Below are positions 1 through 64,000 of a stretch of DNA of 64,000 bases, piece after piece. Position 1 is the first letter of the stretch, and every line of letters begins with the position of its first letter. The translations under genes were made by a program, and so were the position numbers. This DNA comes from Blastocystis sp. Blastoise. Taxonomy: Eukaryota; Protista; Bigyra: Opalinata. Below the pieces are notes generated by a model. The model was not told the DNA's origin. It searched no databases and saw only the letters and a list, made by a program, of their open reading frames with translations. The stretch lies in the NCBI GenBank assembly GCA_039096225.1, contig JBBPEB010000033.1:372001-436000 (forward strand), in the 5' to 3' direction.

Positions 1-621
1 TTTCTAATTCATTTAATGCCATCGAATTACCTTGAATACTATTATTATTATTATTATTTATATTATTTATATTATTTGAAGAGGGGAAACTACGTTGAGA
101 ATCCTCAGGTACTAATTGTGTTCCACGTATCCCTGTTCGAGGTACCATTCCTTCATGATGTGATAATGTATGTCCCAAATGAACAGAATAATTATCACCT
201 GATTTATTTATAGTTTGCTTTATTTTGTTATGTGTATTCAAACTATCATGTATATTCTCTCCACTTTTGGTTTCTTTTAATGAATTTTTATTTTTATCAA
301 CTTTTCTTCCCATCATTTTTGTTATTGTAGAAAATCCTGAAGCTAATAATTTCTTTTTTCGTGGTTCGCCTTTTATATTCTTTGGTGATTGAGGAACAAA
401 TACTGGCTTTGAAGGCAGACTTAGTGATATTTTCTTGTCTATAGAGTAGATCATAAATATCTAAATAGAAAAATAATCATACCTTCTTTAGTCTTTTTTA
501 ATTTTGTCTAGAAACAAAAGAAATAATAAAAATTAAAATAAAACAATCAATAAAATACACTGTCGTATGGACCTGGTTGGGTTGCTGCTCTATATTCTGC
601 TTTCTCTTTAAATGCGTTCAT
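1..621 (-). CDS. Hypothetical protein, 5' part; runs off the window start
   Basis: ATG at 621-619 (MNAFKEKAEYRAATQPGPYD), two short GT..AG introns (~508-560, ~439-482), then an open frame (KKISLSLPSKPVFVPQSPK...HHEGMVPRTGIRGTQLVPEDSQRSF...MALNELE) to base 1 with no stop. No family recognised. Confidence 0.6.
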
Positions 622-1003
622 AATAATATTTTGTTATTCTATATATAGGTTATCATTAATTGGTAAATGATGAAAAATATAGATTCAGAAATCAATTCAT
701 ATCTAAAGAATCTTATTCAACCTTGCAAATAAGAAATAACAGAAATATATAACAATAAGAGAGATCCATATGAAATTTAATGAACATAAAACAATAATAA
801 TCACTTTATTTATATATCCAAGGTACATACGGACTTCTTATTTTTATTTTTTGAATATATATGTAAACCCAATTAAATAGAGAATACTAAGAAGTTCATA
901 AAAGATATGTTGTCCTTTTTTTGAATTCTGTTTTTTCCGCTTTTTAAATCAAAATAATCACAATTAAAACTTGAAATTCAAAAAGTATATCAAATTCATT
1001 CTT

Positions 1004-1459
1004 ATGGATATATTTGTTTGTGACGATGATATTTCGGAGAATAGTAATACTCAAACTTCTACTCTAGAGAACTCAGAAAACAATTCAGTATTATGTAATG
1101 AATTATCTAATCCTAGTGTTCTCGCATCTAACCTTCCTAATATCAACATCAAATTTTCAGATACAATATTTAATCCTGACGAAAGTTTTCAAATTCCATC
1201 AGAATTCAGTTTTATTCCTGATATAAATAATAATTCAAACACGAATTCGAATGTATCACCTACAACCGAGTTCACTATGTATTCACAGAAAACAAACTAT
1301 TATAATTATATAAAAAATGTAAAACCATATTTTACATATTCAATAATACGAAAGCACGTGGATAATCTATTGTTATGTAAAGATCAATTAGAAAAAATGG
1401 AACAGCAAATACTTGAGTGTATAGATTCATCAGAGCCAAACACTCAAGAAAAAACCTAG
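1004..1459 (+). CDS. Hypothetical Ser/Asn-rich protein, single exon
   Basis: ATG at 1004 (MDIFVCDDDISEN...), stop TAG at 1457-1459, non-repetitive ~151-codon ORF. No family recognised. Confidence 0.55.
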   Translation: MDIFVCDDDISENSNTQTSTLENSENNSVLCNELSNPSVLASNLPNINIKFSDTIFNPDESFQIPSEFSFIPDINNNSNTNSNVSPTTEFTMYSQKTNYYNYIKNVKPYFTYSIIRKHVDNLLLCKDQLEKMEQQILECIDSSEPNTQEKT

Positions 1460-1684
1460 TAGTGCTATAAACAAAACAAATTCAAATAAAGACAACACAA
1501 ATAATCGAATATTTAAAACAAATAAAATATAAACATAAATATGAAAAATATATATACATATATGTTTTTAGTCTTTTGTTGTATATATATTTTATATATA
1601 TAAATGAAATTAATAAGAATACGATAAATAAAAAGTAGATACTCTATAAAAAATATACATACAGAAAGACTATGAATAATATAT

Positions 1685-2253
1685 TTATTCTTTCATATTG
1701 ACTTTATTTTCTTCTTTAACTTCTCCTTCTTCTTCAGGTAAAATAAAGTATTTCTTGTCTTTTTCTCTCATTTCTCCTTGAAAGATTTTGGGTAATGTTT
1801 CATTATTTAGAATATAATTCCAACTTTCTTTATTGCCCATTGTATTAAAAGCACATGCTTGTTTTGTGAATGATTGGATATCAGGATTGTACGAACGTAA
1901 CAGAACAGGAATTTCCCTATATATAATGTATATAATAAAAATAAATGTTATATTATATATAATTTATATTATTAGGAATATATATAAAGTATTCATTATT
2001 ATTATTATATATATATATATATATACCAGCAAGTTGCTGAAGGAGCATTTGAGTGTTCACTGACTTCCGCGGTTATATTAAACATTCCACTAGCAACACG
2101 ACCGTCTTCATTCTGTATTAACGACGAGAATTGAGGATATAATAAGAATAATTCTATATATATATATATAGTTAATTAGAATAGAAAGAAATATGAAGCG
2201 TTTTAAAAGGAAGCAAAACATTTAATATGAAATATAATTATTAATTACTAATA

Positions 2254-2284
<31 letters not shown>

Positions 2285-3480
2285 CGTCTAGCAAGGGAAA
2301 TAGAGGCTAGTGCATATTTGCCTTGGAGATTAAGAGAGAGTATAAATAGCTGTTTAATAAAGGCAGCGACACGTGATGATAGAAGTTCTTTTCGAACAAC
2401 AAAAGAATAAGATATATTTTCAAGGAATAAATCTATATATTGTTCATTCTTCATGAGAATCATTTGAGGGAATAATTTATATAATTGATTTATATATACT
2501 CCTTCATCTAAGTTTAATACTGCACCTGGACCCTACGTATAATAATAATAATAATAATATAATAATAATAATGAATTTAACTTATAAGTTATATCAGTTA
2601 TAGAATAAAAGGTAGAATAATAAATATAATAATAGCAAGTATAATAAATATAATAATATTAATAATAATAAATATAATATTAATAATAATAAATATAATA
2701 ACTATATATATATACTTGAAGTAACTTGAAACATGTTTTGATACAATATAAACTAGAGTCTAACGATAAATCATTACGTTCTAATTGTGTTTTTAACAGT
2801 TTTAACAGATCTATAACGACATCTGTATTCAATAAATGACCAAACTTCGATAATCCCTATATACATATATATATATAATTAGATAACAATATAGAATATC
2901 ATAAATAGTTTTAAAAAAAATTAAAGACGATAATATATAGATAATAAATCTTAGAAATATCATAAAAATAATTCTATATATATACATGTAGAACAGAAGG
3001 AATAAGAGCACTTTTTGTATTTGACTTTAATATACGGAAATACGTGACAAATACCTCTTGTAACGTATCTTTCTGAAACGACTTTCGAAGAGATATATCA
3101 GGACCTTCACCTTCTTTTATTATCTTATCTCTACATATAATATATATATATATATATATAGGATTAGATTAATAATAAAAACAAAAGAATAAATATATAT
3201 ATTGATAATGATATAATATATATATATATTTATAAGGTATAATAATAAATATATATATATATACATTTCAGAAGATTTCTGTCTCTTAGTTTTTTGGCCT
3301 AGAATTGTGTTCTCATCAAGTTTCTCCTTTAAAGGAAGAGAAATAAACCTATATATATAGAAAAAACATAAATAATACAAAAAAGTATAAATAAAAATAT
3401 TTTTAAATAAAAACCAAGTAAATATTAAAATAATTATAAGTAAAAAAGAAAAGTATACTTTAAATATTAACAAAATAGTG

Positions 3481-3521
<41 letters not shown>

Positions 3522-4241
3522 CGAGTACTTCAGGTTGAATGTTATATCCTCCTTGTTTGAGAACCGCGGTTATTTGATGAACTATATCAAAGGTGATTCC
3601 TCCCTGTGCGTCATGCTTGAAGAGTTCTAATAGAGATTCGATGCACATGCGACGATAAGAAGCATATCTATAGATATATTATAATAAAATGAATCAATAT
3701 CTAGATAACAGAAATAATTATGTATACTATTGATATATAATGAAAAATATATATATATATAAAAATATATATTTTAAAAAAATTAATATATATATATATA
3801 ATAAATAAAAAATACTTGGATTTCACCCAAGGTAAGACTAATTCAGTCAGAATTTCTACATAATTAAACATATAATGATATCGAAGAAGACTACATAAAC
3901 AACGTAATCCATTTTCAGTGATTTCCTTGGGAATATTCGGGTTTTGAGAGGAAGGTGTTCCGACAAGAGTCTTCAGGGCCTTCAAATAAGACTATATATA
4001 GATTATATAGTATATAATATAAATCGTATAGAATATATATAGTATAAATAGTATATAGTATATAAATATACTCTATAAGTAACAACAAGAGATTCTTCAT
4101 ATTGTCTTTGTTTACGAACATCTTTCGTCAGTTTCTGGTCCTTTTCTTCTTGTGTTAATTCACGAATATAATAAGACTATACATATATATAATAGATACT
4201 ATAAGAATAAGATTTATAGAATATTAATCAAATATAATTAT

Positions 4242-4299
<58 letters not shown>

Positions 4300-5317
4300 G
4301 TAGGACATCATCAAACACTTTATAGCAGCTCATCAATGCGAGTAGACTGACGCGCTTGTCGTCATCGTAACACAATTGAATCAGTTGTTGAAGGGGTGTC
4401 GCGGCATTTCTTCGGCGGCGAATATTACCTTCAGGATCTTCCATGAGGGACTATATATAATATTATTATATATATATATATATTATACTATTATATAATA
4501 TTATATATTATTATATATTATTATATATTATATATTATTATATATATTATATATTATTATATATTATTATATATTATTATAAACTATATATACAATAGCT
4601 AACTCTGCAATATTAACTTTACATTTTTCAAAATGATTTTCAATTTTTTGTTGAATTTCTTCTATAAATATTATATATATTATAATTATATATATATATG
4701 ATACCTGGTGTTAATGGTCGAGGAGGTTCTTTAGTTTCACTATATATATATATATATATAAATATATACATTTTACAACAATTTATTATATACAGTTTTT
4801 CTTCTTCTTTTTCTTCTTCCTCTTCTTCTTCTTCTTCATCATCTGTTTTTCTCTTCTTTTCCTGTCTCTTTTTATTCTGATCTATTTTCTTATTCTTCTT
4901 ATTATCTTTCATGTCTTCTTCTTCTTCTTCTTCTTCTTCATCATCTTCATCATCTTCAGAACTACTCATATCAGATTCAGATTCCATATTTTCTTCTTCT
5001 TCTTCTTCCTCCTCCTCTTTTTCTTCTTCCTCTTCGTTTATTTCTTTTTCAATGGGTTTAAAAGTCTTCAATTGACCATCAGAAAGTTTTAAAGGAAGAC
5101 GATGAACTTCTCTTGTCGTTTGTTCAGGAAGAGTTCGAGGAACTTTTTCATATTCTTCTTCTTCATCATCCATATTTCTCTTCTTTCTCTTAGATGGTAG
5201 CTCGTTTGTTTGATCTTCCAAGTTCATATCATTCATAACAGAGGCAAAACGGCCGAATTCATCATCGAATTCCATGTCATCATTATTATATTCATTATCA
5301 CTTTCAGAAGAACTCAT
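1685..5317 (-). CDS. NOC3: Nucleolar complex protein 3 (NOC3/CBF-Mak21 family), multi-exon
   Basis: Spliced translation shows an acidic N-terminus, RLPLKLSDGQL, IAELA..MEDPEGN, LALMSCYKVFDDVLPSYYIRELT, CLCSLLRYHYMFNY, TLQEVFVTYFRILK..LIPSVLHGLSKFGHLLNTD, RVAAFIKQL and WEIPVLLRSYNPDI. Stop TAA at 1687-1685. Confidence 0.9.
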
Positions 5318-6240
5318 GGTCTCAACTATTGAGAAAAATTGAATTGTTCTGGTTTTTGAAGTTGAAAAAAAATGTTCACGAAAATAAATGATAATTCTCT
5401 TTATAAATTGGTTTTTCCATGAAACCTCATTTTAGTTATTTTTATCTTGTAACTCTCTAAATTCTATTCTGTTTCTTTCATTATATAAACTATATATAAA
5501 GACAACAAGACGAACTCATTTGAAACTATTTTTATAAAGAATTGAGTCACACATTTACTACTCATTCTTTAATTTGTTATGTTTATCATTTCTATCGTTA
5601 CAGAAACTTTGGACTAATAGCTACTTTAAATGAATATTTTCTCTATTGATCCCTGTTAATAGCAACTAAATTTCTTGTTGAAATTCATTGGAAATCAGTT
5701 TTTAGATGTACAGAGAATTTCCTTTTTCCATATTTAATATATTTAGATGATATATGAAGAATAATGTACTCAACAAATGTCATATTTAAATGATTTCACT
5801 TTTAGTTTGATCGCTATTCTGCTAATGGAAATACACAAAGAATTTAAAAATTTCAATGATGATCAATCAATCAATAATGAATAGGAATCATGTTTACCTA
5901 TAAAACCTAAATCAAAACAATATATTTATGAGAATAGAAAAAAGAATGGGTAATATCTTTTTATTTCCATAAATAATCGTATTTTTCAACAAATTCAAAA
6001 ACAAATATGTCCCGTAATTTTCTGGGTTTTCTCGGTCAAAAAAAAAAGATAATGCGAGCAACACATGAAAAACGTAAGTGAATGTTTGAAAGCAATTGTT
6101 GTTTCTCATTCTACAACAGTTTCGCTTAAATATATTTATTTTATAGCTAATACTTTTTAAAATTTAAGTTTGCGCTATTGTGAATATACTTAGAATAAGA
6201 TTCATAAAAATACATTTCCATATCAATTCCTTTTTTAACA

Positions 6241-7399
6241 ATGTCAGATCCCACAGAATGGATAGAATATATCAAGACAAAAGGTCATCTTCCTATGTCA
6301 CAATTAAAACGATTATGTGAAACTGCAAAAGAAATTTTCTTCGAAGAAGGAAACGTTCAACAAGTCAGCTCTCCAGTCACTATTTGTGGTGATATTCATG
6401 GTCAATTCAATGATCTCTTAGAATTATTCAACAATGGTGGTGATGTCCCTGATACAAAATATATATTTATGGTAAGGTTTTAATATTATTTAACTCGTGT
6501 TTTTTTTTTAAGTTATTTTTTTAATATTATATTATTTATATTTATGGGTGATTATGTCGATAGAGGCTTTCGCTCTGTAGAAACATTTCAATTATTAATG
6601 TGTTTGAAAGTGTGGTATGCTTTTTTTTAATATTTTTTTATTATTATTGTATTATTATTATTTTTTTTATTATTATTATTATTTTTTTTTATTATTATTA
6701 TTTTTATTATTATTTTTTATTATTTTATTATTATTATTTTTTATTATTAATATTGATATTACTATATAGTTATCCTGATCGTATAACCTTATTACGAGGT
6801 AACCACGAAAGCAAGCAAATTACACAGGTATATGGTTTCTATGATGAGTGTTTACGTAAATATCAATCCTCTGAACCTTACCAATGGTGTATTGATGTAT
6901 TTAACTTCTTAGGAATATCCGCTGTATATATATATATATTATATTATAAACAAGATATAGAATTATTAATTATAATTAACAGAATATTATTATTATTATT
7001 ATTATATAGTTAGTAGATGGTAAAATCTTTTGTGTTCACGGTGGTCTATCGCCTGATGTTTCCACATTAGATAAAGTATAAATCAGTCTTATATATATAT
7101 AATATTCAATATAAGAATTACTGTTTTGGCTATTTTTATTAGTTATTAATTATAAATAATCTATATATATTTATATATTTATATATATATTCTTGCTTAT
7201 TTTCTACATAGATTACTCCTTCTCCTACATATATATATATATATATAGATTCGTACACTCCCGCGATTACAAGAGGTTCCTGAGGAGGGTGCTCTCAGCG
7301 ACTTATTATGGTCAGATCCCGAGGAAATCGAGGGCTGGCAACAGAGTCCCCGCGGGGCTGGATACTTATTTGGTTGGAGAGTCGTTTCTGAAGTATATA

Positions 7400-7466
<67 letters not shown>

Positions 7467-7865
7467 TTCTTATTCGATTTGTTAATATTATTATGTTTAT
7501 TATTATTATGTATATTATGTTCATTATTATATATATATAGTTTAATGACGTCAATGGATTAGAATTAATATGCAGAGCTCATCAAATGGCTAATGAGGGA
7601 TTCCATTATATGTTCCCAGATAAAAACCTTGTTACTGTATGGTCTGCTCCTAATTATTGTTATCGATGTGGTAATTTAGCGTCTATACTCCGATTGGATG
7701 AACATTTAGAAAGAACTTTCCTTATGTTCAAAGCCGTATATATATATAATATATATATTGTAATATATTTCTATTATACATTGAACATATATATATATAT
7801 AGGATGATAAGAATCAGTTAAAAGATATGCCTCCGTCAGTAACGGCTCAAAGATATTTTTATTAA
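6241..7865 (+). CDS. PPP6C: Ser/Thr phosphatase, PP2A-like family, most like PP6/Sit4 catalytic subunit (7 exons)
   Basis: [89 protein letters not shown]4 is not fully excluded. Confidence 0.88.
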
Positions 7866-8381
7866 AAGAACTAAATAAAAAAATATCTATCTTTTTCAAT
7901 AACTCACATTTGTTATTGGTATAATTCTATGTTATCGTATATTTGTTCTATGTTTTTCAAATTAACTGTTTTCATTGTAATAATATTAATTTGTATTATT
8001 TTATTTTATTCTTATAATTAAATACTATCCTATCACGAGTTGTATTTTTACCTTTTGTCCATTTTCTTTTGTTATTCTTCTTATTTATCATTTTTCACAT
8101 TCTCAACTCTCTTTTTACTACTCTTGTTGAGCATAAAATGAAGGTATTCAAATGCTTCAAGGAAATCAGTAAAAAATTAATTAAAATATTTCTTATGTTT
8201 ATAATCGTGTTTTGTATATATTATTTACTCCACACTATCGTTATTATTATATATATATATAATCCCTCTTTTCAAGAAACATGCTATTCATATATAACTC
8301 AACTATATATTAACTCTTAACAAAAAATATAAATATATATTATAAATTAATAACAGAATAAGAATGATCCTTTTTAACTAA

Positions 8382-9000
8382 TTAATTAAATTCATAATCA
8401 TCATTTTCTTTATCTAATAATACACGAATCAAATCATCAATAGAATCCGTAGTAAATCTTTTTAAGGATGGTATAATACATGTAGCTTCTTCAGTCTCTT
8501 CAGGTACTAAATTCATTAAAGAAGCTACTTCAAATTCATCTAATCTTCCAACAGAACTATAATCATCATTATAAGTCAACTCAAAACTTTCTAAGCTCCT
8601 ATAATAATTATGTTTTTATTTATTATTTAGAACTATTTAAATATTAATATTTCATTAAATTATATTACTCACATATATATACATACTTTCTTAATTCTTC
8701 TATTCTTGGCTTTTCTTGAATAGGATCTCTTAATTTACTATATGCAATTGTGTCATCCAAAGTAGTTAATACAACTTGTTTGATATCATCTTCAGCATTT
8801 TCAGTTTTCTGTCGTCTTTCGGATAAAATAATAGCTACTTCAGAATTAGACAAACAGTTTGAAGCATAATAATCTATGAAAATGATCTTTAAAAAAAGAA
8901 ATAAAATACCTTCACCTCTCAGCTTCTTGGCAATAACAACTGGATCATTCTATAAATATATCTTATTATATAGATCTAGAAAAAATACATTAGAATTCAT
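8382..9000 (-). CDS. RPB4: RNA polymerase II subunit RPB4 (4 exons)
   Basis: MNSN|NDPVVIAKKLRGE|DYYASNCLSNSEVAIIL... and LDEFEVASLMNLVPEETEEATCIIPSLKRF match the RPB4 HRDC-like fold motifs. Confidence 0.88.
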
Positions 9001-9070
9001 TTCGTTTAATTATAGGCAGATAAAGAAAAAAATAACAATGAAAAAGTTAAAAAAACTTTTTATATGTAAA

Positions 9071-10245
9071 ATGAATACAACGCCAAATGAACAAGATATT
9101 TTCGTTGAATATAAAGATGAGATTTCCAATTTAGTGAGTCTTGTTCTTAGTAATATAAAAGAAATGATTCCACCCCTTCATTATGAATGGAAAATTAAGG
9201 AAGTATATAACTAAATGTTATGTAGAAAAAGTATATAGATTCAATTCTTTCCTTATCATGTATCAAAACATACCTATCAAAAGTGTTTGTGGATCTTTTT
9301 TAATGATGCCTTAAATTATTCATGTTATACAAGAGAACAACTTAACATGACTCCCGTATATTGATTTTGAGTATTAATTAAGTTTATGTGTTTAGAAAGT
9401 CCATAAAACATATTCAACTTCTGTTTGTCTTTTTTATAATCAAACTTGTACCTATGTAGGTTTATTTAATTATTTATATGTTAATTTAATTGTTTATATG
9501 TTAATTTAATTATTTATATGTTATTAATAATATATATATATATATATATATATAAGGGATGTAGAGATTGCAAACTCTTTATGAATTTCTCAAAATTCTC
9601 ATTTCCCGCTCAATTTAAAAAAGATTTAAAAACACTTTCAACAATTCAGTTAAGTCATCGAGCTATATATATATATTGTATTATAATTTATAATTGTTTT
9701 TTTTATAGTTTATTTTACTATTTTTATATAATTATAAGTGGATCTTTATATATATATATTGTATTATCATTTATAATTGTTTTTTTTTATAATTTATTAT
9801 TATTATTATTTTTATAATTTTAAGTGAATATATATATATAAAGGCTATATATACAAGTTCCGGGACCGTTCAAGAATCGAAGAATCAAATAGACCCCAAA
9901 ACTGTTGTATTATCTATACCTCAAAGAGATCAATTATATAAACAATTACTTTCCAAAATGACTTTAGTATGATATATTATATTTATTATGTTTTGTTTAT
10001 AATATTTATTATATTTATTATGTTTTGTTTATAATATTTATTATATTTATTCTATTTTTAATATTTATTCTATTTATTATATTTATTTTATTATATGTAT
10101 TTATTATATATATAGTATGATTCAACGAAACTCATTCTTAGAAATCGACAGCTGGATCCCTCCTTTCTTGTTGGCGGGCAATACTTCAAATCGTATATAT
10201 ACATATATACATATTATATATAAAAATATAAATCTTCTTCCGATC

Positions 10246-10281
<36 letters not shown>

Positions 10282-10525
10282 TTCTTCCTATCCTATGTAT
10301 ATATAGTTGGCCTAATAATAACCCTCGGTCTCTCCATCCTCTCCTCCCTTGTACCGCCTCTCAGGGCCTTATTATCCCCTGCATTTCACCCTATGGACAC
10401 ATACTTGGCATGCAAATCAAACCTGAAAAACAAGCCAAACGATATGATACAGTTGGTCGTAAGGTTAATAATAAGAAAAAAGGTCCTTATTATAGTCTCC
10501 CTAATGGAGATACACCCATGTATAT

Positions 10526-10560
<35 letters not shown>

Positions 10561-10739
10561 TATTCATCTAATTAATATATATATATATATATATATATAG
10601 TTATGTATGGATTCCTACGGCTTTAAAATCATTATATTCATCTGCCACTCTTTCAACGCCTCCCCCCGCGGTTATTGGCATATGTGAAGGAGGACTCAAA
10701 CCTGCTATCGCCTCTATTTTCTTAAATACTGTATATATA

Positions 10740-10771
<32 letters not shown>

Positions 10772-10986
10772 TTATAGGTATTTTGTGGATCTTTTACAAG
10801 GCAATTCTCAGCATATACACTTTTAAGTTTTATATATATATATATATATTAAAATACTATATATATATAATAAAATACTATATATATATATTAAAATACT
10901 ATATATATAGTTTTATCCGTGATTTAGAAAATGATTTCTTTCATGTTCCTTTACATTCTTCACAGATATATATGTATATATTCTCT

Positions 10987-11055
<69 letters not shown>

Positions 11056-11283
11056 TCCTGATGCAGGTACATGTGAGAATGAAGGTGTCTTACTCGATTG
11101 TATAACGGTATATAGAAATATACGTCAACAAGGATATAATGTTCAATTCGCTTGGTGGGGACAAGTATATATATATATATATACATATTCACTATGAAGA
11201 GTATAATATAATATATATAAATATGTATACATTATTATAATACAAATAAATACTCTATACTATGTTCTCTCGTGAATTCATAA

Positions 11284-11363
<80 letters not shown>

Positions 11364-11964
11364 GAGAAGAAGCCAAGAACTATATATAAGGATATATCCG
11401 ATAAGGTAGGAATAGAAGTGGCTCCAGTTATTCAAAGTTGTGATATCGATGATCTTGTGACTAAATATAATAACTATTATCCACAAATATTACGTTATGT
11501 ATATTAACATATATATAAATATATATATATATATTAATATTCTATTATAGATTGAGTATGAGGAGTTAGTATCCTATTGTACTCCAGAACTGAAGCAGTC
11601 CCTTATAAGTCATCATCTCTCTCCTTCGACTCCTCTACAACCACCACTAGATCTCAATACCTTTGATCTCTATCAAGACTATTATCAATCTTCTACACAA
11701 GACACATCTATATGGTCAGATTATCCACAAGAAACCATAGACGAACTACATGTAGAAAACGACATAGAACACTCTATCACTTCTTCCTCACAAGATGCAG
11801 ATACTATATCTACATATACTCATACTAGTTCCTATGAAGAACAATCAGCACACTCCATGTCTACTCATACAAATGATACTTATAAAATACCGAAACTTAT
11901 TGAAACCAAAATTACTCCTCCATCAAAACAAATTGGCTATCATATTTTATTAAATCATATATAA
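9071..11964 (+). CDS. TOPRIM/primase-like protein resembling cyanobacterial DUF3854/CyRepA1-type replication proteins; ~11 exons
   Basis: Spliced product contains RDQLYKQLLSKMTL..LRNRQL..YFKSW, GLIIPCISPYGHILGMQIKP, SLPNGDTP, IGICEGGLKPAIA, IFPDAGTCENEGV, GYNVQFAWWGQ and CDIDDL, then a Ser/Thr-rich tail to TAA at 11962-11964. An alternative in-frame ATG lies at 9038. Confidence 0.72.
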
Positions 11965-12111
11965 AAAAAATTGATATAAATGTGTATATATCTAGTTTCG
12001 TTAATCAGTTTTTAAAACTTAATAACGCATAATTTTAAAACAAAACAAAACACGAATAATGGTACAATCCCTAATTGAAACACAGAAAAACATCTAAGAA
12101 CAAAATACTCT

Positions 12112-12579
12112 TTATTCCTTAACGGTCTTCCATTCCATGATTTGTTCAGTTCCCATAGATTCAAGGACACTGACGAGGACAGTATCTTCACCAGTAGTAA
12201 GAGCATTCTTAATTCCTTCAATCATTTCTTCAGGAGCCTTAAGATCATCCTTGGAGTTGCAATCACTATCGAGAAGAGAAGCGAAACCATCTTCATCGAT
12301 ATCGGTTACTTGCCATTCAGTTCTCTTAATGACGGGAACTTCAACGTTGTGAGAAGTAGGACACATGGTTTCATATTTCTTTTGATTGAAGATATCAAGA
12401 GCAGTAATAGAAGCCTTAGCGTGACCATGTTTACCAGTCTTAGAGGTAGAAAGATCTACGACTCTGCAGGGTCTGTTATTGATGACAATGAAATCACCCT
12501 TACGGATCTTACCAGCCTTAACAGCGGCGGTATCGGAAGCACCGGCATCAACATCACTGAATTCTTCGTCTGAGGACAT
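12112..12579 (-). CDS. EIF5A: Translation factor eIF5A, intronless
   Basis: Hypusine motif STSKTGKHGHAK, plus DIFNQKKYETMCPTSHNVEVP. Confidence 0.97.
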   Translation of the reverse strand: MSSDEEFSDVDAGASDTAAVKAGKIRKGDFIVINNRPCRVVDLSTSKTGKHGHAKASITALDIFNQKKYETMCPTSHNVEVPVIKRTEWQVTDIDEDGFASLLDSDCNSKDDLKAPEEMIEGIKNALTTGEDTVLVSVLESMGTEQIMEWKTVKE

Positions 12580-14538
12580 ATTAGGTTAATAGTATGTAGA
12601 GATTAAAATATTCTATGTAGTTATGAGAAAAAAACAAGACATACTATTTTATGGGTGGAGATTAAAATGAGATATTCGAGAAAATTTTGACCAACCATTT
12701 CTCTAAATACAAACTGTCGACTTAGCTTTTCTGGTCGAAAGAATCGATAAAACCAAGAATATATGCACTTTTCTTTCATCAACTTAGGAATCTGAAACAA
12801 TCAAATTTTATAGTGAATCCTGAATGAATATCCACGGTAATCTTCAAAGCAGTTTACCATATATTCATTTCCATTATTTGCGTTTCACCTTATAAATGGG
12901 TACTAAATTTTTTTCATTTATTAAATTTACCAACTTTAAATATTCGGTGACTTAATTTACTAGCATTTATTGTATTGACATCTTGATCTATATGTTTTTT
13001 AATATTTTCTTTTGCTTTTCGTGCACATATATAATTGTGAACACTACATTATACAATGAAAAGAAATGCAGATTGTAGTATCAAATTAACCCATGATTGT
13101 AGGATAATATCAATATAAAAAGAAGTATCTATAAAAAAAATTAGTAATAAGAGTAACCCAAATAGTGATATTATTAGGTGTTTATGACCTCTATCCACAG
13201 TACCATCTACATATATATAAAAACTTTGGTTTTTTTAGTTTTAAAACATATTCTTTTTAAATTCTATAAAAAATAAAAAAAAAACTATGAAAAGCAGTTT
13301 AGACTTTTTGCTTTTAAAATATTCTTTTATGATAATTGATTAATATGTAAATAAAAATATTAAATACATACAGAAACTTAGTATTTATCTATATATATAG
13401 TAAATCATGTTTTTCAAGTAAGTCTAAATATATATATTAAAATAGGTTATTACTATTTTTTCTATTTAGTATTCTGAGTTTTCTTCTAATGATCATCAAG
13501 TATGGAAATACGAATAAAGCACGTATTCTGTGTAATTAGTATGATATCTTTGTCTTCATTTTTTCTTGTTTTACTGTAAATTGTATTGAAAATAACTGTG
13601 AAGTAGTATATATCCTATAAGGAAACTAATTCTTTGTTCTGTACATTCTTGAATGAATTATTTTCCAGAATCTATAGTTTTGAGTATGTTGTGATTTGAT
13701 TTTTAATGTATTTAATTGATATATTTATTTCACATTCAATGTAGATTTCTTTCTGTACGATATTATTTTCTTATTAATTAAATTTCGTTATTACATTCAC
13801 AAAACGTACTTTTGTTAATCAAAATATAGAATTGGTTTCAACATAATCTATCTGAACTTCATATCTTAGATTTTATTATGGTAGTATTTCTTCTTCTAAT
13901 CAGTTTCCCTTTTATTTTCATTGTTGTTTTTATTCTATTTTTGCTAGTATACGGATTATCATGATATAACCGTCTTGAAAAGTCATAATACTGCACTTGA
14001 TATCCTATTTTTTTTATGAATCTATAAAAAATACTAAAACTGGATTTATTCTTATTCACTAAAGTTTCGTAATGATTGGTTTTCATTTTTATGTATTCTA
14101 AGAATGAGCCATGATATATAACTAAATTGGTATCCCTATTAATAGGGTCTTCTTTTTCCATAGAAAATAGCTATAGAATACGTGGAAGATGACACATCTT
14201 TATTGAATATGGGGTTATATATATAGTCTCAATTATTGGATATCTTGAAAAATATAGCCAATTAGAATCATATAGGAAGTCTATTCATGATGCTCGTCAT
14301 TCTTGATTGATTTCATCAATGAACAAATGAAATGATGACCAAGCTTTTCTTTTTCCGATTTTTCCGATAATCTTATGAAAGTTTCTCCATTTCTCCGTTT
14401 ATTTATTTATTATTGGATAATTGATTGGACACATTTGACTCTTTAGCATTATTCATACGGTTTCCTTACTATAAGAAAATCTTTTTTTACACAAAGGAAT
14501 GGCACTTCACTTAGAATATATTTTATCTTTTTTTGAAC

Positions 14539-15691
14539 ATGAAAGGATTGAATATTATAGCTCTTTTAGCTATTATTTGCATAGGTATATGTGTATATAT
14601 AGATTATTAAATATAAATTATAGTTTCTGCTCAGGTCACATGTACTGAGCCATCCAAATTATTTACTATAAAAAAGATTTTCGGAGAAAATGCCATTCAA
14701 GAATCATGGATATTATACGAAGGAACTGATGCTACGACAACTCCTATTCATTCTGGACAAGGTGGTGCTGCTGATGCTGCTAATTCAGTTTTATCTTTTG
14801 ATGTTTGTATGAAATTCAACACTCCTTATTTCTTAGTTATGAAGGATACGTATGTAGAGATTATATTCTAGAAGTTATATATCGTTTTTATATATATAGT
14901 GGTGGTGATGGTTGGGGTAATGTTGATACTGCTTCTAGTCTTAATATGTATTTCAACAATATTCTTATTTACAAGACAACTATGCCTTATGGAGCTAGTG
15001 TCTCCCAATCAAGCGAAACGTTTACTTGTATATATTATTGTTATCCATTTTTTTCTGTTATATATATATATATCTATAGTTGAATTCCCTATTATTCCTG
15101 GTTCTCAATGGAAATATACAGATGCTCCTCAAACAGGTTCTACTTGGGCTGCTACTACTTTTGGAGATTCTGCTTGGACTTCTGCTGCTGCTCCTAATTT
15201 CCCTGTTTTAACTACTACTCGTTATTATCGTTATTCTACTTCTTTTACTGATAATGCTTCTATTGTTGCTTTTGACCTTCGTATTACTAATCAACATGCT
15301 GTTGCTATTTATGTCAATGGACAAGAAGCTTATCGTAATGCATTACCTACGTATATATATTTTTTATCATAATATATTAAACGATTTTTTTTTAATTTTG
15401 ATTTGTTCTAAATCATATTTGTATTAATATATAAATATATAGTGGTGCTATTTCTTCTACTACTGTTCCCACTGAAGTTGCTGAAACTTCTGGTGTTGTT
15501 AGAGAGTATGTATATATTTCTAGTAAAATTATTAATATTATATAAACATAGAATTGTTGTTCCTAAGACACTTTTTGTTCCTTCAGGAAATACTATAACA
15601 GTTGCTGTTGAAGTTCATTTAGGTGCTGGTGTTACTAGTGTTCCTGATGTATTTGATTCCATGGTTAGTCTTATTAAAACTACTTGTATGC

Positions 15692-15781
<90 letters not shown>

Positions 15782-18700
15782 TATTATATATTTCATCATA
15801 TATTATTATATATATCATCATATATTATTATCTATATATAATTCTATAGCTTTACAAGTTGGTTTTATTTCGGGTACTCCTACTTGTGTTCCTGATGCTA
15901 CTTATGCCTCTGAAAAATGTCCTTCTGCTTTTGATCAAAATATTGGTACTAAATTCTTAGTTTGGGGTACAAATACTGCTACTATTACTATTCCTCTTAA
16001 TAATAAATCGTAAATATATATAAATATATATTTTATTTGATCATAAATATTGATTATTTTATTATTAATATTACTCTAGTGCTGCTTGGATTAATGCTTA
16101 TACTCTAGTATCTGCTAATGATGTTCCTTCAAGAGATCCTCGTTCTTGGAAGTTCTACGGTTCTACCGATGGTTCTACTTGGGATTTATTAGATCATCAA
16201 ATTGATCAAACCTTTGAATCTAGAGCTTTACAAAAAGTATACAAGATTCGTTCTAATAGAAAGATTTACAAGAACTTTAAGTTAGATATTTGTATATATA
16301 TATATATTATATTATTTATTTTTTGTTAAATATATGTTATTCATATATTTTTAATGAATTGTTTTATAACCAAATCAACTTCGTTTTATACAATATTTAA
16401 TAAACATATCTTATAATCACTAATATCCTATTTCATATATATTTAATAAATAACATTTCTTTAGTATCTCATCAACCTAGTGGTAATGATATTCAATTAG
16501 CTGAAGTACAATTAGCTTGGACTCCTGATACTATTTTAAATCCTGGTTTACAATATGAATCGAACTCTAAATCTTTTGGCATTGGTGATTCTATTAAAAT
16601 ATCTCCTATTTCTTCTGGTTATTCTACTTATACTATTAATCCTGCTCTTCCTTCTGGTCTTACTCTTAATGCTAATACTGGTGTTATTACTGGTTCTAGT
16701 ACTGTATCTTCTACTGTTACTTATACTATTAGTGCTCTTGATGGTGCTAATGTATCTTCTAGTTTCTCTCTTACTCTTACATTTACTGGATGTGATCAAC
16801 CTGCTTTAGCTAGAATATATTTCAGAAAAGTCAATAAATCGACTTCAAAAGATGAACGTTTTGTTGTTTATTCTGCTTCTAATACTGTTATTTTAGATTC
16901 TAGAGGCCTATCTAGTGGTGCTGAACAAACTTATTCGAAATGTGAACCTTCAGGTATCTATAAGATTGTTGTTACTGATGATGGTAATAATGGCTGGCAA
17001 AGTGGTGCTATGTTAGATATTGAATTATATACGGATCTTACTAATAAATATAGAATTGCTCGTTATTATCTTATTTCGGGTACTACTGAAACCTTTTATA
17101 TTAATACAAAGATGGATCTTGCTCCTAGAGATTCTACTTGGAAATATTTCCTTGGTACTACTGTTATTGATCCTTCTTGGAAAAATCAAATGTTTGCTGA
17201 TACTACTTGGACTCCTTTCACTTTTAATCCTTTACCTCAAACTACTACTAATATTATATTATTAAGAAAAACATTCACTGTATCTACTAAAACTGATATG
17301 GAAGGTTGGGAATTACGTTTTAAATCTAAAGCTGGTACTGTTGTTTATATTAATGGTTTAGAAGTTTATAGATATAATCTTCCTGTTGGTGAAATTACTA
17401 CTGCTACTGTTGCTACTGGTGGTGATACGACTTATAAATGGAGAGGTGTTTCTGGTCCTATGAAACAAATTACTGGTAATTCTATTACTGTTGCTATTGG
17501 TCTTGTTAATCTTGCTACAACTACTCCTGCTGATGTTGATTTCGATTGCTTATTCAGATTCTTAAGAGGTTCTAGTGTTCTTAGTCGTTCTTTAAATGAT
17601 ATAGAATGTACTGCTTCTGAAGCTTGGGGTACTACTTGTAATGATGTTTTTGATGATAATATTAGTACTAGATATATTACCACTATTCATGATTCTATTA
17701 CTCCTAAATTTATATCTGCTACTTTCAAGAATAATAGAGCTGAATATATTAATAAGTATTGTATTATCTCTAATTGGGATGCTCCTCGTCATGATCCTGT
17801 TGATTGGAATATTTCAGGTACTATGGATGGTACTACATTTACTCCTCTTACTACTGTTTCTAATATATCTTGGGAATTCAGACAACAAAGACAATGTTTC
17901 TATATACCTGCTATTACTCAAGCTTATGTTGGTTATAAATTAGAAATTACTAAAGCTGCTAGTATTGAAGCAGAAAATAGATATGCATTAACTGAATGGG
18001 AATTACATATTGATGATTTAGACAAACCTATTCCTGCTTTTACTTTTTCTCCTTCTAATCTTGTTGCTTATAGAGGTATTGCTGTTCCTGCTTTTTTAGT
18101 ATCTTCTGAATACTATTCTAATTTCTCTATTTCTCCTGCTCTTCCTTCTCCTTTATCTTTAGATACTTCTAATGGTTATATTAATGGTATTCCTAATACT
18201 TTAATGAATCCTTCTACTTATACTATTTCTGCTATTAATCCCAGTGGTACTCCTGTTGCTACTACTATTTCATTCTCTGTCATTGCTTGTCAAGCTCCTA
18301 ATGTATTATTTGGATTAAAGTTTGTTTTTGAAGGTGGTGCTATTGAAGCTTCTTGGACATTAAAAGATCCTATTACGAATACTGTTATTCAAAGTGAAAC
18401 TTCTTCTGTTTCTTATGCCACTATACAATATAACTTCTGTAAACCTGCTCAAGTGTATAATTTAATTTTAGGAGATACAGCTAATGATGGTTGGGGTGCT
18501 GGTTATTATAATCTTGTTTTAGAAGATGGTACTGTTCTTTCTACTGGATCAGTTGCTTATGGTGAATCTCCTAAGACTGTTATTCTTAATGTTGCTTACT
18601 TAGTTATTCCTGGAGGTACTAATTGGTCTTATCTTGTTGATGGTACTACTGCTCCTACTGGTTGGAATACTGCTTCCTTTGCTTCTACTTGGCAATCAGG

Positions 18701-21095
18701 TGTTCCTGCTACTATTCCTGCTCCTTTAGGTTCTGTTCAATATTATAGATCTACTTTTACTGTTCCTGCTGATACTGCTTTATATGCTGGTCTTGAAATT
18801 AATATTAAAGCTTATGCTGGTTTAGTTATATATGTGAATGGTGCAGAAGTTTATAGAGCTAATATGCCTTCTGGTACTATTACTCCTTCTACTGGTGCTA
18901 CTTCTGAAACTACTGGATATCAATCTTATACTGTAACTGTCTCTTTAGATTTCGGATCTGTTATTGTTGGTAATAATATATTAGGTATTGAAATGCATAA
19001 GAAAGAAACACTTCCTTCTACTAATGGTTTTGATGGTTTTGTTCAATATGTTGCTAAAGATGAATATAGAATTGGTTATGGTACTCCATGGTGTGATATA
19101 GAAAAACATGATAGTGAAGGTATTGAGAAATTATTTGATAATAATATTCAGACAAAAATGTTAACTGGTCCTCGTTGTGTTGGTGCTAAATTCCAATGGA
19201 ATTATTCTAATCAAAGAAGAGAATTTATTAATCAATATAAAGTAACTAATGGTAATGATTGTAATACTAGACATCCTTCTGGTTGGAGAATTGAAGGTTC
19301 TAATGATGATGGTGCTACTTGGACTATTTTACATGCTGTTACTGGACAAATGTGGACATCTCCTAGACAAACTGTTTCTTATGATTTTTATAATATTGTT
19401 TCTTATAAGAGTTATCAGATGGTAGTTACTGAATGTAATAATCAAGCATTCACAGGATATCCCCAATGTTTTGCTGGTAATATTCAATTAGCAGAATGGG
19501 GTTTATATACTACAAAGATAGGTTCTGTTTGTCAAGCTCAAGGTGATTATTCTACTGCTGTTGAAGGTGGATATAGTTATAAGAATTGTGATACTGGTTA
19601 TTCTGGTTTCAAGAGAAAACTTTGTACTGCTGGAGTCTTTGGTGCTGAAGAAAACCTTTGTGTTGTTGATGCTCCTGCTGGTTTAACTTATTCTGGAAGT
19701 CCTTTTACTTTCTATAAGAATACTCCAGCTAGTATTTATGCTTCTGTAACAGGTGCTGAATTATCATTTACTATTACTCCTTCTCTTCCTTCTGGTCTTA
19801 TGATTAATTCTTCTACTGGTGCTATTACAGGTACTCCTCTTACTGATAATGCTCTTACTACTTATACTATTACAGCTACGAACTCTGCTGGTTTTGTAGA
19901 AACTACAGTTATGATTCAAGTAAGTACTTCTCGTTGTACGGCTGAAAATGGTTATCCTCTAACTGAAGCTGGTGCTACTGCTACAAAACCTTGTCCTGAT
20001 CCTGTTAATTATGAAGGATCTTATACTCGTGTATGTCAAGCTGGTAATCCTGCTATTTGGGGAGCTGAACAAAATGGTTGCTTACTTAAATTACCTACTA
20101 TTACATATACTACTCCTTCTCTTTCTGGATTTAAAGGTGTTTCTTTATCTACTTCTGCTGTTATTACGGGTAGTCAAATTACTTCAATAACTATTGCTCC
20201 TGCTCTTCCTAATGGATTAACATTTAATGCTCAAAATGGTCAAATCTCTGGTATTCCTACTACTGCTTCTTCAGGTACTTATACTGTTACTATAACGAAT
20301 AGTAGAGGTTCTAATCAAGCTACTCTTACTATTACTGTAATTATTGTTCAATGTCCTATTGATGGTACTTGGCCTGCTACTGAACGTGATACTATTGCTT
20401 ATCAATCATGTCCTTCTGGTCAATCAGGTGTAATATCTCGTCGTTGTAATAGTAATGGACCTTCTATTAATTTTGGTACTTGGGCTACTGCTGATTCTTC
20501 AAATTGTTATGTAAATAGTGCTGATACTAAACCTGGTGAATCTCATACTTTTATTCGTTTCCCTGTTATTCTTAATGGTATTACTGCTACTGAATTTAAT
20601 ACTTTATCTACTTATGAAACTTTTAGAACTACTTTTGTTTCCCTTCTTAATCAATATTCTATTGCTTCTACTAATGTGGTAATTGAAAGTGTAAGTGCTT
20701 CTACATTCTATCAAACATCTACTCGTGTTAATATGAGAATTAATGTTCAAGAAGCTCAAAAAGATACTGTTGGTAATTATATTCGTGATACTATTATTCC
20801 TAATCAATTATCAAATTCTTTAAGATCTTCAACTGATGCTAATTTAAAGAAAGTATCTTCTTGTTCTACTAATTCTAGTGAGTTTACATATCAAAATAAT
20901 GGATTACCAGGTGGTGTTATTGCTCTTATTGTTGTTCTTGTCGTTGTTTTAGTTGCTGTTATTGGTGTTGCTATTTTCTGCATTTTCATTCGTGTGAAAG
21001 GAAAGAATAATAAAAATCATAAGAAATTAGATGGCAAGAAGAAGGTTGAAGCCAAAACACCTACAAAAGATAGTTCAAAAGCTGTAAAGGTTTAA
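14539..21095 (+). CDS. Giant type-I membrane surface protein with repeated galactose-binding-like/discoidin-like modules, He_PIG-type Ig domains, Cys-rich HRM-like repeats, TM helix and short basic tail
   Basis: Signal peptide MKGLNIIALLAIICI|VSA. Several 5' introns, then one exon of ~4.6 kb (~16465-21095). Repeated motifs GDGWG/DGW, W.Y...P..W...F.D..W, YVNG.EVYR.N.P, NDVPSRDPRSWKFYGSTDG, LPSGL..N..TG.I.GTP and CPIDGTWPAT...CPSGQSG.I.R.C. TM segment GVIALIVVLVVVLVAVIGVAIFCIFI. Confidence 0.88.
15697..15786. repeat. (TAT)n microsatellite in an intron of the surface-protein gene
   Basis: Direct reading; it produces the spurious poly-I/L/Y ORFs in the track. Confidence 0.9.
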
Positions 21096-21758
21096 AGAAT
21101 AACAAATTTCATTTCTATACATATATATTAGTATATTTATATTTAGTTAGTATTAATATGACAGTAGATATTGAGTTGTTTTATTTCTCGGTATTGTGCG
21201 ATTATAACTATTCGTTTAATTTAATCTTAGAAAATTGTTTTCACTTAATTATTAAGAAGCCTTAATCATTATTCAGTTTTCATAACCTAAACAACAATTG
21301 ACAGAAAATGTAAACTATTTTTTATAAATTTATATGTAAGCAGTAAATAAAAAGGACTTTCTAATCCATAAAAATAGCGACAGCGAAATATTAATAAGAA
21401 AAAACATATAATTGTGAATGTTTATCTTTGTGTATGAGAAAAGAGAACATTATTCAGTTGTAGAATGTCTCTTTATTCTAGGTTCATGTATTTAAAATGC
21501 ACTTTCTAGATTTCCATTGAATACTATAATGAAAACAAAGAATAATGAAAAAAATAATGTCTTTTCTTGAAATTTCCTTTTTTCTTCTGGGAATCTGGCA
21601 TTACTACTCTCCACAATAATTTCATGTTAAAAAAGAGAGAATAAATCATTTCTTTAATTGGATAAAGAAAACATGTTTCTCTTTTTCTATTGGAAGAATT
21701 CTTTAACCGTCAAGAAATTTCTTTGTTTTTTGTCTATTTTCATAGTTTCCACTTCCAA

Positions 21759-21802
21759 ATATCTGTCAAACGCGTATTGTTTTTTTCTCAAACGCGTATT
21801 TT
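21759..21802 (+). repeat. Left 44-bp inverted repeat with two CAAACGCGTATT units
   Basis: Base-by-base match to the reverse complement of 24509-24552. Confidence 0.92.
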
Positions 21803-24508
21803 TATGTTTTTGTGTGTATTTTGTTTTTGGTTGAACTCAGTTGATATTTATTTTTTTTAAATAATTTTTTGCATAAACTCTTTTCTAATCTATCAGAGAC
21901 TACTTCATAAATATGAAGTGTATACACATAATACACAATGAAAAATCAGTACACAAAGTTGCTCGTCTTATTTTATAGTACCAACTTTTTTAATGACAAG
22001 AGCGACTTATTAAAAAGAGTTAATCTAAAAAATATATAAGAATATGTTTATCTTCAAGAATATACAAATAATTTCCACTCAAATGAGTTTGAGCAAGTAT
22101 CACTTGAATAATGTTCTTTCAAAATTAGTCTATTACAACATAAATGAGGTCTATATCGTCTGCAATTATTGTTAACGTATCTATCTTAAAAATTAGTAAT
22201 ATTTTATCAATAATTTAGTGCTAATTCTCATATTATTATCATTAAAAATCATTATTTGTTGGATATTATAATCAACCCTAAATCAAGACTAATATAAATG
22301 ATAAAATAATCACTGAACATTAAGAAATACACTACCTTTAGACACACAATTAACAACTGTTTTTTATAGTCTTATATATTGAGTTAACAATCCTACTCAT
22401 AAAATAAATTAGTTAAAGAAATAATATGTCAAGTTATTTATAAAATAATATCTATGTATAAACATATAATAAAAATTAAGAATAATGAAAAAGACAACAA
22501 AAAATTTCACACTCATTCCTTTACTCCATGAATATTCCTGATTACTGAAGTTCATAGAATGATTAACTAGTTTCTATTTTTATATATGTATAAAACATAA
22601 GCCGTGCTTATTTATATTATTTATATTAAAATATTTGAAATTAAATTTAGTGTTTCAAAAAGAGGATTTTATTTTTTTTTTACATTTTTTATTGTTTTTC
22701 ATAAAAACACTAACTAACTATGATATTTTGATGGTTAATAATAAGTCACAGAGTATTGAAATTTTGGTATATTATGCATCTATCAATCTATATTATATAT
22801 ATAAACCTTGAAAACAATTAATGAAATATTTATTGATTAAAGGGCACGATAACAATACCCTAAAAAGAGTTTTTAAAAAATGTATATTATGTCAAATATA
22901 TATATGTTTTCTTTATGTGTTTATTTCTCTTTATTATATTTTTTGCAACTATAGTCGAATATCTATCATTTTTAAATAATTTAAAATTCTGAAATTCATT
23001 TATAATTTATATTACTTTATTGTCAAAAAGTATGAAAAAATGCATTTCATTGTGTTGTATCATAATGTATTGATTCTAGAATTTTCACTATCATAATGTA
23101 ATAGCAAGCATATAAACAGTTTGAAACTGCACATACTTTTGAATTTCTATTTTTCAATATGGGAAAAAAAGAAAAAAGTGTAAAAAACTCAAAAAGCCAT
23201 ATACATATAATTTCTTTTGTGTTAATAAATACTTAAATATTTATATATAAATCTATATTTTACTAAATAGAGATACTTAACATTGTACTAATTTAATATA
23301 TATAAACTGTTCCCAATCTACCTGAAGAGATAGGTAACCTGACATTAATTAATAACAGAAAAAAAAACATTTTTTTCTGGCTTTTTCTTTCTTTTAGCAG
23401 CTTTCTTTATACCAGTAAGAATTATTTGTTTTTCAAATATCATTTGAATATTTATATAAGAGAGTGTTAAATATATAAGAATATCTTTTTTTTTGTTTTT
23501 AATTCAATAATTATCAAGAACTATCACTAAGTGTAACAACCCTTTTTTTAGAAAAACACTTTAACGTCAATTGAAAATGATTATTTTTCTCCGTAAGGAA
23601 AATATTAAAAAGATATTTATTAACATAATATTAAAGTTCACATAACATATATCTTATAACTATAAATTAAAATTATAAATAAATCAATTTGGTGAAACTA
23701 AACGCTTGCAAATCCATAATAAATCAAATTTTCTGTTTAGTGTTAATAAACTATGAAGAACTAATTTTTATGTTTTTTGCTTATTGTTGTAGTCAAAAGT
23801 ATTTGGTACTCAAGAAAATATAATTATTTTTAGTTTGATGATATTGGAAGTTAATCATTTACAATTCCAATAATTATAAAATATTTTATAATCTACAAAA
23901 ATTATTATGAAAAATATTCACGTCATATGCAACCTAAAAATAAAAATATGACTGCCTGAAATAAAAGACAGAAACCTGAAAATGAGAATTATGACATGAC
24001 AAATATATTTATTGTTTTATTTATTTTATTAATTAGTTCAATCATTTAATCATAGTAAAATAGTTGAAATCAATTTGAGAAGAATCTGATTATTTATAAT
24101 AGGGATTTCAACCCATTCAAAATTTTATCTCATATATTTAGCTTTTAAGTCATTACAATATATTTAAAGTACTCTGTAGAAAGTAAATCATAATGAATTA
24201 AAACAAACGAAGAATATGAAGTTCAGTATCACGACCTAGAAGACAGTTTCAAAGACTTATTTGTCGACAAGATTATGTCAGAACTCATTCTCTATGTGTA
24301 TTTACGAAATCAGAATGACCTAACAAAGTTTGATAGAGTACACCCTTGAAATGAATACAATTTGACTCTTATTTTTCTTCTTCATAAGGCACTAATGAAA
24401 TATTTAATCATATGTTGTGTGTAATAGCACTGAAGCTTGACATAAAAAGTTATATAGCTAAGAAAAAAATATCACAGTTATTCTTTTATTTTAGAAAATA
24501 ATCTTGAG

Positions 24509-24552
24509 AAAATACGCGTTTGAGAAAAAAACAATACGCGTTTGACAGATAT
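24509..24552 (-). repeat. Right 44-bp inverted repeat, 73 bp upstream of the BCAT ATG
   Basis: AAAATACGCGTTTGAGAAAAAAACAATACGCGTTTGACAGATAT. Confidence 0.92.
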
Positions 24553-24625
24553 GGTTCTCTAAAAAAAGGGAATCATTCAAAGGTTATTTAACTTTTTGTT
24601 TTGTTGAATTCGACAAGTCTTAAAA

Positions 24626-26573
24626 ATGTTATCACACACCATCGTCTCTCGTGCTGGTATATTGACATATTAATTTGAAAGCTATTTTTATTCAATATAG
24701 TATTAGCTCGTAATTTCGCTGTTTGTGCTAATGCTGCCGTCAATGTATGCTAATTTGATGCTTAATTTCTTATTTATATATAAATATCTATTTAGGTTAA
24801 GGCTCTTACCATTGAAAAGACCAAAAACCCTAAACCTCATCTTCCTAAGGAAAAGCTTGTTTTCGGTAAGACTTTTACTGATCATATGCTTGAAATGGAT
24901 CATCATGATACTAAGGGTTGGAGTACTCCTAAGATTACCCCTTATCATCCTATTCCTTGTGATCCTGCCATGTCTGTTTTCCATTATGGTATGGAAGTAA
25001 GTTTTGTTTTATATATTTATCACTTATTATATACAATACATATTATATTCATACTTTTTAATAACTATGTTTATTCTATAAAGCTTATTTTTTTTTTTGT
25101 ATATAGTGTTTCGAAGGTATGAAGGCTTACTTAGATGCTGATAACCATGTTCGTCTTTTCAGACCTCTTGAAAATATGAAGAGAATGAATACTTCTATGG
25201 TCAGAATGGCTCTTGGTGTATGTTATTGTTATTATTTATATTTATTAAAATTTATATTTTTATTTATATTTTATTATTTATAATAATAATAATATATATA
25301 TATATATAGCCTATTGATCCTGAAGCTACTGTAGAATTAATTAAAAAGTTTGTTCTTCTTGAAAAGAGTTGGATTCCTCAAGGTAGAGGCTATTCTCTTT
25401 ATTTAAGACCTACTGCTATTGCTACGGATGCTGGTCTTGGTGTTCATGCTTCTCATACTTCCAAGTTGTATGTTTATGTTTATTATTATTATTATATGCT
25501 TATTTTGTTTTTATTTTTTTTTGTTTTTATGCATATACTTATTATTATTTTTTTTATTATATAATATAGCTTTGTCATTGCTTCTCCCGTTGGTCCTTAT
25601 TATTCCACTGGATTTAAACCCGTCAAGTTAGTTATATCCTTTCTATTATTTATATACTATAATCTAGATTTATTTATATATATTAATAAATATTTTTAAA
25701 ATTAGTATATATATATATATATAATCTTTAATTAATATACGCTGATGAAATTAACAGACGTTCATGGCCTGGTGGTGTTGGTTTCTGTAAGTGTGGTGGG
25801 TATATATTTCTATATATATAGATTTATATTATTATTGTATATTATATACTAATCATTATTAATATATATATAGTAACTATGCTCCTACTGTCTATGTTGC
25901 TGAAGAATGGGCTAAGAAAGGGTATATATATTGTTAATATATATTATGATTATTATTAATATATATTATTATCAATATAATGTTTTTCCTTCTCTAGTTT
26001 CTCTAACATTTTATGGTTAGGTCCTAATAAGACTATTACTGAAGGTGGTGCTATGAACTTATTCTTCTTCTGGAAGAATGAACAAGGTGAAAAGGAATTA
26101 ATTACTGCTCCTCTTAATGGTATGATTTTACCTGGTATTACTAGAAAGTCTATTATTGAATTAACTAAGAAATGGGGTGAGTTCAAGGTTACTGAAAGAG
26201 AATATACTATGGATGAAATCGTTAAGGCTTCTAATGAAAAGAGAGTATATAGTCTTTATTATTATCTGTTAATTATATAATATATATAGCTTCTTTTTTT
26301 TCTATTTCATATTATTAATCTATAAAATAATAATATATTATAATATATATATAGCTTCTTGAGTGTTTTATGTGTGGTACTGCTGCTGTTGTTGGTTCTG
26401 TCAACTGTGTTCATTACCAAGGTGTTGATTATAATATTCCTCTTGATCCTAAGGATGCTTCCAAACCTGCTGGTCCTGTTACTCAAAGATTATTTGATAC
26501 TATGACTGGTATTCAACTTGGTCTCGTCGAAAATCCTTATCCTGAAGATCCTTGGTCTATTCGTATTGATTAA
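24626..26573 (+). CDS. BCAT: Branched-chain amino acid aminotransferase with mitochondrial-type presequence, multi-exon
   Basis: [16 protein letters not shown] presequence; [61 protein letters not shown] (PLP lysine), [26 protein letters not shown]. Confidence 0.95.
25634..25740 (+). other. U12-type (minor spliceosome) AT-AC intron in BCAT
   Basis: 5' end ATATCCTTTC, branch-like ATCTTTAAT close to the 3' end, terminal AC. Removal gives in-frame FKPVKLV|[12 protein letters not shown]. Confidence 0.9.
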
Positions 26574-26919
26574 ACAAAATAATCATTCTTATTCTTTTTT
26601 ACGATATATCAAATGGATTCAATTGAATTCTTTTATATATAGTATAAAGTATTAGAATATCTGTTTTCGTTGTTTTCATTTTTTTTTGTTTATGTCTATT
26701 CTTTTCTTTTGCAACAGCATAATTTTACGTAATATTTATTTATCAAATATTATATATTCTTTTTTTTTAAAAGGTTCTTATAAGTCTTGTTTTGTTAAAT
26801 TAAATATTTAAGAAATATATAGGTAAAATGAATGTAATGAAATAAACTATAAATAATATGGAATAGAAACATCATTGTAGTAAATAAAAATGTGAATTAT
26901 ATAGAGAAATTAATATAGT

Positions 26920-27795
26920 TTAAGGAATAGGTTTAATTTTATAGTGAAGACCAATCAAAGAAATAACAAGACATTTAAGATCTTGAACTAAATAGAAGAA
27001 AGATCTTAAACCTTCAGGATCTTTAGACTTTTGTATATCCGCCATACTATTAATCTTTGAACACTATATATAGTAATATTATATTGAATATAATTAAATG
27101 ATTTAAATAAAAAATAATTAAATGATTTAAATAATAAATAATTAAAATAATAAAATAAAATAATAAAATAGAATAATAAAATAATAAAATAGAATAATAA
27201 AATAAAATAATAAAATAGAATAATAAAATAATAAAATAAAATAATAAACTAAAAAAAAAATTAAAAAAAAAAAATACAGTAAAATAGAAATGAACGTTAT
27301 CAATAACACATTCAAGATCTTGACGTCCATCATCATTAGGTTGTGGCCAGTTACTATCATCTTCTTGACTAACTTGACTTTCTCTGATTAAACGTTTGAC
27401 TTCATCAATAACTATCTTATTGACATTTGCTAAACAAACAGAAAAATATATTATATAATGAATTGACTTGTGTACTATTATTTTAAGCAATCAAAAACAT
27501 AATAAAAATATCACAGATATACAAACAACAAATTACTCTTATTATACAATTAAAATAGAGAATAAATTAAGGAGATAAAACTAAAAAATATATATACCCT
27601 TCTTGCGAATCATTTGCTCGCTCTTATAAGAGCTGTTATTCTCATAGATGAATTGTCCATCAGCATGAAATTCAAATTGCATATATTCATTACCATACTG
27701 ACCTTTGTGACCATTACTATATATTTGATATTGAGTTAATTATAGCTTTCTACCAATACATACTAGTATCTAATGTAAAAATCTTCTCCAGACAT
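26920..27795 (-). CDS. MAGO: Mago nashi (exon junction complex core), 4 exons
   Basis: [11 protein letters not shown]|[16 protein letters not shown]...MIRKK|[38 protein letters not shown]|[39 protein letters not shown]. Confidence 0.95.
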
Positions 27796-28196
27796 CTTGA
27801 TGAGTTCCTTACTTGTAGTTATTGATCAATATGTAATTATTCAAAATTTCTCTAAGAAGTTTTGATACTCCTTTTTTGTTCGAAAATACCGCGGTTACTA
27901 TGCATTCCTTTATGGGAAATGATTTTTCTTCTTAAGAAAAAAGACTTTCACGGTTTTTTCTTTTTTTGAAGTGAGAAACGATATTTTGTTTTGAATGAGT
28001 TTGTTTTTATTTATTTATTAAACACGATGATAGGATGTCGTATTCTATGTAAATGAACAAATGGAAATTGACAATAAAGTTCGTTAGAATTAAAATAAAT
28101 TGTTTATCGTTTTTAGAAGAAACGATTTATTCACTAGATTTGATTTAATTACATTATAATATATAAATCTTTGCTTTTTAAATATTGGGTATTTCA

Positions 28197-29022
28197 ATGA
28201 AACTATTCTCAAGACGACATTACAAGAAAAAGAAGGCCATTCTGGATTCAGAACTTGTTTTTCCTTTTCACTATGAGATTTTATGGTCTCTAGTTCCCTA
28301 TTGTGATCTAAAATCGTTTGTGGCATTGTGTATTCATTTATGATGTAATAATGTCACACTATTTGTTTCAACTCTATACATATGTATATCTTTAGATCAA
28401 ATGAATAAGCTAATGTATTATTATTTTGCAAATAGTGATCTGATGTGGAGATCTTTATGCCTGTCTGTATCTATATTTAAATTATATATAAAAAACAAAT
28501 TATTGTAATAGTATAATATATCGGATACATTTAAGGATATGAACTGGAAACAAACATTTTTATATGTTTATAAGCATTTCTATCAGTATTTCTATATATT
28601 ATTAGTTTTTATTTTTTTCTATTTCTCTATATATATACTAGTATATCTCCTTCAATTCATTATCATTTCCATTTAAAAGATTTAATTCGCCCTTTATTAT
28701 ATGCCGTGTTTCTCTATAATGATAATGAAGATATATATATACCTTTACTTATTAATGATCGGAAACGAAAATATATATATGTATCCCATACAGGTATGCT
28801 AGTATTATTATGATTTATATTCATTATTTTAATTTGTTAGTTTTTATTATTGTTTTATACTAGTATCCATATTTAATGTTAATAAATAAGATTTATATAT
28901 ATAGGATTTGTATATATATATGTACCTCGTAAGATATATATTATGGCACGAAATGTATACACATTTTTGTATATATATATAATAATAATATATAATATAT
29001 AAAATATTATATATAAAACATA

Positions 29023-29053
<31 letters not shown>

Positions 29054-29711
29054 CTAATATCTAATATCTATACTATATCTCCTATATCTATTATCAGTTA
29101 TAACTAACAATTAAATATATGATATAATAAAGTATATATAGTAATGATACATATGTATATGATCCAATAAATATATTAGCTTATTTGCAAGAAGATATAG
29201 TTGTATATATATATAAATATACATTACATGACCAATTCTCAACTGGAGCTATTTCAACTTATATGAAAAATGTATATAAATTTAGATATATATTTCTTAT
29301 TAATGATAAAAAGTTATAAAAATAAAAAAATATGATAATAAATATATATATATATATAGATTGTTAATACATATTTTAATCCACCATTCTTGTTAGTAAT
29401 ATTATATAAAGTATACATTTTATAAATTATATATTAAATATTACATATATAAACTTTGTTGGTTCTTTTCTTTCTATATATACATAGCCTGGAGAAAAAA
29501 TAGATATTAATTATATTTATTCTCATTTATTTTTAAATTATTTGAATCGGAAAAAGTAAGTATTTAATTTTATTATTATTCATATATATTTATTTTTAAT
29601 TTCTATGTCTTGTGTAGATGGTATGTGATGATGATTGCAGATAATGATATTCATCAATATGAACAAATACTGAATATGATTAAGAAAATTGTTTATGCAA
29701 AAAAGAAATAA
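28197..29711 (+). CDS. Putative F-box protein, multi-exon
   Basis: Spliced N-terminus MKLFSRR...FPFHYEILWSLVPYCDLKSFVAL|YQMNKLMYYYFANSDLMWRSLCLS|...NWKQTF follows the F-box pattern. Downstream exons are less certain; the last exon ends at TAA 29709-29711. Confidence 0.6.
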
Positions 29712-29948
29712 ATATATTTATTAATAATTCTATCCATACTATTCCTTGTATTCTAAGAATAGTTATAATATAAAATATAAAAAATAGTTGTCCTACTAAA
29801 ATGATTCTATATAATTCAAGAATAAAAAGATAAAAAAAAATATAAGGAGAATTAGAGTTGAACAAAACAATTGAAAAAATTAAAAAAAAAGTAAATATAT
29901 GTTTAAAAGTTGTTTTTAGTAATAAAGAATAATCATTACTAATTTCAT

Positions 29949-31129
29949 TTAAGCACTTTCAATAGTTCCAACATCCATCTTGTTTAAGCTCTTTTGACTA
30001 CTAATATTTCTAGAAAGTGGTATTTTTGATGTATCTTGATCTTCAATATCAATTAATAATCCTTGTGTTTCAGGTTTAACTTTAAAACAACCACAATGAG
30101 CACAGTAGAGAATAAGAACAATAATAATAGTAAGAATAACAACTATAGCACAGCCAACGACAAACCAAGTCCAAGGATTAGGACGAAGGAATTGACATTC
30201 TATATATATATTATAATAGTATTATTTATACTAGTAATTATATAGGATTCTATATCATTTATTATTTATTATATATTATGAAATATCAATATAATAAGAT
30301 TAATAATAATAATAATAAAATTATTTCCTTATTAATACTATATATATATACTCTCAGAAGAACCATTATAAATAGTTTCAGTAGTATTATGACGAACAAC
30401 AAATTTATCAACTATATAAATAATGAATAAAAAAGAATAAATAATAAACAAAAAAGAATAAAATACTCTTTATAGAAACATCAGCAGTTTGTTCATCACC
30501 AATTAAATCATACATTTCTGATGTTATATCTTCATCTTTAAAAGTACAATTGTAATGACTAGATTATATATATAAATAAGCAATGAAAATAGTTTAAAAA
30601 AATAGTAAAAAGTAATATAAAAAAAAATAAATTAAAAAAAAATAATAAAAATAATAAATACTAAAAATCATCCCAATCAGAAAGAGGTTTATCACATATA
30701 ATTTTCTTTTCTACAAGTTCAGTATTATTCTTAGAACTCACTTGAAAATTATCAATCTTGTAGGTAAGACTATCATATTCTATAATAATAAATAGTCACA
30801 TAATATAAAAAATATACCTGGTATACTGGATTCAGAAACTGAAAGAATTGAATCACTATAAAAAGAAAATAAATTGGAATTATCCTCAATACTAGAAAAA
30901 TGAAATACTATTGACTAACACCAAAGAAAGGAATGCCTGAACAGTCTTTTGTTCCATATAACTCATATACTTCAGCAATCTTGGTATATATAGCACCAGA
31001 ATCACTTTCAAGTTCTAAAGTAAGTGTCATACCTCCATAAGAAGTTTCTTTACACGCAAGTTGATAACGATTACAATATTGAGCGAAGCTGACAACAAAA
31101 AGAAGATTAAGAAGAAGAATTGATTTCAT
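29949..31129 (-). CDS. Hypothetical small type-I membrane protein, multi-exon
   Basis: Signal peptide MKSILLLNLLFVVSFA, Cys-containing ectodomain exons, TM LILGLGLSLAVAIVVILTIIVVLILYC and tail ending DVGTIESA*. Confidence 0.7.
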
Positions 31130-31415
31130 TTTCTAAGTATTCAACAAAGATATAAATTATCAAAAAAATGAATTTCTTCTTGTTAAAGAGAAAATCTTTT
31201 GTTTTTGCTCTATATATTTTATTGATTAAAAAAAGATACATTATCATTAAAAAAAAATTAAAACAAAACTCACTTTTTTAGTATACACATCAAAGTGTTT
31301 ATATATATTAATAAATCTCACAAAAAAATAATCTAAGAAAAAAAAATAAGCTACAATCAATAAACTTAAAAACACATGGAAAAGAACAAAAGGATAAAAA
31401 AATTATTTAATAAAT

Positions 31416-32621
31416 TTAATGGGAATACTTAGCAAGTAATTCTTTATCTTCAAAGACCTTTTCACCTCCAATGAAAGTAGTCATAACATTAAGGTTATCA
31501 TCTAAGAATAAGAAATCAGCATCCATACCAGGATTAAGAGAACCCTTCTTGTTATCAATATGAATGATTTGAGCAGGACGAAGAGTAGCAGCTTCAATAG
31601 CTTCGATTTGAGAACAGCCAGTGAATTTAGTGAAGTTACGTACACAAGTATCAATAGAAACAATAGAACCAGCAAGAGTATTTTCGTTTTCTTCTAAGAC
31701 AGCTTTATTGTTTTCAATGACAACATTTTGTTTACCAAGCTTATAATGACCAGCAGGAAGACCCATAGCAGCCATAGCATCAGTAATAAGAATAGCACCA
31801 GTAGGATGAGCTTTATGAGCAAATCGTACAGCATAAGGATGAGAGTGAATACCATCACTAATAATAGAATAATGAGGACATTTTTCTTCATCCATACCTA
31901 ATAAACCAATTACACCAGGATCTCTATGATGGAAGGGATTCATAGCATTGAATAAGTGAGTTAATAAAGTAGCACCACTGTGAATACCAACTTCAGCTTG
32001 TTCAATAGTAGCAACAGTATGACCTTCAGAAACAGTTAAACCATGTTCAACCATAAATTTAATAGCTTCAGGAGCACCAGGATTTTCAGCAGCAATAGTA
32101 ACAATCTTAATATTTTCTAAACTACCATACATATCCATAACACTCTTACCACCTTCAACAGGAGACTTAACACAATCTAAAGGATGAGCACCTCTTCTTT
32201 GAGGAGCAATGAAAGGACCTTCACAATGTACACCAAGAGTAGCAGCACCCTTTTCAACACCACCCTTTCTAGGAGTATATAAAGGAAGAATCTTCTTGTA
32301 TACTTCAGGAGAAGAAGTAATGATAGTAGGACAAATAGCAACACAACCATTGTTAGCAAGTCTCTTAGTGACGGAATCAATTTCTTCCTTAGTAATACTA
32401 GGATCAGAGAAATCATAACCATAAGCACCATTGATTTGAATATCAATGAAACCAGGGCAAACTAAGCAATTATTACCATCAATAACTTCATCAGGAGTAA
32501 TATATTTACAAGCAGCAGCATCTAAGAGGAGACCATTCTTATACCAAAGTTCACCACTCTTAATTTCGTGATTGTTCACAATACGAACATTCTTTACTTG
32601 AACAGTTTTTTCGCTTTGCAT
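31416..32621 (-). CDS. nagA: N-acetylglucosamine-6-phosphate deacetylase (NagA/AMDHD2), intronless
   Basis: PGFIDIQINGAYG, GVHCEGPFI, THLFNAM..FHHRDPG, DGIHSHP, LITDAM, LAGS, KGSL.PG.DAD. Confidence 0.96.
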   Translation of the reverse strand: MQSEKTVQVKNVRIVNNHEIKSGELWYKNGLLLDAAACKYITPDEVIDGNNCLVCPGFIDIQINGAYGYDFSDPSITKEEIDSVTKRLANNGCVAICPTIITSSPEVYKKILPLYTPRKGGVEKGAATLGVHCEGPFIAPQRRGAHPLDCVKSPVEGGKSVMDMYGSLENIKIVTIAAENPGAPEAIKFMVEHGLTVSEGHTVATIEQAEVGIHSGATLLTHLFNAMNPFHHRDPGVIGLLGMDEEKCPHYSIISDGIHSHPYAVRFAHKAHPTGAILITDAMAAMGLPAGHYKLGKQNVVIENNKAVLEENENTLAGSIVSIDTCVRNFTKFTGCSQIEAIEAATLRPAQIIHIDNKKGSLNPGMDADFLFLDDNLNVMTTFIGGEKVFEDKELLAKYSH

Positions 32622-33144
32622 CTTTTTATTATTTTATATCAGTAATATCTTTAGTATTCTATAAGTTACAAACTTATTGAATTTACTTTATTTAATATTC
32701 AAATGAATAAAAAAATATGTAAAAAATATTCTTTTCATAAGTTTCTGGCGAAAGGTGTTAGAGGATAAGAAGAGAATGATTCCAATAAAAATAGAAATTA
32801 TTTGGAACAATTTATTCAAATGGAAACAAAGAACAACCAATTGTTCTATTTGTGAGGAATACAAACAACATAATTCAAAATTCTATTTGTTTCTTCAAAT
32901 TTGAGATGGCGCGTCATTATGGGTCTTATTATTTTTTTCGATTTATTAGGTTCATCGTTGCTTTTCACTGGAAATAATTGGAATCTCACAAATCAAATTT
33001 ATTTGGTTACACATGCACTCAACTTTTTATATGGTAACAAAAAATCATAGTCTTAATCGCGGGAAATCAACAAAATTCTCGAACTGGTTTCTTATTTTAG
33101 TGTTTTTCTTAATTAAGAAATAACTATTATCTATTCAGTATATC

Positions 33145-33438
33145 ATGGATTCGTAATCATATATCTTATTCAAATATTATTGTTTATAATCTATTATTTT
33201 AAAATACAGTGTCTACGAAGATGTTGAGTTTTCAAAATTCACATTCTGTGAAGAAGAGCTCAGTTTCCTTTATCCTTGTCCTTGTGGAGATAACTTCACT
33301 GTTTATATTAGCGAATTATTAGATGGAATTTATATAGCTGTGTGTCCAAGTTGTTCGTTACGTGTAAAAATTCTTGTTAGTGAGGAAGATAAACATAAAA
33401 TAGTAGAATATCGTGATAAGTATGTTTTTTATACATAA
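33145..33438 (+). CDS. DPH3: Diphthamide biosynthesis protein 3 / Kti11 (CSL zinc finger), 2 exons
   Basis: MD|SVYEDVEFSKF...FLYPCPCGDNF...AVCPSCSLRVKI; intron ~33153-33209. Missing from the ORF track because the ATG is in a micro-exon. Confidence 0.92.
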
Positions 33439-33663
33439 GTAAATGCTTGCTTTTTATAAATATTCTTTCATCTTTTGTGTTTGGGGTCTTTTAATTTTTT
33501 TTTTCTTTTGCATGCTTTCTGTCATTATTTTTCTGTGTTGTTTTTAAAGATAGTCGGGCCTTTTATGCAAGTCCATTATTATTATTTTTTAATAGTTTTG
33601 TGAGTATTGGAATATACATATAATATGATCAGTTAACACAATAAAAAATAGTATAAGAACTAT

Positions 33664-34832
33664 TCATTTTTCTTTTCGTTTTGACTTATATTGTGAGGCT
33701 ATAGCATATTTTATAGTATTTGAATTAAAAGATCGTTTCAATGGCTCTTTAGAACTTGTATCTATATATATATATATAATATGAACATATTATTAATGTT
33801 ACCTTCAATTTGTTGTTTGGAATATCTATATAAAATAAGGAATGAATATCTATATATATATACTTTTGTATTAGAGGAGTTGGAATCTCTGTATCACTAT
33901 CTATATATTTTAATATTCATTATTATGATATTTATTATTAATATAATAATAATAAATATAATAATAAACATAACAATAAATATAATAAATATAATAAATA
34001 TAATAAATATAATAATAAATATAATAATAAATATAATAACAATATATACCTTCAATATCTGAAGAATTTGATTGATTCTCTATATATAAACATTTAATAT
34101 ATATAACTTTTTCATCTATATACCTTCTTTATATTGTATATCTTGTGAAACTTCTTTATCGGATTCTTGTATTTGTGTTATATTATCTATATATATATAT
34201 CAAAAAATAATATATATCTAAATACCAAACTCTTCTTCTTTGTCATAATTAACAATATCTATATACAATAAAACAATTATATATCTACATAAATACCTTT
34301 ATTTACTAATTCTGGACCATATATCACTTTTTCCCTAGTTCTATCCTATATTCATAATAAGTAAATTTAAAAAAAAAAGAATTACTGTCGGTTTCTGTGA
34401 AATATAACTATGTAATTCACCTATATATAGATAATATAGTTTAAATCAAGGTAGACTAAATATACCTGGAATCCATTGAGGATCTGGATCTAATGATAAT
34501 GCTTTGTTTACAAAAGATTTATATATTCTTTCTAATTTTTCCACTTGTTCTTTGAATTCTTTTATTTTAAACTCTGTATAATTCCTATTACTTTCAATCT
34601 AAACATAAATTCATTATAAAAAAGCATAAAATATTTCTAAAAACAATATAAATACTTGACGTAAATTCCAATCGATCTCACTCTGGATACGAGGAATCCA
34701 TTTTCGAATCTCTAACACATTATTTAATTGATTCAATGGGGGTCGTCTTTCATAATTACTCAATTTTTCACCCTCTTTAGCTGCTACATATCTATTCAAT
34801 AAACCATTGTGTTTTTCTATATTTCTTGCCAT
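33664..34832 (-). CDS. ISY1-like protein (divergent), many micro-exons
   Basis: MARNIEKHNGLLNRY...ERRPPL...IRKWIPRIQSEIDWNLRQ|IESNRNYTEFKIKEFKEQVEKLERIYKSF follows the Isy1 N-terminal pattern (MARN.EK, RRP, KW, E..I.E). C-terminal exons are less certain. Confidence 0.7.
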
Positions 34833-35090
34833 CTTCAATTTCTATCTATCTTTTTCTTTTATATATAACTTATAATTGATGAAATTCTCTCTATCTATTT
34901 AAATATTACTGTTTTTCGTTGTTAAAAAAAATAATCATAATTATTTGATACTATTCTAAAGAAATTCAAATACCATGAATAAAACTTAAAAAATAGTTAT
35001 CATTTAGTTATTTACCTTGAATATATTTTTATGGTCTTTAAAAAAAAATATATATATTTTTATTATTCTATATTAACGAATATTGACAAC

Positions 35091-35682
35091 ATGGAAATAG
35101 AAGTATGTGTTTTTATGTTATCATATATATTAATATCTATATATGATAGAATGATGATGGAATGAGTTTAGAAAATGGAGTCGAATTAGTAAGTACTTCT
35201 GAAACTCCTGAAACAACAGAAACTAAACCACAAGAAACAAGAATCACAACTGCATATTTAACTAAATATGAGCGTGCTCGTGTTTTAGGTACTAGAGCTC
35301 TTCAATTATCGTATATATTTTATTTAAAGATTCACTATCTTCCATGAATATGTTTATTGGACTTTTTCTATTTATTTAATAAGCTTTAAACATATTGTTA
35401 TACTGAATTACCAACATTATCTATATATTTTTAAATTTCTTTTAGTATGAATGCTCCTCCTATGGTTCAAATCAATGGTGAAACAGATCCTTTAGCAATT
35501 GCTAATGAAGAATTAAATCAAAAGAAAGTATACTTTTTATTTTTATACTTTATATTTTATTATTCATTTGTTTTTTAAATAATTTACTTAATTATTTTAT
35601 TTAGATTCCTTTAATTATTCGTCGTTATCTTCCTAATGGTACTCATGAAGACTGGCGTTTAGATGAACTTTTAATTGATTAA
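35091..35682 (+). CDS. RPB6: RNA polymerases I/II/III shared subunit RPB6, 4 exons
   Basis: [24 protein letters not shown]|[27 protein letters not shown]|[25 protein letters not shown]. Confidence 0.96.
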
Positions 35683-35933
35683 TTTATTTATTCTTTTTCT
35701 TTATTTATTATAACAACATATTCTTTTTATATGCATTTATGTTTATATGTTTCTTACAAATGATTTTCTTTCTTTATTTTTTTTGTTATTTACTTGGCTT
35801 CTTTTAAGAATGATAATAACTAGTGGTACTAAATTATAACGATGTTATAGAATAATCATAGTCATATAAACAATAGAATATAGTAATACTTTCAAACAAA
35901 ACAAAACAAAAAGAAAGAATATAGCATAGAATT

Positions 35934-40987
<5,054 letters not shown>

Positions 40988-42061
40988 CAATTATTAATTG
41001 TTTGTTTTATCCTTTATTCTCATTATTTTTTAAATATTTTAATTGCTATTCAAAGATGATATTCTAGAGTGTTTCTCTTTATTTATAAATCAAACGAAAA
41101 ACCAGTAATGAAAAAGAATAGTTGCTAATTTAGTTGCTTATATTAGGATCTCAAGTGTTTTGAATGTTGTAGAATAGAATACTTTATTTGAATCAACATA
41201 ATATATTTCTTTTACGTACTGATTCATTTCAAACGGTAATTTCTAAAAATTGTTATGGTTCTAGTTTATCTAAAACTGATTAGAAATAAAGTGCGAAAAA
41301 CAATAAAGTATCTTTTTAGTTATATTTATGATGTTTTTAGATTATTCAAGAATTTTGAGTCATTTTTCTATGCTATATATTCTGAAAAAAAATTATTATA
41401 ATGAAATGAGATTACTATACGCATAAAGAATATACAAAATATTACACTATCATAAACTACTAATTTATAGATCAGATTCGCTTCAATTTCACTTTATGAA
41501 GAGACAATACATTTTTTGATGCGTATAAAGTCACACAATGCCGGATTAAGCTAGAATCAAAAACAATACTCTTGCAATTGATCCACTAACAAAATTTTGT
41601 AATTCTCTCTATTGATACACAATCTATGCAAAATATAACTAACAGAATTCAACATGTGTTCTTATTAATGAATTTAAAAGAATCCACTATCTACCATTTC
41701 TAGGAATCCTCCTAAACATGTCATGACAAAAGATTACATAAATATTTCTCTATCTCCGCAAATATAATCGAATTTATGGGTGAAATCATGTATATTATCT
41801 TGATTATTATAAAGCTGATAACAAGAAATTTTCAAGAAAAAGATAATACCAATTGAATGGCTAACAATTATCCAATAATATTATCTATATCTTAGCATAA
41901 ACCAATGATTTCCGTCAGAATTGTAGAATTCTGCTGTTATGAAAAAAAAATAGAAATCGTTCTCTTACGATCAAATTCTTACGGATAATTCATAGCAGCA
42001 TTACAATATATCAAATATCAAATTCTTAAATATATTTTTATTTCAATATTAGAATTATTTA

Positions 42062-45000
42062 ATGAAGCTTTTCAAGATATTTTCTTTCTTTTTACTTGCA
42101 TATATATGTATGTTTTCATCATTTATTTTTTGTTTTTATTTTCCTTTATAAATAATAATTTATTAATTCTTTATATCTTTTTTAGGTATGGCAAGCTGCT
42201 CTATTGGTGAGTATGAAGTCATTGTTCAAAGACAATACATGAATAACCCTGGTGAAATTATCCAACTATATTCTGATGAATCTACTAATTTGAGAAGAAG
42301 TTTTGTTTTTCGTGACGTATCTTCTTCTCAGCAATATTCTACGATTAATTACAGAGTCTGTTTATATGGAAATACTAATTATAATCTTGAGTTATTATCA
42401 GAGTATTTTTTTTTTCATATTACTTAAGTATTATTATTTATATATATGTATAGAAATACTGTTTCTTGGACTGAAGAATCTTATGTTACTCTGATATATA
42501 ATAAGATTATTCTTGCTAATGGACGATTAAATACTGTGGATAATGAAAGAAAAATCATATTATTTAATTGTATATATATATTTATAATTATTTTATTCGT
42601 TAATAAAAACATATTTTTATATCTAGTATCTTCTCTTGTTTCTTCAAATACTGATTGGAAATATTCTCCTTTTGCTGATTCTGTTTCTTGGAAAGAAAAT
42701 CAATTAGGTAATTGGGGTAAAGAATATAACGATAAAAAAATAAAGAATACCGAAATAACAACTTATTTTAGAAAAGATATATTTATTAATGGATCTTTTA
42801 GTGTTCTTCAATTAGCTGTTCAAAGTCAAAGTGGATTTATTGTTTATGTCAATGGAATTCAAGTGTATACGTATTTATTACCGGAGTATGTTATTGGTTT
42901 ATTTTATTATTATTTTATATTTTATTTTATTTTATTAATAATATTTAATTTTATATTATACTATTTATTTTATATATTTTTTTGAAATATAATTTTATTA
43001 CATATAGATTTAATATCACACATACAACTCCTTCTCAATCTATTGAAGATTCACCTACTTATAAACAGTATCTATATTATTATTTTAGTTACTTTATAAT
43101 TATATATATAGAATTCTTATTCCTCAAGAAATACTTGCTTCCTCTGTTTCTCTTACTACATTAAAAATAGCTATTGAATTACATACTAATATTAATCATC
43201 CTGAACTTCTTTCTTCCTTTGATGCTCTCATTTATTTTACAAATTCTATAGGTATATTTATTCAATATATATGATTATATTATTTTATATATAGATTATT
43301 TGGATATTTTATCTCCTCTTTCTATTGGTTGTTCTACATCTCATCCTCTTTCGTCAACTGCCTGTAATTCACTTCTTCATTATAACAATACCATACCTAT
43401 TCCTATTCAAGAGAATCATGCCTCATTCTATATCTCTTCTGTCTCTCCTCTTTATATAAATGGATATAAAATGAAATTTAAGAATAATAATATTCCTAAA
43501 GAATGCAAGATCTATGGTTCTAATAATAAGAATACTGAATGGATATTAATTGATTCTATAGATCATAGTAGTAATACTACTTTATATAAAGCCTCATCTC
43601 CTTTCCAATACTATAAATATTATAGATTGGATCTTTCTTCCTATTCTTCCTTTGATATATATTCTATACAATTTATTTATCTTTCTTCTTCTTCTAAAAT
43701 TAATAAACCAAGAAGACTTGAAGACCCAACTGTTACTATTAATGTAAATATGAATGAATATTTACCTCCAACTGATTTATGTACATCACTTCAAATTAAT
43801 CCTCCGTTTACTATTGTAGAGATATCTCCAAGTTTACCTGATGGATTAACAATTAATGAAGATTGCTATATATATGGTACTCCTGTTAAGTACAAACGAA
43901 AGGGCAACTATAAAGTCACGTTTAATACTGAAATTGATGGTGTTTCGACAAACATATTTATCACACTTAATGTCAATATGTATTGTTCTTCTCGTGAATG
44001 TGTAACAGTTCGGTTAATACGAAATACTCTTTCAAATGCTATTGAAGAAAAGGTTATTATTAGAGATGAAAATAAAAATATTATTCAAACACATATTCTA
44101 TCAAGAGCACAAACATCAACTACTGACCTTTTTTTGCATGTAGATGAACAATTATCATTTGAGTTATCTGCTAGGAATAATGAAATGTGGGATTCTGCTT
44201 CTTATATGATTGTAGGTGTTAAAAATGATATTATAGGTACATTTACTAATCTAACTATAATAAGAAATGTATTTAAACCTCATGAAATTCATTATATAAA
44301 CCTGCATGCCCCTCTTTTATTTGGATCTGAATGGAAATATAAGTTTTATTCTTTTCTCACATATCCTTCAGATTGGTATGGATTATCGATTGATACATCA
44401 AACTGGGGTACTGTCAAATATTCAAATAGTGTGCCAACCGCAACATATCTAGGATGCTTTGTATTTCGTAAAACTATTCCTACTCCAAATATAGAAGGCC
44501 AAACTGGATGGGTTTTAGGTTATAGCGTACCATATAATGCAAAAGTATATATAAATGAACATGAAATAGCAGTCTATGGTTTTCAAAATAACCTCCAAAA
44601 CACAGGGCGTTTGGATCATTCATGGAAACAATCATCAGGTCCTATTTCTCTATTTGATAATCAAGATACAATTACTATCTCTGTATTGATATATCAGATA
44701 TTGCCACAATATATAAATTTTGATGCATATCTTCTCATGCTTGTTGATTATACTTTACCTATATATGTGGATAATACTATTAGTTGCGATGACTGCAATA
44801 TTCAATTTGAAAATAACATAGTTGATCATAGGTATAGTTCTTATGGTATTATAATGTTTAATGCAAATCCATTTTCTTTAATATTAAATAATTTCAAAGG
44901 AAATGATATAATAACTAGATATCGAGTAGTATTTTTTTCACCGGACTATTTAATATGGAAAACAGATGTTGCTAATTATACAGGAGAATTTTATTTGTTT

Positions 45001-48000
45001 AGTGATATACAAGAAACTCATCTAACAAAGAATTATTATGATATTTTCTTCCCTCATAAGAATATGGGAATAAACACATTAAAATTTACTGGTGAATTCT
45101 TTAAACAAGCTCCATATTTTTGGAGAATATCAGAATTTATTTTCTTTGCAGATGAAATGACCCCTGAAACCATGCCTATGTTTTCTACATCATCTTCATT
45201 ATATACTATTTATAATAATACAAGTGTATTTATTCCTATAAAGAATTCTTATACATATAAGGACTTCAGTATATCTCCACAACTTCCTAATGGATGTTCT
45301 ATCAATCCATATGATGGTACTATATCAGGTATTCTTATAGGAAAAGAAGGAACAACACAATATACTATAACAGCTATTTCTTGGTTTGATACAACACGTA
45401 GTTATGCTTTTTCCATCCAAATTATATCGTGTAAACTTCCTAACTCTTTAGTACATATACAATATAATTATAATAATGCAAATAAGAATACACTTAATAT
45501 TACTAATTCTCTAACGAATGTTTCTCTTTTTTCTATAAATCATGAATCTAAAGAAGGATCTGAACAATATAATTTATGTTTATATATCGGTTCATATAGT
45601 ATTTCATGGTATGTATCAAATATTGTAGAAAGTCGTTCGTCTTATTTATATATAAATAATCAACTAGATCAAACATTGAATTTTAATACAACAACTACAT
45701 TTTATATAAAGCAATTATTTGATTCTTCGAGTACATCAATTCTATATTCTTATGATGCTATTACTCCTCCTAAACATTGGAATACAAACTTATTTAATGA
45801 TAATCTATGGTCTACTGCTCCTTCTTCTTCTTCTCTTCCTGATGTTCCTAGTGATAGTATTACTCAATATTATAGAATACATTATACTATAAATGAACTG
45901 ATGAATATGTTTAATAGACTAGCTATAACTGTATCAACATATGCTGGTATGATTATATATATAAATGGAATAGAAATAAGAAGAGTCAATATGGATAATG
46001 TTATTTCTTCTTTCTATAATACACCTGCTACAACTGAATATGAAGAATATATATCGTTTAGATCTGTTATTAGTTTAGCTATGCATTCTAATATATTATT
46101 TGTTGGAGATAATATTATAGGTATAGAAATACATAAAATGAATACTATTATTTCGCCATCTGATGGATTCTTTGTTTCTTTGAGTTATTTAAATGATAAA
46201 GATCAAACTCCATTTACAGATGAATATTCTTCAAATCATAATGTACATTCTGAAAATCCTTTGTCATTACTTTCTGATAATAATGCACTTACATATACTC
46301 TTTTATATGGTCCTTGTGTTGGTACTTTATTAACTTATACATTAGATGAGAATGAGAAGAACTATATAAATCATGTTGAAATGATTATTGAAGCTAATAA
46401 TATGCTTTTTTATACTCCTTCTGCTTTTATAGTAGAAGGATATAATGATACTGACAATACATGGATATCTATTCAAACAATAAAAAGTGATCTATCGAAT
46501 TCGAATACTATAGCATTAGAATTAATTAGCAAATATAGTTATACATCTTATCGTATTCGAATAACTGAATGTACTATTGACAATATGAGTTCTAATAGTG
46601 AACTTGACGTTGTTACAATAATATATGAATTGACATTTAGTTATAAATCAATTGATTCTAAATGTCATGAAGAAGGTTGGTCTTATGCATATACAAATGA
46701 TTACTCTTATAAATTATGTCCAAAAGGATATACTAGTGATACTAAACGATTATGTAAGGATACTATATTACAAGAGATACAAGGTGATAATATATGTAAG
46801 AAGATATATCCTACAACATTATTTGTTAATAATAATAATATATTAATGAAAAGAGGTCATGAGTATGAACAATATTATTCTATAGATAGTATAAACACTG
46901 AAGTTATTATAACTCCATCGCTTCCTGAAGGTATTGAATTAGATACTGAATCCCAAAGAATTTATGGTACTCCTACTAGTGTATCTCCTACTACCAAATA
47001 TAGATTCTCCTATATAAATGATAATAATGATGATATTGAACTATTATTTGATATATCTATAGTTGTAAAAGAACCTTTTTGTGTTAGCGAGAATAGTTGG
47101 GAATCTACTGATCCATTAACAACAATAACTAAGAATTGTCCTCAAGGATATGAAGGTGAAATAACAAGATATTGTAATGAAACTATTGATTGGGAAGAAG
47201 AAAATATGGACAATTGTCAATTTATAGGTAATAAACCATGTCTTGGTACAACTTATTATGATAATAATGAATGTATAGAATGTGTTAATGGAATAGTATC
47301 TCCATTAGATGGTAATAATTATCTATGTACATATTGTGAGGATCATTATTTTTCTTATGATAATCAATGTCTTCCTGAAAGTGCTACTTGTGATCAAAGA
47401 ATAATGGTTACTTATATATATCCTGAAACTCGAATTATGAAGAATGCTGCTGTCAATTGTACTAATGAAAATCAATATGGTTATTATCAAGTATTTTGTG
47501 ATTATATTGACACAATACCTACATGGTCTGATACTATAAATACAGATTTTTGTTGTATATATATATATTTGATTTAATTATTGATTGTTTTCTAATAATA
47601 ATTATATTTATGTATACTATTATATTGCTCATTATTATTTGTAATTCTACTCTTAGTTTTAAATATTTTAATATTATTGTTATTTATATTTTAATTCTAT
47701 AATAATAATAAATAATTTCTATAGATCCACGACCTATTTCTGTTCCAGGAAAAGCATTAGAGGTTTTAGAGTATTCTTTTGAAATGAAATCTTCTATTGA
47801 GGATATTTATTCCTTATTAATTACTGTAGCTAGAACATTTATTTATACATATCGATATCAATTAACAGACTTACTTCTTACTACAAATTATACAAGTGAT
47901 ACTAATGTATATTATTTATTTTATTTTATTATTTATTATTTATTTTATTATTTATTTTATTATTTATTTTATTATTTATTTTATTATTTATTATATTATT

Positions 48001-48680
48001 TATTATTACTATAGTCAGCTGATTCCCTTGTTCTTCATGTATATTATGGTTCAAATATATATTTTTATTCTTCATCTTCATCTTCTTCTTATCATTATCA
48101 TTCATTTATAAATACTATTATAAGCTCACCTAATTCTCAATTTAAGAATTCTTCGCTTATTCATACAAATCTAGATCCACAAGAAATGATTGGATATTGT
48201 CAACATCCTATTGATAGTAGTATTAAAATATTATTAAATCAATTTTACACTTCATATACAATTACAGATAATATTTATCGTTATGAAACTTATTTCTGTA
48301 AACAAAATCAATTAGAATATACAGCTATTCCTGCTTATTTCTCTACTGTAAATACTCAAAATAAATATATTCTTCAAATACAGTTTACAAATGTTTATGG
48401 ATCTTGGATTTATCCTGAAGAATATATTTCTATATATCGTTCACTATTATTATCTTTTCACACTGTTCTTCAAGAATTAAAAATGATTTATATAGAATCT
48501 AATTTATCTTCTATTAATTCTCTTGATTTTGGATATTTGTTTAATATACCTGAAAATATTCAAATAGGCAAGGAAAGTCTTTCTACTATTTTGGATGAAT
48601 TATTATTAATACATAAAGTCTCTAATAGCATACATTTTAAGTATGAAAGTATTGCTATCGAAGTGAAACAATTCTATTAA
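42062..48680 (+). CDS. Giant secreted/surface protein, divergent paralog of 14539-21095
   Basis: Signal-like MKLFKIFSFFLLAYI. Shares modules WKYS..W, TTYFRK, YVNG.QV, IAIELH, ISPSLPDGL, YAGMIIYINGIEIRRVNM, NIIGIEIHK, GPCVG and CPQGYEGEITRYC. Large exon ~43294-47554. No obvious C-terminal TM. Confidence 0.8.
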
Positions 48681-49567
48681 ATCTTATATTAATATTTTAA
48701 TTATTATTATAATTTTAACATCATTTATATATATTTTTTTATTTATAGCTTTTAATTATGTATATATAATCTTATTTTATTATTTATTCATTTTATCTCT
48801 ATTATTTATTCATTTTATCTATTATTTATCTTTTAAAATCATTTTTTTAATCATAGTATTCATAGTAATGTAATTTTGATTTCACTTATATTTTTATAGT
48901 ATATATATGCTTTTCTTTTACATAATAAAATTCATTTTTTTTTTAAAATTTTAATTGTTTTTCCTTTAATTATATATATTTATTATTTGTGATATTTTTA
49001 ATGTAATTTTTTTTTTGATGATATTATCTATTATCTATTATTTTGCGTAATTATATATATATATGTATTACTCTTTATATTATTTATTGCATTATAAAAA
49101 TTTCTATTATTATTATTATTACTTATCTTATTATTATGTTATCATATATATAGAATACACTTTATTAATATATAATACGAATGTTCATCATCTTTTTATT
49201 TAAATTTTTTTTATTGATATATCTTTGCTGTTCTTTTTTAAGATATATCCTCTCTTAACCATCAAAAATTATCTTATTTCCAAATTCTTATTATTCATAA
49301 TTCTTATCAATATCATATCTACAAATTCACATTCTTATTTATATATTTTTCTAGTTTTTATTAAGTATTAGAATTATGATCTTTAATGTGTTTTGTGTTC
49401 TATAGAAAGACATATAAATTTGAGAAAATTAATAATCATATCTTTCTATGTTTAAGTAATATATATAAAATAGTTGAAAAAAGTTCTTTTTAATAAATTT
49501 ATTGATCAAAGAATATAAAAGAAATAATGATATCAAAAACCAAAAACTACTTTATAGAATAGAACAT

Positions 49568-51587
49568 TTATTGTTCTTTTTCGTAGATAGAGAGAAGGGA
49601 AAGTATCTTTGATTTATATATCTGTGATTCCTTCATAAATAACTCAAAGAATTTTAATTCCTAGAAGATCATATATAATTGAATGCATATAACAAATAAC
49701 ATACAATAGCATTATTTGTTTTCGATAAATTGTTATTTGAAAGTAATTGCTTTTGTGTTTCTACTGTATATTGTTCAAGTATGGATAATACTTGAAGAAA
49801 ATGCATAGTTTTATTATATCTAAATATATTAGAAATAAATTAAATGAATTATAGTTTTAAATGTGATAAATATAATAAATATAATAATATATAATATTAT
49901 ATAATAAATACTCTTTTTCAGTTTGAATAGGTTTCATAGAAGCATGAAATAATGAGTTATATTCATAATATAATGGAAATATATCATGATCAATAAGTAA
50001 GGAGTCTACGAAGCGTGTTTGTATATACTCTATCATAGTATCTAATGTATTAGGTAATGAACTTATTGCAGATAGAGAAGTAGTTGTAGTTGATGATGAT
50101 GATATCAAGGAAGTATTCTCTGTATATAGTATATATTATTGTTTTTATTATTATATATACGATTAGATTCCATAGGTTTTTCTGGTGAATTATTATTATT
50201 ATTATTATTATTGTCATTATTTATTTTCATTTCTTTTCGAGATCGTTTAATAGTCTTGGAATCTGATAATTGACGCTTAATTCCTTTTGTATCTTAAATA
50301 TATATATATATATAAATTATAAATTATAAATACATACTCTGTGATGATAATACCTTTGACTATATAATTAATCAATATACAATATAAAATAATAATTATA
50401 TATATACAAATAATAATTCTTTATCTAAATTTTCTTTCGTTTCATTTGTTAATATATCTCTTAAAGCCGTTGAATGTTGTTTTATTATTGAGGGATGTAT
50501 ATGAATTTCTCCTATATATAGTAATATTATAAATATATAATATAAAATAAAATATTAATTACAATAGATACCCTTATAAATAAAGCATATATCTTTGAGT
50601 AAATACATAATTTTAGTTTTAAATAAAAATTCTGTAAATATATCTTTATATGAAGGGAATAAATCTTGTATACATTGATCAAGAGATAATATAGAAGAAG
50701 ATATATGTAATAATAACCAATGTAATATATCCATATATAATTTTGAATTAATAGTCTATAACATAATAATATATATATATGATTCATCTTAAATATAAAA
50801 AATAAATGAAATATATTTATGTATAAAAATAATATATATTTTTTATATACATTTAATTCTTCAATTGATTCTTTGATATCTATTTTTTTATTTGAAGAAG
50901 TTTCTATTGTTATATCCATAGAATCATGCTTTGATATTGATGGCTCTATAATATATAATATAATAATATTTAATTATATTAAAACAAATTTTATAAATCA
51001 TATTTATATACCTATATCTATAATTGAATTATGTCTACTATTAATATGTTTCTCTTCCTGTTTTTGTAAGGTTTTCAACACGATTTTAGATCTTCTTGGA
51101 TTCACTAATATTTGATAATCAACTATACCTATCTATATATATATATATTATAAAATAAAAAAAAAATTACATTAGCATAAAATAATTCATCTTCATCATC
51201 ATAAAAAGGAGATATAATCTCTGTTCGAGTCAAAGGCTTCGAAATTGTAAATGGAACTGTTTTATTGTCAAATGTTAACAACTACAATTTAATAAAACTC
51301 ATAATAATGATCTCCATTAATCATCATATTAAAATTCATAGTATTACATAATAAAAATAATAGATATCATACATTATTTTTCGCTTCTTTATCATCAAAT
51401 TGAATAAATGCTACTGGAGATGGATCCTCTTTGTGCTTTATTAAATAATCTATATATTCTTCATCCAATCGTATATTCAATGATAGAGTCTCTTCAGATG
51501 GTAACGACCCAATCAACACATTCTATATTATAAAACGATCTTTTCAATACTCTACGATTCACATACTTCCAGTAAAGTATCCTCCAT
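49568..51587 (-). CDS. Hypothetical protein, multi-exon
   Basis: MEDTLLE|NVLIGSLPSEETLSLNIRLDEEY..., a chain of GT..AG exons, last exon ELKFFELFMKESQIYKSKILSLLSIYEKEQ*. No family recognised. Confidence 0.55.
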
Positions 51588-52066
51588 AGTATTTAAATAA
51601 AGTCAGTTGTTTATAAAGAAAAAAAGAAAATTTCAAAATTTTTAAAGTTCATTTTTCTTTTTTTTCTGTTATATGCTTCTAGAAAATTTATATTATTTCA
51701 TATTTGGAATTATGAAGAATATCGAAAACGTTCATGTAAAGGAGAAAACTATAAGATGATTAAAACTCACATTTAGTTGAAATTATGTTTCTCACACTGT
51801 TAATATTTGAGAAGAATATATTTATCATAGAATAGATACAATAACAATATATATAAAATATTTTTTATTGTAATAGTGTGTGGTTTTAAAATGTTGTAAA
51901 CAATGATTCCCATTTTGTGGATATAAAGAGATAATTGTTGATAGACAAAATCTAGATGATGAATATATATAAATGATTTCCTTTTCCACATATAATAAAT
52001 AGTATATAAAGTATAATGAAGAAATATATAAAAGTAATGATAAAAAATATATGAAATAGAAGATAG

Positions 52067-54727
<2,661 letters not shown>

Positions 54728-55008
54728 GAATTAACTTTTTACTAAGATCTAGAATATTTAAATTATTTAGTAAACAATAGTAAATTACTCTATAATAATA
54801 TTAATGCTAATAAAGAACAATCAATCCATTTAAATTTCAGTCTGTGAAATAAGTATTCAGCTTATATCTGAATCAATCTCATTTTAGAATTCAGCGTTTA
54901 AAAATGAAATTCTAATTTTTGAGTCGAGTTTGGCTTATGTTTCAGGAGGGAATAAAGAATAAATAAAAATACATTTTAGTCAAAGAAAAATAGATTTATA
55001 TAAGAAGG

Positions 55009-55829
55009 ATGCAGTTAGATCATATTATATCTAATGATGAATACTTGATGAATGAGTATTTGACTGATATTCATATAATCAGCCATTCAAAATCATTATG
55101 TGTAATGAATAACGAGCCTTCAACAAAATATGAAGTATACAGATATGTTTAGATTATAGATTTTATAATTATTTTATGAATAGATTAGTGCTCAATTTGA
55201 TTTCTTACCATTTTCAATTGATTTTGTTGTTATTGAAAGTGATAAGGAACATCCATATATAGATTCTATGAATATAGATGTTAAAAGTGCTTGGAAACAT
55301 GAATTGAGTCCGTTAGTAACAATGGTATACATTTTTATCTTTTTTTAAAACTTTTATTTTAAAAATTAAATTATATATTAGCTTTTATCTGAATGTTTAT
55401 TTAAATACATTGAATCTAAGTAATAATATATAGAGTATTCAAAACAAAAGTCCAATATTATGGATGAATGGATTACGATCTTTTTTGAAAGAAGTAAAGT
55501 ATAGGCAAGATATATGGAGATGGATGAAAGAAACCTGGGATGAATATGTTTATATTCCTTTTGATGAATACTCATCTTATGTGGTAATAGATTTTGATTC
55601 AGAACATAATAATCAAAATAAATTAAAATTCACGTTATTATGGTCAATTGAATGGTCATTTGATGGTAATATACAACCTATTCTACGACCAGGATTCAAT
55701 ATACAAACAGAGGATACTTCTATAAATGTCAAAGATTATATCAATCAGTTATATATACATTTTCAATCTCTTATGCAAATAAAAGGTATTAAATCAGCAA
55801 TAACAGTTCTTATGAAAACAGGATTATAA
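55009..55829 (+). CDS. CENP-P/Ctf19-like kinetochore (CCAN) protein; 5' end uncertain
   Basis: Spliced ELSPLVTM|SIQNKSPILWMNGLRSFLKEVKYRQDIWRWMKETWDEYVY...LLWSIEWSFDGNIQPIL...FQSLMQIKGIKSAITVLMK parallels the CENP-P C-terminal RWD pattern as I recall it. Confidence 0.62.
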
Positions 55830-56322
55830 AATTATTATTATTATTATACTATCTTTTGTTTATTCTTTTATATATATAATAATAAATAATAATAATAAAA
55901 AATAAATAATAATAAAAAATAGAATACAAAACAAATTTATTTTTTATTGAATAATAAAGAGAGAAAAGAGAAGAACAAAAAATCAAGAAAAAGAATTGAA
56001 ATAATAGCTAAAATGAAATCGACACATCAGAGAGTATGAAAAGTCAGAAAAGAATTAAAAAAGAAATGCAAAGAAAAACGATGATTCTAAATAAAATTGA
56101 AGATATGAAAATATGAAGAATGAATAAATCCGTATGATAATACTCGCAAGCTTCATAAGTAATTATGAAATACGTTCAAAATAAAAATAGATAGATATAT
56201 ATAATAATGAAATACACAAAAAAAAAGTTGCTTTGAATCAAAGTAAAAGGTTCTAAAGCAAGAGAACTACATGGTTGGATTCACAAAAGGAAGATGAATA
56301 TTTGAAAAAAAGACAGAAATAA

Positions 56323-56583
56323 CTAGTTAGCATATTGAACTGCACGATGCTGAATTGTTTGAAATGCTGTTTCTCTACATTCTTCTGAACAAAAGGGAAC
56401 GTCACCAAACATAAAAATATTTTCATCTAGTTGAATACACTTATTGCATAATCCACAATGAGGTAAATAATCACTCTCAGGGTTAGAATCAACACTTGAT
56501 CTACGTCTTGAACAAGCTCGTGTACGAGGACAACTATTCATATAACGAGGTTGTAAAGTATCTACAAAGCACTGACGAGTCAT
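56323..56583 (-). CDS. FCS-like zinc finger (FLZ/DUF581-type) small protein, intronless
   Basis: DYLPHCGLC-x17-FCSEECR with internal NIFMFG fits the FLZ signature C-x2-C-x17-19-FCS-x2-C. Confidence 0.75.
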   Translation of the reverse strand: MTRQCFVDTLQPRYMNSCPRTRACSRRRSSVDSNPESDYLPHCGLCNKCIQLDENIFMFGDVPFCSEECRETAFQTIQHRAVQYAN

Positions 56584-58177
56584 TTTGAAGTGTATAAACT
56601 TAGAGACAAAAAGAAATATCTACCAAAAAGTAGTTGGAAAAAAACCTAAAAAGCTCTTTTAGAAAACCCCACAATAATTCTTAGTGAGTTTATTTCTATT
56701 GAATATTCAAAAAGTAGTCCTTTTGTCTCCATATATCTATTTGATTCGCTAGTTTGATTCAAATCACCGTCTTTATTGGCTATTTGATTTCCTTGAAAAT
56801 CCGAATAACATTAGTCATAATTTCATTTTATTTGTGTTAAACAGAAAATAATCAACCTTTCTAGCCTGTCCTACCCTTATTCACCAATAACGTGTCACTT
56901 TTATCTTCTCCACATAATTGGTTGAACCATTTTATTCTATCAAAGAACCATTCAGTTTTCAGAATTTCTCCTTGAACCAATTATTCGATGTTGATCTTTT
57001 CTTCGTCAAAGCACTGTCTTTATTTCGTTTCGTTTTCATCTATCAAAAGAATTAAAAGAATTGCGTTTTATTTTCTTTATTGGCGTTCTCATTTATGTAC
57101 ATTTTGGTTGATGACATAGGAATCCATAGACAATTGAATATTAAGGATAAATTACAAAATTCGTTGTGAATGACTTCTTCATTTGCATTCTATATTGCTT
57201 AAAATTGTATATATAAGTATGAAAGATCTGCAGATTTTATCATTTTGGGATCAAAATTGGCTTTATTTCTTGTTATTTGTCATCTTTTTTTTTATTGAGT
57301 CTCTAAATGTTTTAATTCATGTAGTGAGAATAATGTTCATGGCCAGAGTTTATTCTATGATTTAAAAAGCTAATAAATTAGGATAAAATTTTCTTTTACA
57401 ATGAGTTTTCTTAAACAAACAGGATAAATCTACTTATGTAGTGAAGACGAATTGATCAATAATAAAGGGATTAAATAAATCAAATATTGTAACAAAATAT
57501 CAAAAATGACGTGTTTATAGAGCTATTTTTATACTTTAAATTAGTCTATAGTTATAGCAACATGACCTTATATTAGTGAAATCATTAACACGAAGCTATT
57601 CACAGAACATGGAAAACTGAACCCATTCTTTTTATTCTCCAAAGCTTCTTTTATTAGCTTCTATGATGTTCAGAATATTATGAAATGCATATAAGACTCT
57701 TTTAAAAAGACTCACATGATGAAAAACTCAAATGCTTTGCGTGATTCTCTGAATGATCTAGATCAGTTTGTACCCCTTATTAATGTGAAAAAGGCCATTA
57801 AATTGGGAATACAACTAAAATGTTCTCTGTAAACGGTGCTTATGTGTATATATATTGATCTACAGATGCACTAAAGCAAAAGAAACACTAATTTTTATTA
57901 AATCTATAAAAGGTATTCTCTGTATACGTTATATTCATAAGAATAATTCGTTTGAATTCAATAAAGAGCACATGAATAGATTTACGATTCGTATAGAATG
58001 AATAGAAAAGAGGAAAGAATAATAACGGTTTTTATTGTTACATACCGTATAATTTGGAAATACTCATTTTTTATTCTGTACTGAACAAGTCAGCAATGCG
58101 GTTTTTTAAAAAATGAACTTTTTCTTTGTTTCATATTTTTATTTACTTTATAAATACATTTTTATTTGGTATTTAAT

Positions 58178-59196
<1,019 letters not shown>

Positions 59197-59605
59197 ATTC
59201 TATATTGCTTCTCTCTATAGAATGTTTTATTTTCATATTGTTATGTAGTTTTTTTTGTCTAATCAATGTCATGTTTAGCATAGTTTCTTCTGTGTTGTCA
59301 TTTGTTTTGTATATACTCTACTTTTAATTCTTTCTTCATGACATACTATTGATATATATTTTATTAATTCATTTAAAACATACAGTTCTATTTTAAAAAA
59401 ACGTATTACAAATAAAAATAATCATAAACACTTTTTATCTCAATTATATTCGTTTTTCCTCTAATAAAATGAATAAAAACGTGTTATTATAAAATTCAAT
59501 TCCCTTTATCATTTTATTCTTATACACTCTTATTTTAATAAAACAATAAATTATTTTTATCTCTTTTAGCTGCTATAGTTAAACGTGTACTGTTTAGCAT
59601 CAAGA

Positions 59606-64000
<4,395 letters not shown>

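What the first reader, a model, noticed from the sequence alone, without database searches (positions are those of the whole stretch)
9071..11964. Intron-rich eukaryotic gene encoding a cyanobacterial plasmid/phage-type TOPRIM primase-like module
Seen: this gene is fragmented in the ORF track, but splicing gives a protein with, in order, RDQLYKQLL..MTL...LRNRQL...YFKSW, GLIIPC...GHILGMQIKP, SLPNGDTP, IGICEGGLKPAIA, IFPDAG..N..V, GYNVQFAWWGQ and DIDDL. Knowledge (from memory): the same ordered motifs (RD..YR.LL..L.L...L..RGL; G.LIP...G.I.G.QI; HL.NGE.P; EG.LKP; PDAG...N; GY.V..AWWGQ; DIDEL) mark the TOPRIM-like primase region of cyanobacterial DUF3854/CyRepA1-type replication proteins, usually fused to a helicase. 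The putative catalytic acidic residues are intact, an upstream C-x6-C-x3-C-x2-C cluster could bind Zn, and no helicase follows. Inference: an old horizontally acquired, fully intronised stand-alone primase/nuclease, possibly serving organelle DNA replication (an upstream ATG at 9038 would add a basic MKKLKKLF leader). This is the best candidate for an undescribed system in the window.
Basis: partly seen in the sequence, partly recalled or inferred. Interest (0 to 1): 0.9.

Follow-up and report, generated by a model that had tools for sequence, protein, structure and literature searches.

The report
Bacterial-type primase gene in Blastocystis
A single-copy, intron-rich nuclear gene of a tortoise-gut Blastocystis encodes the core of a bacterial DnaG-type primase. 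Its only detectable relatives are the primase-like front ends of cyanobacterial plasmid replication proteins, so this is an unreported bacterium-to-protist gene transfer whose present function is unknown.

Summary
All the listed motifs are in the window, in order, on the + strand. The organism is Blastocystis sp. 'Blastoise' (33.3 Mb, about 24% GC). The gene is annotated only as hypothetical protein WA158_005553 (457 aa) and lies between RPB4 and eIF5A.

- **Homology is real and specific.** hhalign against 20 cyanobacterial CyRepA-type N-termini gives probability 98.9% and E 2.7e-17. tblastn against 72,556 plasmids hits 32 records, all cyanobacterial. The cyanobacterial profile finds only this locus in the whole 33-Mb genome.
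- **The fold is a primase.** The cyanobacterial domain folds as a DnaG RNA-polymerase domain (Z 15-17), so it is more than a bare TOPRIM.
- **No helicase follows.** Pfam DUF3854 and NCBIfam CyRepA1 are not matched.
- **There is one orthologue.** It sits in a second AT-rich eukaryote (Logan contig). It shares two intron positions and carries the TOPRIM core, including PDSG, uninterrupted.

Here that core is split by two sequences that lack GT-AG ends and carry repeated sequence at their junctions. The NCBI model uses canonical sites and drops the PDAG strand. No RNA reads could be obtained. The donor lineage is unresolved because the eukaryotic branch is very long. An organelle role is untested and somewhat weakened. 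Other readers of this scan noted the same gene and similar odd junctions elsewhere in this genome.

The parts
9071..9202 (+). Exon 1 (MNTTPNEQ..EWKIKE), with a GT donor at 9203. An in-frame upstream ATG at 9038 would add MKKLKKLFICK.
   Evidence: Equals P0121 residues 1-44. Open frame 8876-9214.
9396..9455 (+). Candidate exon 2' (KVHKTYSTSVCLFYNQTCTY), the first half of the Cys cluster. It is not in the NCBI model.
   Evidence: GT-AG on both sides and in frame with exon 1. GC is 0.25, against 0.08 in the intron that follows. Not supported by homology.
9557..9648 (+). Candidate exon 3 (GCRDCKLFMNFSKFSFPAQF..), the second half of the Cys cluster. It is not in the NCBI model.
   Evidence: AG at 9555-9556, a GTTAAGT donor at 9649, and in frame to 9858. 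GC is 0.28. The orthologue has ..LCNCKIKTRLNLAPATVF.. at the same place in its CDS.
9844..9966 (+). Exon with IPQRDQLYKQLLSKMTL, the first helix of the primase domain. The NCBI model starts it at 9844. The alternative model starts it at 9858.
   Evidence: P0121 residues 45-85. tblastn to Acaryochloris 63-81, 58% identity. The intron after ..MTL is shared with the orthologue.
10116..10192 (+). Exon YDSTKLILRNRQLDPSFLVGGQYFK(S), which corresponds to the ..DLxRRGLTDEQI.. segment.
   Evidence: P0121 residues 86-111. Matches the orthologue ILRERGLNPRNLYGGNY at 59% identity.
10307..10519 (+). Exon with GLIIPCISPYGHILGMQIKP and SLPNGDTP, from the N-terminal subdomain of the RNA-polymerase domain.
   Evidence: P0121 residues 112-181. 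tblastn to Synechococcus PCC 6312 at E 1e-5. phmmer finds the orthologue P0122 at E 4e-7.
10601..10730 (+). Exon with AVIGICEGGLKPAIASIFLNT: TOPRIM strand 1 with the conserved Glu and the invariant Lys.
   Evidence: P0121 residues 183-225. Aligns to VEGTGAKP of the cyanobacterial profile. The intron after it is shared with the orthologue.
10778..10826 (+). Exon VFCGSFTRQFSAYTLL, which corresponds to ..IGAAGGQFASSPxTL..
   Evidence: P0121 residues 226-241. 69% identical to the orthologue IFLGSFTRRISDYTLL.
10827..10909 (+). Window-specific intervening sequence without GT-AG ends (GT..TA, or TT..AG). It is flanked by the 8-nt direct repeat AGTTTTAT.
   Evidence: Absent from the orthologue, whose exon is continuous here. 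GC 0.05.
10910..10973 (+). Conserved coding segment (S)FIRDLENDFFHVPLHSSQIY, the helix and strand leading to the PDAG motif. The NCBI model omits it.
   Evidence: At the fixed, gapless register against the orthologue YLMDIERKILNVDIGSSTIV the BLOSUM62 score is 30, reached by none of 100,000 shuffles. It is the best of 1,304 20-mers across three frames. GC 0.26.
10974..11052 (+). Second window-specific intervening sequence without GT-AG ends (GT..AT), largely (TA)n.
   Evidence: No AG lies between 10974 and 11053. Absent from the orthologue.
11053..11164 (+). (I)FPDAGTCENEGVLL..GYNVQFAWWGQ: TOPRIM strands 3 and 4. The NCBI model begins this exon at 11067, after the CAG at 11064-11066, and so loses FPDAG.
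   Evidence: Only genome-wide hit of the cyanobacterial HMM, at E 5e-5. tblastn to Acaryochloris at E 4e-5. The orthologue has VVYPDSGTTHNPDV..GYDVRIGWWGQ.
11361..11498 (+). Exon GEKKPRT..SCDIDDLVTKYNNYYPQILRY, the third acidic motif (DIDD).
   Evidence: P0121 residues 275-320. The orthologue has CDIDELIVKLPNY. The cyanobacterial consensus is DIDEL.
11551..11964 (+). Last exon: 137 residues, Ser/Thr/acid-rich, with no detectable homology, ending in a stop codon. No helicase.
   Evidence: P0121 residues 321-457. No Pfam or NCBIfam hit. pLDDT about 30.

Best explanation
This is a nuclear gene of a tortoise-associated Blastocystis lineage. It descends from the N-terminal primase module of a bacterial plasmid replication protein of the cyanobacterial CyRepA type. 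Only the DnaG-like part was kept: a possible zinc finger plus an RNA-polymerase domain with a TOPRIM fold. The helicase half is absent. A lineage-specific acidic, Ser/Thr-rich tail was added.

The gene then acquired spliceosomal introns. Two predate the split from a second AT-rich eukaryote that carries the orthologue, and at least five are specific to this lineage.

Inferred mechanism (not shown): the protein binds single-stranded DNA in the groove of the RNA-polymerase domain. It would use the Glu of CEGG, the Asp of PDAG and the DIDD cluster to hold divalent metal and make short RNA primers, or at least to bind primer-template. It would have to be recruited by another protein, because it has no helicase of its own.

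My odds:
- HGT-derived DnaG-type primase homologue: about 0.9.
- The mature mRNA contains the conserved PDAG segment, through removal of the two non-GT-AG sequences: about 0.6-0.65.
- It is an active primase: about 0.35-0.4.
For: **Eukaryotic context.**
- The NCBI protein is labelled hypothetical protein WA158_005553 [Blastocystis sp. Blastoise], on a 1.26-Mb contig.
- The flanking genes are RPB4 and eIF5A.
- The gene is single copy.
- Its nine annotated exons are all joined by GT-AG.

**Homology.**
- hhalign of P0121 against 20 cyanobacterial N-termini: probability 98.9%, E 2.7e-17, 204 columns.
- The orthologue's TOPRIM exon against the same profile: E 4.6e-12.
- tblastn against PLSDB: 32 of 32 hit records are cyanobacterial, best E 2e-9.
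- P0121 against the Acaryochloris marina genome: E 2.3e-10.
- The cyanobacterial HMM hits only this locus in the 33-Mb genome.

**Fold.**
- The AlphaFold2 model of the cyanobacterial domain has pLDDT 88.5.
- It matches DnaG RNA-polymerase domains at Foldseek E 1e-6.
- VIA-align gives Z 15-17.4 over 227-235 residues. T7 gp4 and T4 gp61 score about Z 12, and other TOPRIM proteins only Z 7-8.
- The ESM Atlas model of P0121 (residues 61-318) matches clusters labelled DUF3854, Zn_ribbon_DnaG or DNA primase at TM 0.64-0.67.

**Orthologue.**
- L006/L007 come from Logan runs ERR14042343 and ERR14042390.
- They share intron positions after ..MTL/..LRL and after ..FLNT/..IMNQ, and carry an uninterrupted TOPRIM core with PDSG.

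**Conserved coding between the odd junctions.** The fixed-register score of 30 was reached by none of 100,000 shuffles, and the segment has exon-like GC.

**Literature.** CyRepA1 and CyRepA2 consist of an N-terminal DUF3854 (Toprim-related) domain plus a C-terminal DEXDc helicase (PMC10079941). The published HGT screen of these Blastocystis genomes does not list this gene (PMC12129017).
Against: - No RNA evidence could be obtained.
- The NCBI model came from an RNA-seq-guided pipeline (PMC12129017). It uses only canonical sites and lacks both the PDAG strand and the Cys cluster.
- A model of that annotated protein is poor (pLDDT 55). It dips below 50 exactly at the skipped place, and its PDB matches to DnaG are weak (E 0.01-0.6).
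- Pfam DUF3854 and the Toprim families do not match the protein or any exon.
- Several residues that are invariant in the cyanobacterial family are changed in both eukaryotic sequences: R196, W205 and L226 of P0001.
- The tree puts the eukaryote on a 4.1 substitutions/site branch joined to another long branch. Cyanobacterial origin therefore rests on who has detectable homologues, not on a supported clade.
- The family has only one Asp at the DxD position.
Confidence: 0.75

Rival explanations
1. The annotated canonical isoform is the only product. The intron 10827-11066 removes the strand that carries PDAG, so the protein is a catalytically dead DnaG-like fold. It would be kept for DNA or protein binding, or for some other non-enzymatic role.
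For: All nine junctions of P0121 are GT-AG and in frame. TTTTTCCTGATGCAG|G at 11052-11067 is a good pyrimidine-tract acceptor. The annotation pipeline preferred RNA-seq-supported introns (PMC12129017). The downstream exons stay open and conserved (AWWGQ, DIDD).
Against: The skipped 60 nt keep a gapless amino-acid match to the orthologue that none of 100,000 shuffles reached, and they have exon-like GC amid introns of 4-5% GC. Exact removal of the two inserts restores the frame and a 27-residue register. The same model also skips the Cys-cluster exons, which the orthologue keeps in its CDS. STAR/StringTie pipelines disfavour non-canonical junctions (my own knowledge). PP6 in the same window needs a GT..TG junction to keep GDYVDRG.
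Confidence: 0.25
2. The gene is decaying in this isolate. Two recent AT-rich insertions with duplicated junction sequence broke the TOPRIM core, and what is annotated is a relic on its way to loss.
For: Both odd sequences are absent from the orthologue and carry repeated junction sequence, as insertions would. The protein is very divergent (branch 4.1).
Against: No stop or frameshift occurs in any homologous exon. Both splicing schemes stay in frame through a 137-codon last exon. Similar junctions sit in an apparently essential gene, PP6, and other readers report them elsewhere in the genome.
Confidence: 0.1
3. The likeness to TOPRIM/CyRepA proteins is chance or compositional, and this is a lineage-specific eukaryotic gene with no bacterial ancestry.
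For: No Pfam or NCBIfam hit for any exon or for P0121. The PDB sequence-profile search of the relatives is empty.
Against: hhalign E 2.7e-17 over 204 columns. Collinear tblastn hits fall in three exons. All 32 plasmid hits belong to one protein family. The reverse genome-wide HMM search returns only this locus.
Confidence: 0.01
4. It is a TOPRIM nuclease of the OLD, RNase M5 or RecR type rather than a primase.
For: TOPRIM domains also occur in nucleases. Only one Asp sits at the DxD site.
Against: The homologous region covers the whole DnaG RNA-polymerase domain, including the N-terminal subdomain with the GxLxPxxxxxGxIxGxQ motif. DnaG matches reach Z 15-17, whereas RecR, RNase M5 and topoisomerase TOPRIMs reach Z 7-8 over the TOPRIM part only.
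Confidence: 0.05

Closest known systems
CyRepA1/CyRepA2-type cyanobacterial plasmid replication proteins (Slr7037 of pSYSA, ORF B of pCC5.2, and the roughly 1,000-1,200-aa Acaryochloris/Leptolyngbya plasmid proteins)
   Same: The N-terminal roughly 100-350 residues are homologous (E 2.7e-17). They share the same ordered motifs: RDxxYxxLL, GxLxPxxxxxGxIxGxQ, LPNG[ED]xP, EGxxxKP, PDAGxxxN, AWWGQ and DIDEL.
   Different: There is no C-terminal helicase, so the NCBIfam CyRepA1 model NF042913, which covers only that part, is not matched. Identity is only 23-28%. The gene is nuclear and intron-bearing, and has a new acidic, Ser/Thr-rich tail.
Bacterial DnaG primase (zinc-binding domain plus RNA-polymerase domain)
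   Same: The cyanobacterial relatives share the fold of the RNA-polymerase domain (Z 15-17.4, rmsd 3.2-3.8 Å over about 230 residues). The Glu after TOPRIM strand 1 and a D-x-D-E cluster resembling DnaG motif VI are present. The motif comparison to DnaG rests on my own knowledge.
   Different: There is no DnaB-binding C-terminal domain. A single Asp replaces DxD in motif V. No sequence-level match to DnaG families was found.
Twinkle / T7 gp4 primase-helicase, the usual bacterial-type primase of eukaryotic organelles
   Same: It has a DnaG-superfamily primase fold and is encoded in a eukaryotic nucleus.
   Different: It has a separate origin: T7 gp4 scores Z about 12, against 15-17 for DnaG. 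It has no helicase. The genome carries its own Twinkle-like gene at contig C31, about 198.8-199.6 kb.
Pfam DUF3854 proteins of Bacillota plasmids and phages
   Same: Structure-level neighbours of P0121 in the ESM Atlas (TM 0.64-0.67). One Streptococcus DUF3854 protein aligns weakly to exon 6 (E 9 against PLSDB, 2e-4 locally).
   Different: The Pfam model does not match the Blastocystis protein, and matches only 1 of 20 cyanobacterial relatives, at E 0.13. The AWWGQ and DIDEL motifs are not shared.
ORF531 of the Mankyua chejuense (fern) plastome
   Same: Another eukaryote-borne ORF whose best hits are cyanobacterial DUF3854 proteins (PMC6220310).
   Different: It sits in an organelle genome as a mobile insertion without introns. 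It was not compared here at sequence level.

Membership tests
DnaG-type primase RNA-polymerase domain (TOPRIM primase superfamily) | Fold: N-terminal subdomain plus TOPRIM subdomain | tested here: inconclusive
   Met for the cyanobacterial homologues (Z 15-17.4). For the Blastocystis protein itself the evidence is indirect: hhalign to those homologues, the Atlas model at TM 0.64-0.67 to DUF3854/DnaG-zinc-ribbon clusters, and a weak own model (pLDDT 55; DnaG hits at E 0.01-0.6).
DnaG-type primase RNA-polymerase domain (TOPRIM primase superfamily) | Conserved Glu after TOPRIM strand 1 (EGxxD-type motif) | tested here: met
   ICEGGLKP at 10601-10730 aligns to VEGTGAKP. It is present in the annotated protein.
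DnaG-type primase RNA-polymerase domain (TOPRIM primase superfamily) | Acidic DxD-type motif after TOPRIM strand 3 | tested here: inconclusive
   FPDAG is encoded at 11054-11068 and conserved in the orthologue (PDSG). It has a single Asp, as in all the cyanobacterial relatives. It enters the protein only via non-GT-AG junctions and is absent from the NCBI model.
DnaG-type primase RNA-polymerase domain (TOPRIM primase superfamily) | Third acidic cluster (motif VI) | tested here: met
   CDIDDL at 11361-11498. The orthologue has CDIDEL and the cyanobacterial consensus is DIDEL.
DnaG-type primase RNA-polymerase domain (TOPRIM primase superfamily) | N-terminal zinc-binding domain | tested here: inconclusive
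   Four Cys lie in candidate exons 9396-9455 and 9557-9648, and the orthologue has CxxC..CxC. There is no significant alignment to the cyanobacterial CxxC-x6-C-x9-C finger, and the segment is not in the NCBI model.
DnaG-type primase RNA-polymerase domain (TOPRIM primase superfamily) | Primer synthesis on ssDNA | not testable with these tools
   Needs biochemistry.
Pfam DUF3854 (PF12965) | Match to the family HMM at or above the gathering score | tested here: not met
   No hit for any exon, for P0121 or for the orthologue pieces. No hit in a six-frame scan of the genome. Among the cyanobacterial relatives, 1 of 20 matches at E 0.13.
NCBIfam CyRepA1 (NF042913) | Match to the model, which covers the helicase half (residues 363-975 of P0118) | tested here: not met
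   No hit for any exon, including the last one. The model does not cover the homologous N-terminal part.
Twinkle / T7 gp4 primase-helicase | Primase fused to a DnaB/RecA-type helicase | tested here: not met
   No helicase follows. A separate Twinkle-like gene lies on contig C31.

The most novel reading that the evidence does not exclude
The protein is a working stand-alone primase that tortoise-lineage Blastocystis took from a cyanobacterial-type plasmid and now uses in its own DNA replication, for example on the genome of its mitochondrion-related organelle. In addition, its catalytic core is interrupted by members of an undescribed class of intervening sequences in this genome. These lack GT-AG ends, are flanked by short direct repeats, and are nevertheless removed precisely. 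The same pattern is seen in PP6 and has been noted in other genes.
Probability: 0.15. Interest if true: 0.8.

Novelty: new variant of a known kind. Interest (0 to 1): 0.55.

Why it matters
- **An unusual primase for a eukaryote.** To my knowledge, apart from Twinkle, eukaryotic nuclei are not known to encode DnaG-superfamily primases. This one has a different origin, a plasmid Rep protein, and has lost its helicase partner. That poses a clear question about what recruits it and which DNA it primes.
- **An unusual donor for Blastocystis.** Known transfers into this gut protist come mostly from gut bacteria, and the published screen of these genomes missed this gene.
- **An annotation problem worth following.** The RNA-seq-guided model removes the metal-binding strand. 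Comparative evidence says that strand is coding, and that it is separated by sequences without GT-AG ends. If these are really excised, the genome holds a splicing or excision oddity that deserves its own study.

Tried and rejected
- **Pfam and NCBIfam on single exons, and a DUF3854 HMM six-frame scan:** nothing. The exons are too short and the family too divergent.
- **PDB sequence-profile search with the cyanobacterial alignment:** only noise.
- **The search for homologous proteins with P0121 and with a mixed alignment:** only the protein itself. This is limited to 251-800 aa and by word sharing, so it is weak evidence of absence.
- **phmmer of exon 6 against 1.84 billion representatives:** itself, one orthologue and a spurious GAF-kinase, P0123.
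- **Two JGI metagenome scans, with P0121 and with the orthologue exon:** no relatives.
- **Phage collection:** no match.
- **The look-up of encoding contigs for P0121:** own-genome records are withheld, so I could not see how the neighbouring PP6 is annotated.
- **Synteny between the orthologue contig and this genome:** none found. The upstream ORFs of L006 have no match here, so that organism remains unidentified.
- **DnaB_C hit on contig C29:** it is a RuvBL-like ATPase, not a replicative helicase.
- **Tree:** uninformative for the donor because of long-branch attraction.
- **U12-type splicing for the odd junctions:** considered because Blastocystis has many AT-AC introns (PMC10639083). Rejected because neither the 5' ends (GTTTTATA, GTATATAT) nor the (TA)n 3' regions resemble U12 signals.
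- **Assembly error as the cause of the odd junctions:** considered unlikely, because three different single-base errors exactly at junctions would be needed.
- **Joined spliced model:** Exons were searched one by one by reference, and the database protein P0121 stood in for the spliced product.
Full report
**What is there.** The window is AT-rich (24% GC). It belongs to a 33.3-Mb, 34-contig genome. A protein search returned the annotated product of this very gene: P0121, 457 aa, 'hypothetical protein WA158_005553 [Blastocystis sp. Blastoise]', on a 1.26-Mb contig. This fits the tortoise-derived Blastocystis isolates described in Genome Res 2025 (PMC12129017): 26-33.3 Mb, 21-23% GC, long introns, and annotation by BRAKER3 plus RNA-seq. 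The gene is single copy. It lies between RPB4 (minus strand, upstream) and eIF5A (minus strand, downstream). It is therefore a resident nuclear gene and not contamination.

**The observation.** Mapping P0121 back exon by exon gives nine exons:
- 9071-9202
- 9844-9966
- 10116-10192
- 10307-10519
- 10601-10730
- 10778-10826
- 11067-11164
- 11361-11498
- 11551-11964

All of them are joined by GT-AG (with the end of the third exon corrected by eye). Exons have 25-43% GC and clear introns 4-15%.

**Homology, tested rather than remembered.** Single exons hit nothing in Pfam or NCBIfam, and the DUF3854 HMM is silent on the genome.
- tblastn of exon 6 against 72,556 plasmids gave three weak hits. Two were large cyanobacterial plasmid proteins and one was a Streptococcus DUF3854 protein.
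- Run back against the window, the two cyanobacterial proteins give collinear hits in three different exons.
- The Acaryochloris N-terminus retrieved 531 relatives of about 1,000-1,200 aa. The organism names given are all cyanobacterial. Some carry the labels 'DUF3854 domain-containing' or 'plasmid replication protein, CyRepA1 family'.
- hhalign of P0121 against A2 gives probability 98.9%, E 2.7e-17, over 204 columns.
- tblastn of P0121 against PLSDB hits 32 records, all cyanobacterial, with best E 2e-9. Against phages there is no match.
- In the reverse direction, the purely cyanobacterial HMM searched over the whole Blastocystis genome in six frames returns one place only: window 11045-11167, the FPDAG..AWWGQ exon (E 5e-5).
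- All 69 loci found in species-representative bacterial genomes are cyanobacterial, although that scan used cyanobacterial patterns. In a sample of 401 Cyanobacteriota genomes, 29 carry the family.

**What the module is.**
- The NCBIfam CyRepA1 model covers only the C-terminal helicase half (residues 363-975 of P0118). It does not cover the part homologous to this gene.
- Pfam DUF3854 matches only 1 of the 20 cyanobacterial N-termini, at E 0.13.
- Structure settles it. An AlphaFold2 model of P0001:1-360 built with A2 has pLDDT 88.5. It matches DnaG RNA-polymerase domains from Bacillus, Staphylococcus, Pseudomonas, E. coli, Mycobacterium and Aquifex at Foldseek E about 1e-6.
- VIA-align gives Z 15-17.4 (rmsd 3.2-3.8 Å, 227-235 residues, model residues about 98-360). 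T7 gp4 and T4 gp61 follow at Z about 12. RecR, RNase M5 and type II topoisomerase TOPRIMs score only Z 7-8, over the TOPRIM part alone.
- The module is therefore a complete DnaG-type primase core, not a bare TOPRIM.
- P0121 residues 62-278 align to that range.
- The ESM Atlas's own model of P0121 (residues 61-318) matches clusters labelled DUF3854, Zn_ribbon_DnaG or DNA primase at TM 0.64-0.67.
- My own model of P0121 is poor (pLDDT 55). Its top 20 PDB matches are all DnaG or gp61 primases, but only at E 0.01-0.6.

**A second eukaryote has it.** phmmer of exon 6 against 1.84 billion representatives found, besides the protein itself, only P0122 (51% identical, E 4e-7).
- P0122 lies on two Logan contigs, L006 and L007 (99.35% identical to each other), from runs ERR14042343 and ERR14042390. 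They have 25.5% GC.
- There the gene has few, canonical introns. Exon 1 joins in frame to an exon that begins SCSDC.. and runs through ..LCNC.. to ..LRARDIWYKILFDDLRL. A second exon carries REILRERGLNP.. through GICEGGLKPAIAASIMNQ. A third exon reads without interruption IFLGSFTRRISDYTLL-RYLMDIERKILNVDIGSSTIVV-YPDSGTTHNPDV..GYDVRIGWWGQ..CDIDEL.. and ends in an acidic tail.
- That third exon matches the cyanobacterial profile at E 4.6e-12.
- Two intron positions are shared with the window gene: after ..MTL/..LRL and after ..FLNT/..IMNQ. Five introns are specific to the window.
- I could not identify that organism. Its upstream ORFs have no counterpart in this genome.
- No other eukaryotic relative was found. 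This is weak evidence of absence.

**The gene model problem.** Relative to the orthologue and the cyanobacterial proteins, the NCBI model lacks two things.

1. *The Cys-cluster region.* The stretches 9396-9455 and 9557-9648 join to exon 1 and to 9858 by GT-AG introns in frame. They have exon-like GC. They give C-x6-C-x3-C-x2-C followed by KLFMNF..FPAQF, much like the orthologue's CNCKIKTRLNLAPATVF. However, homology to the cyanobacterial zinc finger is not significant.

2. *The strand that carries the metal-binding Asp.* Between ..AYTLL (10826) and TCENEG (11069) the genome encodes S-FIRDLENDFFHVPLHSSQIY-IFPDAG.
   - This aligns without a gap, residue for residue (27 of 27 positions, 9 identities), to the orthologue's RYLMDIERKILNVDIGSSTIVVYPDSG.
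   - For the middle 20 residues the fixed-register BLOSUM62 score is 30. It was reached by none of 100,000 shuffles and is the best of all 1,304 stop-free 20-mers in three frames of the locus.
   - The two sequences that must be removed are 10827-10909 and 10974-11052. They have no GT-AG pair. The first is GT..TA (or TT..AG), flanked by the direct repeat AGTTTTAT. The second is GT..AT within (TA)n.
   - The NCBI model instead joins GT 10827 to the strong acceptor TTTTTCCTGATGCAG|G at 11066. That also stays in frame but deletes the segment.

The same kind of junction is needed upstream in PP6. There, the universal ..YIFM|GDYVDRG.. is restored only by a GT..TG sequence with an 11-nt direct repeat, and I found no in-frame canonical alternative. 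Other first-stage notes report such junctions in other genes of this genome. I did not check those.

I could get no RNA reads.

My reading is that the segment is coding and is probably retained in the mRNA (about 0.6-0.65). The annotated, catalytically crippled isoform remains a serious alternative.

**Catalytic residues.** The secondary structure of the model places the residues as follows:
- E245 of P0001 lies at the end of TOPRIM strand 1. The corresponding residue here is the Glu of CEGG.
- D294 lies at the end of strand 3. The corresponding residue here is the Asp of PDAG.
- DIDE lies after strand 4. The corresponding motif here is DIDD.

The family has one Asp where DnaG has DxD, plus an invariant Asn six residues later. 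That Asn is kept here (PDAGTCEN) and in the orthologue (PDSGTTHN). Some residues that are invariant in the cyanobacterial family (R196, W205, L226 of P0001) differ in both eukaryotic sequences. Equating these motifs with DnaG motifs IV, V and VI rests on my own knowledge of DnaG, not on a residue-level structural alignment made here.

**Origin.** The eukaryotic sequence is at most 28% identical to any relative. It sits on a branch of 4.1 substitutions per site that joins the other long branch in the tree. Nesting within cyanobacteria is therefore not shown. The cyanobacterial-plasmid origin rests on the exclusive taxonomic distribution of detectable homologues. A closer, unsampled donor cannot be excluded. 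Shared introns show that the gene predates the split of the two eukaryotic lineages. The published HGT screen of these genomes lists six tortoise-specific transfers, none of them this gene.

**Function.** The architecture is a primase core without a helicase, plus a disordered acidic or Ser/Thr-rich tail (pLDDT about 30).

The organelle idea is untested and slightly weakened. The orthologue begins with an acidic MSELDQKDRE and has no upstream in-frame ATG within that open stretch. The genome also has a Twinkle-like gene, with Toprim_2 and AAA_25 hits 500 nt apart on contig C31 and a WMDFDRTG motif.

I commit to 'primase-like DNA replication or repair factor recruited through its tail'. I put about 0.35-0.4 on real primer synthesis.

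**Comparison and novelty.** The gene works like, and descends from, the N-terminal module of CyRepA-type Rep proteins (PMC10079941). It is not a member of NCBIfam CyRepA1 or of Pfam DUF3854 as those models are defined. It is a new, eukaryotic, helicase-less and intron-bearing variant of a known kind, the DnaG-superfamily primase module.

Exons were searched by reference, and P0121 served as the database version of the spliced product.

Noticed in passing
window 6465-6545 (PP6 gene, + strand): The universal phosphatase motif ..[12 protein letters not shown]|GDYVDRG.. is restored only by removing a sequence that starts GTAAGG and ends ..TTTATG (GT..TG), with the 11-nt direct repeat TATATTTATGG at both junctions. 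The only AG acceptor inside it gives a stop or a frameshift in every phase.
   Followed up: partly
G000:C31:198835-199591 (locus L083): A Twinkle-like primase-helicase gene. A Toprim_2 hit (E 0.08) and an AAA_25 hit (E 0.003) lie 500 nt apart on one strand. The exon text is ..AVYEATGIPTVSLPNGAQSLP..IYLWMDFDRTG, and further on GPTGSGKTT.
   Followed up: partly
L006 (logan:ERR14042343_23294, 5422 nt) and L007 (ERR14042390): Contigs of an unidentified AT-rich (25.5% GC) eukaryote that carry the only orthologue found. Its upstream ORFs (263-874, 926-1297, 1716-2666) have no counterpart in the Blastocystis genome.
   Followed up: partly
window 9203-9395: The first 'intron' of both gene models is not (TA)n-like. 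It has exon-like GC (0.25) and open stretches containing Cys residues (for example KCYVEKVYRFNSFLIM). It could hide a further exon of the zinc-finger region.
   Followed up: no
G283:C1:1561301-1561990 (a 2.4-Mb genome of phylum Cyanobacteriota): A short (520-aa open frame) copy of the primase-like module on a contig longer than 1.5 Mb, presumably chromosomal. It could be a natural helicase-less bacterial form.
   Followed up: no
window 11052-11067: The codons for FPDAG (TTT CCT GAT GCA GGT) double as a textbook pyrimidine-tract-plus-CAG|G acceptor. This is the site the NCBI model uses.
   Followed up: yes
G000:C29:1140925-1141113 (locus L077): The only DnaB_C HMM hit in the genome is a RuvBL1/2-type ATPase exon (..LLAGEPGTGKTAIAMGISQSLG..), not a replicative helicase.
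   Followed up: yes
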